Under the pieces are notes generated by a model, which worked only from the letters and a program-made list of their open reading frames with translations, did no database searches and was not told the DNA's origin. Source: Candidatus Parcubacteria bacterium (lineage in GTDB: Bacteria; Patescibacteriota; Minisyncoccia; Phycocordibacterales; UBA918). Taken from it: a DNA stretch of 59,935 nucleotides. The position numbers were made by a program, and so were the translations under genes. Location: NCBI GenBank assembly GCA_021731405.1, contig JAKFXN010000006.1, forward strand, positions 1-59,935, read 5' to 3'. Below, piece after piece: positions 1-59,935 of this stretch (position 1 is the stretch's first letter; every line of letters begins with the position of its first letter).

Positions 1-151
1 GCTTATAGCGGTTGTTCTCCATTACGACGTCAAAGGTCTTTGTCTTTGAGCCTGTTGTTATGCCTCCACCTTGAACAACGATGTATGACGCGCCGATCAA
101 GGCAATCGCTATAATGCTGGCTGCGATAGTGAGTTGATTATTTGCTTTCAT
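1..151 (-). CDS. Partial (runs off the left edge) membrane-anchored protein, probably cupredoxin-domain
   Basis: Not in ORF track. Manual translation from ATG 151: MKANNQLTIAASIIAIALIGASYIVVQGGGITTGSKTKTFDVVMENNRYK, an N-terminal TM helix then a cupredoxin-like first strand. Confidence 0.5.
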   Translation of the reverse strand, partial: MKANNQLTIAASIIAIALIGASYIVVQGGGITTGSKTKTFDVVMENNRYK

Positions 152-178
152 AGATGTGACCAGTGACTGTCTAACATT

Positions 179-775
179 TTAAGTTGGACAGATGAATGGA
201 TATTGTAATTTTTTACCAATAATAAGAATTGAATACGTTAATAGTCCGATACCGATAAGACTGAGTTCTTCGCCACGAAACGGTAATATCGTCAGTAGTC
301 CAGCTGCGCCAAATGAAGTCAGTACAGTCGAAAGAATAAAGGTACCGCACGCTGCACAGCCAATACCGAAAAGACCGCTAATTAGACCGCCCAGACTTGA
401 TGAACCTGCACTGACTGAACCTCTAATACTACGAACAGTGCTGATATAGAAACCAAGTAAGGCGAAGTTTATTCCGAACAGCACTGCGATAGTAATAGTG
501 GTGACCGCTGATAAACCACTGAAATTTGTCAGTATAGATCCGTATAAACTACCAACAAAAACTATCTTTTCTGAGATCGTAGCAGTGGGTTCACTTAAGA
601 CAGTCGAGATGAGTAGCCGATTTTGAATTAATACCGTAAAGCTAAAAACCAAAAAGGCTATGCTAACAGCACTAAAAGCTACCCATGGTCGTTGTAGTGA
701 TGTCCCGATGACATTTAAGACACGGGGGCTATTGGGGCTTTTTAGCAAGTTCGATAAGTTGCTTAATTGCTTCAT
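179..775 (-). CDS. Multi-pass membrane protein with GCAAC (CxxC) motif
   Basis: About 4 TM helices, LFGIGCAACGTF motif, C-terminal ICPT; directly downstream of DsbA. Start taken at MKQL (775); the ORF track starts at 811. Confidence 0.7.
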   Translation of the reverse strand: MKQLSNLSNLLKSPNSPRVLNVIGTSLQRPWVAFSAVSIAFLVFSFTVLIQNRLLISTVLSEPTATISEKIVFVGSLYGSILTNFSGLSAVTTITIAVLFGINFALLGFYISTVRSIRGSVSAGSSSLGGLISGLFGIGCAACGTFILSTVLTSFGAAGLLTILPFRGEELSLIGIGLLTYSILIIGKKLQYPFICPT

Positions 776-1502
776 ACGGTTGTGCTCCATTAATTGGGAA
801 CTTACGTCCATCTGCTGTCACCAAAATACTCCACGGTGTTCCGCTACCACCAGTGGCAACAGCATCCTCAACCTGTGATTTAATACGGTCGTCAAATTCA
901 CCGCTTGTGAAGCACTTCTGAAACTCTGCTTCATTGAGACCAAGATCGCGAATAATTTTTGGAATAACTGTTTCAATGTCAGTACGGTTGTTAGATTGTG
1001 TGACGGCAAAGTAACTATCACTAAATTTCCAAAAGGCTTCATTGCCTCCTAATTTTGCAGCACACTCAGAAGCAACTGCTACAGCTTGTGCTTTTACAGG
1101 GTGTAGTTGCTCAAGCGGAAATTGCCGAAACACCCACGCCACTTCACCCGATTCACCATACTCATCCATAACTTTCTGCATCGTCTGATGAATAACTTTA
1201 CAGAAGGGGCATTCAAAATCTGAATACTCGACGATTTTTATTGGTGCATCAGGGTTACCACGAATATGATCAGCACTCGTCACGGGCGAAATGGCGTCAA
1301 GGTTGCCCTTTGGTGCTGGTTGAGCACTTGGTGTGGGAATTGGTTGATTCCCAGCCATCGGCATGCTCGACTTTCCCGTACTCATATAGAGTGCGACTGA
1401 AATAAGTCCTCCAGCTATTACAATCGCTATTGGGATGGCTAGATTTTGAAGTTGATTAAATTTTGATGTATTTGCGGCTGATTGATTTAATTGTTCATCC
1501 AT
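729..1502 (-). CDS. DsbA/BdbD-like thioredoxin-fold oxidoreductase (copy 1)
   Basis: N-terminal TM anchor, IVEYSDFECPFC active site, cis-Pro GTP motif, INGAQP. Confidence 0.9.
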   Translation of the reverse strand: MDEQLNQSAANTSKFNQLQNLAIPIAIVIAGGLISVALYMSTGKSSMPMAGNQPIPTPSAQPAPKGNLDAISPVTSADHIRGNPDAPIKIVEYSDFECPFCKVIHQTMQKVMDEYGESGEVAWVFRQFPLEQLHPVKAQAVAVASECAAKLGGNEAFWKFSDSYFAVTQSNNRTDIETVIPKIIRDLGLNEAEFQKCFTSGEFDDRIKSQVEDAVATGGSGTPWSILVTADGRKFPINGAQPYEAIKQLIELAKKPQ

Positions 1503-1578
1503 GTGAATAGAAGTTAGAAAATAACGTCATAACAGTAAAAAGCAAAATGTAAAAACACCTGCTCAAATAAACGCGATG

Positions 1579-2022
1579 TTAGAACGTCTTAGGATGGAGG
1601 ATGCCTCGCGCGAAGGCTAAACGCAGTGGATTATATGTTAGCAATTCAGGATGCTCTCTGGTGTACTGACGGTAGCGGAGCGCAATGAGGGTAAAGCTGG
1701 GTTTTGGTAGGGGGAAGAAATCAGATAAAACAAAAGTGGCTGCCAAGCTGATGATAAGGAGTACAAAAATATCTTGGGAACTCTGTGGTATCCCAACAAA
1801 AGTACTCTTCCATAGCTCCATGTGGTCACTTCCACCAGTCTCGCAACAATTGCTGAGCGAAGCATCGTGAGAAGCATGAGTACTCATTGCACCCATATCC
1901 GCATGAGCTGGCATGACGTGAGCAAAGCTGACACAAAGAAAACCAACAATTAAAGAGGTTAAAATCACCTCACTAAAAAGTGTTTTGATTTTCCTCCTCA
2001 AAGGTTGGGTAACGGTCTTCAT
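1579..2022 (-). CDS. His/Met/Cys-rich membrane protein (DUF2946-like), probable head of a metal/thiol cluster
   Basis: HADMGAMSTHASH and NCCE between two hydrophobic segments; C-terminal GILHPK; -10 TAAAAT (2029-2034) 6 nt upstream of ATG. Confidence 0.6.
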   Translation of the reverse strand: MKTVTQPLRRKIKTLFSEVILTSLIVGFLCVSFAHVMPAHADMGAMSTHASHDASLSNCCETGGSDHMELWKSTFVGIPQSSQDIFVLLIISLAATFVLSDFFPLPKPSFTLIALRYRQYTREHPELLTYNPLRLAFARGILHPKTF

Positions 2023-2088
2023 AATTCAATTTTAACATACTCTAAGACTTGTAGTAATTAAGCCTTTTTATGATTCAAATCAAATCTA

Positions 2089-3417
2089 TTACACTTCACC
2101 CAATTCAATTTGCTTTTGTTTGAGACAGATTCCACCTTTAAAGCAGGAAATGATTTCTCTCTTTTCCTCAATCGAACCTTCTTTCAGTAAAAACTTTATA
2201 TATCTTTTAACATCAATATCACCTACCTCAAAGTTAAGGTCTTGTCCTAGTAGCGACGCTTCGAACTTCTTGTATCTAGTCACTTCAGCCACAATCTGCT
2301 TTTTCACAGACAGTTCGTTCACCTCTACCTTATCCACCAGAGCTTGAAGTTGTTTGATAAGTTCTGTTTCAGAAATATAACCGCACTTGCAGTTCTTATC
2401 CCTCGCCTTGGTACATCCATAGTAGACATGAGCATTAACTTTGCCATTTTTAAGCTTCTTATACTTCTCATCAGCACTAATACCAGAACCACATAAGCCA
2501 CAGGCCATCAATCTAGTAAACGCAAATTCTTTCTCTTGTCTGGTCTTCAGTTCATTTCCTTTAAGTTGAGATTGAACCATTTCAAACAACTCTTTCGAGA
2601 TAAGTGGTTCATGTTTGCCTTTGTACCAGTTACCAGAGTTTTTCGGATACTCAAACTCACCATGATAGAAATTATTTTCAAGAAGTTTATAAATATTACC
2701 CAGACTTAAGTGCTTCTTTCCACAAGCAGTTCGGAAATTTAAATCATGTCTCAGCCAGTGATACACCTTCCTACCACTCCACCTCTCGTATGCTACCTTC
2801 TCAAATACCTTCTTTATGGTTTCTCCTCGTTCTGGGTCTATATAACACTCACACTTTCTATCGTTACGGATTTCTTTGAGATACCCTGTTGGAGCTGGTG
2901 CAGGCCACAGGCCCATCTCAACTCTCGTTTTAAGTCCTCGCTTTACATTGATACTTTTATTGTCGTTCTCAAGTTTAGCTTGTGAACAAAGAATCATCAG
3001 AAGGAACTTTTCATTTGGAGAGTTTTTGAAGTGTTGTCCATGAGTGCGTATTTCCATCAAAAGTTTCTGGTCCATTAAATCGACGATACTCCCTAAGTCA
3101 CCAGCATTACGGGAAAGTCTATCGGGTGCCCAGGTGAGAATGCCATTAAATTTTCCTCGTCGTACGTCCTCAAGTATTTCTTTGTACACTGGTCGCTGTC
3201 CAGACTCTTTGGCGGAATGTGACTCTCGCCGTATTTCAGCCACATCTAATCCATCACGTTCAGCTAACTCTAGCATCTCCTTTACTTGGGAATCAATTGA
3301 AAGAACTTGGCGCTCTTCAGACTCGGTTGATTTGCGAGCATAGAGTACATACCTAATCTTTTCAGGCATGACTATTTGCTCGGTTTTTATGCGGGCTGAT
3401 GTATATGTTTCCATCAT
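2089..3417 (-). CDS. Large serine recombinase (resolvase + recombinase + Zn ribbon)
   Basis: YVLYARKSTE catalytic motif, DRLSRN, CGLCGSG...YYGC...C Zn ribbon. Start probably 3417 or 3369. Confidence 0.93.
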   Translation of the reverse strand: MMETYTSARIKTEQIVMPEKIRYVLYARKSTESEERQVLSIDSQVKEMLELAERDGLDVAEIRRESHSAKESGQRPVYKEILEDVRRGKFNGILTWAPDRLSRNAGDLGSIVDLMDQKLLMEIRTHGQHFKNSPNEKFLLMILCSQAKLENDNKSINVKRGLKTRVEMGLWPAPAPTGYLKEIRNDRKCECYIDPERGETIKKVFEKVAYERWSGRKVYHWLRHDLNFRTACGKKHLSLGNIYKLLENNFYHGEFEYPKNSGNWYKGKHEPLISKELFEMVQSQLKGNELKTRQEKEFAFTRLMACGLCGSGISADEKYKKLKNGKVNAHVYYGCTKARDKNCKCGYISETELIKQLQALVDKVEVNELSVKKQIVAEVTRYKKFEASLLGQDLNFEVGDIDVKRYIKFLLKEGSIEEKREIISCFKGGICLKQKQIELGEV

Positions 3418-3522
3418 TAATTGATGACAGAACCGCACGAGATGTATAGCTATGCAGACTAAAGAAAACGTCACATACTCGCTTATGCGCCTTAGCAGAA
3501 GCTTAATACAGCGTTAGGATAG

Positions 3523-3551
3523 GTGCCAAATAGCGATAAATACGCTATTAT
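3523..3551 (+). promoter_or_regulatory. Sigma70-like promoter with palindromic operator in the spacer
   Basis: GTGCCA (3523-28), 17 nt, TATTAT (3546-51); inverted repeat AATAGCG/CGCTATT at 3529-35 and 3543-49. Confidence 0.5.
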
Positions 3552-3557
3552 GTTCAT

Positions 3558-3752
3558 TACAAATCAGACCTAACCCGACAGCTTTTGCTGGCGGTATGGT
3601 CGCAAATACCGTCCAAAGTAAACAACTCCTAATCAGAGCTACTTTGGACGGTCATATCGGGAAACTGGTATGGGTATTGCCTCACGGGGCGTATCGGCCT
3701 GGTTAGGAGCTTTTTGCTACCTGACCGACCACTCTAAATCCGTCCAAAAAAT
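3558..3752 (+). ncRNA. Candidate structured leader/ncRNA with H-type pseudoknot
   Basis: 13-bp stem 3608-20/3640-52; its loop 3626-36 pairs with 3699-3709; GAAA-capped and G-U-rich hairpins lie in between. Confidence 0.55.
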
Positions 3753-4475
3753 ATGAATACACAAAACCCCTCCCCCGAGGAGGTCGCTTTACTTATAAGT
3801 AAGCGTCTTAAAAAGTTCTGGGGTTACGGTAACCTCAAAGGCTCAGTTTGGCTTATCGGTATGGAAGAAGGTATCGGAGCTGACGAAGACTTTCCCATTA
3901 CTCGCTTTGAATCAACAAGTGGTAAGGAAGTAGTAGACATCACCTACAATACTGCCGAAGACCATAATCGTTGGTTTAAAACTGGAGCCGCAACTCAACG
4001 CACGTGGCGACCATTAATTTTTATACTGCTTTATCAAAAGCTCGGTCGTGTCCCGACACTCGAAGAGATTCGTGACTACCAAATCAATCACTTTGGTCGA
4101 AGAAATTCAGACCACGCCATTTTAGAATTAATGCCCTTACCCGCACGTTCACTCAAAGCTTCCGATTGGATATACAGTGACGTACAACTTAAAGGACTTA
4201 AGAATCGCAAGGAATATCTGGCGACATATAAACCAGAGCGAGTAAAACTTCTGCAAGCACTTATAGAAAAACACCAACCGAAGTTGGTGCTATTCTATTC
4301 ACGAAGCTATCTCCCTGACTGGCAATCAATTGTTCCTAAAACACTTAAGGAAGTGATTCCTGAGAAACTGCATATCGCTAAGGTTGGTAATACTAACTAC
4401 GCTGTGACCGCTCATCCTGTCAGTCATGGACTATCGACCAAAGACTGGGAAATGATTGCTCGCAAAGTACTTTAG
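3753..4475 (+). CDS. Hypothetical protein, probable uracil-DNA-glycosylase-superfamily fold
   Basis: FWGYGNLKGSVWLIGMEEG (motif-A-like), LELMPLPA, C-terminal HPVSHG (motif-B-like); 240 aa. Confidence 0.5.
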   Translation: MNTQNPSPEEVALLISKRLKKFWGYGNLKGSVWLIGMEEGIGADEDFPITRFESTSGKEVVDITYNTAEDHNRWFKTGAATQRTWRPLIFILLYQKLGRVPTLEEIRDYQINHFGRRNSDHAILELMPLPARSLKASDWIYSDVQLKGLKNRKEYLATYKPERVKLLQALIEKHQPKLVLFYSRSYLPDWQSIVPKTLKEVIPEKLHIAKVGNTNYAVTAHPVSHGLSTKDWEMIARKVL

Positions 4476-4837
4476 TTGTCATCAAGATCATCGACATAAA
4501 CCATATCAATATTCGTAATGACTGCGGGCTGATTGGTTTTGAACGACATCTTCTCTCTTGGCTTGATATACGACTTTTTGTTGTTATTAAGCCAGTATTC
4601 AATCGCTCGCAGATTACCGTTGTTAATGTGAGCAATCAGCTTACTCTCAGCTAAGTCGCTAACTGAATTAACGCCGTGCTGCATTGCCTCTTCAACTGCC
4701 TGCTTGAACTCAGAATCATCCTTGAGCCACGTATAGAACGTATTACGCGCAATCCCGACTCTCTCACAGGCAATTGAAACATTTGGCACACTACGGAGCT
4801 GTTCGAGTATCGGTGCTTGTTTGCGGGATTTCTTCAT
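4472..4837 (-). CDS. Phage-type HTH protein (phBC6A51 / terminase-small-subunit-like)
   Basis: NVSIACERVGIARNTFYTWLKDDSEF...DLAESKL...GNLRAIEYWL. Confidence 0.7.
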   Translation of the reverse strand: MKKSRKQAPILEQLRSVPNVSIACERVGIARNTFYTWLKDDSEFKQAVEEAMQHGVNSVSDLAESKLIAHINNGNLRAIEYWLNNNKKSYIKPREKMSFKTNQPAVITNIDMVYVDDLDDN

Positions 4838-6095
4838 CTGGTTTGATGACGACTGCCTTTTGTCCTGTTAATGCTTCAAAGCGTTTGATAGTCAGGTCAC
4901 AAAACGCTGGTTCAAGTTCTACTGCAAACACTAGTCGCTTGAGTCCTTCAGCCGCTATAAGCGTACTGCCCGAACCAGAGAAGCTATCAAGAATGATTTG
5001 TCCTTGCTTAGTACAACGTCGAATCGCTTTCTCATACAGCTCAGGTGGTTTCATCGTACTGTGTTCGTACTCAGAGCCCGGGAGACGCTTTATGAGCCAT
5101 AAATCAAGATTGTTGAGCATTTCGTTACCCGTACCAGCTTCAAGATTCATCACTTCATTGAGCTTGGTATGTGGCTTTGTAAGAGCTGGCTTACCTTTGA
5201 CTCCATACACGCACGGTTCGTAGCATTTATTGAAAGCCACACCTGGGGTCGGATTGTGTCCGTTTTTAACCCACAGACAGACTCGCTTGTTTTGAATACC
5301 AAGCTCGTGATACAGCGTCTGAATTGCCCATATATACACTTGGTCGCACCAGTAAAAGACGTGAGTGTCTGGCTTGGTGAATGGTAGAGCGGCTACCATG
5401 CTGGCTCGAAGAAACGCAACGTACTCATTATCCGATTTACTGTCGTTCACAGTTCCGCCGTACGACTGTTTGCCACCAATACCTTTGTTGTAGTCAATGG
5501 AAATGTTATAGATTGGATCACTCATGATCATATCAGCTCGTTCATCACCACATAGGCGAGCAATCGTTTCTGGTTTAGTGGAGTCACCACAGATAAGGCG
5601 GTGTTCTCCGAGCAAGATGAGGTCACCCAGCTTCGTGACTGGCTTCTTATCTTTTTTCTTCGGTTCAACAAAATCAAAGGCTTCTTGTTTTGGCTTTCTA
5701 TCCCAAAGTCCATCAAGTGCTTTGTAGTCGAAGCCGACATCGAGGAGTAAAGTGAGTTCAATTGCTTCAAGCTTCTCGTAGTCAAACTCACCAGTGTTCT
5801 TATTTAAACGTAAATTGAGTTCCTTTTCTCGCTCAACGTCATTCATCGTAATGAAGATAACTGGCACCTCTTTGTACCCAAGTGACTTTGCGACTTCAAG
5901 GCGGAAGTGTCCTGCAATCAGAATACTTTCCCGCCCTTTGGCGTTATTACATATAAGCGGGTCAACCATACCGAATCGTTCGATACTGGTCTTGAGTTGT
6001 TCTGTCTGCTCCTTCGTGTGTTTGCGGGGGTTGTACTCATTGGGGTTAATGGTTTCAATGGGTACGTAGGTTACGGCAAGAGAATCGGGTTTCAT
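4791..6095 (-). CDS. ParB/Srx N-terminal domain fused to an N4/N6 DNA methyltransferase (beta class)
   Basis: YNPRKH...GMVDPL...AGHFRL ParB domain; SDPIY (motif IV variant); HSTMKP; ILDSFSGSGST SAM-binding motif. Confidence 0.9.
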   Translation of the reverse strand: MKPDSLAVTYVPIETINPNEYNPRKHTKEQTEQLKTSIERFGMVDPLICNNAKGRESILIAGHFRLEVAKSLGYKEVPVIFITMNDVEREKELNLRLNKNTGEFDYEKLEAIELTLLLDVGFDYKALDGLWDRKPKQEAFDFVEPKKKDKKPVTKLGDLILLGEHRLICGDSTKPETIARLCGDERADMIMSDPIYNISIDYNKGIGGKQSYGGTVNDSKSDNEYVAFLRASMVAALPFTKPDTHVFYWCDQVYIWAIQTLYHELGIQNKRVCLWVKNGHNPTPGVAFNKCYEPCVYGVKGKPALTKPHTKLNEVMNLEAGTGNEMLNNLDLWLIKRLPGSEYEHSTMKPPELYEKAIRRCTKQGQIILDSFSGSGSTLIAAEGLKRLVFAVELEPAFCDLTIKRFEALTGQKAVVIKPDEEIPQTSTDTRTAP

Positions 6096-6220
6096 AAAAT
6101 TTAATTAGTTTGATTAATTGAGCGATGGCCATCGCGGCGCGCGGGGATATAGAAAAACCCACACTTACGTGTGAGTGTATTCAAAATAACGAATGCTTAT
6201 GCGTCGTCTAAAAGACCTCT

Positions 6221-7057
6221 TTAGCCTTCCACTTTTCCACCTAACCGTTCCGCTGTTCGTTCAACAATTTTACGAATCAAAGATAACTCCAGCCAGTCAT
6301 ATTTCTCATGTAACTTACCCATGATGACCTTATCGTATGGGTCTTTATTATTTCGCTTTCCGTCTTGATGAAGTTGTTTGTATAAATTATAGATTTCAAG
6401 GTCACGCTCAAACTCAACCCACGGCTTACTCTTGCCTTGATAGTCTGGTAGATACTTCTGGTCTTGAGCAATGAAATCCCAACTAGCCATAATGTCTTCT
6501 TTCTTGGTGAAACCTTTAAGTTTGATGAGAAGCTCAAGTTCATTGGTCTTGTGGTGTCGTGCCAAACGAACACTAAAGTTACTCTGCGGTAATTCTTGTC
6601 GTCCACGGAATACGTAGAATTCAAGGAAGTACTTGAACTGCTGGTCTTTATGGTCAAGTTTGTAGTGTTCAAGAATCTCACGAAACACTCCGCCATACAT
6701 TGGTGGCAAATAGCCATCTCGTAAATCTTCTAAAGCCATGAACTCGTCATACGTAAGCTTCTCCTTACCTCCACTGATAGCTAACTGTTTTGCTTTATAC
6801 TCTTCACCTTGATTCATCTCTGAATAGCGGTTCCAGTATGTTTCTCGCCACGCTTCGTATTCGTCATTAGTAGCAAAGCCCTCAATCGGCACAGGACAGC
6901 TCACTTCTTCAAACCGCTTACGTAGCCAATTGATACGCTCAATAAACCATGAGTCTCGAATCATGGCTTGGATTTGATAGTACGGTTGGTTATAAACCGT
7001 ACGTTGTTTTTTAGGGAGTTTTTGAGTCACTCCCTCTAGTGTATGTGAAATAACCAT
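6221..7057 (-). CDS. Hypothetical protein, possible C-terminal HTH
   Basis: 278-aa open frame co-oriented with the ParB-MTase; ends ...RDLEIYNLY...SLIRKIVER. Start uncertain (possibly 6964). Confidence 0.55.
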   Translation of the reverse strand: MVISHTLEGVTQKLPKKQRTVYNQPYYQIQAMIRDSWFIERINWLRKRFEEVSCPVPIEGFATNDEYEAWRETYWNRYSEMNQGEEYKAKQLAISGGKEKLTYDEFMALEDLRDGYLPPMYGGVFREILEHYKLDHKDQQFKYFLEFYVFRGRQELPQSNFSVRLARHHKTNELELLIKLKGFTKKEDIMASWDFIAQDQKYLPDYQGKSKPWVEFERDLEIYNLYKQLHQDGKRNNKDPYDKVIMGKLHEKYDWLELSLIRKIVERTAERLGGKVEG

Positions 7058-7128
7058 GCCTGCAATGGCAGATATATAGCGATATGTAACGAGCTTTCAT
7101 TTCCCAACCACTCCGATACAATTACCTC

Positions 7129-7908
7129 ATGTTAGGAGCAATTATTGGCGATATAGCGGGATCTACTCGTGAATTTGAACAAGACAAGTCTTTTCCGACT
7201 GAGCTATTTCCTGTCGGAAGCCATATCACTGACGATACCATCCTAACCCTTGCTACTGCCGAAGCCTTACTCCGTCGAAACGAAAGCATTACCTACGGTG
7301 ACATGTATTACCAATATGCTAATCGCTATCAAGGGAGCCAATACAGTTACGGTGATAGATTCCTGACTTGGGTAAAGCAATCACGACCAAACAGCCTTGC
7401 TCCCGCTTATAACAGTCTTGGTAATGGTTCAGCTATGCGTGTTGCTCCGATTGGTTGGTTCTTCAGGACTCTAGAAGAGACTCGTGCGGAAGCTAGGCTA
7501 TCCGCTATACCGACCCACAATCACCCTGAGGGAATAAAAGGTGCTGAAGCAGTAGCGAGTGCCATCTTTCTTGCTCGTACTGGTAGCACCAAAGACGAGA
7601 TTAAAGAATACTTAGAAACTGAGTTCGGCTATCGTCTCAGTCGCTACTACGAAGATGTACGTGATGATGCGTATTTTCTTGAAACTTGTCCTGAGAGTGT
7701 AGAAGAAGCGATTATTGCTTTCTTATCTTCTAAGTCATTTGAAGACGCTATCTACAAAGCAATTGCTTTGGGCGGTGATGCTGACACACAGGCGAGTATC
7801 GCAGGTGCGATAGCTGAAGCGTTTTACTTACCCCAACATACACTAGAGAACGTCAGAACTCATCTCACACCTGAACAAGTGCCGATAATAGAAGCGATTT
7901 TAATTTGA
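7129..7908 (+). CDS. ADP-ribosylglycohydrolase (ARH/DraG family)
   Basis: GAIIGDIAG, TDDT, SLGNGSAMR and GGDADT metal-binding motifs. Confidence 0.92.
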   Translation: MLGAIIGDIAGSTREFEQDKSFPTELFPVGSHITDDTILTLATAEALLRRNESITYGDMYYQYANRYQGSQYSYGDRFLTWVKQSRPNSLAPAYNSLGNGSAMRVAPIGWFFRTLEETRAEARLSAIPTHNHPEGIKGAEAVASAIFLARTGSTKDEIKEYLETEFGYRLSRYYEDVRDDAYFLETCPESVEEAIIAFLSSKSFEDAIYKAIALGGDADTQASIAGAIAEAFYLPQHTLENVRTHLTPEQVPIIEAILI

Positions 7909-8000
7909 AATTAGTCCATGATTGGATTGCTGCAATTAAAAATCAATGTCTTCATAACCGTTGTATTTATTTACCGTGAGAGTATACTCGATTATGAAAT

Positions 8001-10706
8001 ATGGCCTCACTTATAGACAAAATTGATGTTATAAATGCAAAAATTAACAAGAACATCGTTCTCCTTGCGGAAAAAGAACGCGGTTTAGCTTCACAATCAA
8101 TTTTAGATGACTTACGTGACTTAGTTGAGCATACTGCTGTCTTAATTTTTAAAGGCCCTGATTCTGAGATTGGATTTGATCTAATAAAGGAAAGTCTTAA
8201 CCATATTCGAGAGTTTTCTAAATACAGCTTCCTTTATAAACTGCACAGTAGACTGAACCTAGCTATTTCTCATTATGAACCTAATGAGAGCGATGCTGAA
8301 ATGCTGATGTTGAGCTATATGCACAACTTGTTCCTTATCAAAAAGTTCTACATAGAAATATATAAACACCACATACTTCAAGATTTAAGGAACTATCCTT
8401 TAAATCTCGATCCAGGTCTTTCAAACTATTACAAGGCAATCATTGAAAAGATTAACGCCAATGATTATGAGGCAGTGTCCGACAGAAATGATTTTTATAT
8501 TGACCGAGTAAAACCTCTAATTATTGAGAATGATCTTTACTATGAGGTAACCTTTAGGCCTGCGACGAACAATTTTGCTAAGTTCAATAAAACAGTTGCC
8601 TATACTAAACAAAGAATTACAGCAAACTATGCTCTAAGACTCACTTTAGCTAAAACACAAATAAATGTATTCGATACAAAATCACGAGCATTGATTATCT
8701 TGGATTATGAAATCTCCATACGACCTTGTGAGATACAACATCTGGGAATGATTTTTAATCGAAGCTTCACATTCAATAGTAGAAAGGGAGAGTACCCAAA
8801 CCTTATGGAAGCTCTTAAAATTGGGCAGTTTACATTATTAGAAGCTGTGATGCTACCTGAACAAAGATACGAGAAATTCAAGGAATTTTTAAGAAAGGAT
8901 ACTAATTCAGTAAAGATTCAGTACGTTCTTGATAAATGTCGAGGAATTATCCTAAACAAGGGAGATGGAACGAATGTGTTGCGATACCTTCTTGCTAACC
9001 TAAACAATGTAGTAATAAAAAATCAACTCTTTCATAATTCAAGTGGAATACTTTCAGGACTGTATTTAAAGAATGGGTGTAAGGTATTTGACGACATGCC
9101 GTTTTGTTCGTCGTTGAAATATCATAACCCTACTAAGCTCTCCCTTATGGACTGCATAGAACCCGAAGGTAGAGCACATGAGTTTTTTGCTAGACGGGTG
9201 AGTCAGAATATTAGAACTAAAAAGATTCTATATACATCAATTGATGAGCTAAGCCAAACCTATGATATCGATAAGGAAATAGCTATTTTCAATTCAAAAA
9301 TTTGGCGAGGACACAGACCTGACCGTGAACTTAAAAAGTATTCTAAGTTTATCTATGAGCATGGTACTGAAAATGATTGCCACCAGATACATACTAAACT
9401 CCTAGAGTTATCTCAATCAGGAATCGAGGATTATCAAGTACTCATTGATTTATGGCTAGGTCAGCAAGACATCGAGATTATTGATTCCAATCAGAAACGC
9501 CAAGTATTGAGGGATCTTTTTGCAGGATCTCACGTGGCACTTATTTATGGGTCAGCAGGTACTGGAAAAACTCGAATGATTGAATATATTGATGACGTTT
9601 TTCTTGCTGAAAAGAAAGTGTTTCTATCCAATACAAATGCATCTGTAAATAATCTTAAAAACAGAATTGGTGAAAGCGATAAACACACCTTCTCAACGAT
9701 TGCTTCGTATTTATACAATATCGATGATTACGATAAGACAGATATATTATTTATCGACGAATGCAGCACGGTATGCAACGACGATTTACTACAAATTTTA
9801 AACTATAAAAAGTTTAATAAAATTGTCCTTGTTGGAGATGTGTACCAGATTGAGTCAATTGACTTTGGTAACTGGTTTTACTTATGTAAAAATTTACTCC
9901 CCACACATTGTGTCTTTGAACTTGATGATACTCACCGGACCAGAAAAGAAGATCTTAAAAATTATTGGAATGCTGTGCGTAATTCTGATGAGAGTGTCCC
10001 CGAGATTGCATCAAGAGGTCACTTCACCAAACCAATTGATCAGTTCGTAAAAAGTTATACGACTAGCGAAGATCAGATTGTGCTGTGTCTAAACTATGAC
10101 GGTTTATATGGAATTAACAACTTGAATAAATTACTTCAGGAAAAGAATCCCAATGAAGGAATAGATTGGGGAGTTCACAGCTATAAAGTTGGTGATCCAA
10201 TTATCTTTACTGAGTCGTCAAGATTCGCTCCTGTTTTGTATAACAATTTAAAGGGACACATAGCAAAAATTACTCCTAACGGCACAGAGATACAGTTTGA
10301 GGTAATAATTGCATATACACCTAATCCATTTGATGCATACAGCCGAAATGTAGAGCTACTAGAGAATCTGCCTGATGGTAAATCAAAAATTAGATTTTCT
10401 GTAAATCGTCTAGAGAACGTCGATGAGGATTTAGATGATTCTGATAGAATGGTGCCGTTCCAAGTATCTTATGCTACATCAATCCATAAAGCTCAAGGTC
10501 TTGAATATAAAACAGTAAAGCTTGTTTTTGTTGATGAAGTACAAGACATGGTTACTCATAGTATCTTCTATACAGCCATAACGAGAGCCAAAGAAAACCT
10601 TGAAATTTACTGGTCTCCTGAAACAGCGAGTAAAGTCTACGAAAAAATTAAATCAAATCTTAATCAACAAGACGCGAATATATTTAGAAATAAGTTTGGA
10701 TTATAA
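8001..10706 (+). CDS. RecD-like SF1B helicase with a long uncharacterised N-terminal region
   Basis: GSAGTGKT, LFIDECS, VGDVYQIESI, YATSIHKAQGLEY, YTAITRAK; visibly more AT-rich than flanking core genes. Confidence 0.88.
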   Translation: MASLIDKIDVINAKINKNIVLLAEKERGLASQSILDDLRDLVEHTAVLIFKGPDSEIGFDLIKESLNHIREFSKYSFLYKLHSRLNLAISHYEPNESDAEMLMLSYMHNLFLIKKFYIEIYKHHILQDLRNYPLNLDPGLSNYYKAIIEKINANDYEAVSDRNDFYIDRVKPLIIENDLYYEVTFRPATNNFAKFNKTVAYTKQRITANYALRLTLAKTQINVFDTKSRALIILDYEISIRPCEIQHLGMIFNRSFTFNSRKGEYPNLMEALKIGQFTLLEAVMLPEQRYEKFKEFLRKDTNSVKIQYVLDKCRGIILNKGDGTNVLRYLLANLNNVVIKNQLFHNSSGILSGLYLKNGCKVFDDMPFCSSLKYHNPTKLSLMDCIEPEGRAHEFFARRVSQNIRTKKILYTSIDELSQTYDIDKEIAIFNSKIWRGHRPDRELKKYSKFIYEHGTENDCHQIHTKLLELSQSGIEDYQVLIDLWLGQQDIEIIDSNQKRQVLRDLFAGSHVALIYGSAGTGKTRMIEYIDDVFLAEKKVFLSNTNASVNNLKNRIGESDKHTFSTIASYLYNIDDYDKTDILFIDECSTVCNDDLLQILNYKKFNKIVLVGDVYQIESIDFGNWFYLCKNLLPTHCVFELDDTHRTRKEDLKNYWNAVRNSDESVPEIASRGHFTKPIDQFVKSYTTSEDQIVLCLNYDGLYGINNLNKLLQEKNPNEGIDWGVHSYKVGDPIIFTESSRFAPVLYNNLKGHIAKITPNGTEIQFEVIIAYTPNPFDAYSRNVELLENLPDGKSKIRFSVNRLENVDEDLDDSDRMVPFQVSYATSIHKAQGLEYKTVKLVFVDEVQDMVTHSIFYTAITRAKENLEIYWSPETASKVYEKIKSNLNQQDANIFRNKFGL

Positions 10707-10831
10707 GAAAAGAACCGACCTATCACAGTTGTGTAAAAAGTGTCACTTTTGTCACTTATTAATGAGCACGAGACCCTTCGATTTCTGAACCTTGGAGATA
10801 GCTAAACGGTCAAGCCCTGCTTGACCGTTTA

Positions 10832-10857
10832 CGGTTCTTGCCCGAGACCGCCCGCCA
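10832..10857 (+). other. tRNA-3'-end-like remnant (candidate attR)
   Basis: CGG-TTCTTGC-CCGAG-ACCGCCC-G-CCA resembles a T-arm, acceptor 3' strand, discriminator and CCA; no D or anticodon arm upstream. Confidence 0.35.
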
Positions 10858-10893
10858 AAATAAAAACACCCACATTTGTGGGTGTTTTTATTT
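10858..10893. terminator. Bidirectional intrinsic terminator
   Basis: AAATAAAAACACCCACA-TT-TGTGGGTGTTTTTATTT inverted repeat. Confidence 0.8.
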
Positions 10894-10901
10894 GTGTTTG
10901 A

Positions 10902-11627
10902 TTACTGATTAAGCACTGTCGAGATAAGCTGCTTAACCGAGGCAAGTGACTGCGCACCATTTATTGGATACGTCTTCCCGTCTGGCCCTATCAAGATACT
11001 CCACGGCGTTCCTGTTCCCCCAGTCTCACTTGCATTGGCGATATCTGATGAAATTTGTTGTTGGTACTTGTTGGTTACTTGGCAACTTTTGAAAACAGCC
11101 GTATCAAGTTTTAGTTCAGTAGCAATCTGTGGAATTACCACCTCAAGGTCAGTTCGATTATTTGTGAGAGTCAATTCAAAGTAGCGGTCAGCGAATTTCC
11201 AAAATGTCTCGTCCCCTCCTTGCTCAGCCGCACACTCAGAAGCCAGCGCAGCTGCATACGCCTTTACGGGATGCAGTTGTTCAAGCGGATATTGTCTGAA
11301 CACCCAAGCCACTTCCCCTTCGCTGTACTCATCCATCAGCTCTCGCATCGTGTTATGGAAGCGTTGGCAGAACGGACATTCAAAATCTGAGTACGTCACA
11401 ATAGTAATCGGTGCATCAATTGGCCCTCGCACATAATCTTCTTCAGTCACACTGCGAACTAGATTTGTTTTATCCGCCGGCGGCGTCACTACAGGCTTTA
11501 CTTCTACCGCCGGATTTTTTGCCAAACTCAGATAAATAGAGGTGGCCACAAGGAGACTCCCAAGCACAATCGAAATTGGTATGGCGTAAGGATTTGGCTG
11601 CTTATACGTACTTTGTTGTTCTTCCAT
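10902..11627 (-). CDS. DsbA/BdbD-like oxidoreductase (copy 2)
   Basis: YSDFECPFC, GTPWSIL, INGAQ; clear paralog of 729-1502. Confidence 0.9.
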   Translation of the reverse strand: MEEQQSTYKQPNPYAIPISIVLGSLLVATSIYLSLAKNPAVEVKPVVTPPADKTNLVRSVTEEDYVRGPIDAPITIVTYSDFECPFCQRFHNTMRELMDEYSEGEVAWVFRQYPLEQLHPVKAYAAALASECAAEQGGDETFWKFADRYFELTLTNNRTDLEVVIPQIATELKLDTAVFKSCQVTNKYQQQISSDIANASETGGTGTPWSILIGPDGKTYPINGAQSLASVKQLISTVLNQ

Positions 11628-11734
11628 GACAGATTCAATTTTACACTTGTAACCAAAGCACCAACTTGTGCTTTTAAGCAGTATATCGCAACCAAGAATT
11701 TTATGCTGCTTATCAGGTATGATACTGTTTTTGT

Positions 11735-13060
11735 ATGTCTACAAATCCCTTGTCTACTTTTTATGCGCTTTTGGGTAATACCTTAATCGCAAGTATCACC
11801 AATGCCTTTATCTGGTTTACTGTCACCTTCTGGGCGTATCTAGAGACAGAATCTGTACTGGCTGTTTCATATGTAGCCGGTATTTTTACTGTTCTCAACA
11901 TGGTTTCGTCGGTCTTTTTTGGAGGTATCGTAGATCATAATCGTAAGAAAACCGCTATGGTTTATTCGAGTATTGCCTCACTTATATTTTACATTCTTGG
12001 TGCCTTAGTATTTTTCCTAGCCCCTTCAGAAAACTTCAGCAGTCCGGGAGAACCCTTCTTTTGGTTCTTTGTGATACTCCTTATTATGGGAAGTGTAGCT
12101 GGAAACTTGCGCATGATCGCACTTTCTACCAGCGTGTCCCTTTTGTTTACTGCTCACAAAGACAAAGCGAATGGACTTATTGGAGCAGTACAAGGCGTCT
12201 CATTCGCCGTAACTTCTATCTTGAGTGGAATCACGATGGGTTTTTATGGGATGGGTACTGCTCTTTATATGACCCTAATTGCGAGCACCATCGCGCTTAT
12301 ACATCTCTGCTTTGTATCCTTACCAGAACCAACCATACTGCACGATAGTGAAACACCTAAAAAACTCGACTTGAAAGGAACATGGTTTGTAGTACTCGGT
12401 GTATCAGGTCTCCTTCCTCTTATTTTCTTTACCACCTTCAACAACTTCCTTGGCGGGGTATTCATGGCACTCATGGATGCGTATGGACTTTCGCTTATGT
12501 CGGTTGAGGCTTGGGGAACCATGCTTTCGTTTTTGAGTATTGGTTTTATTGCGGGAACAAGTTTTATTGCCAAGTTTGGCTTAGGAGCAAATCCCCTGAA
12601 ACGCATGTTACTGGTAAACGTCATTGTTTGGACAACGTGTATTTTTTTCACCATCCAACCATCAATTCTTTTGCTGGGAATCGGAATGCTTATCTGGATG
12701 ACATTTGTGCCGTTTATCGAAGCAGCAGAGCATACAGTAATTCAACAAGTAGTTCCTTTTGAGCGACAAGGGAGAGTCATCGGATTTGCCCACAGTATTG
12801 AGTCCGCAGCCACTCCAATTACCACGTTCCTTATTGGACCAATTGCTCAATTTATCTTTATTCCGTTTATGACCACTGGGGCTGGAGTACTCTTGATTGG
12901 CGACTGGTTTGGTACGGGTGCAGACCGAGGGATTGCCCTTGTATTCATTATCTCCGGCTTCCTTGGACTGATTGCTACCCTCCTCGCTTTCCATTCTCGC
13001 TCATACAAAAAACTCTCCGCTCATCTTATAAAGCAGGCCGTGGATTCTAAGGCTCTCTAA
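11735..13060 (+). CDS. MFS transporter (DHA3-like)
   Basis: About 12 TM helices, GGIVDHNRKK motif A, QGRVIG in the C-terminal half. Confidence 0.88.
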   Translation: MSTNPLSTFYALLGNTLIASITNAFIWFTVTFWAYLETESVLAVSYVAGIFTVLNMVSSVFFGGIVDHNRKKTAMVYSSIASLIFYILGALVFFLAPSENFSSPGEPFFWFFVILLIMGSVAGNLRMIALSTSVSLLFTAHKDKANGLIGAVQGVSFAVTSILSGITMGFYGMGTALYMTLIASTIALIHLCFVSLPEPTILHDSETPKKLDLKGTWFVVLGVSGLLPLIFFTTFNNFLGGVFMALMDAYGLSLMSVEAWGTMLSFLSIGFIAGTSFIAKFGLGANPLKRMLLVNVIVWTTCIFFTIQPSILLLGIGMLIWMTFVPFIEAAEHTVIQQVVPFERQGRVIGFAHSIESAATPITTFLIGPIAQFIFIPFMTTGAGVLLIGDWFGTGADRGIALVFIISGFLGLIATLLAFHSRSYKKLSAHLIKQAVDSKAL

Positions 13061-13061
13061 A

Positions 13062-13499
13062 TTATTCTTTACTTGAGCAATTAATCATCCAGCATACGCC
13101 GAACTTATCGACGCATGACCCAAAATAATCACCCCAAAACATTTCTTGCATTGGCATATCAATCTTGCCCTCAAGTGAGAGCGCTGCAAATAACGAATCC
13201 GCCTCACCCTTAGTATCTGGTTCAAGATTAATGTAGGCATTGTTACCCATAGCCACCTTGAAGCCCATTGATTGTGGTGCGTCTGAGCCCATGAGTACAA
13301 AATCTCCAAAAATCGGGAGAGCCACATGCATGACGAGATTTTTGTCTTCCTCACTAAGTTCTGGTGCCCCTTCTTGTGGTGGCACTTCCCCCATTCTAGC
13401 GATTGGTGCTACAAATTCCGTACCAAATACTTGCTTGTAGTAATTGAATGCTTCTTCGGTGCCACGCTCGAAGTTGAGATAAAGACTAACTTTTGCCAT
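13062..13499 (-). CDS. VOC / PhnB family protein
   Basis: YLNF...EEAFNYYKQVFG, VMHVAL, MFWGDYFGSCVDKFGVCWMIN. Confidence 0.9.
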   Translation of the reverse strand: MAKVSLYLNFERGTEEAFNYYKQVFGTEFVAPIARMGEVPPQEGAPELSEEDKNLVMHVALPIFGDFVLMGSDAPQSMGFKVAMGNNAYINLEPDTKGEADSLFAALSLEGKIDMPMQEMFWGDYFGSCVDKFGVCWMINCSSKE

Positions 13500-13560
13500 A
13501 TCAATGTTACTTATTCTTTTAGGCTTTAAGTGTACTCCCGTAAAGATAAGCTGTCACATA

Positions 13561-13593
13561 TAAAAAGCCTCGAATCAGATTCGAGGCTTTTTA
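13561..13593. terminator. rpsT terminator
   Basis: 16-bp perfect inverted repeat TAAAAAGCCTCGAATC-A-GATTCGAGGCTTTTTA. Confidence 0.85.
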
Positions 13594-13857
13594 TTATTTG
13601 ACTGACTTTACGCGAGCGGTCAGGCGAGACTTCTTGCGAGCAGCTGTGTTGTCTTTGATGACACCACGCTTTGCTGCCTTATCAATCGCTTTGTATGCTT
13701 GTGGCAAAAGTTCTTTTGCTTTTGCAGCATCTCCAGCTGATACAGCTTTGTTTACACTTTTAACGACATCACTCATAACGCTTTTTCGGCGAACGTTGAA
13801 GATGTGCTTCTTTTTTGACTGGCGATTAGCCTTTTCTGCTCCTTTAGTTATCGGCAT
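13594..13857 (-). CDS. rpsT: 30S ribosomal protein S20
   Basis: MPITKGAEKANRQS...AIDKAAKRGVIKDNTAARKKSRL. Confidence 0.97.
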   Translation of the reverse strand: MPITKGAEKANRQSKKKHIFNVRRKSVMSDVVKSVNKAVSAGDAAKAKELLPQAYKAIDKAAKRGVIKDNTAARKKSRLTARVKSVK

Positions 13858-13879
13858 ATGATTTATTTAACGTGGCAGC

Positions 13880-13908
13880 ACTATACGGTATTGGGAACAA
13901 AAAAGCAA
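13880..13908 (-). promoter_or_regulatory. rpsT promoter
   Basis: TTGCTT-17-TATAGT; the same hexamers and spacing occur upstream of rpsO. Confidence 0.7.
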
Positions 13909-13951
13909 GATATTTTCATTATCTAGGCTACTTGTGTACAATTGAAGCACC

Positions 13952-14539
13952 ATGATTCGTTCACTTGAAGGAACTGTCTCCTTTTTAGGGGAAAACAATG
14001 TGGTTGTCGTTGTGTATGGTGTTGGATACCTTGTCTATACCCCCACCGCTCGGGGGCAATTTGTGCCTGGGGAGACTGTTTTTTTGCATACCTATCAAGT
14101 GGTTCGAGAAACAGCCCTTGATTTATATGGTTTTTTAGACAAAGACGAGCTTACGTTTTTTGAATTACTCCTTGATGTCCCTAAAATTGGCCCTAAGTCA
14201 GCCCTCCAAATTTTGTGCCAGGCGGACGTTTTTCTACTGGGAACTGCAATTATGGAACAGGATCCTGAGCACCTCTCAAAAATGTCGGGGATTGGTAAAA
14301 AAACTGCCAGTAATCTCGTATCTCATCTCGCCGGAAAGGTAGATAATCTTTTTACAGTAGACAGCCTCAAACACCCTACCCAGACGCAGCTTTCAGAGGC
14401 TCAAACAGACGCCATTGACGCGCTTATTACCCTTGGCTACGACCCACGCGAGGCTCGTACGTATGTACTCAAGGAAGATAAAAATGAAGATACGAAGACC
14501 TTAGTACAGGCTGTTTTGAAGCATATACCAATTCCGTAA
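13952..14539 (+). CDS. ruvA: Holliday junction branch migration protein RuvA
   Basis: GVGYLV, LYGF, VPKIGPKSAL, GIGKKTA, DALITLGY. Confidence 0.95.
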   Translation: MIRSLEGTVSFLGENNVVVVVYGVGYLVYTPTARGQFVPGETVFLHTYQVVRETALDLYGFLDKDELTFFELLLDVPKIGPKSALQILCQADVFLLGTAIMEQDPEHLSKMSGIGKKTASNLVSHLAGKVDNLFTVDSLKHPTQTQLSEAQTDAIDALITLGYDPREARTYVLKEDKNEDTKTLVQAVLKHIPIP

Positions 14540-14588
14540 CTTTTTTAGTTGTATTTTGGCAAATAAATAGTTTGTCCGTATACTATAG

Positions 14589-15875
14589 ATGTATATGGCA
14601 CACTTTCTTTCATTCATTAAACGCGCGGTGCCAAAAGAAATCTTGGAAATTCTCCGCCCACCCTACCATTTTTTCCTAGCCTATTTGTCAGCTCTGTACT
14701 TTCGACATCCTTCACGAGAGATTATGCTCATTGGTGTTACTGGCACCAAAGGAAAATCGACTGTGACAGAGATTTTAACTCGCATTTTAGAAACAGAAGG
14801 CCATAAAGTTGCTTCTTTATCGACCATCCAATTTAAAATTGGTGACAAGAAAGAACGAAACTTACATAAGATGACCATGCCGGGGCGTTTTTTTGTGCAG
14901 CATTTTTTGCGCCAGGCAGTAGACGCGGGGTGTACTCACGCCATTGTTGAAATTACATCTGAAGGTGCCAAACAATACCGTCATCGCTTTTTAGAACTTG
15001 ATGCGCTTATCTTTACTAATCTCACTCCTGAGCACATCGAGTCACATGGTTCATTTGAAAAATATAAGCAAGCCAAGCTCTCAATTGCCAAAAGAGTAAG
15101 TGCGTCCAAAAAGAAGCCTCGCTACCTAGTAGCCAACACTGACGACGAGCACGGTTCGGCCTTTTTGAATTTCACTGTTGAATATCAGTTACCGTACGGA
15201 CTCAAAGATCTCTCTTTATACTCTCTTCATAAAGACAGTATTAGTCTTGTCTTTGGTGAAACAACACTTAGGGTACCACTCATTGGGCTTTTTAATGTGT
15301 ACAACGTATTGGCCGCAATTACCCTAGCTCGAGCTCTGGGTATTTCCTTTAAAACCATTGATAATGCTCTACGAGAGCTCCCACCAGTAGCCGGACGAGT
15401 AGAGCAATTCACGAGTCCTAAGGATGCCATCAAGTCAGTGACGGCTGTGGTTGACTACGCCCACACTCCAGATTCACTCACAAAGCTCTACGAAGCCTTC
15501 CCTGATACTCACAAGGTTTGTGTACTTGGAAATACCGGCGGCGGAAGAGATAGTTGGAAGCGACCCGAAATGGGGGCAATCGCAGAGCGCTACTGTGATT
15601 ATATTATTTTGACCAACGAAGATCCGTACGACGAAAACCCACGCGTTATTGTTGAGCAAATGGCAAAAGCGATTGTCGACAAGAGCAAGCTAGAGATTAT
15701 TATGGATAGACGACTCGCCATAGCAACCGCCCTTGAGCGAACAATAGACGGTGGACACGTGATTGTCTCAGGAAAAGGAACAGATCCATACATCATGGGG
15801 CCGCGCGGTACAAAGACTATTTGGAGTGATGCAGAAGTAGTCAAAGAAGAGCTACAAAACCTACCAAGACACTAG
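14589..15875 (+). CDS. murE: MurE-family UDP-MurNAc-dipeptide ligase
   Basis: GVTGTKGKST, EITSEG, FTNLTPEHIESHG, FNVYN, GRVE, VDYAHTPD. Confidence 0.85.
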   Translation: MYMAHFLSFIKRAVPKEILEILRPPYHFFLAYLSALYFRHPSREIMLIGVTGTKGKSTVTEILTRILETEGHKVASLSTIQFKIGDKKERNLHKMTMPGRFFVQHFLRQAVDAGCTHAIVEITSEGAKQYRHRFLELDALIFTNLTPEHIESHGSFEKYKQAKLSIAKRVSASKKKPRYLVANTDDEHGSAFLNFTVEYQLPYGLKDLSLYSLHKDSISLVFGETTLRVPLIGLFNVYNVLAAITLARALGISFKTIDNALRELPPVAGRVEQFTSPKDAIKSVTAVVDYAHTPDSLTKLYEAFPDTHKVCVLGNTGGGRDSWKRPEMGAIAERYCDYIILTNEDPYDENPRVIVEQMAKAIVDKSKLEIIMDRRLAIATALERTIDGGHVIVSGKGTDPYIMGPRGTKTIWSDAEVVKEELQNLPRH

Positions 15876-17357
15876 ACTCACTTCCCAACTTTCACCCCTC
15901 TCCTTGAGAGTTGGTTCAACTTTTTTCCCCACTTTTGTATACAAGGCACCTTTGGCCATATTGGCGGCGCTCACTATCGGTACCCCGCTCCAAAGTGCCT
16001 GCATCTTCAGCATCACATCTTGTTGTTGCCATAATATTTCTGACTCATGAAACCAAGCATGAGAAATTGGGTGGACAATAAAAAGAATATCCCGTTGTTC
16101 TGTTAACCGCACCGCTGCTTTTGGATCCGCACTTTCAAAACAGAATAAAATTCCCGGGACAATACTCGGCAACTCAGCTTGGCTATTTTCTGGCCCAGGT
16201 ACATAGGTAAATCGTTGCCCTAACGTATCAGAAACAGACCCTAAGCCCATGAGCCTTAGACTGCCGCTATAAAAATACGGCATAAACTCTCCTTGGGGTA
16301 CAAGGTACTGTTTGTCGGTAATCCACCCCCGCTTACTCTGTCCGTCATATATGTAAGCACGCTGGGTAAACACTCCACCAGGAAGTGGTGTTCTACCTGT
16401 ATCAATAACAATTGTTTCTGGGTCAGAGTGCTTAAATCTAAAAAAATTATACGCTCGGGCAATACCAAGCTCTGTATTGGTATAACGAGAATCTTCTGGC
16501 AAGAGAATGTAGTCGGGATTAAGCAGTAGTGCCGCTTCGACCGCAGCGTTAATTTGTTCTGCTTTGTACTCGTACCGATTTTCTTTTTTGAGCCACTCAT
16601 CTCCAAAACGAGTATCAATAACTGCGACGGTTGTTTCACCTTCAATCATTTCATTCGCCTTTTCTACAGAAACATTTCCACGACTCCCCCATACAATAAG
16701 TGTACACACGAGAATAAGTATCCCCGCCCTTTGTCTTGGTAACCTACAGTAAGTAAACCAAATTCCATATCCCAAAAATGCCCCAAGGACAGATAGACCA
16801 TAAACTCCTGCAAGAGACGCTAGCGATAGTAAAATTTGATGCTGGCCAAATATGTAGCCAAGATACCCAAGACTATAGACACTATTGATGGTAGCTCCTG
16901 GTCCAAACGTCCAGAGCGAAAAAGAAAGAGCACTAACTACTTCACCAAAGACCCACACCAGTGGAAGCCATACAAAACCCGCAACCATAGGAAGTCCCCG
17001 TGATAACAAAAAACTTAGCCCAGAGACAAACACCCCGCCAAAAGACAGAAAGAAGGCCACACTAAACCAGTAGAGACCCACAATAAAAACTTCAGCGTTT
17101 CCAAAAGAGATTTCAAGCCAATTAATTGGATAGACACTCCAAAAGAGAGATACTGCCAAGAGAGACTTTACGCACCAAGCCAATCCCCCACCAAGTAGTG
17201 CTGTCTTTAGAGTTGTCGTATTTTTTAGACACCAAATAAAAACTGCTACTCCAAATAAACCTAAAATCCATAGTGTCGGATACACAAAACTAATTCCGAG
17301 AAGCAGGCCACTTACTCCGTACATGACTAGCCGGTAGCGCGAAAGCAAAGTATCCAT
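15861..17357 (-). CDS. lnt: Apolipoprotein N-acyltransferase-like protein
   Basis: Multi-TM N-terminus plus nitrilase domain with E-K-C triad: LLPED, DKQYLVPQGEFMP, ILFCFES. Confidence 0.8.
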   Translation of the reverse strand: MDTLLSRYRLVMYGVSGLLLGISFVYPTLWILGLFGVAVFIWCLKNTTTLKTALLGGGLAWCVKSLLAVSLFWSVYPINWLEISFGNAEVFIVGLYWFSVAFFLSFGGVFVSGLSFLLSRGLPMVAGFVWLPLVWVFGEVVSALSFSLWTFGPGATINSVYSLGYLGYIFGQHQILLSLASLAGVYGLSVLGAFLGYGIWFTYCRLPRQRAGILILVCTLIVWGSRGNVSVEKANEMIEGETTVAVIDTRFGDEWLKKENRYEYKAEQINAAVEAALLLNPDYILLPEDSRYTNTELGIARAYNFFRFKHSDPETIVIDTGRTPLPGGVFTQRAYIYDGQSKRGWITDKQYLVPQGEFMPYFYSGSLRLMGLGSVSDTLGQRFTYVPGPENSQAELPSIVPGILFCFESADPKAAVRLTEQRDILFIVHPISHAWFHESEILWQQQDVMLKMQALWSGVPIVSAANMAKGALYTKVGKKVEPTLKERGESWEVSLVSW

Positions 17358-17359
17358 AT

Positions 17360-17815
17360 TTAGCTATGATACAACACAATTCCAGCTGCTACTGAAACGT
17401 TTAGTGACTCTTTTTTACCCCGCATCGGAATTTCTAAAATACTATCAACCTGTTCAAGTATTTCGGGAGGCAACCCTTCCGTCTCGCTACCCATGATATA
17501 AGCCACTGATTCAGGAACAATAAAGTCACCAAGTGGGACCGCGGTTTCCGCTTGCTCTACTGCCACCACACACACCCCTTCTGTTTGGAGTTTTTTAATC
17601 AAACCTAAAATATCTTCAACTTTTTCCCAAGGAATTTCAAGCTCTGCTCCCAAGGCAGTTTTATGTATCTCAAGAACTGGGCGTCCAAAGCGATCAATTG
17701 GACTTGGGGTAACGCCGACGAGAAAAAGCTTTGAGACACCAGCTCCGTCGGCTGTTCTAAACATCGCGCCAACGTTATAGTGACTGCGCACATTGTGTAA
17801 GATGAGCTGCTTCAT
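17360..17815 (-). CDS. TrmH/SpoU-family RNA 2'-O-methyltransferase
   Basis: LHNVRSHYNVGAMFRTAD, MGSETEGL, ESLNVSVAAG; start moved to MKQL (17815). Confidence 0.92.
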   Translation of the reverse strand: MKQLILHNVRSHYNVGAMFRTADGAGVSKLFLVGVTPSPIDRFGRPVLEIHKTALGAELEIPWEKVEDILGLIKKLQTEGVCVVAVEQAETAVPLGDFIVPESVAYIMGSETEGLPPEILEQVDSILEIPMRGKKESLNVSVAAGIVLYHS

Positions 17816-17839
17816 GCGTGTTACACTACCAGAGAATGT

Positions 17840-18238
17840 ATGTTGAATCCATTTCCCATCCAATTTCTTGCTCTCCTTGCCCACCTTCTCCTACGGGTTA
17901 CAGCTGGGGTAACCCTCCTTATTTTAGGTGTTCGACACTTCAAAAATAGGGAGTCACTGTACCCCGTACTTACTCTTCCGCTCTTTCCGTTTGGAAAAAT
18001 CACCACTATCCTTTTTATCTGCTGCGAACTTTTGATCGGAACCTTCTTTATTCTTGGTCTCCATACCCAAATCGCAGCTCTAGTGCTTATGGCAATGTCT
18101 CTAAAAATGCTTTTCCTCCGCAAACGCTTTTCTCACCCCACCCTTCCTGGTAGATTGTTTTATCTCCTTCTTTTAGGTATCAGTTGTTCACTTTTCATTA
18201 CTGGAGCTGGCGCCCTCGCGTTTGATTTGCCCTTATAA
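17840..18238 (+). CDS. DoxX family membrane protein
   Basis: LLLRVTAG, ELLIGTFFILGLHTQIAA, GAGALAFD. Confidence 0.8.
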   Translation: MLNPFPIQFLALLAHLLLRVTAGVTLLILGVRHFKNRESLYPVLTLPLFPFGKITTILFICCELLIGTFFILGLHTQIAALVLMAMSLKMLFLRKRFSHPTLPGRLFYLLLLGISCSLFITGAGALAFDLPL

Positions 18239-18316
18239 TGATGGTATATTGCCACGACTTCGCTAAGGGTAGACAATGTCCACACACAGTCTGCCCTTCT
18301 TAACGAAGATACACAT

Positions 18317-18389
18317 GCGCCTATAGCTCAGCCGGTAGAGCAGCTCCCTTTTAAGGAGAAGGTCCCAGGTTCGATCCCTGGTGGGCGCA
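18317..18389 (+). tRNA. tRNA-Lys (anticodon TTT), CCA not encoded
   Basis: Cloverleaf: GCGCCTA/TGGGCGC acceptor, GCTC/GAGC D-stem, CT-TTT-AA loop, CCAGG-TTCGATC-CCTGG T-arm. Confidence 0.97.
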
Positions 18390-18441
18390 CAAATAAAAAC
18401 ACACCCATCAAGGGTGTGTTTTTATTTGTGCGCCCACCAGG
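18377..18441. repeat. 30-bp perfect inverted repeat that includes the tRNA 3' end (also a bidirectional terminator)
   Basis: 18377-18406 pairs with 18412-18441, 5-nt loop. Confidence 0.95.
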
Positions 18442-18637
18442 TGCAGCTTTTCGTTTAGAAAAGCGTGGCACGGATCGAAAAGCTTTTGAGGCAGAATTGA
18501 CTGGAAGGAAATTATGTCCAAAAGGTGTACTGCGCCTGTATGCAAAGCATCCTTGAACTGCATTCGCACCATAAACCTGAGCGAGCTCTGGTTTAGGTAC
18601 TCATTTGTTCAAGTAAGGCGAGATACCCCTGGTGGCT
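18428..18637 (-). ncRNA. Candidate ~210-nt structured RNA convergent on tRNA-Lys, ending in a copy of the tRNA 3' end
   Basis: Closing stem CCACCAGG/CCTGGTGG, multibranch junction, and a long hairpin with G-U and tandem G-A pairs that form on the minus strand. Confidence 0.5.
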
Positions 18638-18768
18638 AAAATACATAGCGAACTATTATAGTTAGTAACTCGTGACCACGTGCGCCCACATATGTACCTT
18701 ATCTTGCAAAACTATTAAATCTATTGCATAATCCAAACATCACGTTCTTTATATTATAGGAGCTCCTC

Positions 18769-19167
18769 ATGAAAGCTCGCCCTTTCACGCCTCCCCCAAA
18801 CGGACTCATTGCCTTTAACAATAACGGTTACCTCTGCTACGGAGTCTTTCTCGGTATTACGCCTGAGAATAGGATTAAGGTCTATACCCCTGATCAAGCT
18901 GTGCGCTTTGTGCAAATTAATATCAGTGACCAGAACGATTATGAATGCCATTTCCTTCCGTATGACTACCAAGAGCTTCGTCAAAAAGCCCGAAGCTGGT
19001 GGAAGGGTTTTGTTATTGAAGTAGCTGGTAAGCGCTATGTTGTAACCACAGCCCACCGGTCGCCTCCAAAATACAAAACGGTACTTGTTCACTATCGTGA
19101 CGAAAAAAATCTCAAGCGCAGCGTCCTACTTAAAGACCCGAAGCTCAAATTTGTTGGGCATGTCTGA
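18769..19167 (+). CDS. Hypothetical protein
   Basis: 132 aa, AGGAG SD upstream, terminator-like hairpin just downstream (about 19185-19215). Confidence 0.6.
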   Translation: MKARPFTPPPNGLIAFNNNGYLCYGVFLGITPENRIKVYTPDQAVRFVQINISDQNDYECHFLPYDYQELRQKARSWWKGFVIEVAGKRYVVTTAHRSPPKYKTVLVHYRDEKNLKRSVLLKDPKLKFVGHV

Positions 19168-19221
19168 GTCAGGAAGCTTCTGTCAAAAAAGTCGCGGACT
19201 TGTTCGCGGCTTTTTCCTTTT

Positions 19222-19923
19222 CTATAATGTCAGTACCCACTCCTCAAGGGCGATATCCAAATCACGCTTCCCTTTATGTCCGTCATGATACAGCTTTAGC
19301 AGCGTTCGGGATTTTTCCTCTACCAACTCCACCGGAAATACTCGTAACGCATTTTTGGCTTTCTTATATGGATACTCTTTCATTCCCGCTTCGCTGTACG
19401 TACGAGTGGCGGCTGCCAAACGAATGGATTTAAGCTGCCACCACAAGGTCCCAATTATTTCTTCTGCTGAAAGATTATTTTCTTTTGCTGTTTGCAGTAA
19501 AAGCCAGAGCGAACGCTTGTCTTTGGTGGCCAGTGCGTCAGCCATAACAAAGGGATTAAAAGATTCCCCGGCTTTCTTTTTATATTCTTCGATAACAGCG
19601 GCGTGTTTGCTAATACTTTTTTTGTCAGCCGCTGAAAGAGCCTGCTCAATCACAATAAAAATATGCTCTGAGGCTGAAAGCGCATCAGCGTTATCTAAGA
19701 AATCTATCTGAAACTCTTCATGTAAAGATGGTGACTCCAGTAAGTAGACCGAGCGTGGACTAAAAAGAGACATCCCGCCACTCAAGGAAGTAAGGAGTCC
19801 CGACTCATACCCTTCAGCCTCAATCCGGACAAAAGTTTCTGCAGCAAGAAGCACCTCATCTAATGCCGCGTGTGCTTGCTGCCTAACTTTTATTTGATCG
19901 GTTCCGTAAAATACCCTGAGCAT
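19222..19923 (-). CDS. holA: DNA polymerase III delta subunit-like (short)
   Basis: SLFS, FVMADALATKD, EEIIGTLWWQ, KGKRDLDIALEEWVL; downstream of polA. Confidence 0.7.
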   Translation of the reverse strand: MLRVFYGTDQIKVRQQAHAALDEVLLAAETFVRIEAEGYESGLLTSLSGGMSLFSPRSVYLLESPSLHEEFQIDFLDNADALSASEHIFIVIEQALSAADKKSISKHAAVIEEYKKKAGESFNPFVMADALATKDKRSLWLLLQTAKENNLSAEEIIGTLWWQLKSIRLAAATRTYSEAGMKEYPYKKAKNALRVFPVELVEEKSRTLLKLYHDGHKGKRDLDIALEEWVLTL

Positions 19924-19925
19924 AG

Positions 19926-22313
19926 TTATTTTCTATCAGTTAAATCTGCCCAGTTTGGTCCGACAGCCACATCTACTTTGATTGGCACTCCGTAGGTTTC
20001 TTTTTTCTCGAGCACTCCTTCCATCAACTTTACTAGGACAGGAATTTCTTTTTCCAATACTTCATTTTTGATTTCAAATACGAGCTCGTCGTGCACCTGC
20101 AATAGCATTCGTGCATCCATCAGTTTGTTGTTTGTCTTGAGATACTGATAGACCTCATTCATAGCTACGCGCATCACATCTGCCGCTGTTCCTTGAATCG
20201 GAGCATTGATAGCCATTCGTTCGGCCTGCGCTTTAATAAATGGCGCACCAGACTTAATGCCTGGAAAATGTCGGCGTCGCCCAAACAGTGTTTCGGTATA
20301 GCCAGTATCGCGAGCAAACTGTTTCGTCTCTTCGAGATATTCAGCCAAACGCGTAAAGGTATTGAAGTAGGCATTCAAAAACGACTGTGCTTCTTCTCGA
20401 CTCGTTTCGGGGCCGAGATTGCTGCGAAGTGCGTTTACTCCCATACCATACAGAATACCGAAGTTAATTACCTTAGCTTTGCGTCGCATTTCACTAGTCA
20501 CCTCTTCTGGAGTTACTCCAAAGACCCGTACCGCAACTCCCGTATGCACATCTTCACCACGGTTAAAGATTTCAATCATCTTTTCATCTTTAGATATAAT
20601 CGCAGCGATGCGCAGTTCAATTTGTGAATAGTCGATACCGACCATCGTGTAGCCAGTATCGGCTACAAAGGCACGGCGGATAGCCTTACTTTCTTCTGTC
20701 CGCACGGGAATGTTTTGCAGGTTTGGATCACGCGAACCCATTCGTCCAGTCGTGGTACCGGTCTGCAAAAAAGTAGTTCTGATTCTACCGTCGCTGCTTA
20801 CCTGCTCTGGTAAGGTGTCGGCGTAGGTGGACACCAACTTTTGTAATTCACGGTAACGCAAAATGGTTGGAATAATTTCGTGTTCTTCCGCTAATTTTTC
20901 GAGTTCAGATTCTTTGGTTGAGCGCTGCCCACCTGCGGTCTTCTTTTGGTTTTTTGGCTTAAGTCCGAGCGTATCAAACAACACCACCCCGAGCTGTTTC
21001 GGTGAATTGATATTAAATTCTGAACCTGCCTGAGTGTAAATTTTTGTGCGGAGTAGCTCTAGTTCAGCGTGCATGGTCTTGGCCAACTTTTTTAGGTACG
21101 TTACATCAAGTTTGATACCAGTGGCGTTAATGTTCGTGATTACTTCTTGTAACGGCGCTTCAATATCTTCATACACCGCCCTAAGTCCAGGCTCAGCTTT
21201 TACTTTTTCTTCAAGCTGTTTTTTTATTTCAGCAAAACTAGCGGTGCCAAGATACGCTTTTCCAAAATCAACAATTTCTTCATAGGTGGCATTGGTACGT
21301 TCGCTTTCAAGCAGCCACAGCAGGATGCCCACTGTGTCCACCTCCGCTTGCGGCATCGGTGGAAGAGCGGCCTCAGCAGCCACTTCAAGTGAGAGGTTGA
21401 GCGCTGAGCGCATTCTATTACCTAAAGTTCTAAATCCTAGCTCACTAAAAAGCGTTACTACTCTTTCTACATCAGCTCCGTCTTGCCACTCTTTTTCAGG
21501 AAGCGTAAAAGTTACCGGGGCATCAATACGGATAGTAGCGAGCATTTTTGAAAACTGCGCCTCTTCTTCCCCTTCTTTAAGGAGATTTATAATTCTCGGC
21601 TTAATGCCAGCATCCAAAAACTTCTGCTCGTCTTTTTTGAGTTTTTTATAAATAGTATCGATATCACCAAACTTGGTGATAAGCTCAGTGGCGGTTTTTT
21701 CTCCAATGCCAACAATACCTGGGATATTGTCTGAGGTATCGCCACGCAGCCCTTTGTAGTCAGGAACAAGTTTTGGTAAAAAACCGTATCTCACCTTTAC
21801 GGCTGCTTCGTCATATAAAATAGTGTCGTTAATTCCTTTTTTAAGGGTATATACCTGCACTCGCTTTCCGTCCACACACTGCATTGTGTCCATGTCGCCA
21901 GACGCAATAACAATCTCAAGGTCCGGCATAGTTTTTGTCTGATGAGCGATAGTGCCTAAAAGGTCGTCAGCTTCAAAACCGACTTGTTCATAAATTGGAA
22001 TCCCGAACGCCGCAAAAATATCACGCGACCGAATAATTTGTGTAATGAGTGAGTCATCTGTTTTTTCACGTTTGGCTTTGTAGCCCGCAAACGCGTCGTG
22101 GCGATAGGTTGGTTCTGGCAAGTCAAAACAAGCAACTATGTAGTCAGGATGAAAATCCTCAACAATCTTTAAGATCATACTTACCACTCCATAGAGTGCG
22201 CCAGTTGGTTCGCCACTGGGTGCAGAAAAATCTGGGAGGGCGTGGTACGCACGGTGCAAAATAGCGTGCGCATCAAGAAGGATAAGACGTTTTTTAGTTT
22301 TTTTAGGGATCAC
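19926..22313 (-). CDS. polA: DNA polymerase I (5' nuclease + polymerase; proofreading domain apparently absent)
   Basis: LLDAHAILHRAYHA, GFEADD, GDTSDNIPG, DYSQIELR, AKVINFGILYG, QVHDEL; GTG start at 22313 with TATACT 6 nt upstream. Confidence 0.96.
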   Translation of the reverse strand: MIPKKTKKRLILLDAHAILHRAYHALPDFSAPSGEPTGALYGVVSMILKIVEDFHPDYIVACFDLPEPTYRHDAFAGYKAKREKTDDSLITQIIRSRDIFAAFGIPIYEQVGFEADDLLGTIAHQTKTMPDLEIVIASGDMDTMQCVDGKRVQVYTLKKGINDTILYDEAAVKVRYGFLPKLVPDYKGLRGDTSDNIPGIVGIGEKTATELITKFGDIDTIYKKLKKDEQKFLDAGIKPRIINLLKEGEEEAQFSKMLATIRIDAPVTFTLPEKEWQDGADVERVVTLFSELGFRTLGNRMRSALNLSLEVAAEAALPPMPQAEVDTVGILLWLLESERTNATYEEIVDFGKAYLGTASFAEIKKQLEEKVKAEPGLRAVYEDIEAPLQEVITNINATGIKLDVTYLKKLAKTMHAELELLRTKIYTQAGSEFNINSPKQLGVVLFDTLGLKPKNQKKTAGGQRSTKESELEKLAEEHEIIPTILRYRELQKLVSTYADTLPEQVSSDGRIRTTFLQTGTTTGRMGSRDPNLQNIPVRTEESKAIRRAFVADTGYTMVGIDYSQIELRIAAIISKDEKMIEIFNRGEDVHTGVAVRVFGVTPEEVTSEMRRKAKVINFGILYGMGVNALRSNLGPETSREEAQSFLNAYFNTFTRLAEYLEETKQFARDTGYTETLFGRRRHFPGIKSGAPFIKAQAERMAINAPIQGTAADVMRVAMNEVYQYLKTNNKLMDARMLLQVHDELVFEIKNEVLEKEIPVLVKLMEGVLEKKETYGVPIKVDVAVGPNWADLTDRK

Positions 22314-22356
22314 CTCCCTAGTATACTTTTTTTTATCTAGAATCGCACTAAGAGGC

Positions 22357-22815
22357 TTACTCAAGCCCCGCGACCGTAATCTGGCGTTCTTCACCTGTGG
22401 TTTTTATATATAAAGTAACTATATCTGTTGGGAGCGCTGCAGCAATTTTTTCTGCCCATTCAATACAAAAAAGAGTTCCTTCGGCAGAAAATATATTGTT
22501 AAGATGCAAAGGTCGAAGTTCGTCTAGTGTTTCAATTCGATAGGCATCCATATGCACCAATCGGCTGAAGGTAGTGTCTTTTGTCTCGTAGGCCTTCATG
22601 ATGGTAAAAGTAGGACTGGTTACCACTTCATCCACACCAAGGTTTTTAGCCAAAAGCTGTACAAGTGTAGTTTTTCCTGCACCTAAGTCACCAGAAAGAG
22701 CTAATATCAATGCACCGTTCACGGCTGAACTCTTGGTACGTAGGTTCGCAGTTAAAATGTCCGCAAACGCCACGAGTTCAGTTAGGGTATTGATAGTTGT
22801 TATGTAATTCATCAT
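22357..22815 (-). CDS. tsaE: tRNA threonylcarbamoyladenosine biosynthesis ATPase TsaE
   Basis: LSGDLGAGKTT, VTSPTFTI, HMDAYR, IEWAE. Confidence 0.95.
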   Translation of the reverse strand: MMNYITTINTLTELVAFADILTANLRTKSSAVNGALILALSGDLGAGKTTLVQLLAKNLGVDEVVTSPTFTIMKAYETKDTTFSRLVHMDAYRIETLDELRPLHLNNIFSAEGTLFCIEWAEKIAAALPTDIVTLYIKTTGEERQITVAGLE

Positions 22816-22836
22816 ATCTCTATAGTACAGAAGTAT

Positions 22837-22876
22837 AAAAGAAAATCAGCCACTAGTGTAGAACTAGCAGCTGATT
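22837..22876 (-). terminator. Terminator of the 65-aa gene
   Basis: AATCAGC-TG-CTAG/CTAG-TG-GCTGATT stem with G-U pairs, followed by TTCTTTT on the minus strand. Confidence 0.65.
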
Positions 22877-22897
22877 GAGTGTGGGAAGGGAACATCA

Positions 22898-23095
22898 TCA
22901 GGTCTGGCACCCCTTTTCGCGCAGCAGGCGTTTTTCAGTGCGCTCGCTGAGGCCTTGTTTTTCGGCGTCGAGCGAAATCTGCTTGCAACGCTGCACTTTG
23001 TCCATGGACAAACCTGTGAGGATCAAACCAGCACAGCCAGAGTTGAGGAGCATTGCTGCCCCAAGTGAAACAGAGAGAAGGATTCGGCGATTCAT
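22898..23095 (-). CDS. Small exported peptide / putative lipoprotein (65 aa)
   Basis: MNRRILLSVSLGAAMLLNSGC signal-like N-terminus, GGAGA SD, own terminator. Confidence 0.6.
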   Translation of the reverse strand: MNRRILLSVSLGAAMLLNSGCAGLILTGLSMDKVQRCKQISLDAEKQGLSERTEKRLLREKGCQT

Positions 23096-23222
23096 CGCGA
23101 TTCTCCAAAAGAGGGTTTAACAAGGGACAGGACCAAAATTACTATACCTAACAACCGCAAAAAAGCAATAGTGTCCCCTTATGGCGTAATCAGTAGCAGT
23201 AATACTGCGTGTTATACTTTTT

Positions 23223-24962
23223 ATGAATATGGTTCAATTTAATGATAAAGCCACCAATACGAGAATCGACGACTTGCGTCGGGAGGAGGAGGAAAAACTC
23301 GTTCAAGCCCTCGCTCCTCAGTATGGTTTTGAATATATAAATCTCCGTGGATACACCATCAATCCAGAAGGCCTTGGTATTTTGCCCGAAAGTAAAGCAC
23401 GAGCTGCGCGCGCGGTAGTGTTTGATGTTACACACAACCTTATCTCAGTCGCTGTCCAACAACCCAACAACCCTACTACTCACCAAATACTTGAGTCCCT
23501 ACAAAACGACCGTCAGGCTATAAAGCTCTATATGTGTTCCACTGGTAGCCTAGAGCATGCTTGGAAGCGCTACGCAGACATCGTGAGTTCTACTGCTGAA
23601 AAGAAGGGGGTGTTTGATATTGATGCCAATGAAGTTAGAAACTTTGCTGACCTCATCAAAAAGAAAGAGGACGTCACCGCCTTGATGCAAAAAATTGGTA
23701 CCGTCAATAACTCACGTCGGATCACTGAGACTCTTGAGCTTATGCTCGCGGGGGCACTCGGACTCCGCGCGTCTGACATCCACATTGAGCCGGAACAAAC
23801 AGTTGTCCGAATGCGCTACCGACTTGATGGGGTGCTCCATGACATTTTTGATATCGATCGGTATATCTATGAGCGTTTAATGTCACGACTCAAACTTCTC
23901 TCTGGTATGACCCTCAATAAGCGACAAGAAGCACAGGATGGTCGGTTCACCTTTGAAGTGGCTGACCAAGAGATTGATGTTCGTTCTTCAATTATCCCTG
24001 GTGCGGCTGGAGAGTCGATGGTGATGCGTCTTTTGGATTCGGGAGTAGCTGGATACACACTTGATAAAATAAGCCTCAACGACCGTTTACGTGAAGTGAT
24101 GGCTACAGAACTTAAAAAACCAAACGGACTCATTATCACCACTGGCCCAACCGGTTCAGGAAAAACAACTGCGCTCTATGCCTTTTTGCGTGCCACCCAC
24201 ACTGAAGGGGTGAAAATTATTACCATTGAAAATCCGGTTGAGTATAAAATTGAAGGCATCGTCCAGACACAGACCGGCGACGACTACACCTTCTCTTCTG
24301 GACTGCGCGCAATTTTACGTCAGGACCCTGACGTTATTATGGTGGGAGAAATCCGCGACCGCGAAGTAGCTGAGACCGCTATCCACGCCGCCCAAACTGG
24401 TCACTTGGTATTTTCTACTCTGCACGCCAACAGTGCCGTCGCTGCTTTTACCAGACTTATGGACCTCGGCGTTGATCAGCGAGTACTCGGAAGTTCCATA
24501 AACGTCATTTTGGGACAGCGACTTGTTCGTAAATTATGTGACACTTGTAAAGAGGCGTACGTAGCTTCCGCTGAAGAGATTCGTATTATTTCAGATATTA
24601 TAAAAGATCATCCGAGCAAGCCGACTCTCGCCACTCCTCTTTCCCTCTACAAAGCAGTCGGTTGTAGTGTTTGTGGAGCTACTGGTTTTAAGGGACGAAT
24701 CGGAATCTTTGAAGCTATTTTAATGGACGAAGCGGTTGAGGAAGCTGTTCTCCGAGATCCGCGTGAACACATTATTCTTGAAGCGGCTGGCTCACAAAAC
24801 ATCCCAACCATGCTCGAAGACGGAATAGAAAAAGTCATGACGGGGGCAACTTCACTAGCTGAACTCGAACGTGTAATTGAAATCCCCCTCACCGTTGTAC
24901 AAAAAAACGAGCCAAAAGACCCGTCTGATACCGATGCCTTTCTTGCTCATGTAGTGAACTAA
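23223..24962 (+). CDS. pilB: PilB/GspE-family pilus assembly ATPase
   Basis: ASDIHIEP, QDGRF, GPTGSGKTT, ENPVEY, LRQDPDVIMVGEIRD, CxxC...CxxC Zn site. Confidence 0.9.
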   Translation: MNMVQFNDKATNTRIDDLRREEEEKLVQALAPQYGFEYINLRGYTINPEGLGILPESKARAARAVVFDVTHNLISVAVQQPNNPTTHQILESLQNDRQAIKLYMCSTGSLEHAWKRYADIVSSTAEKKGVFDIDANEVRNFADLIKKKEDVTALMQKIGTVNNSRRITETLELMLAGALGLRASDIHIEPEQTVVRMRYRLDGVLHDIFDIDRYIYERLMSRLKLLSGMTLNKRQEAQDGRFTFEVADQEIDVRSSIIPGAAGESMVMRLLDSGVAGYTLDKISLNDRLREVMATELKKPNGLIITTGPTGSGKTTALYAFLRATHTEGVKIITIENPVEYKIEGIVQTQTGDDYTFSSGLRAILRQDPDVIMVGEIRDREVAETAIHAAQTGHLVFSTLHANSAVAAFTRLMDLGVDQRVLGSSINVILGQRLVRKLCDTCKEAYVASAEEIRIISDIIKDHPSKPTLATPLSLYKAVGCSVCGATGFKGRIGIFEAILMDEAVEEAVLRDPREHIILEAAGSQNIPTMLEDGIEKVMTGATSLAELERVIEIPLTVVQKNEPKDPSDTDAFLAHVVN

Positions 24963-24980
24963 AGTTGAGCTTAGTCTCAG

Positions 24981-25017
24981 ATATAAAAAACAGCTCTGGT
25001 CAAGCTGTTTTTTATAT
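24981..25017. terminator. Bidirectional terminator
   Basis: 15-bp inverted repeat ATATAAAAAACAGCT/AGCTGTTTTTTATAT, 7-nt loop. Confidence 0.85.
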
Positions 25018-25255
25018 TGACTATGCTATAGTCGAAAAGTAATTAGTTCCTTTATAGGAGAGTTCCAGAATATAACTCTCTAAGCAAGCTTCCGCATTGA
25101 AAGTGAACACCGCGCTAAGGAAGTTTGCAGCACTTTCACTCAAGGTGAACGCCACAAACCCCTCGCAACGTGCTCAGGTTGCTTAGAGAGTTATGCTCTG
25201 GAAATGGTCAGAAAATGATCAGGGTGCCAAATGAGGCACAAGAGAACGCTATACA
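25018..25255 (-). ncRNA. Candidate ~240-270-nt non-coding RNA of unknown class
   Basis: Lies between a consensus promoter and a terminator with no ORF; 16+7-bp long stem 25063-87/25179-203 enclosing two hairpins. Confidence 0.6.
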
Positions 25256-25261
25256 ATTTCT

Positions 25262-25290
25262 ATATTAGCACAGATATAATTTTTTGTCAA
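25262..25290 (-). promoter_or_regulatory. Strong sigma70-like promoter pointing into the ORF-less region
   Basis: TTGACA (25290-85), 17 nt, TAATAT (25267-62) preceded by TG. Confidence 0.75.
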
Positions 25291-25381
25291 TACTATGCCC
25301 TTCTTTGGGGTTTTTTGTTGTCCGCCTAGCCTTTCTGGCCTAAGGCTACGCACCAAGCGTAAATTTGCTAGAATGAAGGGC

Positions 25382-26386
25382 ATGGAAAAAAATACTCAAC
25401 CGAGAACCTTCACCCGTGATGAAGGCGGAAACCTTGACCAAACCCTTCGTCCCCAGACCTGGGACGAATATATTGGCCAAACAAAAATAAAAGAGAATTT
25501 GCGTATTCTCCTTACTGCCGCCAAAGAACGCGGACACGCGGCTGAGCATATTCTTCTCTATGGTCCACCAGGGCTTGGAAAAACGACCCTTGCTCATCTT
25601 GTTGCCAAAACACTTGGTACAAACATGCGCACCACTTCTGGACCAGCGATAGAACGAGTCGGGGATCTGGCTGCTATTTTGACTAACCTCTCACCAGGAG
25701 ATGTCCTGTTCATCGACGAGATTCACCGCCTCTCAAAGAGCATTGAAGAGGTACTTTACCCTGCCATGGAATCAGGGGTGCTTGATATTATTATTGGAAA
25801 AGGTCCTTCTGCTCGGACGGTACAGCTCGACCTCCCTCCCTTTACCCTGGTCGCAGCCACTACCCGCATTTCAATGCTTTCAGCCCCACTTCGTTCACGT
25901 TTTTCAGGCGGTACCTTTAGACTGGATTTTTATGACGAAGAAGAAATTGCCACGATTCTTTCTCATTCAGCAGAAGTCTTGGGGGTAAGTACAACACGAG
26001 AAATCATGAGTAGTATTGCTGGCCGCTGCAGGGCCACGCCACGTACGGCAAACTACCTCCTCAAACGTTGCCGCGATATGGCACAACTTGAAGGTGGAGC
26101 ACTTACGCTTGAAGTAGTTCAAAAGACATTTGCCCTCCTTGAAATAGACAACCTTGGTCTCGGAAGACCAGACCGAAGTGTACTTGAAGCTATTTTATAT
26201 AAGTTTAGTGGCGGGCCAGTAGGCCTGAATACTATTGCAGCTGCCACTGGTGAAGAACAGGCCACTATTGAAGACGTGCTTGAACCATACCTCATTCGCC
26301 TTGGCCTTTTAGAGCGCACTCCCCGTGGACGAGTTACGAGCCCAAAAGCCATCACCCATATACAAGATTACGAACAGACAAAATAA
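25382..26386 (+). CDS. ruvB: Holliday junction helicase RuvB
   Basis: [38 protein letters not shown]; start moved to 25382 (TAGAAT 7 nt upstream). Confidence 0.97.
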
Positions 26387-26396
26387 ACCCCTCACT

Positions 26397-26942
26397 ATGT
26401 CAGGACATAATAAATGGTCAAAAATTAAACACAAGAAAGCAGCTACCGACGCACAGAAGAGTCGTATTTTTTCTAAGCACTCTCGCCTTATCAGCATGGA
26501 GTCCCGAACCGCACACGGCGACACAAATTCTCCGAGCCTGGCAGCAGCCATTGAACGCGCCAAAAAAGACTCCATGCCAAAAGAAAACATTGATCGAGCA
26601 GTAGCAAAAGGTAAAGACGCAGACGGCGCTTCTTTACAAGAGGTACTTTTTGAAGCCTTTGGTCCAGGTGGTGTGGCTATTTTAATTACCGCCGTCACCG
26701 ACAACAACAATCGCACCGCCCCTGAAATCAAAAACTTGTTTGTTAAGGCTGGATATCAACTTGGCGCACCTGGTTCTGCCGTCTGGGCTTTTAGAAAGGG
26801 TGAGCACGGGTATGTTCCAACTATGCCTTTAGAGCTCAGCGAAAGTGACGGTGAAAAACTGTCCGCTCTAATTGAGCATATTGAAGAACACGATGACGTC
26901 CTTGATATCTACACAACAGCAGACGACGTCCTTGATATCTAA
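26397..26942 (+). CDS. yebC: YebC/PmpR family protein, short form (181 aa)
   Basis: MSGHNKWSKIKHKK, MPKENIDRA, EAFGPGG, TDNNNRT, EHDDV. Confidence 0.93.
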   Translation: MSGHNKWSKIKHKKAATDAQKSRIFSKHSRLISMESRTAHGDTNSPSLAAAIERAKKDSMPKENIDRAVAKGKDADGASLQEVLFEAFGPGGVAILITAVTDNNNRTAPEIKNLFVKAGYQLGAPGSAVWAFRKGEHGYVPTMPLELSESDGEKLSALIEHIEEHDDVLDIYTTADDVLDI

Positions 26943-26947
26943 CTACT

Positions 26948-27427
26948 ATGAAAGTACTTGCCATTGACCCCGGATACGACCGCATCGGAATGGCGGTTAT
27001 TGAGCACGGGAGCACGGGTGAAATCCTGCATCACTCAGAATGTTTTTTGACTGACAAAAAGGCGGAGCTTAATGATCGACTCTTCGCTTTAGGTGAGAGG
27101 GTTGAGGAGCTACTTGCCCTCCATACGCCAAGTGCAGTAGCAATTGAAACTCTCTTTTTTAATAAAAATATAAAGACCGCTATCGGTGTGGCTGAAGCGC
27201 GAGGCCTCATTATCTTTCTAGCCAAAAAACAGGGCTGTGCAGTATACGAGTTTGGTCCTCAAGAAATAAAAATAGCCACGACAGGCTACGGGAAGAGCGA
27301 CAAAAACGCTGTTATTGCTATGCTGAAGCGCCTGATTAAAAATGTCCCTGAAAATGCCCTTGACGATGAGTATGATGCTATTGCTGTTGGTGTAACCTGC
27401 CTTGCACATTATCGAAACAATAGGTAA
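26948..27427 (+). CDS. ruvC: Crossover junction endodeoxyribonuclease RuvC
   Basis: LAIDPG, AIETLFF, EARG, GYGKSDK, DDEYDAIAV. Confidence 0.95.
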   Translation: MKVLAIDPGYDRIGMAVIEHGSTGEILHHSECFLTDKKAELNDRLFALGERVEELLALHTPSAVAIETLFFNKNIKTAIGVAEARGLIIFLAKKQGCAVYEFGPQEIKIATTGYGKSDKNAVIAMLKRLIKNVPENALDDEYDAIAVGVTCLAHYRNNR

Positions 27428-27500
27428 AATCGCAACGTTGGTATAAATAATTTGAATTTTTTACGTATCTCTGTTACAACATATCGAAATAAATGCATGT

Positions 27501-27764
27501 ATGATATTTTTTAGGCAAGACGAAGATGAAGAACCAGAAGCAGGAGAGGATGAAGAAGCGGCACTCGCTGACGATTTGCTTGATGAAGTAGGTGAAGAAG
27601 CGGCACTCGCTGACGAAGAAATTGAGGGGTTTGGTTTACTAACAGAAGAAGATACCAAGGAGGAGGAAGAGGAAAAAGGAGAAGAGGATGACGAAGAAAC
27701 TCCTCTCGATGAAGATGCTGAGGATGTTGACTTTGACACTTTTGATGACGTAGATGAGATGTAA
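27501..27764 (+). CDS. Very acidic small protein (87 aa)
   Basis: 45 of 87 residues are D/E; followed by a strong terminator. Confidence 0.75.
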   Translation: MIFFRQDEDEEPEAGEDEEAALADDLLDEVGEEAALADEEIEGFGLLTEEDTKEEEEEKGEEDDEETPLDEDAEDVDFDTFDDVDEM

Positions 27765-27768
27765 TTTC

Positions 27769-27808
27769 TACTAAAAAAGCGCGGCCCTCGGGCCGCGCTT
27801 TTTTAGTA
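27769..27808. terminator. Bidirectional terminator between the acidic-protein gene and tyrS
   Basis: 19-bp inverted repeat TACTAAAAAAGCGCGGCCC-TC-GGGCCGCGCTTTTTTAGTA. Confidence 0.9.
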
Positions 27809-27811
27809 CCG

Positions 27812-29053
27812 TTATATAAGCTCAATGAGGACTCGACTCTTCTTACCTTTCCGTATAATTGAGAGCGTTCCGTGTTTTTGTTTTGAGACAAGTGTATCCG
27901 CATCTTCAATCACAATCTCGTTGATTGAAACCGCTTTGCTAACAATAAAAGTTCGAGCCTCGCGCTTGCTGGTAGCAAGGCCTGTCTCAATCAAAACATC
28001 CACGAGACTAGTTGCGTCTTTGATCTGAGACTTAGGAGCATGTGCGGCCATGACCGCAAGCTCCGCTTCACTAAGAGTCGTTAGGGCAGCTTTCCCAAAT
28101 AGCACCTCAGTCACCTTCTTAACCCCGCTACAAGCATCCGCTCCGTGTACAAACGTCACCACCTCGTCAGCCAAGCGTAGCTGGGCAATTCTTTTTTCTG
28201 GAGCTTCAGCGTGTGCTTTTTCAATTTCGGCAATTGTTTCAAGTGAAAGGAAGGTGAACAACTTAAGATAGTCAATAACACTTTCATCATCAGTGTTGTA
28301 CCAAAACTGATAGAGTGCATACGGTGAAGTGAGCTCCGTATCAAGCCAGACAGCATTACCCATACTCTTACCAAACTTTTTACCTGTCGCCTTGTCGACA
28401 ACCAACTGCATCGTTAGTCCAAACACGGTATCACCCGTTATCCGCCTGACGTAATCTATGCCGCCAGTGATGTTGCCCCACTGATCAGAGCCACCAATTT
28501 GGAGATCTGCTCCAAATTGCTTGTGTAGGTGGTAAAAGTCGTAACTCTGGAGTAGCCCATATGAAAACTCTGTATATGAGATTCCGTTTTCGCTATTTAG
28601 GCGAGCTGAAATAGCGTCTTTTTTGATGAGATTATTGACCGTAAAGTGTTTGCCTACATCACGCAGAAACTCCACCGCTGAAAGTTTTGAGAGCCAATCA
28701 TAATTATTTACAAACTGAATATCGCCAACAGTAAGCTTTTTTATATTAGCTTCCATTTTCTTGGCCCGAGCAGATACCACGTCTATGGTCGCTAATTCTC
28801 GCTCAGCATCACGACCAGAAGGGTCACCGATGAGCGCTGTTCCCCCACCAATAAGCAAAATAACTTTGTGCCCTGCCTTTAAGAGATGGTTGAGGAGCAT
28901 ATACGGCACCAAGTTGCCCACATGAATAGCCTCAGCCGTTGGATCAATACCTAGATAAACCACTCGTGGTGCCCCGTCGAGTATTTCCCCTAGGTCATCT
29001 GTCGAATACTGGTAAATAAAGCCTCTTTTTAGTAACTCTTCGGACAATTTCAT
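27812..29053 (-). CDS. tyrS: Tyrosine--tRNA ligase
   Basis: YLGIDPTA, HVGN, QIGGSDQWGN, KFGKS, C-terminal S4 domain. Confidence 0.97.
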   Translation of the reverse strand: MKLSEELLKRGFIYQYSTDDLGEILDGAPRVVYLGIDPTAEAIHVGNLVPYMLLNHLLKAGHKVILLIGGGTALIGDPSGRDAERELATIDVVSARAKKMEANIKKLTVGDIQFVNNYDWLSKLSAVEFLRDVGKHFTVNNLIKKDAISARLNSENGISYTEFSYGLLQSYDFYHLHKQFGADLQIGGSDQWGNITGGIDYVRRITGDTVFGLTMQLVVDKATGKKFGKSMGNAVWLDTELTSPYALYQFWYNTDDESVIDYLKLFTFLSLETIAEIEKAHAEAPEKRIAQLRLADEVVTFVHGADACSGVKKVTEVLFGKAALTTLSEAELAVMAAHAPKSQIKDATSLVDVLIETGLATSKREARTFIVSKAVSINEIVIEDADTLVSKQKHGTLSIIRKGKKSRVLIELI

Positions 29054-29123
29054 AAAATAACTCTACCACACAATCTGCGTAAATTGTCTAGACAACTCGT
29101 GGTACTATTGGCTATATATAACA

Positions 29124-31340
29124 ATGTATATGATTAAAAAATCTTGGTTTGCCCGCAATAAAAAAGACATCCTTATTGATATTGGGATTTTTATTTTTGC
29201 GGTCGGTATATTGAGCGCTGCAGGGCTATTATTTTGGGTTTCAACCCTTGAAATGCCTGATTTGTCTTCGTTCGAAGAACGTCGCGTCCTCCAATCAACC
29301 AAAATATATGACAGAACTGGAGAAATTCTCCTCTACGACTTACACCAAGATGTAAAACGAACGGTTGTTCCCTTTGAAAACATCTCACGACACCTCAAAA
29401 ATGCTTCTATCGCCATCGAAGACGATCAGTTCTACAACCATTACGGTATAGAGCCAAAAGCGATTCTTCGAGCAGTGGTTACTAACTTCCAGCAAGGAAA
29501 TCTGCTTGGCGGACAAGGAGGTTCTACAATTACTCAACAAGTAATTAAAAACTCTATCTTGCAGCGCGAAAAAACCCTCACGCGTAAAGTAAAAGAGTGG
29601 ATTTTGGCAATTAAAATAGAGCGTATTTTATCTAAAGATGAAATTCTCAGTATTTACTTAAATGAATCTCCGTACGGTGGAACCATTTATGGTGTTGAGG
29701 AGGCGGCTCAGTCTTTCTTTGGTAAAAGCGCTGCTGACGTGACTCTTGCTGAGTCAGCTTACCTTGCTTCACTTCCCCAATCTCCAACTTTCCTCTCACC
29801 GTACGGTAATAACCGATCATATCTAGATGAACGCCAAAAGCTAGTTCTGGAGCGTATGAGAATTAATGACTTTATTACTGAGGAAGAATTTGAAGCTGCT
29901 AAGGCAGAAGTTGTTGAGTTCCAACCCCAAGCCGTCACCGGCATACGAGCCCCTCACTTTGTAATGTTTATTCGAGAACAACTAGCTGAAACCTACGGAG
30001 AAGAAGCTCTATCTGAACGAGGACTACGTGTTATCACTACCTTAGACTGGGAACTACAAAAGGAAGCGGAACGAATTGTGGCTGAAAAGGGAGCAGCCAA
30101 CGTAGATAAATTTAATGCCAACAACGCTGGACTTGTAGCTACCGACCCAAAAACTGGTGACCTCCTTGTGATGGTTGGTTCACGCGATTACTTTAGTGAA
30201 GAAATAGACGGCAACTTCAATGTCGCCCTAGCCGAGAGACAGCCAGGATCAGTTATTAAGCCTTTTATCTACGCAACAGCCTTTTCAAAAGGGTACCTAC
30301 CTGACACGGTCTTATTTGATGTACGAACACAATTTTCTCCTCAGTGTCCCGCAGACAGCCCGAGCTCAGAGTCTCCTTGCTATTCACCAAACAACTACAA
30401 CAACAAATTCTTGGGGCCAATCAGTATGCGAAACGCGCTGGCTCAGTCACTTAACATCCCAGCTGTAAAAACGCTTTACTTAGCGGGGGTAAAAGACTCA
30501 CTCAAACTAGCGGCTGATATGGGAATCACCACCCTTAATGACCCTGAGAGGTACGGCCTTACTCTCGTTCTAGGAGGAGGTGAGGTTCGTCTCGTTGATA
30601 TAACCTATGCGTATAGCGTCTTTGCTAATGAGGGCGTTAAAGCGGAACCAAGAAGTATTCTTAGGGTAGAAGATAATCGCGGCAATATTGTTGAAGAAAA
30701 CCAAGTTGTCACAAAACGCGTACTTGATGAAAATGTTGCCCTCATGATTAGTGACGTTCTATCTGACAACGTAGCCCGCACCCCACTTTGGGGAGCTAAC
30801 TCGCTTGTAAACTTTGGCGGAAGGTCTGTCGCCTCAAAAACTGGTAGTACCAACAACTTTTATGATGCCTGGCTTATGGGCTACGCACCTAACATCACTG
30901 TTGGAGTTTGGGTAGGAAATAACATGCCTTCATCTATGAATGGTCTATCCGGCCTGATTGTAACCCCGATGTGGCGAGAGTTTATGGACATCGCCCTAGC
31001 AAAACTACCTGAAGAAACTTTTGAACAACCAACTATAAACCGAGTGGGGGTAAAACCAATTATCCGCGGCGAATATATCGACACCACCAACATTCTTGAA
31101 CTAATCCAAAACAATGAAGATGTGGACCTCGCTTCAATTTACCAAAACATCCATTCTATTCTTCATTTTGTAGACCCTAAAAATCCACTGGGCCCTGCCC
31201 CTACAAACCCTCAGAACGAACCTCAGTATGAAAACTGGGAGTATGCAGTGCAAGCCTGGAAAAACGAAACCTACGGCACCAGAGAGGACGTAGAGGCTAT
31301 GGAGGAAGAAGACGAGCCTGAACGAAGAATCAGAGATTAA
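29124..31340 (+). CDS. Class A penicillin-binding protein (PBP1A-like)
   Basis: IEDDQFYNH, GGSTITQQ, RKVKE transglycosylase motifs; GSVIK (SxxK), SLN, KTG transpeptidase motifs. Confidence 0.93.
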   Translation: MYMIKKSWFARNKKDILIDIGIFIFAVGILSAAGLLFWVSTLEMPDLSSFEERRVLQSTKIYDRTGEILLYDLHQDVKRTVVPFENISRHLKNASIAIEDDQFYNHYGIEPKAILRAVVTNFQQGNLLGGQGGSTITQQVIKNSILQREKTLTRKVKEWILAIKIERILSKDEILSIYLNESPYGGTIYGVEEAAQSFFGKSAADVTLAESAYLASLPQSPTFLSPYGNNRSYLDERQKLVLERMRINDFITEEEFEAAKAEVVEFQPQAVTGIRAPHFVMFIREQLAETYGEEALSERGLRVITTLDWELQKEAERIVAEKGAANVDKFNANNAGLVATDPKTGDLLVMVGSRDYFSEEIDGNFNVALAERQPGSVIKPFIYATAFSKGYLPDTVLFDVRTQFSPQCPADSPSSESPCYSPNNYNNKFLGPISMRNALAQSLNIPAVKTLYLAGVKDSLKLAADMGITTLNDPERYGLTLVLGGGEVRLVDITYAYSVFANEGVKAEPRSILRVEDNRGNIVEENQVVTKRVLDENVALMISDVLSDNVARTPLWGANSLVNFGGRSVASKTGSTNNFYDAWLMGYAPNITVGVWVGNNMPSSMNGLSGLIVTPMWREFMDIALAKLPEETFEQPTINRVGVKPIIRGEYIDTTNILELIQNNEDVDLASIYQNIHSILHFVDPKNPLGPAPTNPQNEPQYENWEYAVQAWKNETYGTREDVEAMEEEDEPERRIRD

Positions 31341-31627
31341 AGAATAGTGGTAGGGGCACTTTTTGCCCCCAGACGCTTCTTAAGCTCCGCTAGAACAGCG
31401 GAGCTTTTTAGTTGTACTTCTTGCCGAATGATACTGGGAGCGGAAATACGAATAATTCGAGAGCTTACGGTATAAGAAACCTGCTCTTCTTTAAGAGTAA
31501 TGTGTAAGATCTCGCCTACCACCCGAATAGTCTCTAGTTCTACACTTTTCTGAGGAGCCTGAAGAGTAGTTTTATATTTGGCAAAAAGATCTTTAATCGC
31601 CGTAATTTCTCCACGACGCTTAAGCAT
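31337..31627 (-). CDS. DciA/DUF721-like small protein
   Basis: Directly downstream of dnaN; IIRISAPSIIRQEVQLKSSAVLAELKKRLG matches the DciA-type pattern. Confidence 0.5.
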   Translation of the reverse strand: MLKRRGEITAIKDLFAKYKTTLQAPQKSVELETIRVVGEILHITLKEEQVSYTVSSRIIRISAPSIIRQEVQLKSSAVLAELKKRLGAKSAPTTIL

Positions 31628-31629
31628 AC

Positions 31630-32727
31630 CTAGCGATTCATCGGCATTACCAAATACCTAAGAGAGTTATCTGAAACACCAGTTATTACAAGCGGGCGAC
31701 CAATACCAGCAAAATTAAGAACAAGACTATCATCACTAATATGTGCCAACGGTTCAATTACATACTGTTGATTAAAGTTTAGAGATAACTCTTCCCCGTT
31801 AATAACCGCTGCAATTGTATCGGTAATATGCCCAACTTCATTATTTTGAGAGGATATAGTAACCGCCTTCTCAGTGAGAGTAAGCGAGACTTGCATAAAT
31901 TTATTTAAAAATACAGAAGTTTTCTTAAAAGCGTTTTGTAAATCATTTTTAAGGAGGGTCACTTTAGTAACATATTCCTTTGGGATAATTTGTTCATAGT
32001 CAGGGAAAGAACCAGATACTAAGCGTGAAGTGATATATACTCCTTCAGTTTTAAAATCTAAAGCACATTGATTTTCGGTTACAGTGAGCTCAGGGTCAGA
32101 TTGTAAAAGATCACAAATTCGAGCCAATTCAATAGCGTTTTTTTGTGGCACTAAAAATGAGTGATTTAATATAACTCCTTTTTGTGGCACTGTTTTTTCC
32201 ATTAGTCTAAATGAGTCTGTAGATACAAAAGTAAGAGTATGTTCTTTTTTTTGTTGAATAAAGACACTTCCAAGCTCTGGTTTTATTGAAGATTGTGAGG
32301 CAGCAAAAGCGGCGGTCTTTATTCCTAAAGCAAATAAAGAGCGATTAATTAAAATACTCTCTCCTTCTAAGGTGTGTATATTAGGAAACTCGTCAGCGGA
32401 AATAGATTTTATTGAAGTGTTGGTTTGTTTTGACTCTATTAAAAGTACATTTTCTTCAACCCGTAAAGTTACTTCTGATTCGTTTATATATTGAATACTT
32501 TGTAAAAAAGTAGAAGCAGGAATAGCGATTGTACCTATTTCATTTATTCTTCCAGGTACTATTACTTCAATACTTAACTCTAAGTTTGTGGCTTTAAATA
32601 CAATTTCTTTTTCTGTAACAGTAATAAGTGCACACTGGAGCACAGGGAGTGTAACATGCTTGGTACTAATTTTTGTGAGTAACTCAAGTGCCTTAATAAG
32701 TTGTGAGTGTGGGACTATTATTTCCAT
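31630..32727 (-). CDS. dnaN: DNA polymerase III beta clamp
   Basis: KATNLE, VSTDSFRL, SRLVSGSFPDY, NFNQQY, LVMPM. Confidence 0.97.
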   Translation of the reverse strand: MEIIVPHSQLIKALELLTKISTKHVTLPVLQCALITVTEKEIVFKATNLELSIEVIVPGRINEIGTIAIPASTFLQSIQYINESEVTLRVEENVLLIESKQTNTSIKSISADEFPNIHTLEGESILINRSLFALGIKTAAFAASQSSIKPELGSVFIQQKKEHTLTFVSTDSFRLMEKTVPQKGVILNHSFLVPQKNAIELARICDLLQSDPELTVTENQCALDFKTEGVYITSRLVSGSFPDYEQIIPKEYVTKVTLLKNDLQNAFKKTSVFLNKFMQVSLTLTEKAVTISSQNNEVGHITDTIAAVINGEELSLNFNQQYVIEPLAHISDDSLVLNFAGIGRPLVITGVSDNSLRYLVMPMNR

Positions 32728-33036
32728 ATAAAAACTATTTTACTCTCTACTATTAGGGTTGTGGAAGTGTGCATATCTTTAAAATAGTGTTGTATTACGT
32801 ATTGTATAAGGTTTTTTAATCAACACTTACTACTTCATTTCCTGTTAATAGTGATTTTTTAGTTGGGGATGACTACGGTAGTTTGTTTTGGTTGTGTATA
32901 ACATAACCACATTACCCCCACTTTTATGACTTCTTTTTAGTAAAAACTTTAAACTGTAAGAAGGTTATCTACATAGCTTATCATAAGATATGTACAGAGA
33001 TGCTCCTTAAATAAAAAACTCCTTCGAAGGAGTTTT
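32728..33036. other. Probable oriC (dnaA-dnaN spacer)
   Basis: AT-rich; DnaA-box match TTATACACA (32893-901, minus), TTATCTACA (32965-73) and several 2-mismatch boxes. Confidence 0.7.
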
Positions 33037-33051
33037 TTATTTAAGGAGCAT
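33000..33051. terminator. 52-bp perfect palindrome overlapping the dnaA stop (terminator)
   Basis: ATGCTCCTTAAATAAAAAACTCCTTC|GAAGGAGTTTTTTATTTAAGGAGCAT, no spacer. Confidence 0.85.
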
Positions 33052-34422
33052 TCGTATCTGAGTAATTTCCTCTTCAAGCTCTGAGTTGGATTTAAGTTCC
33101 GCTTTAATCTTTTCACAAGAGTGAATAACGGTAGTGTGGTCTCTCCCCCCTAGTTTTTTACCAATTGCTGGGTATGAAACTTGGAAATCTTCGCGCAGAA
33201 TATACATAATAATCTGTCGCGGCTTCACAATCTCTTTTCTACGCGTCTTCTCATAAATACTAGCTTGATCAATATCAAAGTAGCGAGCCACCTTATCAAC
33301 CACATCTGAGACAGCGAGAGTTTTTCTTGGTCTTGAGCTGTTTTTAATAATTGCCTTTACTTCATCAAGTGAGAGGGTGCGGCCGAGGAGTTGAGATTGA
33401 CACATGATGGTGTTAAGAGCCCCCTCCAGTTCGCGAATATTCCCTTCAATTGTGTGAGCAAGATGGTCTACCACATCATCTGAAAGAGTAATGCTGTTTT
33501 GCGCCGCTTTTGCCTTCAAAATAGCCGCTCTTGATTCTAGGTCTGGGGCTGGGATATCTACGATCATGCCTTGGGCAAAGCGAGACTGCAAGCGCTCTTC
33601 TAGACCAGAAAGAAGGGCGGGGTGAATGTCGCTTGAGAAAACGATTTGTTTATTGGTGTCATGGAGAGCATTAAAGAGGTGAAATAGCTCTTCTTGTGTT
33701 TTTTCTTTGCTAGCCAAGAACTGTACGTCGTCCATGATAAGTACGTCGTATTGACGGTATTTATCCTTGAAGCTATTAGCGGTACCACTTTGGAGTGAGT
33801 TGAAGTAGTCGACTGCAAAACGCTCACTGGTCACGTAAAATACTTTCTTCCCTTGTTTCTTAACTTGATTCCCTACCGCTTGAATGAGGTGGGTTTTACC
33901 ATGACCAGTTTTACCATAGATGAAGAGTGGATTGTAGGCGATTCCTGGCTTGTCACTAACTGTTTTGGCAGCGGCATGAGCCAGTGCGTTATACGGCCCA
34001 ATAACAAAGTTCTCAAACGAATATTTTGGGTTGAGATTGTCACTTTTGTTGATGTAGTATTCCTCAAGTGGGAGGGCTGCATTTACTGTTTGTGTCTTAC
34101 TCCCTTCACTTCTCCGGTCACTTCGTTGTACTACTTCATATTCAACACTACGAACGTATCCTGAAACGTCGCGCAAAGTCTTAAGAATCATTGATTGAAA
34201 CTTATCTTGCAACCAGTCACGTACAAACACACTTGGTACGGCTAAGGTGGCGGTTCCGTCTTCTAAAGAAAGAATATATGTGTCTCGAAACCAAGTTTTA
34301 AAATTGGCTGGAGTAATAGAGAGTTCAATGTTCACTAGCGCGTCATCCCAAAGCTTTTTAACATCAATATGCTCTGTGCGCACAATGCTGTTTGTTGAAG
34401 AAGGATGTGAGATAGGATTCAT
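33037..34422 (-). CDS. dnaA: Chromosomal replication initiator DnaA
   Basis: NLNPKYSFENFV, YNPLFIYGKTGHGKTHL, DDVQFL, NIRELEGA, GGRDHTTVIH. Confidence 0.98.
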   Translation of the reverse strand: MNPISHPSSTNSIVRTEHIDVKKLWDDALVNIELSITPANFKTWFRDTYILSLEDGTATLAVPSVFVRDWLQDKFQSMILKTLRDVSGYVRSVEYEVVQRSDRRSEGSKTQTVNAALPLEEYYINKSDNLNPKYSFENFVIGPYNALAHAAAKTVSDKPGIAYNPLFIYGKTGHGKTHLIQAVGNQVKKQGKKVFYVTSERFAVDYFNSLQSGTANSFKDKYRQYDVLIMDDVQFLASKEKTQEELFHLFNALHDTNKQIVFSSDIHPALLSGLEERLQSRFAQGMIVDIPAPDLESRAAILKAKAAQNSITLSDDVVDHLAHTIEGNIRELEGALNTIMCQSQLLGRTLSLDEVKAIIKNSSRPRKTLAVSDVVDKVARYFDIDQASIYEKTRRKEIVKPRQIIMYILREDFQVSYPAIGKKLGGRDHTTVIHSCEKIKAELKSNSELEEEITQIRMLLK

Positions 34423-34426
34423 GGCG

Positions 34427-34557
34427 TGTGGAACAATCTAAACAGTAACAAGCATTATACTCTCCTTCAGCCACCTGTAAAATTTTTGGTAAAAATCTAG
34501 AGAAAGGGACCCCTTTTTTGGGTTTAAAAAATGCAACTGTGTATAACCTGTTAATAA
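34427..34557. promoter_or_regulatory. DnaA boxes upstream of dnaA
   Basis: TTATACACA (34538-46, minus), TGTTCCACA (34427-35), TTATTAACA (34549-57). Confidence 0.6.
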
Positions 34558-34604
34558 ATTGACCCCTATTGAATTATTACTACGTTCATGTATAGTTGTG
34601 CGGT

Positions 34605-34754
34605 ATGAGTAAAAGAACCTATCAACCAAGCAAGCAAAAGCGCGCAACCACGCACGGTTTTTTGGTCCGGAGTGAAACCACTTCAGGAGCAAAAGTTATC
34701 CAGGCGCGCCGCCGCAAAGGTCGAGCCCAGCTCACCGTAAAAAAAGCTCAATAG
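34605..34754 (+). CDS. rpmH: 50S ribosomal protein L34 (missed by ORF track)
   Basis: Manual translation [49 protein letters not shown]. Confidence 0.96.
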
Positions 34755-34785
34755 AGCTTTTTTTTATACCGTATACTAACGCTAT

Positions 34786-35112
34786 ATGCTTAAAAAAACT
34801 GAGCGATTAAGCCGTTTTGCCTTTTCTATTCATTTTGTAAAAGGTAAAAAGACACACCAAAAATATACCTCCATTATCAGCTCCCCTGCCCCTCACTTTA
34901 AGGCGGCAGTAGTGGTTGGTAAGAAGGTGTCTAAAAAGTCGCCTACCAGAAACAGTATCAAGCGCCGGATCTATGGACTCATCGAAATCGCTCGAAAGGA
35001 GAAAGACGTAACTGGTGTCTATATTGTGATAGCTAAGCCAGAACTGGCCAAGCTCACCAAAAATGCTTTTAAGGAAGCAATTTTAGCAGAATTTGGAGGG
35101 GTGATTAATTAA
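34786..35112 (+). CDS. rnpA: Ribonuclease P protein component
   Basis: MLKKTERL, AAVVVGKKVSKKSPTRNSIKRR; located after rpmH. Confidence 0.88.
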   Translation: MLKKTERLSRFAFSIHFVKGKKTHQKYTSIISSPAPHFKAAVVVGKKVSKKSPTRNSIKRRIYGLIEIARKEKDVTGVYIVIAKPELAKLTKNAFKEAILAEFGGVIN

Positions 35113-35128
35113 AGGTAGAATAGCGACT

Positions 35129-35857
35129 ATGTTTACGTATATTTGGCACACATTTTTCTTTGACCCTGTTTACAATGGTTTAATATTTTTTATCGACGTT
35201 ATTCCTGGGGGAGATGTTGGTCTAGCGATTATTGCTACCGTGATTGTGGTGAAGACTATCCTTCTTCCTCTTTCTATTAAAGCAGCCAAGACACAACGCG
35301 TGATGCGCGAGATTGACCCAAAGCTTAAGGAAATAAAAGAAACACTTAAAGATAAGCGCGAAGAACAGGCGCAGGCCATGATGAAGATTTATCGTGAGGC
35401 TGGCATCAACCCATTTGCGAGTATTTTTCTTATTTTCCTCCAAATACCAATTATTATTGCTCTCTATTTTTCTGTCTATACGGGCGGGGGGATCGCTCTA
35501 CCAGCAATAAATGTTGACCTGCTGTATTCGTTTATTCCAGTGCCAGAATTCGCGGACATGAACTTCATGGGCATGATAGACATCACTGGTAAGAGCCTCG
35601 TCCTCGCTCTCTTGGCGGGTGTCACTCAGTACTATCAAGTGAAGCTGGCTATGCCCGCTCTTCCGCCTCGTGATCCAAAGGTAGCCCCAAACTTCAAAGA
35701 TGACTTTAGTCGAAACATGCAACTACAGATGCGGTATGTGATGCCGGTCATTATCTTCTTTGTGGCTTATGCCGTCTCGGCGGCGATTGCGCTCTACTTC
35801 TTTGTCAGTAATGCGGTCGCTATTCTTCAGGAAGTCTACGTACGAAAGCATCGCTAA
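35129..35857 (+). CDS. yidC: YidC/Oxa1 membrane insertase (short, monoderm type)
   Basis: GLAII, KTILLPLS, AGINPFAS, QIPI, ALYFFVSN. Confidence 0.93.
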   Translation: MFTYIWHTFFFDPVYNGLIFFIDVIPGGDVGLAIIATVIVVKTILLPLSIKAAKTQRVMREIDPKLKEIKETLKDKREEQAQAMMKIYREAGINPFASIFLIFLQIPIIIALYFSVYTGGGIALPAINVDLLYSFIPVPEFADMNFMGMIDITGKSLVLALLAGVTQYYQVKLAMPALPPRDPKVAPNFKDDFSRNMQLQMRYVMPVIIFFVAYAVSAAIALYFFVSNAVAILQEVYVRKHR

Positions 35858-35865
35858 AACGAAAT

Positions 35866-35904
35866 TAAAAAAACCGCCAACCTAAATGGTTGGCGGTTTT
35901 TTTA
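35866..35904. terminator. Bidirectional terminator yidC / pilin
   Basis: 17-bp inverted repeat with A/T tails. Confidence 0.85.
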
Positions 35905-35912
35905 TTGGTATC

Positions 35913-36665
35913 TTACCGTCGATTAGGGACAAAGCAGCTTACCGTATCTCCACCAGAAGAGACTGTTCCGGTTCCTCCAGAGCGAGTACATTCAGCTGAA
36001 GCGGTGATACATTGGTACGTATATCCACTCGGGGCATTGGTATCAGGTGTACTATCGCAAGGAATGTTTATTGAGTTGCCGTATGAGCAGCTAATGCTGT
36101 TGTTTATTGGTGAGCCAAGAGCGTTTGTTCGTGCTTGGGGTCTGCCACCGTCAGCGATGCAAGTCTCAGAAACGGCTCTACAGTCAAATGAGTTATTGGT
36201 ACTGTCGTAGGCGCAGTTTGCTGTTGTTGGTGTGGTGCGCAAAGGGGCAGGAGAACCTCCCCCACCTCCACCTGCGCCAGAACTATTACTTGGTACTTGG
36301 TCTACCGGTCCCACAAAGAGAGTTGTTTGGGTGAGCTGGGGGTTAATGATATTGAGAATTAAAACCGCTGAGATTACCACCAAAAGTCCAATAAGTGCTC
36401 CTTGAATGTCACTCTTAGCTTCTGATTTACTGGTGACGACATCTGAGAGCATGTACTTTACTCCAGCCACAATAATCTTTATGACCGCGAGGAGAGCCGC
36501 AATGCTAATAGAGAGCGCGTACAGGATGTTGATATAGCTATTGATATCAGTTGAAGGATTAGAAAGTCCTGGAATACCAACGAGTGGCTGAAACTGCGCC
36601 AAAGAAACTACTGGCAGAAGCAGCAATGAGAGGAAAAGTACTTGCTGAATAGTTTTAGAATTCAT
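35913..36665 (-). CDS. VirB2/TrbC-like pilin fused to a Cys-rich C-terminal domain
   Basis: Signal peptide; LLAVIKIIVAGVKYM...EAKSDIQGALIGLL...ILNIINPQL pilin hairpin; poly-Gly linker; 8 Cys. Start at MNSK. Confidence 0.75.
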   Translation of the reverse strand: MNSKTIQQVLFLSLLLLPVVSLAQFQPLVGIPGLSNPSTDINSYINILYALSISIAALLAVIKIIVAGVKYMLSDVVTSKSEAKSDIQGALIGLLVVISAVLILNIINPQLTQTTLFVGPVDQVPSNSSGAGGGGGGSPAPLRTTPTTANCAYDSTNNSFDCRAVSETCIADGGRPQARTNALGSPINNSISCSYGNSINIPCDSTPDTNAPSGYTYQCITASAECTRSGGTGTVSSGGDTVSCFVPNRR

Positions 36666-37833
36666 ACATCCAAAGAGTGTTATCGTTTTTGTTAATAAAA
36701 TATAAGGCACTTCCCCCTTCACCCACCTGAAGTTGAGTTGCGTCTATTTCACGATTACTTTCTACATAGGTGTCCGCCAAAAGTTCAGCGGTGAAATCCT
36801 CCGTGTAGATAGCGTAAAGGGAGTCTTTAAATGAGAGTATTCCTTGGTACCACCTGTCTGGGGACTCGTATGGAACAGATGTTGATTCTTGAGCGCAGAT
36901 GATAGTAGTGCCTGATTCTGGGAGGAAACACTTTTCTGGTAGGGTGTAAGAGTCAAGGGCACGCTCTGCTTTTGTTTTTCGATTATACAGGTAGGTGGTA
37001 GGGACTTCTTTTACCGAAGTGGTATACACAATTAATTCGTCATTTGCTTTGGCAGTGAACCCAAAGCCATCAATTGGTAGACGGGTGAGCTTTCCCGCCT
37101 TGGCTTCATAGAGGAAGCCCTCAAGTGCGTAGCTCGCTTTCGGGTAGGCATAGTGTGAGTCATCCGCCTTCTCTCCCCACTCTATCCGCGCATCACGATA
37201 AGGAAGTGTAAAAAGAACCCGCTCTTTGGTGGTGTCTGCATTGTAGGCACTGGCTACCGTACTCCCTTCTCCTTGTTCGGCAAACAACAACTCGCCTGAT
37301 TTGGGAATACTAAAGTCACTGACCTCGGCACTAAATGAACTAAGTACCAAGTCGGTTGGAGTGGTGGTACCAAGTACTCCCAATACCAGGTTCAGGTTTT
37401 TTGAATTGGTCGGGCTCGCAATAGCTACTAATGTTCCATCATTTGATATTTCAGCAACGCTTGCTTTTGGTATCGTTGTCCCAGAAATACGCACTTCTTC
37501 CCCACTGCCGAGGTTGATTGAAAAAATATGTCCAGTTCCCATTTCAGCGTAGTAGAGAGAAGGAACAGTGTTGGTAGCGGTCACAATTTCCCTAAAACCA
37601 ATAACCGGCTTGGTAGTGAGCTGCCGTAGTTTTGGACGCTCCATATTTACAGTTGACACCTCTTCTGCTATTGGGGGCGGAACCACAAAAGTATCTTCAC
37701 TACCGCTAAGTCCTAGCTCTGCAAAAACGTCATTCGCTGTTTGTGGAGTACCAAAAAAGAGTAGATACGCCCAGACTGCCACCAACACAAGAACAATGAG
37801 GGCACCAACGATAATAAAAACTTGTTGTTTCAT
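36655..37833 (-). CDS. Membrane-anchored extracellular protein, possibly beta-propeller
   Basis: N-terminal TM helix and beta-rich body. Confidence 0.6.
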   Translation of the reverse strand: MKQQVFIIVGALIVLVLVAVWAYLLFFGTPQTANDVFAELGLSGSEDTFVVPPPIAEEVSTVNMERPKLRQLTTKPVIGFREIVTATNTVPSLYYAEMGTGHIFSINLGSGEEVRISGTTIPKASVAEISNDGTLVAIASPTNSKNLNLVLGVLGTTTPTDLVLSSFSAEVSDFSIPKSGELLFAEQGEGSTVASAYNADTTKERVLFTLPYRDARIEWGEKADDSHYAYPKASYALEGFLYEAKAGKLTRLPIDGFGFTAKANDELIVYTTSVKEVPTTYLYNRKTKAERALDSYTLPEKCFLPESGTTIICAQESTSVPYESPDRWYQGILSFKDSLYAIYTEDFTAELLADTYVESNREIDATQLQVGEGGSALYFINKNDNTLWMYEF

Positions 37834-37837
37834 AATA

Positions 37838-38794
37838 TTAATAATTTACCCTAAAAGCACTTTCTCCACCTTGAAGTAACTGAGTAAGATTGCGGACGTG
37901 GAAGTTTACATTTGAAACACCTGTCCCCGCGTCCCGAGCAACCGTTATCTCATAAGGGTTTCCAGCACTCTCACTACTTTTATTTCCATCAATTTCCCAC
38001 TCTAGAAGCTCAGGGTTGTTGTAGGTTAAGATATCTAGGTAATATGGCTCGGCTTGAACTGAGGCACTTGTCCCAATAAGAGACACTGAAGTAAGAGGTT
38101 TGGTCTTGAGACCATAGAGACTACTTGTCTCATAAAAATAAACTACTGGTCTTACTGAGAGAACTTCAATCGTTTTTCTCATAACCACCTCCCCGTTTGT
38201 TTTACTCACGTCTAAAGTGAGTAAGACTAATTGACCAATTGGTGTCTCGAAAGAAATTTTATTTTTGCCGCGAAGTGATCCCCCATCAATAACAGTGTTA
38301 TTTACCCGCCAAGTAAATAGAAGGTCGCTCATTGCGGTCGGGTACCCTTCCAGTAAAGCGGTAGCATTAATAGTGCTCCCAATACTTGGCAAAGCTCGAC
38401 CTTGGTAAAAAGAAGGAGTTCGGGTCTGTGGCTCAACAACAATATCTAAAAAAACAGGTGTGATAGTTTTGCGGACAGTCATTGTTCCTCCGGTGCTGAG
38501 GCTGATGGTAGCGCTCACGACCATACTCTCCCCCACCTCTTTAGCAGTTAGTGAGACGGTACGAGTGTTCTGTGCGGCAGCAATTACCTCTCCATCCACT
38601 TCCCAACGGATACTTGAAGCTGATCCAGAGAGCGAATAGTCATTGAGTGAGGCTGTGAAAGCCTCACCTGGTGCAGGGTATAGTGGCAGTAAATCGATAG
38701 TCGCCACTTGATTCACAAGTGATGAGCTTATTTGAGCCTGCGCAAAAATAAGTGGAGTAAAAATAATAACGAGCGCTAAAAAGACATACTTCAT
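37838..38794 (-). CDS. Secreted Ig/PKD-like domain protein
   Basis: Signal peptide MKYVFLAL...AQA; repeated xW-x-VxG strands; TATGAT 6 nt upstream of 38794. Confidence 0.6.
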   Translation of the reverse strand: MKYVFLALVIIFTPLIFAQAQISSSLVNQVATIDLLPLYPAPGEAFTASLNDYSLSGSASSIRWEVDGEVIAAAQNTRTVSLTAKEVGESMVVSATISLSTGGTMTVRKTITPVFLDIVVEPQTRTPSFYQGRALPSIGSTINATALLEGYPTAMSDLLFTWRVNNTVIDGGSLRGKNKISFETPIGQLVLLTLDVSKTNGEVVMRKTIEVLSVRPVVYFYETSSLYGLKTKPLTSVSLIGTSASVQAEPYYLDILTYNNPELLEWEIDGNKSSESAGNPYEITVARDAGTGVSNVNFHVRNLTQLLQGGESAFRVNY

Positions 38795-38840
38795 ACTAGT
38801 ATCATAACAAACAATATGTTCAAAAAAGGACTTAAGGTGC

Positions 38841-39689
38841 TTATTTTGGGTATTTCCACACTGCCCACATCCAAGGCAGGGCGCACGGAAAAAGGTTAAA
38901 AACTGGTACACTATATCCAACAATGGCTAAGATAAACATGCCCATCTTGAGGCCAGCGCCTTCACCAGAAAGCGGTCGCAAAAGAGCCATTGTATATTGT
39001 AAGTAAATCACCATGAGGGTAAAAAATCCTAGTGCTAAAACAAGAACATAAGTAAGCAGGAACAAACTCTCAGACATTTCAATCAGTCTAATATCAAATC
39101 CAAAGAGTAAACCAATTCCAGCCAAGGATTTTTCTGCTATCCAAGCAGCGGCTGAGATAAGGATGTTTGATGAGCTTAAGAAAGCATTAATGGTGCCAGA
39201 AATAGCAAAGGTAATTAAACTAAATAGAGCGGCCGGTAATTGAACTCCTGACCATAGTGCGGTGCCCCAACTAAAAACAGACACGTTAACCCTAGAGGCA
39301 CTGAGCTTGGCCCGTAGCAACTTAGCTTTTTGGGTCACGTTCTTTGCATGCTGCTGTTGTGCGGCTGCCATTCCACGAGCGTAGTAGTCTTGCTCAGCAA
39401 GATTGTTTTCCTCGTCTTCTTCACCATATTCATCATCATTAGAAGCTTCAATTTTAGGGATTCTATTTCGAGCAGTGGTTGGCTGCAGGCCGCGGGTCTG
39501 GTAGTCAGCATTAAATATCTCGTCATTGCTGGCATTTTGAGGAAGCGGGGTTTGCTGTAAATACGCAAAATCATCATTAATACGCGTCCCGCCCAGCCTC
39601 TCAACATTACGAATTTGTTTTGAACGCGGGGTGACGGTCACCCTAGTAGCGGTGTCGCGATAGTCACTTTTTTTCTGGGGCAGCGCCAT
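38841..39689 (-). CDS. Membrane protein of the T4SS-like cluster
   Basis: Charged N-terminus and about 4 C-terminal TM helices. Confidence 0.65.
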   Translation of the reverse strand: MALPQKKSDYRDTATRVTVTPRSKQIRNVERLGGTRINDDFAYLQQTPLPQNASNDEIFNADYQTRGLQPTTARNRIPKIEASNDDEYGEEDEENNLAEQDYYARGMAAAQQQHAKNVTQKAKLLRAKLSASRVNVSVFSWGTALWSGVQLPAALFSLITFAISGTINAFLSSSNILISAAAWIAEKSLAGIGLLFGFDIRLIEMSESLFLLTYVLVLALGFFTLMVIYLQYTMALLRPLSGEGAGLKMGMFILAIVGYSVPVFNLFPCALPWMWAVWKYPK

Positions 39690-39703
39690 ATACTAAAAGT
39701 ATA

Positions 39704-41503
39704 CTATACGCGTGAAGCTTGAAGTTCTTCTCGAGCCTTCTTAATTTGAAGAATTTGTGAAGGGTCTGAGGTGATAATCTGATCTTCCGTATAAGAAGCA
39801 ATCACCTTAATGGCTACGTGTTTAAGTCCTGCAAAGAAGATTCCCTCCCCCACACTTGATTCAAGAAGTAAAAACTTTTCCTCATCAGTTAAGTTAAAGG
39901 TTTTTTGAATATTATCAATAGCGGTTGGTGATTGCTTCATCAAAAACTGGAGTGATGAGTTAGTGATCATTGGAACACCATAAGGGGAACGGAGGAAGTC
40001 ATCAACGTCTTGGGTGATAGTAGCAATCCCAAGGTAGTACTTTCGTCCACGCTTAGCGAGACTAAAGAGAAATGAAGCGGTGTCTTCTGATTTCATCATC
40101 CACCATGCCTCGTCAATCACCAGCAGGCGCTTGGCTAACCTTCGTCGGACAGAGCCCCAAATAAAGTTGGTGATGATGTACATCGCAATGGTCTTGAGCT
40201 CATCTTCCATGTCGCGTAGGGAGAACACCACAAATTTTTGGTTGATATCAACATTGGTGGCTTTGTTCATAAAGCCAGACCAGGTACCAGAAGTGTATTT
40301 TTGGAGGCGGGCAATGAGCGAGGAGCTTCCGTCCATTCCAGCCAAGACCATTTCAAAGTCAGAGAGAAGTGGCGGTTCCTGATTACTAAAGTCTGAATCA
40401 CCAGTGATATCCTTAAGAGCATAGGTTTCTTGAATAGCGAGGTCTAGCACGGTCTCTTCTTCTGGTGAAAGACCACCCAGCATAAGTCGAAAGAGTCCGA
40501 TAAGCTCGATAATATGTGTTCGCAAGACGTCTTTTGGACTCTCGTCTTCTTGTGGTGCAGGTAAGTCAAAAGGATTGATGTGGTGGTCAGAAGAAAGGGA
40601 GATGTTGAAAAAACGACCGCCGGTAGCTTCAGCGAGATATTCGTATTCGCGTTCTGGGTCAAGCACAATCACCTCTGTCCCAAACATCAACGAGCGAAGG
40701 ATTTCGAGTTTGAGAGCGTAAGACTTTCCTGCTCCCGAGGTGGCGAAGGTTACTGAGTTGTAGTTGGTAAGTGAAAAACGATCAAACAGAACCAGCGAAG
40801 AGTTGTGGCGATTGATGCCGTAGAGAATACCGGTGTCGGTGGTGAGGTCAAAGGAAGTAAATGGAAAGAAGCTTGAGAGCGGCGAAGAGTTAAATTTACT
40901 GTGCACCAACAGTTCGTCGGTACCGAGCGGGAAAATACTCTGCATCCCCTGTTCTTGCTGAAAGAGAGCGGGCTTTACATAAATGAGTCTTGAATCAAGG
41001 ATACCTTTGATATCCGACTCAGCCTTGTTGAGAGCAGCTTCATCTTTCCCGTAGACAGTCAGGTAGAGACCGACATTAAAAAGCTTCTCTTCCGCTTGCT
41101 GAAGTTTGTCGCGGAGTTCTTCAAGGTTGCGGTAGGCGGCTTCGAGCTGAGGGTCACGCACCTCCCCTTTTTCAGCTTTAATATTCATTTGACTTTGTAC
41201 CTCGGCCACTTTTTTCTGGAACTTCTTAAGCGTCTCAGTGGTATCAATAGGATGAATAACAATTGAGATGTCGAGCTCCTTTTCAATATTAAGAATTGGT
41301 TCAATCCAACCTTCGTTTAGGTAACGAGGGTACGACACTACATAAAATACCCGAGCGCTCATTCCGCTTACGTTTATACTCCGTGGTCCGATGTTGATTG
41401 CCGAAGGAGCAATCACGTCAGTCAGAGTCATAAGCTGATCGCTCACCGACGGATTGTCGTTTTGAGTATTGTTTTTTGGTTGTAGGAAGTCAAATAAGCT
41501 CAT
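39704..41503 (-). CDS. VirB4/TraC-like ATPase
   Basis: ATSGAGKS Walker A, VLDPEREY, INPFD, LLVIDEAW Walker B, RGRKY, TITQD. Confidence 0.9.
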   Translation of the reverse strand: MSLFDFLQPKNNTQNDNPSVSDQLMTLTDVIAPSAINIGPRSINVSGMSARVFYVVSYPRYLNEGWIEPILNIEKELDISIVIHPIDTTETLKKFQKKVAEVQSQMNIKAEKGEVRDPQLEAAYRNLEELRDKLQQAEEKLFNVGLYLTVYGKDEAALNKAESDIKGILDSRLIYVKPALFQQEQGMQSIFPLGTDELLVHSKFNSSPLSSFFPFTSFDLTTDTGILYGINRHNSSLVLFDRFSLTNYNSVTFATSGAGKSYALKLEILRSLMFGTEVIVLDPEREYEYLAEATGGRFFNISLSSDHHINPFDLPAPQEDESPKDVLRTHIIELIGLFRLMLGGLSPEEETVLDLAIQETYALKDITGDSDFSNQEPPLLSDFEMVLAGMDGSSSLIARLQKYTSGTWSGFMNKATNVDINQKFVVFSLRDMEDELKTIAMYIITNFIWGSVRRRLAKRLLVIDEAWWMMKSEDTASFLFSLAKRGRKYYLGIATITQDVDDFLRSPYGVPMITNSSLQFLMKQSPTAIDNIQKTFNLTDEEKFLLLESSVGEGIFFAGLKHVAIKVIASYTEDQIITSDPSQILQIKKAREELQASRV

Positions 41504-41506
41504 AGT

Positions 41507-42139
41507 TTACGTGTTAAATACTGGCGCCGCTCCGGTTGGGTCGGTTGGATTATAGATGTGGTAATAGAGCTCAACCAGATCCTCTGTCTTTAAAGGAATG
41601 GTACGTACTCCGACCCGTGAGAGTCCTTGTTCTACAACCGCCACGCGTTGTTCAAGCTGAATACGTTGCTCTTCAAACCGAACGTCAGACGGCACAGCTT
41701 TGTTTCCTGGAGTAAAGAGTGAAGTCAGTCCTTTGGTGAGATTAATTGGTGAAGGAGTATATGGCACCACCACAAAAAAGTTTTTACTCATAACGTCTAC
41801 TTCCCTAGTGAAGGTACGAATAAATTCCATGTATTCACGAAGTTGAATACGCATGAGATCATTGTCTTGAGCAGATTCGCGTGTTGCCAAAAGGGCGAGG
41901 TAGGGTTCAATGTTTAGCCTTCTTGACTGTACGTATATCTGAAGTGAAAAATCAAGTGTGTTAAGAAAGGTTTGAAATTGCTGCAAAATAGCTTGTTGCT
42001 CATCTTGTGACTTGAGGGCGAAGTTTACCGAAGAAGCCAAAAGAACAGAGCACATTTGCCCGCTTTTAAGAATAACGACATCGTCTTTGATATCGCGAAT
42101 GGCTACAAAGTCTTGTGAGGCTGGGGTGGCTTTTGGCAT
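41507..42139 (-). CDS. Conserved PrgI/VirB4-adjacent protein
   Basis: SSVNFALKSQDEQ, LDFSLQIYVQSR, KNFFVVVPY, LVELYYHIYNP. Confidence 0.7.
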   Translation of the reverse strand: MPKATPASQDFVAIRDIKDDVVILKSGQMCSVLLASSVNFALKSQDEQQAILQQFQTFLNTLDFSLQIYVQSRRLNIEPYLALLATRESAQDNDLMRIQLREYMEFIRTFTREVDVMSKNFFVVVPYTPSPINLTKGLTSLFTPGNKAVPSDVRFEEQRIQLEQRVAVVEQGLSRVGVRTIPLKTEDLVELYYHIYNPTDPTGAAPVFNT

Positions 42140-42140
42140 G

Positions 42141-42560
42141 TTATTCTTTTTTTTGTAAAGCTTCTAATTCGAGGCGTCTGGCGAGAGAGGTGATGTTTTG
42201 TTGATTATTTGTACGAGAGATGTTTGGCAAAGGCTCGCTAGGAATCTGACTTGGAGTAAATTGGTACTTATGGATTGCCTGGGTCTTTCGTTTCCAAAGA
42301 TACAGCTTATTTCCTTTTAGGTAGCCAATAATTGCTTCGAGAAAAAAAGAAAAAGGTCGGTTATTGACTGGATAAAAAGCCAGCGCACCAGCTAAAAGTG
42401 CGAGCGGCAGTCCAAAAATCAAAAAGATGATAAACGGAGTCGTAAAAAACAAAACTGCCCCCATCCCTACTCCACCGCCGAGGTAGAGGAATTGTCGCCA
42501 AGTCAGTGGACCAAAGATTTTATCTTCAATTTCAATAAATTGTGGGACCTCAAATCGCAT
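42141..42560 (-). CDS. PrgI family protein (VirB3 analogue)
   Basis: MRFEVPQFIEIEDKIFGPLTWRQF, two TM helices, RPF; TGTATAAT 6 nt upstream of 42560. Confidence 0.88.
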   Translation of the reverse strand: MRFEVPQFIEIEDKIFGPLTWRQFLYLGGGVGMGAVLFFTTPFIIFLIFGLPLALLAGALAFYPVNNRPFSFFLEAIIGYLKGNKLYLWKRKTQAIHKYQFTPSQIPSEPLPNISRTNNQQNITSLARRLELEALQKKE

Positions 42561-42622
42561 AGCTCTATTATACACGGTGTATTTGTCTTCGTGGTTCTTT
42601 TGTACGGTTCTATCCCCAAGCG

Positions 42623-42653
42623 AAATCCCCGCTAAGTATCTTAGCGGGGATTT
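42623..42653. terminator. Terminator inside the T4SS-like cluster
   Basis: 14-bp inverted repeat AAATCCCCGCTAAG/CTTAGCGGGGATTT. Confidence 0.75.
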
Positions 42654-42661
42654 TTGGTTTG

Positions 42662-43171
42662 TTATTTCTGCAATAGGTTCGATTGGTCGCTACTATAGGT
42701 TGACTCTTGTGTGTTTTCATAACCAACTATTTTTCCATCTCCGGCCATGGTACGAATCGAGTGAATCGGAGGGATGTTTATTGCCCGCATCGCCGCCTCC
42801 GTTTCTTCAATTTCAGACAGTATTGTCTCTGGCTCCGCCACACTACTGGCTTTTGCAATCGCTTCAGTTGTAGCTTCATGGAGGGTGCGGATATCTAGCG
42901 GAAGCGCAAGGTGCATGGCTTGAGACATAAGCGAGGCATCTTTTTCTGGGATAGGTAGTTCAGCTGCAATGAAAGAAGCTAGTTCGGTGCGAGTTAGGAA
43001 GAAGAGTAGGTAGAGCACAAACCCGTTTTCCAGTACGGCATCTTGTTCCTCGTTGAGGTTGTAGGTTTCAGAAAAAGTTCCAGCAATAATCTGGGGGAAG
43101 CCACTAGAAAGAAATTCACGATAGGTAGGGTCTAGTTCAGAGATTCTTTTTGAAATGATGGGATCTTGCAT
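42662..43171 (-). CDS. Hypothetical acidic cytoplasmic protein
   Basis: 169-aa ORF co-oriented in the cluster; IRTMAGD motif. Confidence 0.6.
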   Translation of the reverse strand: MQDPIISKRISELDPTYREFLSSGFPQIIAGTFSETYNLNEEQDAVLENGFVLYLLFFLTRTELASFIAAELPIPEKDASLMSQAMHLALPLDIRTLHEATTEAIAKASSVAEPETILSEIEETEAAMRAINIPPIHSIRTMAGDGKIVGYENTQESTYSSDQSNLLQK

Positions 43172-43188
43172 AGTAGAGACTTAAGAAT

Positions 43189-45372
43189 TTATTCATCATC
43201 TGCTTTTGGTTCAGCTTTCGCCGGAGCTCCTTCTAGATCTTTCATTTGTTCAGTAAGAATCTTCAGATTCTCCTCTTTGTTTTTGGCTTTCTTTCGTACG
43301 GTACCGTCTGTGCCGTAGATTTTCTTGAGATTGTCAGCCGACGCTTGATTCTGTTGTCCGTAAGACCTGACAATAAGTGCCCCAGCTGCACCACCAGCTA
43401 GAACTGCACCACCTGTGCCAAGGGTGCCAAGTGTACTAAGTGCCCCTGCCCCAGCTACACCAGCTGCTCCACCAGTGACGGTTGCGCCATTAGAACGCCA
43501 TTTAGCAGCCCCTCGTTCTTGTCTTTGGATAAAGGCCAGCTGCTTTTCAAAGGTCACTCTTGATTCTGCGGCTTCTATCGCTTCTTTGTTGGCTATCGCC
43601 ACTTGGTCGCTCGCTTTTTTAGCTTTTTTAGCCGCCTCGTCAAACCCCTTCTCAAGAGTAAGTACAGCTGAACCTGATTTTTCCAGGGCACTCTTAGCTT
43701 CCGCTAAGTCTTTATCAATAGCGTCAATCTCAGGCTGTAGAATAGTTTTCTTTTTGTCTTGTTCAAGTTTTTGTATCTTGTCAGTAAGGGCCTTTCGTTC
43801 GCCAGCAATGTTTTTCTTGGCATCTTCAAGCTCCTGTGCCGCTTTCTCCTTCGCGAGCTTGGCTTCCATTTCAATTTCTTTGGTGATATTTAGGTTTGAT
43901 TTTGGATTATCTCGTATCTCAGCCAGATTCTTTTCCACTTGCTCACCAATCTGTGCGTCTACGTACTTACCTCGAAGATCTTTCTCCACCTTAGTTTCTC
44001 CCAGTGACTTGGCAAATTCAGCATCAGCTTTGTTTTTAGCATCAACTCTTGATTTAAAACCACCTTTAGTACCAGTACCAATACCAGCTGCCGCCCCAAA
44101 GCCAGCCACTTGGCGAGCGTCAAAAGAAGTATCAGCTACTACCTTCGTAGCCTTCAGAGCCTTTTCTCCTACCCAACTCTTAGCAGCAAATTTTTGGAAG
44201 CCTTTCTTGTCAGATAGTGTTTGTGCATAAGAACCAAACGTTCGTTGGCCAGCTTTTGCCGCCGCCCCAAAGGTAACAGCTCCAGCCCCCCTCTGGACAT
44301 ACTTTCTAGTCCCTGAGCTCATGCGCTTACCTAAGCTGAGAGCGCTGGTTGCTCCCTGCGCCCCCATCTTTTGGGCTACTACCAGCGCAGCAATCATAAA
44401 GACGGCGGTAAGAATAAAATAGGGAATGGTCGCCGCAAAACCTGGTTCTGGGTTTCGTGCACCAAATACATCAGCCATCTGAGCGGTTCCAGCAGAGACG
44501 CCACGCATGTTGACGAGTATCTGGTGTGCGAAGTAGAGCATCAAAATATAGGCTGGGGCAAAGAAAGCGCGACCTAAGAAGCCTTTCCAGTAGTCGCGAG
44601 AGACACTGCTAAAGCCAGGGAATACCATACCAAGAAACATAAGCGGCGAAAGAATCATATAGATATTCAGGACTGCAAACCGAATCATAAGGAGGAGTCC
44701 GCCAGCTGCAAACACAAAGGCCGCTACTATATATAAGATAAGAGAACCAAAAATAAAAGCAAATCCCCTTGAGGTGGTCATCTCTGCCAACGAAGGCCCG
44801 GTACTGAAGAGGCCAGAAAGTCCCATCAGGTTCATGAAGCCGTCAGAGACAGCGTAATCCCCTGCGTTATTAAATCCAGCCGCGAGCTGGGTAGCAGCGA
44901 TGTTTGAAAAATCGATTACGAACTTCGTAATAAAAAGACTGAAGTTTACTAAAAGTGCGGCCAAGACAAGTGATCCGAGCATTCGCTTGGCGCTACTGTC
45001 TCCGCTATTAAAAATCATCTTAAAGCCGATGTAGACTAGACCAAAGATGAAGGTAAGGTTGAAGATGTCGCGAACGGTAGACCAGAGGTTGTCGATAGTC
45101 CAGCCGAGTCCTGAAGTTCGATAGAGTTCACCAAAACCAACAACGTACGTCCCCACGGCTTCATTGAGGAGAAGACCAGCTAGTCCAGCCAGTGTACCAA
45201 AGACCACGTTTACAATGGTGTAGAGAAGACCCTGGAGGCCAGTCATCAATAAGCCTCTGTCGGCATTAGTAGCTTGAGCAAATAGCAATTGCGGGAGCAA
45301 AAACAGGGCACAGAAAAAGAGGACGGAAGCTAGAAGGGCGTACATTTTTGTTCTAGTGAAAGGAGCGATCAT
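43189..45372 (-). CDS. VirB6/TrbL-like polytopic membrane protein with coiled-coil and Gly-rich tail
   Basis: WSTVRDIFN, LLVNFSLFITKFVID, FFAPAY and many TM segments; C-terminal K/E/A coiled coil. Confidence 0.72.
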   Translation of the reverse strand: MIAPFTRTKMYALLASVLFFCALFLLPQLLFAQATNADRGLLMTGLQGLLYTIVNVVFGTLAGLAGLLLNEAVGTYVVGFGELYRTSGLGWTIDNLWSTVRDIFNLTFIFGLVYIGFKMIFNSGDSSAKRMLGSLVLAALLVNFSLFITKFVIDFSNIAATQLAAGFNNAGDYAVSDGFMNLMGLSGLFSTGPSLAEMTTSRGFAFIFGSLILYIVAAFVFAAGGLLLMIRFAVLNIYMILSPLMFLGMVFPGFSSVSRDYWKGFLGRAFFAPAYILMLYFAHQILVNMRGVSAGTAQMADVFGARNPEPGFAATIPYFILTAVFMIAALVVAQKMGAQGATSALSLGKRMSSGTRKYVQRGAGAVTFGAAAKAGQRTFGSYAQTLSDKKGFQKFAAKSWVGEKALKATKVVADTSFDARQVAGFGAAAGIGTGTKGGFKSRVDAKNKADAEFAKSLGETKVEKDLRGKYVDAQIGEQVEKNLAEIRDNPKSNLNITKEIEMEAKLAKEKAAQELEDAKKNIAGERKALTDKIQKLEQDKKKTILQPEIDAIDKDLAEAKSALEKSGSAVLTLEKGFDEAAKKAKKASDQVAIANKEAIEAAESRVTFEKQLAFIQRQERGAAKWRSNGATVTGGAAGVAGAGALSTLGTLGTGGAVLAGGAAGALIVRSYGQQNQASADNLKKIYGTDGTVRKKAKNKEENLKILTEQMKDLEGAPAKAEPKADDE

Positions 45373-45399
45373 AACAATACGTTTAGTATACAGTACCGC

Positions 45400-46830
45400 T
45401 TATTGGATAAGACTTCGCCACCGTATTTCAGATCCACTCACTTGAGCGTCTGAGTGCAGTCCACTTAAGCTTAAGTATTCTTGCATGACCGCTGAGCGTT
45501 CAGCTGAAGAGGCTGGGGTGTCATTGGCTGGAGGTGGTAGTGCGTCATAGCGGGTGATAATAGTGTTCAACACAGCGATGTTGGTATTGATGCGAACAAG
45601 CAGAGCTGGAATTTCAGCCGCGGCTATTTGGGCGTTGGCTCGTCTCGTAGCATTATTTAAGACGTTTGCATAATATGCATTGAGCTGTGGCAGGTACAGG
45701 TTGGCAGCTGCTTGGTAGGCCAATTCAGTTGCTCGAGCATTAATCAGTAGAGTGCGGAAGCGAGCCGGGTCACTGGTTAAAGTAGAACCAGAAGTCGAAA
45801 GTTGGTTTACGTATGAACCACTACTGTAACCCGGAGCGGTGTACCCTGTTCCGCCAGATAAGCCGAGAAGACCAGCGGCTCCAGTGATGGCTTGTTGCTG
45901 AAGTTGTGCAAAAAGAGCGCTAATGATTTCATTAATTTCGTCAGCGGCAATAAGACTTTCTGGTCCAGTTGAAAGTTGGAAGGTCAGCGCTTCTTCAATC
46001 ACCTTCCCTGGAGTAGAGATAAAGCAGTTTTCTTGGGTGGTTCCATTCCCCTGCACCGCTTCACAGATTTTGCTAGAGAGAAAACCATCACCAAAAGAGA
46101 GTATGGTTTTTTCCTCTCCTTGTTTATTGAGGAGATAAATCCCCGCTTCTGTTTTGGCTGTCAGGTAACTACCGTAGGGGGTATACGTCTCTGGGGTAGA
46201 GGTGATTTGGAACCAAGCTTCCCAGCCGCCTTGGGCAAAGTCTCCGTTTGAGAAGTTTTCAATATTGGCCATGATACCAGTGAGACTACACTGATCGGTG
46301 TTTGGCTGACCTTCACGTGCTCTGGTATAGGTGGTAGCCAAGGCGATACGGATATCGAGCTCAAAGGGTGAACAAAGGAAGGTTAGCGGCCCACCGAGGT
46401 ATTCAAGATAATCACCAAAAGCTTGGTCTCCCACATTGAGGAGGAACCCCTCTAGGTCTTGCACAAAGCTCGGGCTGCCATTGAAGCCAGAGTTGATCCA
46501 GTTTACGATACTGGTCGTCATTTGAGAGATCATTTGCTTGGCGAGCGTCCAAGCAATACCGTCAAGGGTAATGTCTTTAATCCAGAGATTATTTGAGGCG
46601 TAAGAAGTAATAGCGTCGTAGCCTGCTGAGGCTGTCGCCGCGGCATTGACACCTAAGAGTTGGATATTGTTGGCGAATTGAGTAATTTCTGTAGAGCCGC
46701 CAGTTGCTCCACCCGCCTCAGCTTTTTTGATCTCGGCCCACGGTTGAGGGATGTATGTACTCACAAACACAAAACACAAAACAAAACAGAGAACTATTGT
46801 GCGCTCAAGAATGTGGTGAAAAGTATTCAT
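45400..46830 (-). CDS. Exported/membrane protein of the T4SS-like cluster
   Basis: Signal-like N-terminus; LDGIAW...IVNWINSGFNGSPSFVQD; start moved to MNTF (TACAAT 6 nt upstream). Confidence 0.6.
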   Translation of the reverse strand: MNTFHHILERTIVLCFVLCFVFVSTYIPQPWAEIKKAEAGGATGGSTEITQFANNIQLLGVNAAATASAGYDAITSYASNNLWIKDITLDGIAWTLAKQMISQMTTSIVNWINSGFNGSPSFVQDLEGFLLNVGDQAFGDYLEYLGGPLTFLCSPFELDIRIALATTYTRAREGQPNTDQCSLTGIMANIENFSNGDFAQGGWEAWFQITSTPETYTPYGSYLTAKTEAGIYLLNKQGEEKTILSFGDGFLSSKICEAVQGNGTTQENCFISTPGKVIEEALTFQLSTGPESLIAADEINEIISALFAQLQQQAITGAAGLLGLSGGTGYTAPGYSSGSYVNQLSTSGSTLTSDPARFRTLLINARATELAYQAAANLYLPQLNAYYANVLNNATRRANAQIAAAEIPALLVRINTNIAVLNTIITRYDALPPPANDTPASSAERSAVMQEYLSLSGLHSDAQVSGSEIRWRSLIQ

Positions 46831-46834
46831 ACTA

Positions 46835-47734
46835 TTATTGTACATTAGGGCTAAAAGCAACGAATAAAATAGCTGAGTCATTTTGCTCAAACGCGCTCGC
46901 AAATGGTTCAAGGGCAAAGTACATATTTTTTAGGGCCAGCGCGAGACCTTGGGCGTCTTCCTCATAACGCTTGAGGCGTACGAGTGAGAGCATTGGGTCA
47001 GCTAGGGCAACACTCATAGTACTTATGTCGTTAGAAAGAGCGTGAAAAACATTAATTAAATCAAGGTGTTCTTTAACAAATATGGCTGGTACAGGAAGTA
47101 AAAGCATCTCATCTCTGGTGTTGGCATAGACTTGTGAAATCGTCTCTAGTTCTTTTGCTCCCTTTTCGTTTTGATCGTTTACGAAGTCACGTAAAATCAA
47201 AAGTTCGTTTCGTAACCCGGGCACGCTATTATCCACAATGGCATCAGCCATAGCGTTTCCATAGGCACGAACTGCCTCATTTGAGATGTCTTGGCTGATG
47301 GTGATGTTTCGTACATCAAAAATAACATCAGAACCGTACACACTGATTTGGTCTACGGTATCAGCAATGATTTGTTCTTGGGTGCGGCCAAAAGAACCTT
47401 GTCCTTCAGCGGTAATAATGCTTTGTAAAAAAGCGATACCCACTTGCCCTGTCAAGGTGTCTGGTGCGACATAAGAATCATCGCTTGTCTCAACAATGGT
47501 AATGGGAGAACTTTTTACAAACTGGTCACGCCAGTCCTCAAGACCATTACTGTCAGTGTCGGCTACTTCCATTAAGACTCTAACTGGTGCGGCAGCTATC
47601 CCATCTTGGACAGCGAGGCTGGCAGGATTCTGACCGGGAGGAGTGGTGAAATTTTTGAGGACAAAGGCAGCTCCAACAATAGCAAAACCAATCACAAAAG
47701 CGCCTACAATCTTTGTTTTAGATTGGTCTATCAT
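46835..47734 (-). CDS. Membrane-anchored protein with a Ca-binding-like DTDSNGLEDW motif
   Basis: N-terminal TM helix and a DxDxNGxxD loop. Confidence 0.6.
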   Translation of the reverse strand: MIDQSKTKIVGAFVIGFAIVGAAFVLKNFTTPPGQNPASLAVQDGIAAAPVRVLMEVADTDSNGLEDWRDQFVKSSPITIVETSDDSYVAPDTLTGQVGIAFLQSIITAEGQGSFGRTQEQIIADTVDQISVYGSDVIFDVRNITISQDISNEAVRAYGNAMADAIVDNSVPGLRNELLILRDFVNDQNEKGAKELETISQVYANTRDEMLLLPVPAIFVKEHLDLINVFHALSNDISTMSVALADPMLSLVRLKRYEEDAQGLALALKNMYFALEPFASAFEQNDSAILFVAFSPNVQ

Positions 47735-47786
47735 TCACTTAGTATAGCAGTCAAAGAATATTTTTTGACTACAGCGTGTACATATC

Positions 47787-48680
47787 TTAGGAGGTGCTTT
47801 TGGTAGTTTGGAGTTCTAAAACGAGCCCTAACCACATGTTGAGGGGGACATCTTCACCACGCACAGTTGGTGACAGCGAAAGCTTCAAAAACACTTCCTC
47901 AAGGCTAGTTCGCGGATATTTTTCAGTTAGATTTGCGAGCAGTTGCTTTCTTTTTTTACCCAGTCCGAGGTGCAATACTTCAAAAAAGAGCTTCATATCT
48001 ACTTTTGCAAAATTATCCCGATTGATACTGGTAATGGTCAAAATAGCAGAGTCGACTTTGGGAATTGGGTGGAAATGACCTCGTCCCACATTTCTACTGT
48101 AGGCTGGGGTACCAAAAGCTTTGACTGAAAGTGAAAGCAAAGACTCTTTTTTGTCGCGAGCAATACGAAAAGCCAGCTCTTTTTGGATTAAAAACGTCAG
48201 GGTGTTCGGCTGGATAGCACTTTCGAGAAATGAGCGGAGTAAAAACCCTGATAAATAATAAGGAATATTGGCCACCACTTTAAAGCTGTGATCCTTTAAA
48301 CCAAGCGTTTGAGGCGTAATTTCTCTAGCGTCCCCGTGATGAATCACGAGTTGCCCACTTTTAATCTCGCTGGGGAAGCGTAACTCTAGCTCAGCAACTG
48401 CTCGGCTATCGGCTTCAACTGCCAGAACATGAGCCTTCCTGGCCAAAAGGGCGGTGGTCAGCATCCCTGTCCCAGGGCCAATTTCTAACACGGTATCCCC
48501 CGCTCCAACTGCGGCGCACTCAGCCATCCAATTTGGCACCACTGCACTCGTCAAAAAGTTTTGCCCCAAAGAGCGTTTGTGCTCAAACTTTTTGGTAGGA
48601 GTGTCGTCTTCATTTCTTATATAGGTAGTTTTTCGTTCTCTCATGACTTCGAGCATACCGATATGTACGGCAAAGAGCAA
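47787..48680 (-). CDS. rsmA: 16S rRNA adenine dimethyltransferase RsmA/KsgA
   Basis: KRSLGQNFL, LEIGPGTG, VVANIPY, FHPIPKVDS; true start probably a few codons downstream. Confidence 0.95.
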   Translation of the reverse strand: MLFAVHIGMLEVMRERKTTYIRNEDDTPTKKFEHKRSLGQNFLTSAVVPNWMAECAAVGAGDTVLEIGPGTGMLTTALLARKAHVLAVEADSRAVAELELRFPSEIKSGQLVIHHGDAREITPQTLGLKDHSFKVVANIPYYLSGFLLRSFLESAIQPNTLTFLIQKELAFRIARDKKESLLSLSVKAFGTPAYSRNVGRGHFHPIPKVDSAILTITSINRDNFAKVDMKLFFEVLHLGLGKKRKQLLANLTEKYPRTSLEEVFLKLSLSPTVRGEDVPLNMWLGLVLELQTTKSTS

Positions 48681-48683
48681 GAT

Positions 48684-50642
48684 TTAATCTAAAAAGATAG
48701 TTGTCTCGTAGCCAGAGCTCGCGTCTCTTCCTTTTGGGTTGCCTCCCTCAACGTGTTTGGTGCTGATGTCATTAAGAAAGGAAGATGGGATATTTACTCG
48801 CTGACTGCCGTAAATAGTACGAATATGAGCGTAAGTCAAAAAGAGTTTTTTGGCAGCGCGAGTGAGAGCCACATAAAAAAGTCGCCGTTCTTCTTCGTGA
48901 TCAATACCAGTGTCATCAAGTCGCTCGTGTGGAAACAACCCCTCTTCGAGTCCGGTGATAAACACATACGGAAACTCTAAGCCTTTGGCAGCATGAATGG
49001 TCATCAGTCGAACAGCGTCGAGTTCCTCCTTATCTTTTAATTCGTCTTGGTCACTTTGAAGCGCTGCCGTTTCAATGAGTGCTTCAACCGCAGCTTCTGG
49101 AGATAGTTCGTCATACCTACGTCCGAGTGTCACGAGCTCGCCTAGGTTTTCTAGTCGGGATAGGTCATCTTCCGTACCATTTTTTTTGAGTTCAGTTTCA
49201 ATACCAGTACGTTTGATAATAAACTTCAGTGTTTCGGACAAGGGTTTGGTGCGAGCCTCATCAGCAATATCCATCATGATTTGGTCGAAGCGTTCAACTT
49301 TTTCAAGTGTTGCGCCCTTGAGCTCACTCCTTTTTCCTTCTATCACCTTAAGCATAGTTACCTTTCCAATGCCGCGAGCTGGTTCATTTATAACTCGTGC
49401 CAGATCAGCGTTACTGCCAGGGTTTAAAGCTAGCCTTAGGTATGAAAGGACGTCTTTGATTTCTTTTCGCTCGTAAAATTTTGTACCCAAAAGTTGGTAC
49501 TCAACTTGGTAGTTTAAGAACGCTTCCTCCAGTGCGCGTGACTGAAAGTTGGTCCGGTATAAGACTGCGATGTCAGTCGGATTATGTCCCTCCTCGATAA
49601 GAGCCTTAGCGGTTAGTGCCACATATTCCGCTTCATCTTGGCCGGTCATGGCCGCATAGAGCGTTATTTTCTCGCCTTCTTCATTGCTGGTGAACACTTC
49701 TTTAGCAACACGGTTTTTATTTTTCTCGATGATTTCGTTTGAAGCGGCAATAATGGTTTTGGTGGAACGATAATTTTCTTCGAGCAAAATAGTGTAAGCA
49801 CCAGGAAATTCTCGCTCAAACTGAAGAACGTTTTTTATATCTGCGCCACGCCATGAGTAAATATTTTGATCAATGTCCCCCACCACACAAATGTTTTGAT
49901 TGTTTCCAGCTAAAAGTTTTGCAATCGAAAACTGTACTGCATTAGTGTCTTGATATTCATCAACATGGATATATTTGTATCTCGTCTGCAAGGCTTCGCT
50001 CACCACTGGATTATTTTTTATAAGATTGAGTGTCTTAATAAGAAGATCATCAAAATCAAGAGCGTGTTCGCTTTTTAAAATATCTTCATAGTGTTCCCAG
50101 ACAGTGGCAGCAACTTGATCGGGAAACGTGCTTGCGTTGAGCTTATATTCACTAACGGAAAGCGCGTCACCCTTGGCTCTGGAAATTTTTCCTAAGATTT
50201 TTTTTGGCTCAAATTCTTTTGGATTGTACCCACCGCGCTCAAGCGCTGCCTTCACTGCTCTAACACTATCTGAACGGTCATAGATGGTGAAGTGTCGTGG
50301 CAGACCAAGATACTCATGAAACTCACGAAGGATACGTACCCCGAGAGCGTGAAAGGTGGTGACCATTGGCAGCGAGTCATAGATAGCTCGCTCTGAAGGG
50401 GGGTATTTTTTTACCAAGACCTCCACTCGCTCACGCATTTCTTTAGCCGCTTTGTTGGTGAAGGTAACGGCAAGGATGTTGTGTGGGGCTACTCCTTGGT
50501 GGATGATGTGAACAATGCGGTGAGTAATCACCCGAGTTTTCCCTGACCCTGCTCCCGCTAATACCAAAAGGGGTCCGCTCGTATGTAAAACAGCCTCTTT
50601 TTGCTTACTATTGAGGCCTTCAAGGTACGGAAAACTAATCAT
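48684..50642 (-). CDS. uvrD: UvrD/PcrA DNA helicase
   Basis: AGAGSGKT, VDEYQDTN, VGDIDQNIY, NYRST, MTIHAAKGLEF, EERRLFYVALTRA. Confidence 0.95.
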   Translation of the reverse strand: MISFPYLEGLNSKQKEAVLHTSGPLLVLAGAGSGKTRVITHRIVHIIHQGVAPHNILAVTFTNKAAKEMRERVEVLVKKYPPSERAIYDSLPMVTTFHALGVRILREFHEYLGLPRHFTIYDRSDSVRAVKAALERGGYNPKEFEPKKILGKISRAKGDALSVSEYKLNASTFPDQVAATVWEHYEDILKSEHALDFDDLLIKTLNLIKNNPVVSEALQTRYKYIHVDEYQDTNAVQFSIAKLLAGNNQNICVVGDIDQNIYSWRGADIKNVLQFEREFPGAYTILLEENYRSTKTIIAASNEIIEKNKNRVAKEVFTSNEEGEKITLYAAMTGQDEAEYVALTAKALIEEGHNPTDIAVLYRTNFQSRALEEAFLNYQVEYQLLGTKFYERKEIKDVLSYLRLALNPGSNADLARVINEPARGIGKVTMLKVIEGKRSELKGATLEKVERFDQIMMDIADEARTKPLSETLKFIIKRTGIETELKKNGTEDDLSRLENLGELVTLGRRYDELSPEAAVEALIETAALQSDQDELKDKEELDAVRLMTIHAAKGLEFPYVFITGLEEGLFPHERLDDTGIDHEEERRLFYVALTRAAKKLFLTYAHIRTIYGSQRVNIPSSFLNDISTKHVEGGNPKGRDASSGYETTIFLD

Positions 50643-51032
50643 AGAATAAGGTTAGGACACCACTATACCATAGCGAACAGGCTGCTAGGACGGGTAGTTT
50701 TAAAACTGAAATCAGAATGAAGAATAAATTCAAATACAAAATACGTGTAACGTCAATAGCTTTTATTCGGCTCAAAATAGACTTATTTAAGCGACTAAAG
50801 AATTAATACAACAAATGTGTATTCGTCAATTGCGCTCCCCTACTCCTCTAGTAGAATTGATGGATACCGATTTAAAAAGGTAGCAAGTCCTAAAAAAAGA
50901 GTGTCGCAAGACCTCTTTTTCTTTCCGAAATTTTCCGTAGTGGTAGAAATGCGGCGTGTCCATAACAAATAACTTATAAAACTCACAGTACAAGATTCTG
51001 AATCTAATAGTCGCCTAACTGAGGCAGGTCAG

Positions 51033-52067
51033 ATGACACATAAAAAAGCAAAAATATCTCCGTACCGAGTAGTTTTTGAGTACGTGGCTGTGTTGCTCGT
51101 TATTATTATTCCGATATCAGTTCATGCGGGTATCTTTAGTCTGGCTAAAGCCGGAAATAGCGAAGCGGCTTCAGAAATTATTGTCTACCCAAAGTCCGCA
51201 ATTGATATTCCCGTTCTTTCTGCTCTCCAAAACCCCAATCCGCAAGGTGCTCGAGGTGGCGCTGAGGTAGTGGTAAACGAAGGAGCTCTTGTGTCCTCTG
51301 GCCCAGTTGGTGAAGATGTGATTGCTACTGCCAAAGCCTCTTCAGGTGAAATTAGTGTCTACACGGTTCGATCAGAAGATACTCTCTCACATATTGCTGA
51401 GATGTACGGTGTGACCGTGAATACTATTATGTGGGCGAACGACCTTACCCGCGCGAGCAGCATTAAGGAAGGACAGACACTAATCATATTGCCGATTGCT
51501 GGTGTGAGACATACGGTAAAGCGTGGTGATACGGTCAACTCAATTGCAAAAGCGTACGAGGGAGATGCTGAAGAAATTATTGCGTACAATGAACTCGAAG
51601 CAGAGGCTGGTCTTGAAGTCGGTTCAACCATCGTAGTTCCTGGTGGGGCTATCCATACAGCGCCAGCAGTGAATAAGCTTGCGGCTTCTCCGGTTCGTAC
51701 TTCAGGTTCAAACTCTGCAGGAGGCAGTTGGCTCTCACACCCAGTACCGGGCGCTATTAAAAGCCAGGGACTTCACGGTTATAATGCGGTTGATCTCGCG
51801 GGGTCGCAGGGGGCAGCGGTTCGAGCTGCTGCTGCAGGAGAAGTAATTGTGTCTAAGAGTACTGGCTGGAATGGTGGATACGGACAGTACATTGTAATTC
51901 GTCATGCAAATGGCGCTCAGACATTGTACGCTCACCTCTCATCAAATAGTGTTGGTGTCGGGGCGTATGTAAATCAAGGAGAAGTGATTGCGGGTATGGG
52001 TAATACCGGACGTTCAACTGGCACACACCTCCACTTTGAAGTTCGCGGCGGCAGTAACCCATTTTAA
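51033..52067 (+). CDS. LysM x2 + M23 peptidase
   Basis: Two LysM repeats; HGYNAVD, TLYAHL, STGTHLHFEV. Confidence 0.92.
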   Translation: MTHKKAKISPYRVVFEYVAVLLVIIIPISVHAGIFSLAKAGNSEAASEIIVYPKSAIDIPVLSALQNPNPQGARGGAEVVVNEGALVSSGPVGEDVIATAKASSGEISVYTVRSEDTLSHIAEMYGVTVNTIMWANDLTRASSIKEGQTLIILPIAGVRHTVKRGDTVNSIAKAYEGDAEEIIAYNELEAEAGLEVGSTIVVPGGAIHTAPAVNKLAASPVRTSGSNSAGGSWLSHPVPGAIKSQGLHGYNAVDLAGSQGAAVRAAAAGEVIVSKSTGWNGGYGQYIVIRHANGAQTLYAHLSSNSVGVGAYVNQGEVIAGMGNTGRSTGTHLHFEVRGGSNPF

Positions 52068-52081
52068 AGTTTTCATATATA

Positions 52082-52117
52082 AAGAAAGACCCCAAGGTTT
52101 ACCTTGGGGTCTTTCTT
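52082..52117. terminator. Bidirectional terminator LysM-M23 / comM
   Basis: 17-bp inverted repeat. Confidence 0.85.
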
Positions 52118-53630
52118 ATACATGCATACGGTACTGAAGCGCTTCCAGTACATGCGGTACTTGTATATCGTCACTTCCCCCTAGGTCTGCTATCGTTCGG
52201 GATACTTTAATGAGGCGATGATAACTGCGTGGAGACAAATTGAGTTTGGTGGAAGAGAGTTTCAGTAGATCCCCTACTTCCTTGGATAGCGTAATACAAA
52301 AATCTATATCTCGGCTAGTCATTTCTGCGTTGGTCGTTACCCCTCTTCCAACTAGGCGTTCTTTTTGAATGGTCCGAGCAGCCGTGATTTGGCTTCGAGC
52401 CGAGTCTGTCTCACCTTCCTTTCGTTTAAGGTTAGATAATGTTTCGTATGCCACATGAGGAACCTCAATCCAGAGATCAATTCTATCTAAGATAGGTCCC
52501 GATATTTTTTCTTTGTATGTTTCTTGCATTGCCCTTCCCAAATCGGTGGTACCATTTTCTTTTCCGCGGTAGGGATTAAGAGCAGCAATCAAAATAAAAT
52601 CAGCGGGAAAGATAGCGTTCCCTTGTACTCGCGAAATACTCACCACTCTATCTTCAAGTGGCTGCCTGAGTGCGTCGAGAGAACGTCTTTCAAATTCAGG
52701 AAATTCATCCATGAAGAGGACACCTTTGTGTGCGAGTGTGACCTCGCCTGGTTTGGGATGTGTACCTCCGCCCACGAGAGCAGTATGTGAAGCGGTGTGG
52801 TGCGGGGAGCGGAAAGGCGGCCTACCGCTTAGTGTCGGCGTTCCTCCACATAAAGAGTGGATGGCTGTGACAGCCAAGAGGTCTTCACGGCTTAAGGTTG
52901 GAAGCAATCCTTGAAAGGCGCGAGCGAGCATGGTCTTTCCTGTCCCCGGAGGACCAACCAAAAGTACGTTGTGTCTTCCTGCTGCCGCAATGATGAGTGC
53001 CCGCTTAGCGCTTTCTTGTCCTTTGATGTCTTCAAGCACAACCTGATTTTCTGGAGTGTCAGAATCACTCACGCTGGTGAGGGGTGTTACTGGTAAGCGG
53101 GCGTGTTTGGGATGTTTCTTTTCAAGATGTCTTACCACTTCAAGGAGCGACTCTGCTCCATAAATAGTAATACCGTCAATCAAAGCCGCTTCAGATGCGC
53201 TACTTTTAGGAACAATAATTTCTGTATAACCGTACTCCTTAGCCGCCATCACCATATTGAGTACGCCACGAACTGATTGGAGGGCGCCATCAAGTCCAAG
53301 TTCTCCGACAAAAATAATACCAGCTGGATTTTCTATCTCTCCTGCCGCAGAGAGATAGGCTATGGCGATTGGGAGGTCAAATAACGGGCCGTCTTTTTTT
53401 AAATCAGCAGGTGAAAGTGAAATGGTAATTTTTTGGTTTTTGCTTTTAGGTGACTCAAAGCCAGAGTGTTTAATTGCACTACTGACACGGTCTTTAGATT
53501 CTTCAATCGCCTTCCCTGCTAAGCCAACAATTGAAAACGAATGCAGACCTCGTGAGAGGTCTGCTTCAATACGGACAATAGTACCAGAGAGAACATGCGG
53601 CTGAACAGTGTGTACGAGTGCAACGCTCAT
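52116..53630 (-). CDS. comM: ComM/YifB Mg-chelatase-like AAA+ protein
   Basis: DLPIA, GPPGTGKTMLA, RSPHHT, PGEVTLAH, DEFPEF, ISGPILDRID. Confidence 0.9.
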   Translation of the reverse strand: MSVALVHTVQPHVLSGTIVRIEADLSRGLHSFSIVGLAGKAIEESKDRVSSAIKHSGFESPKSKNQKITISLSPADLKKDGPLFDLPIAIAYLSAAGEIENPAGIIFVGELGLDGALQSVRGVLNMVMAAKEYGYTEIIVPKSSASEAALIDGITIYGAESLLEVVRHLEKKHPKHARLPVTPLTSVSDSDTPENQVVLEDIKGQESAKRALIIAAAGRHNVLLVGPPGTGKTMLARAFQGLLPTLSREDLLAVTAIHSLCGGTPTLSGRPPFRSPHHTASHTALVGGGTHPKPGEVTLAHKGVLFMDEFPEFERRSLDALRQPLEDRVVSISRVQGNAIFPADFILIAALNPYRGKENGTTDLGRAMQETYKEKISGPILDRIDLWIEVPHVAYETLSNLKRKEGETDSARSQITAARTIQKERLVGRGVTTNAEMTSRDIDFCITLSKEVGDLLKLSSTKLNLSPRSYHRLIKVSRTIADLGGSDDIQVPHVLEALQYRMHV

Positions 53631-53633
53631 GTA

Positions 53634-54011
53634 TTACATTGGCAGCTGAGATTCTTCATTCATGTGGGCAATGCAGGTGCGGGCATCAGGACGTGCATCG
53701 AGACGCTTTTCTTCTATCTGTTCCCCACTCACTTCACAGATACCATACGTTCCAGCATCAATTTTTTTCAAAGCGCGTTTAATATCTCTATATTCCCGCT
53801 CTAGGTCAGATAAGGTGGCTCTCCGTTCGTTCCATGATTCTACAAAATCAGCGCTAGTGTTTTCGTCGGCGTCTTCGTTACTAATATCTTGATCTGGGAC
53901 AGCTTCCCAATTATCGTTCACTGCATCATAAACTCCAATGGTCGAAAGCTCGGTTACAACAGCCACGAGAGCAGCGTCGAGCTTGTCTTTGTAAAAAGCA
54001 GTATCTTTCAT
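53634..54011 (-). CDS. DksA/TraR-like protein with non-canonical Zn finger
   Basis: IKRALKKIDAGTYGICEVSGEQIEEKRLDARPDARTCIAH. Confidence 0.85.
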   Translation of the reverse strand: MKDTAFYKDKLDAALVAVVTELSTIGVYDAVNDNWEAVPDQDISNEDADENTSADFVESWNERRATLSDLEREYRDIKRALKKIDAGTYGICEVSGEQIEEKRLDARPDARTCIAHMNEESQLPM

Positions 54012-54012
54012 A

Positions 54013-55581
54013 TTATGGTGTTCTTAGATTAAGTAATTCAGTAAAGTCAGCACTGTTGGTGGCAATAAAGACTAGGTTTCCATGTACCCCGTAAAGCAAT
54101 CGCTCTGTCCCGCTTTCTGTTTTTAAGACGCGGACGTCTAATCCTCCGAGTGACGCATCAATAAATTTTGGTTGTAGTTCTGCACCAGTAATACCGTAGA
54201 GAGTATTAATATCAGCTCCCATAGTTTCCTCCCAAGCAAGAAGCCCCCCCTTTGCTGTTACTAGATCAGTGACCTGCAGGAGCATAAATGGTTGTCTTTC
54301 ACTGGTGTAGCCAAATCTCACTTGTGAGATACCTTGAGCAAAACTTTGTTCAAGTGAGACTCCGAGTAATGAGAGTAAGAGGTGAGGTGGAATAAGTTCA
54401 TTTTGTTCAGTTACAAACACGATTTGGGTTGTTGCTTCAAGGCTACTACGTATATCCACCAAAGCTTCAAAAACACTCTCTCTGTTTATGGTGGTAAGAG
54501 GGACTTCTTTGCGGTCGCTATTGATGAGTGGTGTAAGTTCCCGCGCGCTAAGAGTGGTGTTTGTATCTTCTTCTAGCCCGTTCAGCATAAAGTATCCATA
54601 GGTACCAAGGACCACAAGCGCTAGTACTGCTGCTGAGACACCAAGCGCTAGGGTGTTGGTGTCGATATGTAAAATAGTACTGAGGCGAGAAACTTTTTCT
54701 CTCATTGTTACCGGTTCTGGTTCTGTAACATTTTCAATAATCGGAGCAGGAGCAACAACTTCTATGATTGGTTCAGGTTCAACAGTGACTTCAGGTTCAG
54801 TTGCTATGAGAGGGACTTCTGGCTTTACAACTAGCGGAGGAGTAACAACACTCACTCTTTGAACGTCTTTTTTAACTACAATCTCTTCCGGTGAAGTGCG
54901 GTAACTTTTTCGGCTCACAAATTGCACGTTAGAAATCGCTGCCTTCTTACTTGTTTCGAGCAAGAGGAATCCAGGTTCTGTCTTAGCACTCCAGCTTGTG
55001 TGCGAAGGCTCCTTCTCAGCTTCTTCTTGGCGTTGGCGAATGCGTTCGTGGATTGAAGAAAAATCTGAAGTAGCCAACTTACCCGTAGCAGATGTCGCTT
55101 TTTGAATAACTCCCTTCCGACGTGATGTTTCGGGGATTGTATACTTCGGCTGCTTCTTTACTTGGTAAGAAAGTTTTTTATCCGCAAACCACTGTTTGAT
55201 GGAGGTAACGATAGCTGGTAAAAGCTTGAAACGGTCACGTTTGGTGTCAGTGATGATGGTCGCAGCAGCAGCGTCTTCATTATCAACAATAAAGGTCGTG
55301 TTACTTGAGCTGGCATTAGCAGAGGTTATCTTTTTGATACTCCCTGGTAGTGGAGCTCGTCTCCCCTCGCGCGCAACACTTGGCGAGGCAATAATTGGTG
55401 GCATCGAAACAACCTTTGGTTTTTTTGTTAAAAACGATTCTTTTGGAGCAGGATCTTCATTCACAGTAATAACTGCTTCAGTCTCAGGAGTGAGACCTTT
55501 TTCTTTACGCTTAGACTCGAGGTCTTTGGCGTAGGTGCGAAGTGGCGGCAATTTACTCGGCTGTGGCTTTTGAGTATCCAT
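54013..55581 (-). CDS. Hypothetical single-pass membrane protein with a long low-complexity N-terminal region
   Basis: P/E/V-rich linker, central TM helix, globular C-terminal domain. Confidence 0.65.
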   Translation of the reverse strand: MDTQKPQPSKLPPLRTYAKDLESKRKEKGLTPETEAVITVNEDPAPKESFLTKKPKVVSMPPIIASPSVAREGRRAPLPGSIKKITSANASSSNTTFIVDNEDAAAATIITDTKRDRFKLLPAIVTSIKQWFADKKLSYQVKKQPKYTIPETSRRKGVIQKATSATGKLATSDFSSIHERIRQRQEEAEKEPSHTSWSAKTEPGFLLLETSKKAAISNVQFVSRKSYRTSPEEIVVKKDVQRVSVVTPPLVVKPEVPLIATEPEVTVEPEPIIEVVAPAPIIENVTEPEPVTMREKVSRLSTILHIDTNTLALGVSAAVLALVVLGTYGYFMLNGLEEDTNTTLSARELTPLINSDRKEVPLTTINRESVFEALVDIRSSLEATTQIVFVTEQNELIPPHLLLSLLGVSLEQSFAQGISQVRFGYTSERQPFMLLQVTDLVTAKGGLLAWEETMGADINTLYGITGAELQPKFIDASLGGLDVRVLKTESGTERLLYGVHGNLVFIATNSADFTELLNLRTP

Positions 55582-55632
55582 TCCCAATAGTATGACACGG
55601 ATTCCATTCTTTGTGGCAGGGCGCCTGTGGCT

Positions 55633-57759
55633 TTATTTTGCGTCTTTTAGGTTTCTTTTACTGGCAAATTCTGGGTCTGCCTGCTTAATGGAAAGTCCAA
55701 TTTTGCCATCCTCAAGCTTGCTCACCACTACGGGGACAGATTCTCCAACCATAAGTACACCATCGAGTGTCTCCAGTCTAAAAGGAGCAATTTCTGAAAT
55801 GTGAATCAAGCCTTCGTTATAGGCATCAAGGCGAGCAAAGGCTCCAAAAGCAGCTATTTTGGTGACCGTAACGTCTAGGCGTTCCCCAATCTCGTAGCGT
55901 CTTGTGAGCGCTCTGATCTTATCTGCAGCTTTTGAGGCGCTTTCAGCCTTACCAGTAACGTAGACCGTGCCATCTTCTTCGATGGTTATTTCTTCTACCC
56001 CAGTTTCGTCTTTAATGCCGTTTATGGTTTTTCCACCTGAGCCAATCACCAATCCAATTTGTTCTGGAAGTATGTTAAGTGAGATGATTTCAGGGGCACG
56101 TGGCGAGATAGTCGCTCTCGGAATTGCTATTTCAGACGTCATAACTTCAAGGATGTGCAATCGAGCCGTTTTGGCTTTTGAGAGTGCTTCACTCAGTATA
56201 GAGACAGAAATTCCGTCTACCTTTACGTCCATCTGAATTGCGGTTATTCCCTCAGTTGTACCGGCAACCTTAAAGTCCATATCCCCAAACTCATCTTCAG
56301 GTCCTTGAATGTCAGTTAAGAGTGCGTACTTATCGTCCAGTATCATGACTCCTGAGGCAATTCCCGCGACGGCTCTTGTGATCGGGACTCCCCCATCCAT
56401 GAGAGCCAAACTAGAAGCGCAGACCGAACCCATTGAGCTTGAGCCGTTACTCGACATTGTTTCTGAGACGAGTCGAATGGTATATGGAAAAGCAGACAAG
56501 GGTGGAATGACAGGTACCAGTGCCTTTTCTGCCAGAGCTCCATGTCCAATCATGCGACGATTGAAGCCTCCTACTCGTCCCGTTTCGCCAACTGAAAACG
56601 GCGGGAAGTTATAGTGATGCATGAATTGTTTTTTGCCGTCGCGCTCTTCTACCGTATCAATCATTTGAGCAGCGTCAGGTCCACCAAGGGTAAGGGCTGA
56701 AAAGATTCGTGTGCCGCCACGGTAGAAAATTCCAGAGCCATGAAGGACGGGAGAGATGCCGCCGGCTTGGGCGTAGAGTTCTCGCACGGTGTCCATGTCT
56801 CGTCCGTCCGCTCTTTCTCCTCTAAGAACTGCACCAAGGTGGAGTTCTTTGTCGACCATTTCTTCAAAAAAGACACCCGCCACTTTGCTGTCGATGGATT
56901 CTGTTTGCTCTGTCGCTACTGCTGTCAGGAAGACATCCTTCAGTTCATAGATATGGTCCTTCCCTGCCCTTTTTGAGAAAAGTGTATTAATGAGTCTGGT
57001 CTTAAATTGGTTTTCGTAAAGAGAAAGTAGTACTTCTGGTATTTCAGGAGCGAGGAATATTTTTTTTGTTTTTCCAATCTCAGCAAAAATAGCCACTTGG
57101 AATTTTTCCAACTGGGCGTGAATCACTGCGGCTTCTGCTAAGAGTGAAACAATGCTTTCTTCGCTTGTTTCATAAGCTGCTGTTTCGATCATATTTATCT
57201 TGCCATCTTTCCCGCAAGCAAGTAGTTCAATATCGAGGTCATCATTGACTCGGTCAAGGTAGGTGGGGTTTACTAAAATGGCTTGGTCACTTTTTCTTCG
57301 AGCCAGCCGCGCAACACCAACTGGTCCATTCCATGGAATATCAGATACCCCAAGAGCCAACGAAGCACCGATGACTCCAAGGATGTCCGGATCGTCTTCA
57401 CCGATTGCGAGCACGGTCACCACAATCTGCACGTCTACTTTAAGGTGTGCCGGAAAAAGTGGCCTGATGGTTCTGTCGACAATGCGCGCTGAGAGGACTG
57501 CTTCATCACTTGGCTTTCCTTCACGACGCATAAATCGACTACCGAGGATTTCTCCTGCGGCATAAAACTTTTCTTCAAATTCAACTGAGAGCGGAAAATA
57601 CGGTAACCCCGGATTTGATTTTCCCATCACGGCAGTAACTAGGACCACCGTCTCTCCGTAGTGAACCATTACAGACCCATTGGTGTGTGTGGTCAGGTCG
57701 TTAAATTCTGCGGTCAGAGTCTTTCCTCCAAACTCGGTTGTGAAAACTTTTTTTTGCAT
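55633..57759 (-). CDS. pnp: Polyribonucleotide nucleotidyltransferase
   Basis: RIVDRTIRP, HYNFPPFS, SNGSSSMGSVC, DMDFKVAG, KH and S1 domains. Confidence 0.97.
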   Translation of the reverse strand: MQKKVFTTEFGGKTLTAEFNDLTTHTNGSVMVHYGETVVLVTAVMGKSNPGLPYFPLSVEFEEKFYAAGEILGSRFMRREGKPSDEAVLSARIVDRTIRPLFPAHLKVDVQIVVTVLAIGEDDPDILGVIGASLALGVSDIPWNGPVGVARLARRKSDQAILVNPTYLDRVNDDLDIELLACGKDGKINMIETAAYETSEESIVSLLAEAAVIHAQLEKFQVAIFAEIGKTKKIFLAPEIPEVLLSLYENQFKTRLINTLFSKRAGKDHIYELKDVFLTAVATEQTESIDSKVAGVFFEEMVDKELHLGAVLRGERADGRDMDTVRELYAQAGGISPVLHGSGIFYRGGTRIFSALTLGGPDAAQMIDTVEERDGKKQFMHHYNFPPFSVGETGRVGGFNRRMIGHGALAEKALVPVIPPLSAFPYTIRLVSETMSSNGSSSMGSVCASSLALMDGGVPITRAVAGIASGVMILDDKYALLTDIQGPEDEFGDMDFKVAGTTEGITAIQMDVKVDGISVSILSEALSKAKTARLHILEVMTSEIAIPRATISPRAPEIISLNILPEQIGLVIGSGGKTINGIKDETGVEEITIEEDGTVYVTGKAESASKAADKIRALTRRYEIGERLDVTVTKIAAFGAFARLDAYNEGLIHISEIAPFRLETLDGVLMVGESVPVVVSKLEDGKIGLSIKQADPEFASKRNLKDAK

Positions 57760-57779
57760 ACACGTATTAACTCAGTGAC

Positions 57780-57827
57780 CTCTACAAGTTTTAGATTTCA
57801 AATGTTGAAACCTACCTACTTGTAGAG
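57780..57827 (-). promoter_or_regulatory. Long hairpin in the pnp leader
   Basis: 10-bp plus 10-bp stems (57780-89/57818-27 and 57792-801/57805-14), about 20 nt upstream of the ATG. Confidence 0.55.
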
Positions 57828-57854
57828 CTCGTTTATAATTCCTAGAGCATAACA

Positions 57855-57892
57855 AAGACGGTCGTCGATACACAAGTATCGACGACCGTCTT
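57855..57892. terminator. Terminator/hairpin after the NYN gene
   Basis: 17-bp inverted repeat. Confidence 0.75.
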
Positions 57893-57896
57893 ATTT

Positions 57897-58481
57897 TTAG
57901 TTTCCTCGCTCTCGGTTTCCGTTGTTGGTCATCTTTTTAATTTGTTTACGGAGCCCTGACTTTTTCTTGCTGGTCTTGTATCCAATGAGAAACTCACTTG
58001 GGTTTTCGTCCATATCGATAAAATCATCTACAACTTCTCGGAGTCTTCCTGAAGCAGAGCGACCAAACGTAATCACCTCTACCTGACAGCCTTGGTTTTT
58101 GACATACTCCACCAGCGGAATAAAATCGCCATCGCCAGTTGCGAGAATAATGGCGTCAACTTTGTTGGCGAGCTTGATGGCGTCAATTGCGAGACCAACA
58201 TCCCAGTCTGCCTTCTTTGCTCCGCCGTAAAATATTTGAAGATCTTTGGTTTTGATTTCGATGCCTACCTTTTCGAGAGCTTCAAAAAAGGGAGCCTCTT
58301 CCCCGCTCTCAGTGTTTACTACGTATGAGAGCGCACGAATGAGTTTGCGATCTCCGAGAGCGGCTTTGACGACGGCAGCGAAGTTTACTTTAGATTTGTA
58401 TAAATTTTTTGCGCTGTGGTAGAGGTTTTGTGTGTCTATCAAAATAGCGACGCGTTGTTCCGGGTGTCGAATTATACCCAT
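57897..58481 (-). CDS. NYN (LabA/DUF88) domain protein
   Basis: ILIDTQNLY, KKADWDVGLAID, LATGDGDFIPLV, ADD-like DDFID. Confidence 0.92.
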   Translation of the reverse strand: MGIIRHPEQRVAILIDTQNLYHSAKNLYKSKVNFAAVVKAALGDRKLIRALSYVVNTESGEEAPFFEALEKVGIEIKTKDLQIFYGGAKKADWDVGLAIDAIKLANKVDAIILATGDGDFIPLVEYVKNQGCQVEVITFGRSASGRLREVVDDFIDMDENPSEFLIGYKTSKKKSGLRKQIKKMTNNGNRERGN

Positions 58482-58545
58482 ACTTGTATATAAAAATTAG
58501 TGTTCTTTTTAAAAAACCGTCACTTCATAAACTATACCGTGAAAA

Positions 58546-58576
58546 ATAAAAATGCTCCAGAGAGGAGCATTTTTAT
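58546..58576. terminator. rpsO terminator
   Basis: 13-bp inverted repeat with A/T tails. Confidence 0.8.
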
Positions 58577-58577
58577 A

Positions 58578-58844
58578 TTAACGCTTAAGACCAAGTTTCT
58601 TGATAAGAGCCTCGTAAGACTTCTCATCTTTCTTCTCAAGATACTTTAGGTGCTTGCGACGATCCGCAACCATCTGAAGTAGTCCGCGTCGTGAGTGAAA
58701 ATCTTTCTTGTGCTTTCGCAAGTGAGTAGAAAGTTCTTCAATCTGGCGGGTGATAAGTGCTACTTGTGCCTCAGGAGAGCCAGTGTCACCTTCGTGACGC
58801 TGAGCTCCTTTGAGAGCGTTTTCTTTTACTCGTTTTGTTAACAT
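58578..58844 (-). CDS. rpsO: 30S ribosomal protein S15
   Basis: [27 protein letters not shown]. Confidence 0.98.
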
Positions 58845-58930
58845 ATATATGTATGAAGCGGCCCCTTGTATTAGATACGCACGTTAATGCTTACAGGTAG
58901 CTCGCAGTAATAACCGCGAAGGTTGTTACT

Positions 58931-58959
58931 ACTATAGCACAAAAAATAAAAGAAAGCAA
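58931..58959 (-). promoter_or_regulatory. rpsO promoter
   Basis: TTGCTT-17-TG-TATAGT. Confidence 0.7.
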
Positions 58960-59023
58960 GTCAGACCGCTGGTTCGACACTTTGTCAAAACAGTGTCGGG
59001 ATAATCGTTGTATACTATAGACA

Positions 59024-59935
59024 ATGACATTAGTTGAACTGAAACGACAATTCTTAGAGTACCTTGAGATCGAAAGGGGACGTAGTGTAAAGACTATTGA
59101 GAACTACGACCGCTACCTAGAGCGTTTTTTGTTATTTTCAAAGGCAAAAATGCCAGCTGACTTCACTGAGGAACAGGTTCGTGAGTTTCGCCTTTTCCTA
59201 AATCGCCAAGCAGGCACCAAAGTAGGAGGACGAACTGAGCCCATGAAACGAAAGACACAGAACTACTATTTGATAGCACTCAGAGCTTTTTTGAAGTTTA
59301 TGCGCAAACGCGGTGTGAGCTCACTTTCCCCGGAACGCATTGAGCTCGCTAAGGTACCAGAGCGATCGCTTGATTTAATCTCTGCCGGGGAACTCACCAG
59401 ACTGCTTGATTCCCCTGCCCAAGACTCGCTTGAGGGTAAACGAGACCGAGCTATCCTAGAGCTCCTCTTTTCAACCGGTCTGCGTATCTCTGAACTTTGC
59501 GCCCTCTCAACTGATGATGTGGACCTGACTCGGGATGAATTTTCTGTGCGTGGGAAAGGAGATAAAGTTCGAGTAGTATTTCTTTCAGAAAATGCGCGGG
59601 CCGCTATTAAGGCGTATTTGGCAGGACGTAAGGATATGGAGGATGCTCTGTTTGTTCGCTATGGTCGAAAGGCTCATGTGGGCGAAGATGGCCGAGTTAC
59701 TCCTCGAGTCGTTCAGCGGCTTTTAAAACGCTACGCAACCAAAGCGGGTATCACGAGAAAAGTGACGCCGCATGTTATTCGTCACAGTTTTGCCACTGAC
59801 CTCCTCAGTAATGGAGCTGACCTTCGCTCAGTGCAGGCACTCCTCGGACATGCTCATATTGGCACCACTCAGGTGTACACTCATGTCACTGACGCGCATT
59901 TGCGTGAGATTCATAAAAAATTTCACACCAATCGA
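59024..59935 (+). CDS. Partial XerC/XerD-like tyrosine recombinase (runs off the right edge; missed by ORF track)
   Basis: Manual translation: FLEYLEIERGRSVKTIENY, RDRAILELLFSTGLRISEL, GKGDKVR, TPHVIRHSFAT, LLGHAHIGTTQVYTH. Confidence 0.92.
   Translation, partial: MTLVELKRQFLEYLEIERGRSVKTIENYDRYLERFLLFSKAKMPADFTEEQVREFRLFLNRQAGTKVGGRTEPMKRKTQNYYLIALRAFLKFMRKRGVSSLSPERIELAKVPERSLDLISAGELTRLLDSPAQDSLEGKRDRAILELLFSTGLRISELCALSTDDVDLTRDEFSVRGKGDKVRVVFLSENARAAIKAYLAGRKDMEDALFVRYGRKAHVGEDGRVTPRVVQRLLKRYATKAGITRKVTPHVIRHSFATDLLSNGADLRSVQALLGHAHIGTTQVYTHVTDAHLREIHKKFHTNR

Follow-up and report, generated by a model that had tools for sequence, protein, structure and literature searches.

Between a divergent gene for a large serine recombinase and an open reading frame (ORF) of 240 aa, a Parcubacteria genome carries about 195 nt that were predicted to form a pseudoknotted regulatory RNA with a switch-like alternative pairing. 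The questions raised by this locus are what the RNA is, whether its proposed pairings are real, and what an RNA in this position might do. We analysed the whole stretch of DNA available to us, here called the window, which is 59,935 nt long, and all coordinates are counted from its first letter.

A LOOT RNA beside a serine recombinase gene

We find that the RNA is a member of the LOOT family (Rfam RF03000). Infernal cmscan matched positions 3567–3695 of the plus strand with 75 bits and E 5.8e-14, the gathering score being 46.4. The match is full-length, covering model positions 1–121 of 121, it occurs on the plus strand only, and searches of the whole window and of the whole genome returned the same single LOOT match. 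The original prediction had called the RNA undescribed and had recognised no Rfam family in it; this was wrong, because the scan against Rfam yields RF03000. The copy is new, but the finding is less new than first held because the family is already catalogued.

LOOT originates from a survey of 224 candidates, as a metagenomic motif (Weinberg et al., 2017; PMC5737381), and is presented in Rfam 14 as a 'metagenomic-based RNA' (PMC7779021). Its roughly 43 base pairs, arranged in six helices, are described as unusually rich in cross-covariations (Rivas, 2020; PMC7657543), and two covarying pairs were added in Rfam 15. In the literature searched we found no function, host, gene context or recombinase link for LOOT. 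Rfam classes the family as sRNA (trans-acting), which we counted against a reading as a cis-acting leader. In the cmscan alignment the RF03000 model consists of six nested helices and stops at P4 (3695), and the 3′ strand of the pseudoknot, the U tail, P5 and the copy of the P2 arm discussed below all lie outside it. The helices of the consensus, namely a two-part P1, a long P2, a GNRA-capped P3 and P4, are present in the window, and the cmscan alignment and an independent fold concur on them. The plus strand folds at −70.6 kcal/mol (z = −5.2), a value that 0 of 200 shuffles equalled, while the fold of the minus strand is weaker (z = −3.8). The locus is made up of the following features.

2089–3474, minus strand: large serine recombinase gene (Pfam Resolvase, Recombinase and Zn_ribbon_recom), divergent from LOOT
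3523–3551, plus strand: LOOT promoter from a consensus scan, with −35 box GTGCCA (3523–3528), a 17-nt spacer and −10 box TATTAT (3546–3551)
3529–3549, no strand assigned: palindrome AATAGCG-N7-CGCTATT within the promoter spacer, its right arm entering the −10 box
3567–3601, plus strand: P1, from the fold, in which GACC/GGUC closes an internal loop of CCUAAC (3569–3574) and UAUGG (3595–3599), followed by a variable hairpin
3608–3652, plus strand: P2, a perfect 13-bp stem (3608–3620/3640–3652) with ACCGTCCAAAGTA as its 5′ arm and a 19-nt loop, L2 (3621–3639)
3653–3672, plus strand: P3, an 8-bp hairpin with an invariant GAAA loop (3661–3664)
3673–3695, plus strand: P4, a G-U-rich hairpin of variable length
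3626–3636 with 3699–3709, plus strand: pseudoknot of 11 bp, one of them G-U, between CTCCTAATCAG in L2 and CTGGTTAGGAG
3710–3718, plus strand: conserved C-UUUUU-G tail, T and G invariant
3700–3710 with 3716–3727, plus strand: P5, an alternative hairpin that engages the pseudoknot 3′ strand and has the U run for its loop, present in the minimum-energy fold
3740–3748, plus strand: arm copy CCGTCCAAA, a direct repeat of the P2 5′ arm that is separated by 4 nt from the ATG at 3753
3753–4475, plus strand: cargo gene of 240 aa with no recognisable family

Direct reading of the sequence located every element that had been named in the original prediction, including the 13-bp stem (3608–3652), the GAAA hairpin (3653–3672), the G-U-rich hairpin (3673–3695) and an upstream promoter (3523–3551) with a palindrome in its spacer (3529–3549). 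Its broader view, that this is a structured RNA encoded by an element and made from the plus strand under its own promoter, is supported as well. From this promoter, transcription of LOOT would start at about 3558–3562. The −10 box and the ACAACTGAATA-like motif that follows it are kept upstream of LOOT in relatives. The arms of the palindrome vary among relatives with their symmetry kept (TAGCG/CGCTA, TACCA/TGGTA, TAGCTCA/TGAGCTA), and the palindrome may be an operator, or else a pair of divergent −10 boxes set back to back. A helix between the ACAACTGAATA-like motif and the U tail was considered and rejected, its energy being −4.7 kcal/mol with the locus's own partner and −4.5 kcal/mol with permuted ones.

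The nearest NCBIfam matches of the recombinase are CcrB and XisF, both far under their cut-offs. A search of genome contigs returned 393 relatives of the protein, and its close relatives are found in metagenome-assembled genomes (MAGs) labelled Paceibacterota, Parcubacteria or Patescibacteria. No tRNA gene was found in the window next to the 3′ end of the recombinase gene. The linkage with LOOT holds in both directions. A gene for this recombinase lies 0.15–7.4 kb from about 24 of the 31 LOOT copies in relatives, nearly always upstream and divergent, and of the 80 loci retrieved with the recombinase protein, 43 contain LOOT, with 36 copies placed directly upstream and divergent and seven directly downstream on the same strand. 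Those seven have a promoter of their own too. No other protein gene was found to be a consistent neighbour of LOOT.

The host genome is a Paceibacteria (Patescibacteria, CPR) MAG of 903 kb and 99.9% completeness, of which the window is contig 6, and the window DNA was also found in drinking-water and activated-carbon metagenomes. LOOT was present in 23 of the 61 relatives, where a genome has at most four copies, and in 77 of 401 genomes drawn evenly across the phylum (68 of 320 genera); it was found in none of 14 control genomes. A phage database held no DNA similar to the window. A sequence pattern for LOOT hit 13 IMG/VR contigs, eight of which were confirmed as LOOT.

Transcription of the RNA, as predicted, is borne out by wastewater metatranscriptomes, from which three assembled contigs, carrying neither strand nor end information, cover LOOT. 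One spans 3576–3749 at a depth of 10.7; another spans 3597–3749 at a depth of 18.5; and a third, from a relative, spans 3612–3842 at a depth of 11.4 and enters the ORF. All start at 3576 or later, and on the recombinase side (3350–3570) none of the three metatranscriptomes gave a contig. Because of these spans we conclude that the RNA is made, that it crosses the U run (3716), to reach 3749 or 3842, and that it at least sometimes enters the ORF. The depth over the ORF was much lower or nil in two of the three runs, and at 3749, where two of the contigs end, the DNA assembly graph has a branch point. Two further runs (X30 and X31), labelled miRNA-Seq, were left out as RNA evidence, their contigs being longer than 100 kb and effectively DNA, and runs X11–X15 gave nothing on LOOT expression.

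Covarying helices and a pseudoknot

The most conserved parts of the nested fold lie in P1 and P3. In the internal loop of P1, C-U-A and A-U-G are invariant among 28 relatives, and across copies the loop reads CCUAA(C/A) opposite (U/C)AUGG, the last pair being non-standard; the GAAA loop of P3 is likewise invariant. The combination CCUAAG/UAUGG is reportedly the 11-nt receptor motif for GAAA tetraloops (Costa and Michel, 1995), to which we presume the internal loop of P1 to be akin. Judged from these sequences, the P1 loop and the GAAA loop of P3 are likely to form a tetraloop–receptor contact. P3 itself has compensatory changes in eight of eight pairs, and 98% of its alignment cells are paired.

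P2 behaves in a different way. The stem is perfect in nearly all copies, yet its sequence differs in almost every lineage, and within genomes that hold several copies the P2 sequences are all different. Its pairs across relatives total 770 Watson–Crick and 18 G-U, the latter confined to the ends of the stem, whereas in P3 and the pseudoknot G-U pairs are common at several positions. The Rfam model places an inner helix of eight pairs within P2. Here only CUC/GAG (3 bp) of it can form, and cmscan marks non-canonical pairs in it. The 5′ strand of this inner helix is also used by the pseudoknot, which covaries far better, and as the strand is common to both, the two are mutually exclusive.

The pseudoknot was the central structural claim of the original prediction, and it proves to be real. 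Given a plain MAFFT alignment of the 28 relatives, RNAalifold picked unprompted a long-range helix that joins L2 and the A-rich bases before it to the strand after P4 and the U run. In this set 93% of the pseudoknot cells are paired and 10 of 14 pairs are changed on both sides; for the structure as a whole 0 of 500 shuffles reached the score, and slid controls gave 38–47%. With 75 sequences aligned to a model made here, 95% of the cells are paired, and among 86 LOOTs found by pattern in metagenome and IMG/VR contigs the core is 98.5% paired and an A/U extension 90%. Across the three independent sequence sets, all of which show compensatory changes, the pseudoknot is thus 93–98% paired with 10–13 of 14 pairs changed on both sides, against 38–50% for slid controls.

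The extension would pair AGUAAA (3617–3622) with UUUGCU (3713–3718), for which some compensatory changes are seen, and the duplex of pseudoknot and extension has an energy of −22.9 kcal/mol. The long-range helix with the U tail looks like a terminator. A terminator scan of the plus strand found no local G+C-rich hairpin before the U run at 3696–3716, and the helix that precedes the run is the long-range one, 3626–3636 with 3699–3709. For P5, in which the 3′ strand of the pseudoknot is paired otherwise, the energies across loci are −12.5 kcal/mol with own partners and −9.5 kcal/mol with permuted ones, with values under the 5% quantile in 12 of 44 and 14 of 84 loci; we regard the support for P5 as moderate.

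A copy of the stem arm at the start of an exchangeable gene

The 3′ arm of P2 (3644–3652) is complementary both to its partner in the stem (3612–3620) and to the arm copy before the ATG (3740–3748). The copy often includes the AAAW that precedes the P2 5′ arm. An exact copy of at least 8 nt is present in 16 of 28 relatives and in 33 of 45 loci anchored by the recombinase, and in most copy-bearing loci it ends 1–7 nt before the ATG. In cross-locus controls, matches of at least 8 nt were found in 33 of 756 comparisons, all among close relatives, and matches in the opposite orientation never exceeded 6 nt in the relatives' loci. A matching copy is found in 62 loci with 40 distinct stem sequences, and whenever P2 changes, the sequence of the copy changes with it. 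Within a single stem lineage the copy is an island of identity, with a diverged spacer and unrelated ORFs. Judged from these alignments, the identity of the arm copy indicates selection and not the shared descent of one block. The pairing of the right arm of the stem with the start region, foreseen in the original prediction as a switch-like alternative, is accordingly borne out by three-way covariation in this clade.

Its distribution is restricted. In an unbiased duplex search, the P2 3′ arm ranked first among partners for the 25 nt that end at the ATG in 28 of 43 loci; in a broad set of metagenome LOOTs it did so in only 15 of 76, and an exact copy of at least 8 nt is present in just 14 of the 81 LOOTs of the broad pattern set, for which reason we reject it as a universal feature of LOOT. 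The arm copy is real and, as far as the sequences tell, under selection in the clade of the window, and because it is clade-specific it cannot be the function of the whole family.

In one LOOT subgroup the ATG is preceded by ACGCAAAA instead, which is complementary to the UUUUGCGU tail of that subgroup.

The gene behind the RNA changes from locus to locus. A co-oriented gene begins 10–50 nt past the RNA, with products that are unrelated between loci. In the window the ORF starts 37 nt past the U run; in 46 of 46 hits a same-strand ORF starts less than 140 nt past LOOT, and in 73 of 76 metagenome loci an ORF starts within 200 nt of it. The ORF of the window has no sequence match in Pfam, NCBIfam or the PDB, and the label 'UDG-like' that it had been given found no support in these searches or in BLASTP against a true UDG-family protein that is LOOT cargo elsewhere. 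Homologs of it stand behind LOOT in only two of 22 other genomes. Many of the cargo products are membrane-anchored with an N-terminal zinc ribbon, and others match restriction-enzyme N-terminal domains, a DUF4268/NucS-like nuclease, T5orf172, a UDG-family protein, a bacterial PH domain or a peptidoglycan-binding domain. Because an ORF is always close and its product varies, we take LOOT to be the leader of the first, exchangeable cargo gene beside the recombinase.

A motif resembling a Shine–Dalgarno sequence precedes only 7% of the ORFs of the host genome. Its absence is therefore a genome-wide lack, and we rejected it as a peculiarity of the genes behind LOOT. Since so few ORFs have the motif, it should be the openness of the leader that decides initiation.

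A possible two-state leader and its alternatives

We give about an even chance to the reading that LOOT here is a 5′ leader of about 195 nt with two states, in which the start codon of a swappable cargo gene of a recombinase element is either exposed or covered. The nested fold would comprise P1 to P5, the small inner helix of P2 included, with P5 (3700–3710 with 3716–3727) holding the 3′ strand of the pseudoknot; the start region would be single-stranded and the gene translatable. The knotted fold would contain the pseudoknot together with its A/U extension (3617–3622 with 3713–3718). Judging by linker lengths, the extended pseudoknot would leave no linker to P2, which would then open, and the freed 3′ arm (3644–3652) could pair with 3740–3748 and cover positions −13 to −5 of the start codon. 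Together with the U run, the knotted fold may also terminate part of the transcripts. With its GAAA loop and receptor-like loop, the RNA may fold compactly, and a protein, Mg2+ or temperature could stabilise such a fold. We infer the coupling of the two toggles, the steric exclusion and the existence of a trigger. P2, at −21.7 kcal/mol, is about 7 kcal/mol more stable than the pairing of its arm with the copy, at −14.6 kcal/mol, and is the first to form in transcription, which we counted against a switch. With the −22.9 kcal/mol of the extended pseudoknot taken into account, the nested and knotted states need not lie far apart in energy.

Several known systems invite comparison. Like a riboswitch or attenuator leader, LOOT lies in a 5′ UTR between a promoter and a close co-oriented ORF, its P2 3′ arm and pseudoknot 3′ strand each have two alternative partners, one of these pairings covers the start region, and one helix is followed by a U run. 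It differs from such leaders in having no evident ligand pocket and no leader peptide, and its terminator-like helix is long-range and encloses three other elements; a metabolite is an unlikely signal, given that the downstream genes have unrelated functions. The CI RNA of phage P4 and the c4 RNA of P1/P7 are RNAs of mobile elements with an internal segment complementary to an upstream and a downstream site of the same unit. The downstream site covers a ribosome-binding region, and the specificity sequences vary between related elements. The complementarity of the P2 3′ arm to two sites of its own transcript shares this principle with C4 antisense RNA (RF01695) and does not imply membership. 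Among the cmscan matches with E up to 10 there was none to that family, LOOT and C4 have unrelated folds, the upstream site of LOOT is the other arm of its own stem, and the genes that it would control are variable cargo, whereas those of C4 are an antirepressor or a replication operon. The bridge (seek) RNAs of IS110/IS1111 are, like LOOT, structured RNAs that adjoin a recombinase gene and have hypervariable segments. The recombinase here is however of the serine type (Resolvase/Recombinase/Zn_ribbon_recom) and the IS110 enzyme is DEDD, and the variable segments of LOOT match only their own leader and not element ends or targets, and do not track the recombinase. Within its own family, the RNA has the same six nested helices, with the two-part P1, long P2 with an inner helix, GAAA-capped P3 and P4, and departs from the RF03000 model in that the inner helix of P2 is reduced to 3 bp and shares its 5′ strand with the pseudoknot; and here the family is assigned a host phylum, a recombinase partner and a downstream gene.

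The same observations can be read in other ways. The Rfam type would fit a separate trans-acting small RNA that ends at the U run (~3716) and would be similar in kind to the phage immunity RNAs P4 CI and P1/P7 c4, with the P2 3′ arm or L2 pairing to cargo mRNA, either from the same element or from an identical one that arrives, and with the hypervariable P2 as an address that prevents cross-talk among the up to four LOOT elements of a genome. The long-range helix followed by the conserved CUUUUUG tail, the greater depth of LOOT than of the ORF in two of three metatranscriptomes, the difference of all P2 sequences within multi-copy genomes, and the A/T-rich −10-like box (TATTAA, TAAAAT) that often precedes the arm copy all agree with this. 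We nevertheless think it rather unlikely: the RNA contigs extend beyond the U run to 3749 and one runs into the ORF, the antisense segment would be locked in the perfect 13-bp stem of the free RNA, no canonical terminator hairpin was found, and the ORF is always within tens of nucleotides. It is also conceivable, if improbable in our view, that LOOT is a compact RNA with some other job, such as a protein-binding scaffold, an mRNA-stabilising 5′ cap structure, a processive antitermination element or a ribozyme, and that one clade acquired the arm copy and P5 secondarily. Its conserved nucleotides are almost all architectural (the receptor-like loop, the GAAA loop, the A and U tracts), most LOOTs of the broad set have no arm copy, and the family extends over 68 of 320 genera with unrelated cargo; yet in this clade the arm copy is under apparent selection between diverging flanks, no candidate catalytic core or binding partner is visible, and only the recombinase is consistently nearby.

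Two further readings place the function at the level of DNA or of recombination, and we give little credence to either. In one of them the P2 palindrome and its third copy would act as DNA, as operator or att half-sites, a cruciform or a single-strand origin, with the RNA fold there incidental. It was recognised from the outset that the repeats might prove to be att or operator sites conserved symmetrically on both strands. For the RNA as a whole this does not apply, as the G-U pairs of the other helices work on the plus strand only and the region is transcribed. The long stem by itself is strand-symmetric and nearly pure Watson–Crick (770 against 18 G-U) and lies 130–270 bp from the recombinase gene, and the DNA assembly graph breaks at 3609 and at 3748/9. 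The purely Watson–Crick pairing of P2 leaves a small opening for a role of this palindrome alone in DNA. Against such a role, its 40 distinct sequences could not be tracked by one protein family, and the third copy, without exception, is sense-oriented and placed at the start codon. As a site for the recombinase P2 is rejected: recombinases 94–96% identical stand beside unrelated P2 sequences and one P2 stands beside recombinases only 67% identical, and because near-identical enzymes adjoin unrelated stems, the recombinase cannot be the reader of P2. The other reading has LOOT working with the serine recombinase, as a guide, a directionality cofactor or a landing pad for gene capture, with the cargo joined at the arm copy or start codon. 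The very tight two-way linkage with one recombinase clade speaks for it, as does one LOOT lineage that is followed by different genes, the junction falling exactly at the ATG. This enzyme, however, is of an ordinary serine type with its own DNA-binding domains, there is no dyad symmetry around 3740–3755, and P2, as noted, does not track the recombinase. Further copies of the P2 arm or L2, considered as att sites or guide targets, were not found beyond chance in the 60-kb window.

Returning to the two-state leader, the pseudoknotted 3′ extension, the masking of the start codon, the host phylum and the linkage to a recombinase were not found in the literature searched and appear to be new. A more speculative extension, which we offer tentatively and consider somewhat doubtful, is that LOOT is the portable switch of serine-recombinase elements across the CPR, its hypervariable stem and start-codon copy serving as a private code that gates swapped, often defence-type, cargo. 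In the boldest form of this idea, new cargo would be joined at the start-codon copy, and the element would be an integron-like platform for capture and expression, run by a serine recombinase.

CPR bacteria mostly lack Shine–Dalgarno sequences and cannot be grown alone. LOOT, an orphan since 2017, now has a host phylum, being present in about one in five of the Patescibacteria genomes sampled, a constant partner in one clade of large serine recombinases, and a constant position as the leader of the first swappable cargo gene. It also gains a 3′ extension, with a strongly covarying pseudoknot and a putative mask for the start codon. All of these taken together turn 'function unknown' into a testable model, and LOOT would be among the few regulatory RNAs described for CPR bacteria.

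Promoter and predicted 5′ end of the LOOT RNA

Upstream of P1, the first stem of LOOT (the Rfam RF03000 RNA, window 3567-3695, + strand), and reaching its edge, lie the following features.

3529-3549, palindrome in the spacer of the LOOT promoter, also examined in the upstream regions of L001-L203, the LOOT or recombinase loci collected from relatives, metagenomes and IMG/VR
3558-3568, conserved motif (T)ACAACTGAATA, in the window TACAAATCAGA, between the -10 box and P1 in all LOOT loci

The right arm of the palindrome runs into the -10 box, GCTATTAT, and its left arm, read on the other strand, resembles a -10 box too, ATAATAGC. The arm sequences vary in many relatives, with the palindromic symmetry kept (upstream regions of L001-L203). 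On this sequence pattern, the palindrome could be an operator, or it could represent divergent, back-to-back promoters that serve the recombinase and LOOT. The conserved motif (T)ACAACTGAATA lies where the RNA is predicted to begin, and a search for pairing between it and the U tail (3710-3718) found none.

Genomic settings of LOOT

The usual layout places LOOT upstream of the recombinase gene and divergent from it. In contrast, seven recombinase loci (L061, L065, L067, L074, L075, L079 and L080) carry LOOT about 90 nt 3′ of the recombinase stop codon and on the same strand, where it retains a strong promoter of its own, TTGATA-N17-TATAAT. These seven loci fall within a LOOT subtype that has the loop UAUUGAACCCUGCGUUCAG.

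Full-length LOOT was also found on eight IMG/VR contigs classed as ‘viral’ (L112, L113, L115, L116, L118, L120, L121 and L122), which may be CPR phages or else islands that were called viral. In the window, the neighbouring genes of the island are located as follows.

4472-6095, - strand, island genes
7129-7908, + strand, island genes

The neighbours include a terminase-small-subunit-like HTH protein, a fusion of ParB-N with an N6/N4 DNA methylase, and an ADP-ribosylglycohydrolase. No tRNA was found at the 3′ end of the recombinase gene; the sole tRNA of the window is a tRNA-Lys at 18317-18390.

The repeat-bounded segment and the downstream ORF

In the bioreactor DNA assemblies X30 and X31, breaks in the contig graph coincide exactly with the point where the 5′ arm of P2, the 13-bp stem, begins (3609) and with the end of the arm copy (3748/3749), the repeat of this arm in front of the ATG at 3753. 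As the same P2-to-copy segment is connected to another P1 and to different downstream genes in these assemblies, it is a shared module bounded by two direct repeats.

The 240-aa ORF that follows (3753-4475) had been labelled UDG-like in the original prediction, a label that found no support at the sequence level, with no match in Pfam, NCBIfam or PDB; nor did BLASTP relate it to the genuine UDG-family member (PF03167) encoded 3′ of LOOT in L110. One further feature lies within the ORF.

3767-3784, hairpin CCTCC-CCCGA-GGAGG, codons 5-11 of the downstream ORF

This hairpin is followed by a T-rich run on the minus strand and was scored as terminator-like. GGAGG is present within it; the genome almost never employs Shine-Dalgarno motifs.

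Across the whole genome (G000), a Shine-Dalgarno-like GGAG, GAGG or AGGA occurs at -20 to -4 in only 7% of the long ORFs (35 of 515); this organism starts translation largely without Shine-Dalgarno motifs. A subgroup of the LOOTs lacking the arm copy (L043, L051, L054, L063, L068, L090 and L134) has ACGCAAAA(R) just 5′ of the ATG, complementary to the subgroup’s own tail, UUUUUGCGU; judged by this complementarity, the pair looks like an alternative means of linking the start region to the LOOT RNA.

Follow-up and report, generated by a model that had tools for sequence, protein, structure and literature searches.

Structured modules carrying copies of the tRNA 3' end behind tRNA genes of Paceibacteria, with a decayed array at a tRNA-Lys locus

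The locus studied here lies in the window (i.e., the whole stretch of 59,935 nt analysed, contig JAKFXN010000006.1 of a Candidatus Parcubacteria bacterium) and raises the question of why a tRNA-Lys(UUU) gene is followed by pieces of its own 3' end, arranged around further sequence that can fold. A sequence-only reading had preferred a convergent, minus-strand noncoding RNA antisense to tRNA-Lys and had named, as a second possibility, a small non-autonomous element that targets tRNA ends. Our comparison of the locus with related genomes shows that positions 18391-18689 of the window are a degenerate array of tRNA-linked structured modules. The parts distinguished in this region and next to it, with the basis for each in brackets, are as follows.

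18317..18390, plus strand: tRNA-Lys(UUU) gene (ARAGORN; Rfam tRNA model, 68 bits)
18391..18427, plus strand: terminator 1, hairpin AAATAAAAACACACCC, loop ATCAA, GGGTGTGTTTTTATTT (sequence; middle of the 30-nt inverted repeat)
18428..18441, plus strand: I(acc), inverted copy of tRNA positions 61-74 (30-nt inverted repeat)
18442..18471, plus strand: Pi, hairpin within the inverted copy, GCAGCTTTTC GTTTA GAAAAGC GTGGCAC (sequence)
18472..18479, plus strand: I(T), inverted T-loop copy, GGATCGAA (inverted repeat; helix 1 of the family alignment)
18481..18526, plus strand: core helices P1 (18481-88 / 18519-26) and P2 (~18491-99 / 18509-17) (alignment row 1, pair counts)
18527..18537, plus strand: conserved junction GTACTG (18527-18532) and P3 5' strand CGCCT (18533-18537) (alignment)
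18538..18612, plus strand: optional structured domain of 75 nt in the GTA loop of P3, with GTA on each side (strain variant)
18613..18620, plus strand: P3 loop GTA and P3 3' strand AGGCG (repeats listing, alignment, pair counts)
18621..18635, plus strand: D, decayed direct copy of the 3' part of the tRNA (CCCTGGTGG at 18627-35, identical to 18376-84)
18640..18679, plus strand: 3' fragment of a second, "B-type" module, ..TTAGTAACTCGTGAC-CAC (matches B-type 3' ends)
18680..18689, plus strand: stray I(acc) remnant GTGCGCCCAC (direct and inverted repeats)
18769..19167, plus strand: orphan ORF of 132 aa (without Pfam family)

The segment copied in I and D represents the last 21 nt of tRNA-Lys (18370-18390, i.e., T-loop to discriminator plus C74). 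Its reverse complement, which begins 38 nt past the tRNA gene, is found in two pieces, at 18428-18441 (GTGCGCCCACCAGG) and 18473-18479 (GATCGAA); direct reading of the sequence confirmed the earlier observation that a 31-nt self-complementary insert (approx. 18442-18471) splits this inverted copy. Together with terminator 1, I(acc) forms a 30-bp perfect palindrome facing the real tRNA end (18377-18406 / 18412-18441, loop of 5 nt), which had also been seen from the sequence alone and which is the longest among the nine inverted-repeat pairs listed for the 60-kb window at a minimum of 20 nt; its left arm consists of the final 14 nt of tRNA-Lys(UUU) and 16 nt of terminator stem. In other species, the homologous I segments follow the respective tRNA ends (GCGCAC vs. 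GCGGAC). Terminator 1 looks bidirectional by its A-tract and T-tract; its hairpin has a near-identical counterpart at 10853-10896 in the window, and a simple terminator scan did not include terminator 1 (18391..18427) in its list. The window also contains another perfect palindrome, of 52 bp (33000-33051), that is unrelated to any tRNA.

The pairing of 18628-35 (CCTGGTGG, in D) with 18434-41 (CCACCAGG, in I(acc)), described previously as closing the fold, is present, and the CGCCT/AGGCG helix inside it (18533-37/18616-20) represents the covarying family helix P3. What the sequence-only reading missed, besides the precedent of the E. coli TLRs discussed below, is that the tRNA end is also copied in direct orientation at 18627-18635; this direct copy is the key to the architecture of the module.

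Comparable modules were found in more than 140 genome stretches of Paceibacteria (Parcubacteria, candidate phyla radiation [CPR]), using gapped patterns for the collection searches, as a single 15-mer was too unspecific. The modules are found behind tRNA genes of about 19 isotypes, usually start 16-100 nt behind the tRNA gene and are always located on the strand of the tRNA; the groups that carry them (Kaiser-, Taylor-, Zambryski-, Vogel-, Nomura- and Adlerbacteria) all belong to one class. An nhmmer search yielded 123 hits, approx. 100 of which had a same-strand tRNA upstream (most 16-100 nt away; approx. 17 isotypes). The window core belongs to the "AAGCTTTTG..CAAAAGG" subtype, which is carried by 60 further genome stretches; 63 further hits of this subtype showed equal tRNA linkage, with D often perfect over 21-22 nt, and the subtype alone is present on at least 6 contigs of one genome.

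The order of parts in a module is tRNA, terminator 1 (often), I, the core helices P1, P2 and P3, D and, often, a second terminator; terminator-like hairpins precede the module in 41 of 71 cases and follow it in 26 of 71. I is an inverted copy of the tRNA segment from the T-loop to position 74 and is usually split by Pi; in the core, P1 encloses P2 and is followed by the junction AUACUG and by P3 with its GUA loop; and D is a direct copy (up to 22 nt) of the segment from the T-loop to the end of the cognate tRNA. Pairing of I with D thus closes the module by a helix in which the T-stem, acceptor strand and discriminator of the tRNA itself make up the 3' strand. A match of 12 nt or more between D and the cognate tRNA was found for 40 of 71 modules, whereas none of the 71 gave such a match to a tRNA of another isotype. 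Scanning tRNA genes for downstream antisense copies, a check that had been proposed for this locus, showed that 64 of 201 Paceibacteria tRNAs are followed within 120 nt by an inverted copy (at least 8 nt) of their own end, as compared to 4 of 201 for the end of another tRNA; these comparative data exclude chance.

In 14 of 119 cases, the module separates two tRNA genes that have the same orientation and a distance of 18-180 nt; this implies co-transcription. Units are mostly approx. 130-200 nt long and may occur in tandem (three units in L241; two each in L033, L205, L262 and L334; one unit plus fragments in the window). Mixed or tandem arrays were found in L033, L241, L205, L005 and L016, some of which combine different core types, with at least two A subtypes and one B type distinguished overall. 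Copies within a genome have diverged, with compensatory changes, while copies behind the same tRNA in different species keep the module. Many species have perfect arms of 20-30 bp, part of which is terminator sequence specific to the species; "solo" inverted copies without a core occur in L028, L044 and L017; and contigs frequently end at modules. Rfam searches returned only tRNA and spurious hairpin (microRNA) matches, both at the gathering score (window and ten loci) and at a permissive E-value (window copy, B-type array and canonical copy). The module family thus apparently has not been described so far, as the sequence-only reading had suspected.

To assess the fold, 97-98 homologues were aligned. 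The helices covary: 88.9% of cells were paired as compared to 71.4% after shuffling, none of 500 shuffles reached the observed values, double changes were present in 28 of 32 pairs, and slide controls collapsed. P3 was paired in 97%, with all four Watson-Crick pair types represented; the junction (columns 61-65 of the alignment's first sequence) was invariant or nearly so; and I(T) covaried with D(T) as helix 1. Compensatory changes between I and D that are independent of the tRNA (20 positions, as compared to 28 positions at which all three differ) do not add to this evidence. Covarying counterparts of Pi occur at the same place in L010, L022, L036, L202, L239, L156 and others. Covariation, which had been suggested as a test, is therefore strong in the core and, together with the tRNA linkage, bears out the earlier claim of a conserved structured element tied to the tRNA 3' end.

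Wobble pairs were used to determine which strand folds. At the P1 pair 18-69, G-U was found in 58-59 sequences, G-C in 33, U-A in 6 and A-C in none; the totals were 92 for G-U vs. 23 for A-C. RNAalifold likewise gave -25.9 kcal/mol for the plus strand vs. -14.2 for the minus strand. The wobble pairs of the family thus fit the tRNA-sense strand only, contrary to the previous assignment of such pairs to the minus strand. Folding of single sequences leaves the strands unseparated, as the minus strand of the window also folds well (-67.6 kcal/mol, z = -3.3). Within the 75-nt domain, one position of the window shows a minus-strand U-G vs. a plus-strand C-A mismatch, and one position in L007 is alike. 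Most of the hairpins are capped by GNA triloops (GUA in P3; GCGAAGC or GCGUAGC in P2). As GNA triloops are especially stable in single-stranded DNA, this would favour a structure at the DNA level.

Measured against the family, the window copy is a composite: the core represents approx. 100 nt (approx. 140 nt with both tRNA-end copies) and D is shortened to 9 nt. What had been proposed as one RNA of approx. 210 nt resolves into a core, tRNA-end copies, a separable optional domain and remnants of further modules. Contigs of runs X5 and X9 represent a strain variant without the 75-nt domain, in which 18537 is connected to 18613, and X5 also holds the domain in a different context. This 75-nt block (18538-18612) contains both the ATGC/GCAT hairpin and the long hairpin; the same insert occupies this loop in L051, L007, L206 and L253, and L156 shows a corresponding insertion start. 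The B-type 3' end in the window (18640..18679) matches those of L005, L012-14, L016, L051 and others and coincides with a branch point of doubled depth in the assembly graph of the source metagenome. The 10-mer GTGCGCCCAC, whose recurrence at 18680-89 had been noticed before, is found at 18428 and 18680; the second occurrence looks as if a further, lost module had started there, and equivalent I(acc) remnants are located behind B-type modules in L037, L012, L007 and L059.

The 132-aa ORF had no relative among species-representative genomes, and an exact-protein lookup found it in two short contigs only; the stretch of approx. 800 nt that holds it is missing in related genomes, and in the compact loci L028 and L044 the terminator of tRNA-Lys abuts a conserved gene adjacent to polA. 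A coding reading of the 54-aa ORF on the minus strand (18408-18572) was rejected, as there was no Pfam match and the frame was not kept (i.e., among the homologues, compensatory changes are found together with loop indels of lengths not divisible by three).

The closest precedent in logic is found in the tRNA-linked repeats (TLRs) of E. coli, which include the rtT/RttR RNA of the tyrT operon (Rfam RtT, RF00391) and RrA/RrB/RrF behind 5S rRNA. To our knowledge, no function or origin of these tRNA-linked repeats has been accepted since 1978. At each TLR locus, 1-5 units directly follow a tRNA or rRNA gene on its own strand, and the last 18-19 bp of a unit repeat the 3' end of that gene exactly (PMC8144298). 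In the E. coli tyrV TLR, every unit additionally contains 10 nt of the tRNA end in inverted orientation (GGGGAAGGAT). The CPR modules thus share with TLRs the same-strand placement behind the tRNA, the tandem units, the terminal tRNA-end copy (up to 22 nt in the CPR family, 9 nt in the window) and the I-core-D logic, and architecturally they appear to belong with them. On the other hand, the two occur in different phyla and show no homology in sequence or structure: RtT (RF00391) did not match the window copy or the canonical copy at E-values up to 10, nor any of ten loci at the gathering score. Moreover, the cores of the CPR modules are different and show much stronger conservation and covariation, their longer I (up to 20 nt) is interrupted by a hairpin, and modules are found behind nearly all isotypes. 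D runs from the T-loop to position 74 in the CPR family, as CCA is not encoded in the gene.

We favour, tentatively and at somewhat less than even confidence, the reading that the module is a TLR-like RNA that would be co-transcribed with the tRNA and processed at D. By analogy, transcription would start at the tRNA promoter and continue into the module, either by reading through terminator 1 or, where this terminator is missing or a further tRNA gene follows, directly. The 5' end of the module would arise from the cut at the tRNA 3' end, and its 3' end would be cut by the same 3'-end machinery, which may recognize the copy of the tRNA end formed by I:D. In a less likely variant of this reading, the released RNA would be an acceptor-arm mimic that gains CCA and competes with, or reports on, the cognate tRNA. 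The palindrome arms are probably kept perfect by template-switch correction, new copies and arrays would arise where the tRNA end is repeated, through duplication or insertion, and the window copy would since have decayed (D of 9 nt, the optional 75-nt domain, fragments of further modules behind). Covariation, plus-strand wobbles, placement in co-oriented tRNA operons and the lack of recombinase enrichment near modules support this reading. Against it, I abuts terminator 1 and leaves no space for a separate promoter; in a read-through transcript, the tRNA could be misfolded by pairing of its real end with I (over 30 bp in the window); and features resembling DNA insertion (cargo units, long direct repeats, mixed-core arrays) are present. 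None of the RNA runs searched for the window stretch contains it. The runs found with a locus from the Rifle aquifer yielded tRNA words and a few module-like contigs without strand information, and module-like contigs in a wastewater metatranscriptome represent weak evidence.

A second explanation, somewhat unlikely in our judgment, is that the modules are non-autonomous mobile cassettes whose recombination site is the folded tRNA-sense single strand. Such sites have parallels in integron attC and in CTX-phage attP(+), i.e., imperfect inverted repeats that fold on one strand and in which structure is conserved over sequence; integron cassettes are stacked in one orientation beside a fixed site. 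The modules show I:D pairing and strand-specific wobbles, a pattern that RNA and single-stranded DNA would both give. In contrast to attC or attP(+), their arms are copies of the adjacent tRNA gene, the core sequence is conserved and an ORF is missing from most units; a partner of the IntI or Xer type was not found for the modules. A further parallel is provided by the tycheposons of Prochlorococcus, elements that gather at tRNA 3' ends, are flanked by direct partial tRNA copies and form islands with tandem insertions and decayed remnants (10.1101/2020.12.28.424599). As in such integrase-driven tRNA islands (tycheposons, tRNA att sites), a direct copy of the tRNA 3' part is located at the far end of the module; however, those islands extend over kilobases and encode a tyrosine recombinase specific for the tRNA, whereas most modules are short, no recombinase is found in them, and they combine a structured core that is conserved with an att segment copied in inverted orientation.

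Under the cassette explanation, I:D would restore a duplex copy of this part of the tRNA gene (T-arm and acceptor end) with an irregularity, Pi, in its centre, and a recombinase encoded elsewhere would swap one strand with the tRNA gene near the boundary of T-loop and T-stem. The product would read tRNA with D-right, terminator or cargo, I, core, and D-left with the original tRNA end; D would have to equal the tRNA end for the tRNA to stay functional, and folding of the site would require that I matches D. The parts are found in the predicted order, and tandem and mixed arrays are present. A few units carry cargo: in L221, a 2.9-kb block (HTH, RhuM-family and unknown genes) separates the tRNA from I-core-D, and L239 has a 2.5-kb unit with a flanking 37-nt repeat that reaches 18 nt beyond the tRNA end. 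Direct repeats extend 7-18 nt beyond the tRNA end in L042, L114 and L239, accessory genes are located nearby (DUF559 endonuclease, Gp49/HigB-like toxin), and the window has the orphan ORF and approx. 800 nt over the compact loci. The GNA triloops and strand-specific G-T pair are compatible with folded single-stranded DNA, and contig breaks at modules also fit a cassette. However, integrase, transposase and HUH genes are not enriched near modules: the list of the 25 most frequent Pfam families of 140 ORFs located within 3 kb contained no recombinase family, and clustering of 363 downstream ORFs revealed housekeeping genes only and no recombinase. The sole IS200-like Y1 gene, in L239 (one in 2.36 Mb), has its own, unrelated inverted repeats around it; searches of viral contigs, phages and plasmids found no module copies; near-identical dispersed copies are lacking, as those within a genome are old, diverged and compensatory; copies behind the same tRNA persist across species; most modules are cargo-free among housekeeping genes; and no empty-vs.-occupied pair with exact junctions was found. 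The earlier suggestion of a small non-autonomous element targeting tRNA ends hence comes close to one of the two explanations that remain live. The more specific form of this explanation, in which I and D of self-targeting, recombinase-less cassettes are re-templated for each tRNA and the single strand, folded as a copy of that tRNA gene's end, is recombined by a host enzyme, appears more doubtful still.

A protein family is encoded just upstream of some tRNA genes; two members tested had no Pfam match, a LAGLIDADG-like stretch was recognized by eye, and the HTH_23/HTH_7 matches probably belong to this family.

Compared to these two explanations, the convergent minus-strand RNA of approx. 210 nt, with a tRNA-Lys-mimic 3' end and acting antisense or being processed by tRNA enzymes, is highly improbable. 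The stable minus-strand fold of the window, the minus-strand U-G at single positions of the 75-nt domain (window and L007) and the bidirectional appearance of terminator 1 would be consistent with it, but the wobble pairs across the family and RNAalifold clearly indicate the plus strand, the modules are always oriented as the tRNA and are sometimes located within tRNA operons, the compact loci have the 3' end of a protein gene on the minus strand, and the long hairpin behind the idea is an optional insert.

We consider it just as improbable that the locus is a mutational by-product, i.e., a terminator palindrome extended into the tRNA end by template switching, with nothing functional or mobile beyond it. 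The perfect arms with species-specific terminator sequence, the solo inverted copies and the occurrence of a 52-bp palindrome away from any tRNA fit this view, which leaves unexplained the covarying core, D, Pi, the existence of several core families and the spread over approx. 19 isotypes and more than 140 genome stretches. Covariation and D thus contradict the reduction of the feature to a template-switch palindrome that the sequence-only reading had named as its refutation, and template switching probably accounts only for the perfection of the arms. A dispersed repeat of the MITE or REP type was rejected, as the modules are confined to positions behind tRNAs, have diverged within a genome and lack a short target-site duplication, and as the only Y1 transposase gene found is flanked by repeats of another kind. 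Readings as hammerhead, k-turn or box C/D, bridge RNA, omega-RNA and primer-binding site were rejected on inspection of the sequence, as defining motifs or the partner protein are missing.

Small, streamlined CPR genomes thus retain many modules of 130-200 nt whose helices are preserved by compensatory change, and this preservation across candidate groups indicates either a function or a very successful selfish strategy. The modules add to the structured RNA candidates a family that is absent from Rfam, and they cause assembly breaks at tRNA loci in metagenomes. As a second, independent and much larger family with I-core-D logic, they make the old question of the TLRs testable, including which factor recognizes the repeated end, by what means the arms stay matched to the respective tRNA, and at which level, RNA or DNA, the module acts. 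If the modules were self-targeting cassettes, a "programmable" att site would be present at essentially every tRNA gene of a CPR genome.

The window carries a single tRNA gene, and what lies behind it is a decayed array of a tRNA-linked module, comprising a first terminator, an inverted copy of the tRNA 3' end (I) split by a hairpin (Pi), an A-type core whose P3 carries the optional domain, a direct copy of the tRNA end (D) that is down to 9 nt, a fragment of a B-type core and a remnant of I. The parts are, in order:

18317-18390, plus strand: tRNA-Lys(UUU) (ARAGORN, Rfam)
directly 3' of tRNA-Lys: hairpin AAATAAAAACACACCC / ATCAA / GGGTGTGTTTTTATTT, the first downstream part
18428-18441: GTGCGCCCACCAGG, reverse complement of the final 14 nt of the tRNA-Lys gene
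between GTGCGCCCACCAGG and GGATCGAA: self-complementary insert of 31 nt
18472-79: GGATCGAA, T-loop reverse complement
18627-35: CCCTGGTGG, identical to 18376-84, direct copy of the tRNA-Lys end
18640-18679: 3' fragment of a core of the second (B) type
18680-89: GTGCGCCCAC, stray remnant of I

Because GTGCGCCCACCAGG matches the 3'-terminal 14 nt of the tRNA gene in reverse complement, the tRNA end plus the terminator stem gives an inverted repeat that is perfect over 30 bp (18377-18406 / 18412-18441). This repeat and the split copy of the T-loop and tRNA end with its 31-nt insert, both described in the sequence-only reading, were confirmed, and the other pairings it listed are likewise present, as is the second occurrence of GTGCGCCCAC at 18680; the direct copy had been missed. 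Another terminator hairpin in the window (10853-10896; ..AAATAAAAACACCCAC / GTGGGTGTTTTTATTT..) is 83-90% identical to the tRNA-Lys one, indicating that terminator sequence is reused in this genome.

Clear homologues of 18428-18635 were found behind tRNA-Lys in related genome loci (L010, L022, L036, L042, L043, L033, L013 and L005), and a profile built from tRNA-Lys homologues was used for searching along with two gapped exact patterns (one genome per species). These patterns picked out 83 and 60 stretches, which with few exceptions belong to Patescibacteria/Paceibacteria MAGs (Kaiser-, Taylor-, Zambryski-, Vogel-, Nomura-, Adlerbacteria and others); differing labels on some of these records are probably mistaken. 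Approximately 100 of the 123 profile matches had an upstream same-strand tRNA gene, mostly 16-100 nt away, representing Lys, Arg, Met, Ile, Gln, Trp, Val, Ser, Tyr, Leu, Ala, Gly, Pro, Glu, His, Cys and Asp isotypes; the window's own subtype showed the same linkage and added Thr. The 3' end of the module is D, the 3' part of the cognate tRNA from about T54 to position 74, often perfect over 19-22 nt, and a D of at least 12 nt was observed in 40 of 71 modules with the cognate tRNA as compared to 0 of 71 with the end of another isotype. The 5' end is I, an inverted copy of the same tRNA segment that is usually split by Pi. Across all tRNAs in the loci, inverted copies of at least 8 nt occurred at 64/201 tRNAs versus 4/201 controls. 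B-type cores obey the same I/D rule. The family appears to be undescribed, in line with the sequence-only reading, which knew of no such family: Rfam 15 does not contain it, and most of the literature searches gave no description of it.

Small accessory genes beside module arrays at L010:3956-4264 (+), L036:9503-9808 (-) and L221:503-2896 (-) encode an endonuclease-like protein (DUF559), a toxin resembling Gp49/HigB, and a RhuM-family protein together with an HTH regulator; accessory genes also gather in the region behind these tRNAs. Proteins of a 180-255 aa family are encoded directly 5' of tRNA genes, mostly tRNA-Gly genes, and in the same orientation; these tRNA genes themselves have modules behind them:

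L273:2029-2796 (-)
L218:1766-2449 (-)
L220:4465-5154 (+)
L234:4094-4777 (+)
L202:916-1527 (+)
L115:1906-2538 (+)
L156:5523-6131 (+)
L184:673-1377 (-)

Their N-terminal region is helix-turn-helix-like, with a LAGLIDADG-like motif recognized by eye (..LYWAEGDK / LYLGEGSK..). Two members tested had no Pfam match, HTH_23/HTH_7 matches near modules probably belong to this family, and it might represent a free-standing homing endonuclease linked to tRNA genes.

Helices P1, P2 and P3 of the core covary strongly among 97-98 aligned cores: 88.9% of cells were paired versus 71.4% after shuffling, both sides changed at 28 of 32 pairs, none of 500 shuffles reached any observed measure, and pairing was halved when partners were slid by one column. 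All four Watson-Crick pairs occur at every one of five P3 positions, and the helix between the T-loop parts of I and D covaries as well (one pair is A-U in 34 sequences, C-G in 25, U-A in 23 and G-C in 7). The sequence-only reading had proposed a convergent minus-strand RNA antisense to tRNA-Lys. Single-sequence folding of the window did not discriminate between strands. Wobble pairs decide the strand: one P1 position is G-U in 58, G-C in 33, U-A in 6 and A-C in 0 sequences, overall counts are 92 G-U versus 23 A-C, and RNAalifold gave -25.9 kcal/mol on the tRNA strand versus -14.2 on the opposite strand. These comparisons place the structure on the tRNA-sense strand, as RNA or single-stranded DNA, and contradict the minus-strand model, which is not supported.

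The long hairpin of the sequence-only reading is a separable domain. In two low-depth runs, contigs of a near-identical strain lead straight from 18537 to 18613; the 75 nt left out are bordered by GTA at either end, and one of these runs holds a copy of the 75-nt piece in a different context. P3 is usually capped by a GUA loop, where this insert is located. Inserts of this kind, which have internal motifs that are conserved and an apical stem that covaries, occur in modules behind tRNA-Lys (L051, L007), tRNA-Trp (L206) and tRNA-Tyr (L253), and the L156 module, whose nearest upstream tRNA (Tyr) is approximately 1.2 kb away, has a matching insertion start; with five sequences the strand of the insert is ambiguous.

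The window comes from a drinking-water metagenome, and its organism is, judged by sequence, a Kaiserbacteria-like member of Paceibacteria; polA showed up to 82% amino-acid identity to MAGs of this group. Of the 60 related loci scanned for tRNAs, 37 have tRNA-Lys near polA, on its downstream side. In L028 and L044, the most compact relatives, the tRNA-Lys terminator adjoins the conserved gene beside polA and its stem still reaches 11-13 nt into the tRNA end; compared to these, the window holds approximately 800 additional nt, including an orphan 132-aa ORF. At the 30-mer 18648-18677, contigs ended and started and depth doubled in 3 of 4 source-metagenome runs; this 30-mer, conserved as the 3' terminus of B-type modules, is also present in other contigs, so the modules break short-read assemblies.

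E. coli tRNA-linked repeats (TLRs) number 22 units, spread over ten loci with 1-5 units each; they follow tRNA or rRNA genes, and the last 18-19 bp of every unit repeat the 3' end of the gene before it exactly; a function is known for few (PMC8144298). At tyrV of MG1655 (NC_000913.3, 1286000-1287500), each 178-bp unit carries, besides the 19 nt already known to repeat the tRNA-Tyr 3' end directly (AATCCTTCCCCCACCACCA), a 10-nt inverted copy (GGGGAAGGAT) that PMC8144298 does not mention. The tyrV units thus share the I-core-D logic, whereas there is no shared sequence and the Rfam RtT model did not match the modules of the candidate phyla radiation (CPR), indicating analogy rather than homology. 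We tentatively read the CPR module, with slightly less than even confidence, as a TLR-like RNA whose transcription and processing we infer. Fourteen modules sit between two co-oriented tRNA genes, the first terminator is absent in some (L042, L043, L114, L118), and the space between terminator 1 and I is too small for a promoter, all of which argue for co-transcription with the tRNA. Release of the module from the tRNA transcript would follow from the I:D helix, in which the 3'-end machinery would meet the 3' strand and discriminator of the tRNA itself.

The sequence-only reading had alternatively proposed a small non-autonomous element targeting tRNA ends; an element tied to tRNA ends is partly supported, and the main rival, to which we give less confidence than to the TLR-like RNA, is an insertion cassette acting at the DNA level, whose att site would be a folded single strand. 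The order of parts is the product expected of single-strand exchange near the T-loop/T-stem boundary, core types are mixed within arrays, module loops are GNA triloops typical for stable DNA hairpins, and a few units carry cargo: in L221, a 2.9-kb block of HTH, RhuM-family and unknown genes separates the tRNA from I-core-D, and in L239 a 2.5-kb unit is bounded by a 37-nt repeat extending 18 nt beyond the tRNA end. However, no recombinase was found near modules, no copies in viral contigs, phages or plasmids, and no dispersed near-identical copies, and diverged copies are kept long-term with compensatory changes. An IS200-like Y1 transposase gene (L239:3022-3696 (+)) has its own inverted repeats (AAAGGGGTCAGGAGCATTT / AAATGCTCCTGACCCCTTT, with AAATGCTCCTGACCCCTTT twice) in flanks 2988-3006 and 3686-3760, a REP/RAYT-like layout, and is unrelated to the adjacent modules. 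A TLR-like RNA and a DNA cassette are not mutually exclusive.

Template switching of the terminator palindrome as the sole explanation leaves the core and D unexplained. Template-switch correction of palindrome arms is nonetheless a plausible means of keeping I perfect, and 'solo' I extensions (L028, L044, L017) fit it, as does a 52-bp perfect loopless palindrome at 33000-33051 (ATGCTCCTTAAATAAAAAACTCCTTC | GAAGGAGTTTTTTATTTAAGGAGCAT); this palindrome has a terminator-like core lengthened by 13 bp at either end and no relation to a tRNA, and it suggests that palindromes are being extended or perfected in the window's genome. Elsewhere in the window, 3567-3695 (+) is a full-length Rfam match to LOOT RNA (RF03000; 75 bits versus a gathering score of 46.4), a 28-nt inverted repeat (25063-25090 / 25176-25203; 89% complementary, arms 85 nt apart) could be a further structured element, and 954-1251 and 11124-11418, approximately 70% identical and separated by 10.2 kb, are probably paralogous genes.

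Whatever its role, the module must have reached nearly all tRNA loci, with its arms kept matched to each tRNA.

Follow-up and report, generated by a model that had tools for sequence, protein, structure and literature searches.

The gap between a PilB/T2SSE-type ATPase gene and ruvB in a Candidatus Parcubacteria bacterium (24962-25382) very probably harbours, on its minus strand, a genuine gene for a structured non-coding RNA. The RNA would be read opposite to ruvB from a near-consensus sigma-70 promoter with an extended −10 element. Promoter, terminator, fold and position are kept in about 136 loci with strong covariation, which bears out the transcription unit proposed in an initial annotation of this DNA. 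The ruvB-linked RNA family appears to be undescribed and is not contained in Rfam 15. We lean moderately towards the following reading as a whole: a new RNA family of Paceibacteria-type CPR bacteria, whose product would be stable, act in trans and bind protein, and whose transcription would in addition interfere with ruvB. All positions refer to the window, that is, the entire stretch of 59,935 nucleotides that was analysed (JAKFXN010000006.1:1-59935).

The CPR bacteria (Patescibacteria) make up a large share of bacterial diversity and have tiny genomes. To our knowledge, almost none of their ncRNAs have been characterised experimentally. With a fixed site across a class, a near-perfect promoter and a covarying fold, the RNA described here is very likely important to its hosts. 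If it is a 6S-type polymerase regulator, it shows how far 6S RNA can diverge; if it is not, a new and abundant RNA-protein particle awaits identification. A ready annotation tool is at hand in R1, the covariance model of the family, and the overlap with the promoter and start codon of ruvB makes for a straightforward, testable example of transcriptional interference in bacteria not yet amenable to genetics. The family should be of interest to RNA biologists and CPR microbiologists alike.

Promoter, terminator and strand of the RNA gene

The RNA gene faces the convergent PilB-like ATPase gene (23223-24962, plus strand) on one side and diverges from ruvB on the other. The true start of ruvB is at 25382, and yebC and ruvC lie downstream of it; a listed ORF at 25295-26386 is an over-extended version of ruvB. 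The minus-strand promoter (25290-25262) consists of a −35 element TTGACA (25290-25285), a 17-nt spacer and a −10 element TAATAT (25267-25262). Our scan of the whole window confirmed this initially annotated promoter and added a TG extension at −15/−14 (25270-25269). Only eight sites in the window match the consensus at 10 or more of 12 positions, and among these eight the RNA promoter is the sole site that combines a perfect −35 element, a 17-nt spacer and the TG. Two other sites match at 11 of 12 positions and have no TG, namely TTGACA-16-TAAAAT at 58099 (plus strand) and TTTACA-16-TATAAT at 34481 (minus strand), the latter directly upstream of dnaA.

Transcription is predicted to start at around 25256, which gives a minus-strand transcript of about 270 nt up to the terminator. 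A 5′ leader of about 50 nt (25256-25204) precedes the structured core. It includes the local hairpin GUGCC/GGCAC (25239-25224), which is present in the window as annotated, but neither the sequence nor the length of the leader is conserved in the family, and even the closest relative (L001) carries a different leader. The core is followed by a 3′ tail (25062-25019, minus strand), a feature of a minority of lineages only, which connects it to an intrinsic bidirectional terminator at 25018-24981. This terminator comprises an A-run, the hairpin CAGCU/AGCUG and a U-run, and is common to the RNA and the PilB-like gene. These three elements (approximately 25015-24983) lie 21 nt past the stop codon of the convergent PilB-like gene, and folding of both strands gives a hairpin of about 16 bp between A6 and U6, as expected from the bidirectional terminator first proposed. 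The RNA thus ends in the stable hairpin and U-run of an intrinsic terminator, a description that applies to its 3′ end and not to the whole element.

The region had been described as free of ORFs, and this holds: none of the four small ORFs it contains (32-44 aa) is conserved outside L001, whose DNA is nearly identical. The minus strand folds at −108.6 kcal/mol (z = −8.45) and the plus strand at −96.5 kcal/mol (z = −7.0). Over the family, we counted 827 G·U pairs versus 162 A·C mismatches, and the R1 covariance model scores the window at 75.7 bits on the minus strand versus 47.4 bits on the plus strand. The RNA strand is therefore the one opposite to ruvB, in agreement with the original strand assignment. 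The model search finds a single copy of the RNA in the window. A weak second match on the minus strand at 33006-33046 (21 bits, E 0.004, G+C 0.27) is an AT-rich hairpin in the dnaA-dnaN spacer and most likely due to chance.

Family, synteny and conserved fold

Homologues were found via RuvB in contigs representing one genome per species. The element is located just upstream of ruvB in 19-20 Paceibacteria-type species, including L001 to L018 and L076, and the MAGs that carry it are labelled Kaiserbacteria, Nomurabacteria, Zambryskibacteria, Ryanbacteria, Sungiibacteriota, Paceibacterota and Minisyncoccia. It is absent from the Firmicutes, Chloroflexi and three other CPR-labelled loci (L020, L032, L056) examined. 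A metagenome scan with a pattern built from the conserved inner motifs and the 3′ arm yielded at least 120 stretches, and about 118 of those listed are genuine members. One match (L125), which has neither the 5′ arm nor ruvB, was discarded as a chance hit. Together, the ruvB-found loci and the metagenome matches listed form a family set of 136 loci. As far as sampled, the family is restricted to Paceibacteria-type CPR bacteria, in which the element has been held over a RuvB divergence down to about 60% identity. No copies were found in the viral contigs searched.

The genomic position is rigid. Among the matches listed and the ruvB-found loci, ruvB is located divergently upstream in all 128 loci with room for it, the outcome of the synteny search that the initial annotation had called for, and a PilB-like gene lies convergently downstream in 107 of 117. 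The remaining loci have small membrane-protein genes inserted (for example L084), and the wider synteny to dnaN and dnaA is kept where the contigs extend that far. In L084, a pair of small genes (4044-5103), predicted to encode membrane or secreted proteins, separates the PilB-like gene from the RNA, and the second of them stops 5 nt from the RNA 3′ end; similar insertions occur in some lineages.

The transcription signals are equally widespread among the matches listed and the ruvB-found loci: the sequence TTGAC[A/T]-N16-18-TAnnnT precedes the RNA in 132 of 133 loci, and 127 of those 133 loci carry the TG extension. The distance from the end of the −10 element to the extracted core, which starts about 2 nt before helix P1, ranges from 6 to 186 nt with a median of 64 nt. 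A U-run follows directly after P1 in 89 of 132 loci of the same set, so that in those loci the closing helix would itself be the terminator. The window represents a minority type with a 3′ tail and a separate terminator.

The RNAalifold consensus of an alignment of 131 sequences (A2) comprises a 25-bp helix P1, a 6-bp helix P2, a helix P3 and a side hairpin P4. P1 joins both ends of the conserved core, whereas the 5′ leader and any 3′ tail lie outside it. In the window, the 5′ strand UUCCAGAGCAUAACUCUCUAAGCAA (25203-25179, minus strand) pairs with the 3′ strand UUGCUUAGAGAGUUAUAUUCUGGAA (25087-25063); the stem of 16 and 7 bp that had been noticed at 25063-87/25179-203 is thus the conserved P1. 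After P1 the fold opens into a three- or four-way junction, from which an irregular P2-P3 arm and the small 3′ hairpin P4 emerge. Most members possess a variable hairpin between P1 and P2, which the window copy lacks. P2 of the window is formed by UGAGCAC (25176-25170) and GUGUUCA (25110-25104). P3 of the family consists of AGGA/UCCU, a 1×2 internal loop C/UA, and GUNNUGGU/ACUGNNNC, a segment with a tandem U·G/G·U and an invariant G-C pair, with a variable hairpin on top. The corresponding arm in the window (25163-25118, minus strand) is composed of P3a, P3b and an apical hairpin. According to the model alignment, P3a is AGG/CCU (25163-25161 with 25120-25118) and the apical hairpin is UUCAC-CUUGA-GUGAA (25149-25145 with 25139-25135). 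Between them, P3b GUUUGUGG/CUGCAAAC (25159-25152 with 25130-25123) contains the tandem U·G/G·U and the G-C pair. P4 (CUUUC-AAUGC-GGAAG, 25103-25099 with 25093-25089) abuts the 3′ strand of P1.

The two apical helices of the initial annotation, an 8-bp helix UGAAAGUG/CACUUUCA and a 10-bp G-U-rich hairpin at 25149-71, are not part of this fold. Both form in the window sequence only, and across 131 homologues they are paired at 46.6%, the level of shuffled sequences. The conserved fold pairs the same bases otherwise, in P2, P3, the apical hairpin and P4.

Covariation supports the four helices P1-P4. In the alignment of 131 sequences, 90.6% of the cells are paired versus 76.8% after shuffling, and 39 of 48 pairs have changes on both sides. 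The covariation score of 0.432 compares with 0.186 for shuffled alignments, none of 500 of which reaches it, and with at most 0.153 when the pairing partners are slid. Because the metagenome pattern fixes several motif positions, we repeated the count on the 19 ruvB-found species aligned to the model. This set is paired at 89.4%, again shows double changes in 39 of 48 pairs, and scores 0.588 versus 0.229 for shuffled alignments (0 of 500 reach the score) and at most 0.187 with slid partners. Compensatory changes above the controls are thus found in sequences that were not selected for structure, as is characteristic of a new family of structured ncRNAs.

The helices differ in how they vary. 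In P1, 23 of the 25 pairs have compensatory changes and 93-95% are paired; its inner 13-14 bp are conserved in sequence, whereas the outer part covaries. Every pair of P2 has changed on both sides, as have all five pairs of P4, which is 73-78% paired. The GG/CC of P3a and one G-C pair of P3b are invariant in the 19-species set, and the apical hairpin shows compensatory changes in L001. Loops are variable or of the UUCG/GNRA type, and conservation resides in the helices and internal loops. In the large alignment, AGGAC..YGG, AUCCU and UUAGAG are invariant, in part because the search pattern demanded them; in the ruvB-found set, these motifs are conserved, not invariant.

Relation to ruvB and to the replication origin

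Among the matches listed and the ruvB-found loci, the −35 element of the RNA overlaps an in-frame ATG of ruvB in 99 of 126 cases. The sequence cTTGACAT, which contains the −35 element, is the reverse complement of the ruvB start ATGTCAAg (for example in L003, L007, L081 and L084), so that a single 8-mer serves both the RNA and ruvB. An extended −10 element in the direction of ruvB is present within the RNA leader in 67 of 132 loci of this set. Since the ruvB promoter generally resides inside the RNA unit, collision-type interference and antisense overlap are predicted. In most lineages, the RNA transcription unit overlaps the promoter or start codon of ruvB, which makes interference with ruvB likely.

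In the window, the RNA promoter is located 88 nt from the ruvB ATG. An extended −10-like sequence TGCTATAGT (25024-25032, plus strand) is found within the 3′ tail of the RNA and hence, seen from ruvB, beyond the whole RNA gene. It is kept in the window, in L001 (at 883) and in L002 (at 2618) although the flanks differ, and in L002 it is the sole such motif in the ruvB direction. TGCTATAGT would give rise to an antisense transcript, or else to a 5′ UTR of ruvB, about 350 nt long and complementary to the RNA. A second motif, TGCTAGAAT (25366-25374, plus strand), ends 8 nt before the ruvB ATG at 25382, a position that suggests a leaderless or near-leaderless ruvB mRNA. A terminator-like hairpin with a T-run (25297-25317, plus strand; hairpin 25297-25311) is located just upstream of the −35 element of the RNA, before ruvB.

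In 34 loci (L084, L090, L093, L096, L103, L109, L116 and others), the RNA leader, or 5′ region of ruvB, contains three to four DnaA-box-like direct repeats with a spacing of about 11 nt, for example TTATCAACA, CTATCCACA and TATACACA. After the repeats come ACATTATAGCAT, the antisense of an extended −10 element pointing at ruvB, and a second −10-like sequence, ATAGTATAAT, on the RNA strand. In this clade, DnaA may control ruvB or the RNA.

The RNA gene resides on the leading strand, about 8 kb from dnaA and dnaN. The segment 31630-35112, which spans dnaN (31630-32727, minus strand), dnaA (33037-34422, minus strand) and rnpA (34786-35112, plus strand), is the probable replication origin. The minimum of the cumulative GC skew is found at about 30-33 kb, in a region of low G+C, and 9-mers similar to DnaA boxes occur at 32373-33128 and 34538-34557. 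We therefore dropped the idea that the RNA locus itself is oriC in the window, as dnaA, dnaN, the skew minimum and the DnaA boxes all lie about 8 kb away.

A role of the RNA as a junction binder in place of RuvA was likewise dropped, since a ruvA homologue is present in the window (14084-14458, plus strand), 11 kb from ruvB. Outside the RNA family, 47 loci, mostly from Firmicutes, Chloroflexi and similar groups, have a RuvA-like gene near ruvB; within the locus sequence around ruvB, no RNA-family locus has a RuvA-like match. Near the RNA we found no candidate gene for a partner protein, the neighbours being ruvB, the PilB-like ATPase and small membrane proteins. The window contains no complementarity to the P1 arms beyond chance.

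Resemblance to known RNAs and candidate functions

The suggestion that the RNA may be new was supported by searches of Rfam 15. No family matched at the RNA at gathering threshold across the whole window, none at E ≤ 10 in the 501-nt region and in 200-nt slices of the typical members L088 and L003, and none at E ≤ 1 in 13 homologous loci searched whole. The relaxed matches that did appear are at chance level only (terminator look-alikes and plant microRNA models). In a search for tmRNA, ARAGORN detected only a tRNA-Lys at 18317 in the window. In the literature on ncRNAs and structured RNAs of Patescibacteria and Parcubacteria, we found no description of this RNA.

Public sequence data hold traces of the element. 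DNA runs from drinking water carry the window sequence, and RNA-type libraries from wastewater, mud, rhizosphere and activated sludge carry k-mers of its relatives' RNA. Contigs from RNA libraries cover the RNA of relatives, although such contigs are undirected, assembled and may include DNA; in runs X33 and X40, the RNA is the sole long match. Several of these contigs terminate within a few bases of the P1 3′ end, yet without clean ends, and conserved k-mers break assembled contigs. The contigs thus lend weak support to expression. Together with the consensus promoter, the single copy and the leading-strand site about 8 kb from dnaA/oriC, they favour an abundant RNA of the housekeeping type, which we regard as plausible.

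We propose that the RNA would act in trans as a stable and abundant molecule, through its shape and the binding of protein rather than through base-pairing with targets. Its stability would follow from the pairing of the core ends in a 25-bp helix. As conservation lies in the inner P1 and in the P3 loop with its tandem G·U, with variable loops elsewhere, protein recognition would be favoured over target pairing, and inner P1 and the P3 loop would be the likely recognition surfaces. Processing probably removes the variable leader, and RNase III, cutting within P1 by analogy with the Bacillus scRNA, would be a plausible agent; such a cleavage would explain the sequence-conserved inner 13-14 bp. 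As a counterpoint, sequence conservation of a perfect A-form helix such as inner P1 is unusual for protein recognition and could instead reflect RNase III determinants, alternative pairing or a role at the DNA level. From the anatomy of the locus, firing of the RNA promoter would interfere with ruvB expression.

As to the kind of RNA, we tentatively suggest a housekeeping RNP RNA of a new, Paceibacteria-specific functional class, distinct from 6S, SRP, RNase P, tmRNA and Y RNAs. Such an RNA would be driven by the strong, origin-near promoter, trimmed in the 25-bp helix and coupled to ruvB by face-to-face promoters. A known class that offers itself is 6S RNA, in which case the molecule would mimic an open promoter and sequester sigma-70 RNA polymerase. 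P1 would then take the place of the downstream duplex, the junction that of the bubble and the P2-P3 arm that of the upstream (−10 to −35) DNA, and release would occur through a short product RNA templated from the junction into inner P1. Much in the general architecture is in line with this: both RNAs are free-standing, single-copy and expressed from a strong promoter, here of consensus type, and have about 150-180 nt between their paired ends, with a long closing helix (25 bp here), an asymmetric junction with a 3′-side hairpin, and an irregular distal arm. The P1-to-P1 length is 125-179 nt (median 155), the central junction measures 0-34 nt on its 5′ side (median 15) and 12-30 nt with the hairpin on its 3′ side, and the internal loop conserved in the distal arm lies about 15-20 bp away from the junction. 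The inner 13-14 bp of P1 would moreover suit the length of a product-RNA template, and lineage-specific 6S variants that the main model misses do exist, as exemplified by 6S-Flavo. However, neither the 6S (RF00013) nor the 6S-Flavo model matches at E ≤ 10 in slices of 200-500 nt, and a constant open bubble is lacking. The junction 5′ strand folds into a local hairpin in 63 of 131 members and measures 3 nt or less in 8 of 131, the window included, and P2 and P4 covary as helices. The helices are also conserved in sequence to a greater extent than is usual for 6S RNA, and the 5′ leader varies from 6 to 186 nt. The initial comparison with a 6S-like rod therefore amounts to a likeness in overall shape only; in the window copy, the junction has just 1-2 nt on its 5′ side and hence no open bubble. 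With junction strands folded or almost absent in many members and no model match, we regard 6S identity as doubtful, and the same holds for the RNA polymerase holoenzyme, although it is the most specific candidate partner.

Could the element instead be a purely local device, which throttles ruvB by cis-antisense or transcription interference and insulates the convergent pilB-like operon? Here the promoter would fire across the promoter and 5′ UTR of ruvB, P1 would stop transcription in both directions, and the core would merely stabilise the product. The invariable linkage to ruvB (128 of 128) and the two overlaps described above, of the −35 element with the ruvB ATG (99 of 126) and of a ruvB-direction extended −10 element with the RNA leader (67 of 132), all counted among the matches listed and the ruvB-found loci, are in accordance with such a device. 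So are TGCTATAGT, which in the window, L001 and L002 lies past the entire RNA gene, and the abutment of P1 and its U-run on the stop codon of the convergent gene. A terminator or stabiliser, however, needs no covarying interior with P2, the P3 loop, the tandem G·U and P4; the antisense part, the leader, is the least conserved segment; and in the window, 88 nt separate the RNA promoter from the ruvB ATG, beside which ruvB has its own TGCTAGAAT. A solely local role is unlikely, because it leaves the conserved interior unexplained. It is highly improbable that the region acts on the plus strand as a 5′ leader of ruvB (a riboswitch or attenuator) that starts from TGCTATAGT at 25024 and exerts control at the hairpin and T-run at 25297-25311. 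The conservation of this extended −10 element in three genomes, the terminator-like site just before ruvB and the good fold of the plus strand would suit it, but the G·U to A·C ratio favours the minus strand, the covariance model gives the plus strand 28 bits less, and the minus-strand promoter occurs in 132 of 133 loci among the matches listed and the ruvB-found set. There is, moreover, no room for a plus-strand promoter beyond P1 in most lineages, since the convergent gene ends there. Nor does the RNA serve as a cis-leader in its own direction, where the next gene is convergent (PilB-like or coding for small membrane proteins). A relic or domesticated miniature inverted-repeat element, or a protein-bound DNA palindrome, is hardly credible. 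It would account for 25-bp inverted repeats about 100 bp apart with sequence-conserved inner arms, but a single copy is found per locus, in a fixed place and with a dedicated conserved promoter, and there is no second copy in the 60-kb window and none on viral contigs. Instead of being dispersed, the loci are found at ruvB wherever the contig reaches it (128 of 128 among the matches listed and the ruvB-found loci). Covariation and G·U asymmetry in the internal helices can be explained by selection at the RNA level only, which likewise counts against such an element.

Other known RNAs resemble the ruvB-linked RNA in part. The scRNA of Bacillus, an SRP RNA, is a stable RNA with a long terminal helix, within which it is cut from its precursor by RNase III, and it is encoded by an origin-near gene with a strong promoter. 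The ruvB-linked RNA shares the long terminal helix that pairs the core ends, the origin-near gene and the strong promoter, and processing within the helix is plausible by analogy. Unlike SRP RNA, it has no helix-8 GNAR tetraloop, no AGCA-type symmetric loop and no Rfam SRP match; its conserved P3 loop is C/UA with a tandem G·U, and its tips are variable. The large-SRP-like, two-helix apex of the initial annotation falls away, as it was based on two hairpins that the family does not conserve. With Y RNAs, the partners of Ro60/Rsr, the RNA has in common that its 5′ and 3′ regions form a sequence-conserved stem with a variable distal module. However, this stem is a perfect helix without the bulged Ro-binding motif, Rfam yields no Y RNA or YrlA match, and there is no rsr gene nearby. 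Orphan RNAs such as LOOT and raiA are comparable in being defined by covariation, confined to one lineage and intergenic, with their own promoter and terminator. They differ from the ruvB-linked RNA in fold and sequence, and its rigid linkage to ruvB and the use of the closing helix as terminator are unusual among them. The window itself carries one such orphan structured RNA, a full-length LOOT RNA (RF03000) at 3567-3695 on the plus strand, which scores 75 bits against a gathering threshold of 46.4.
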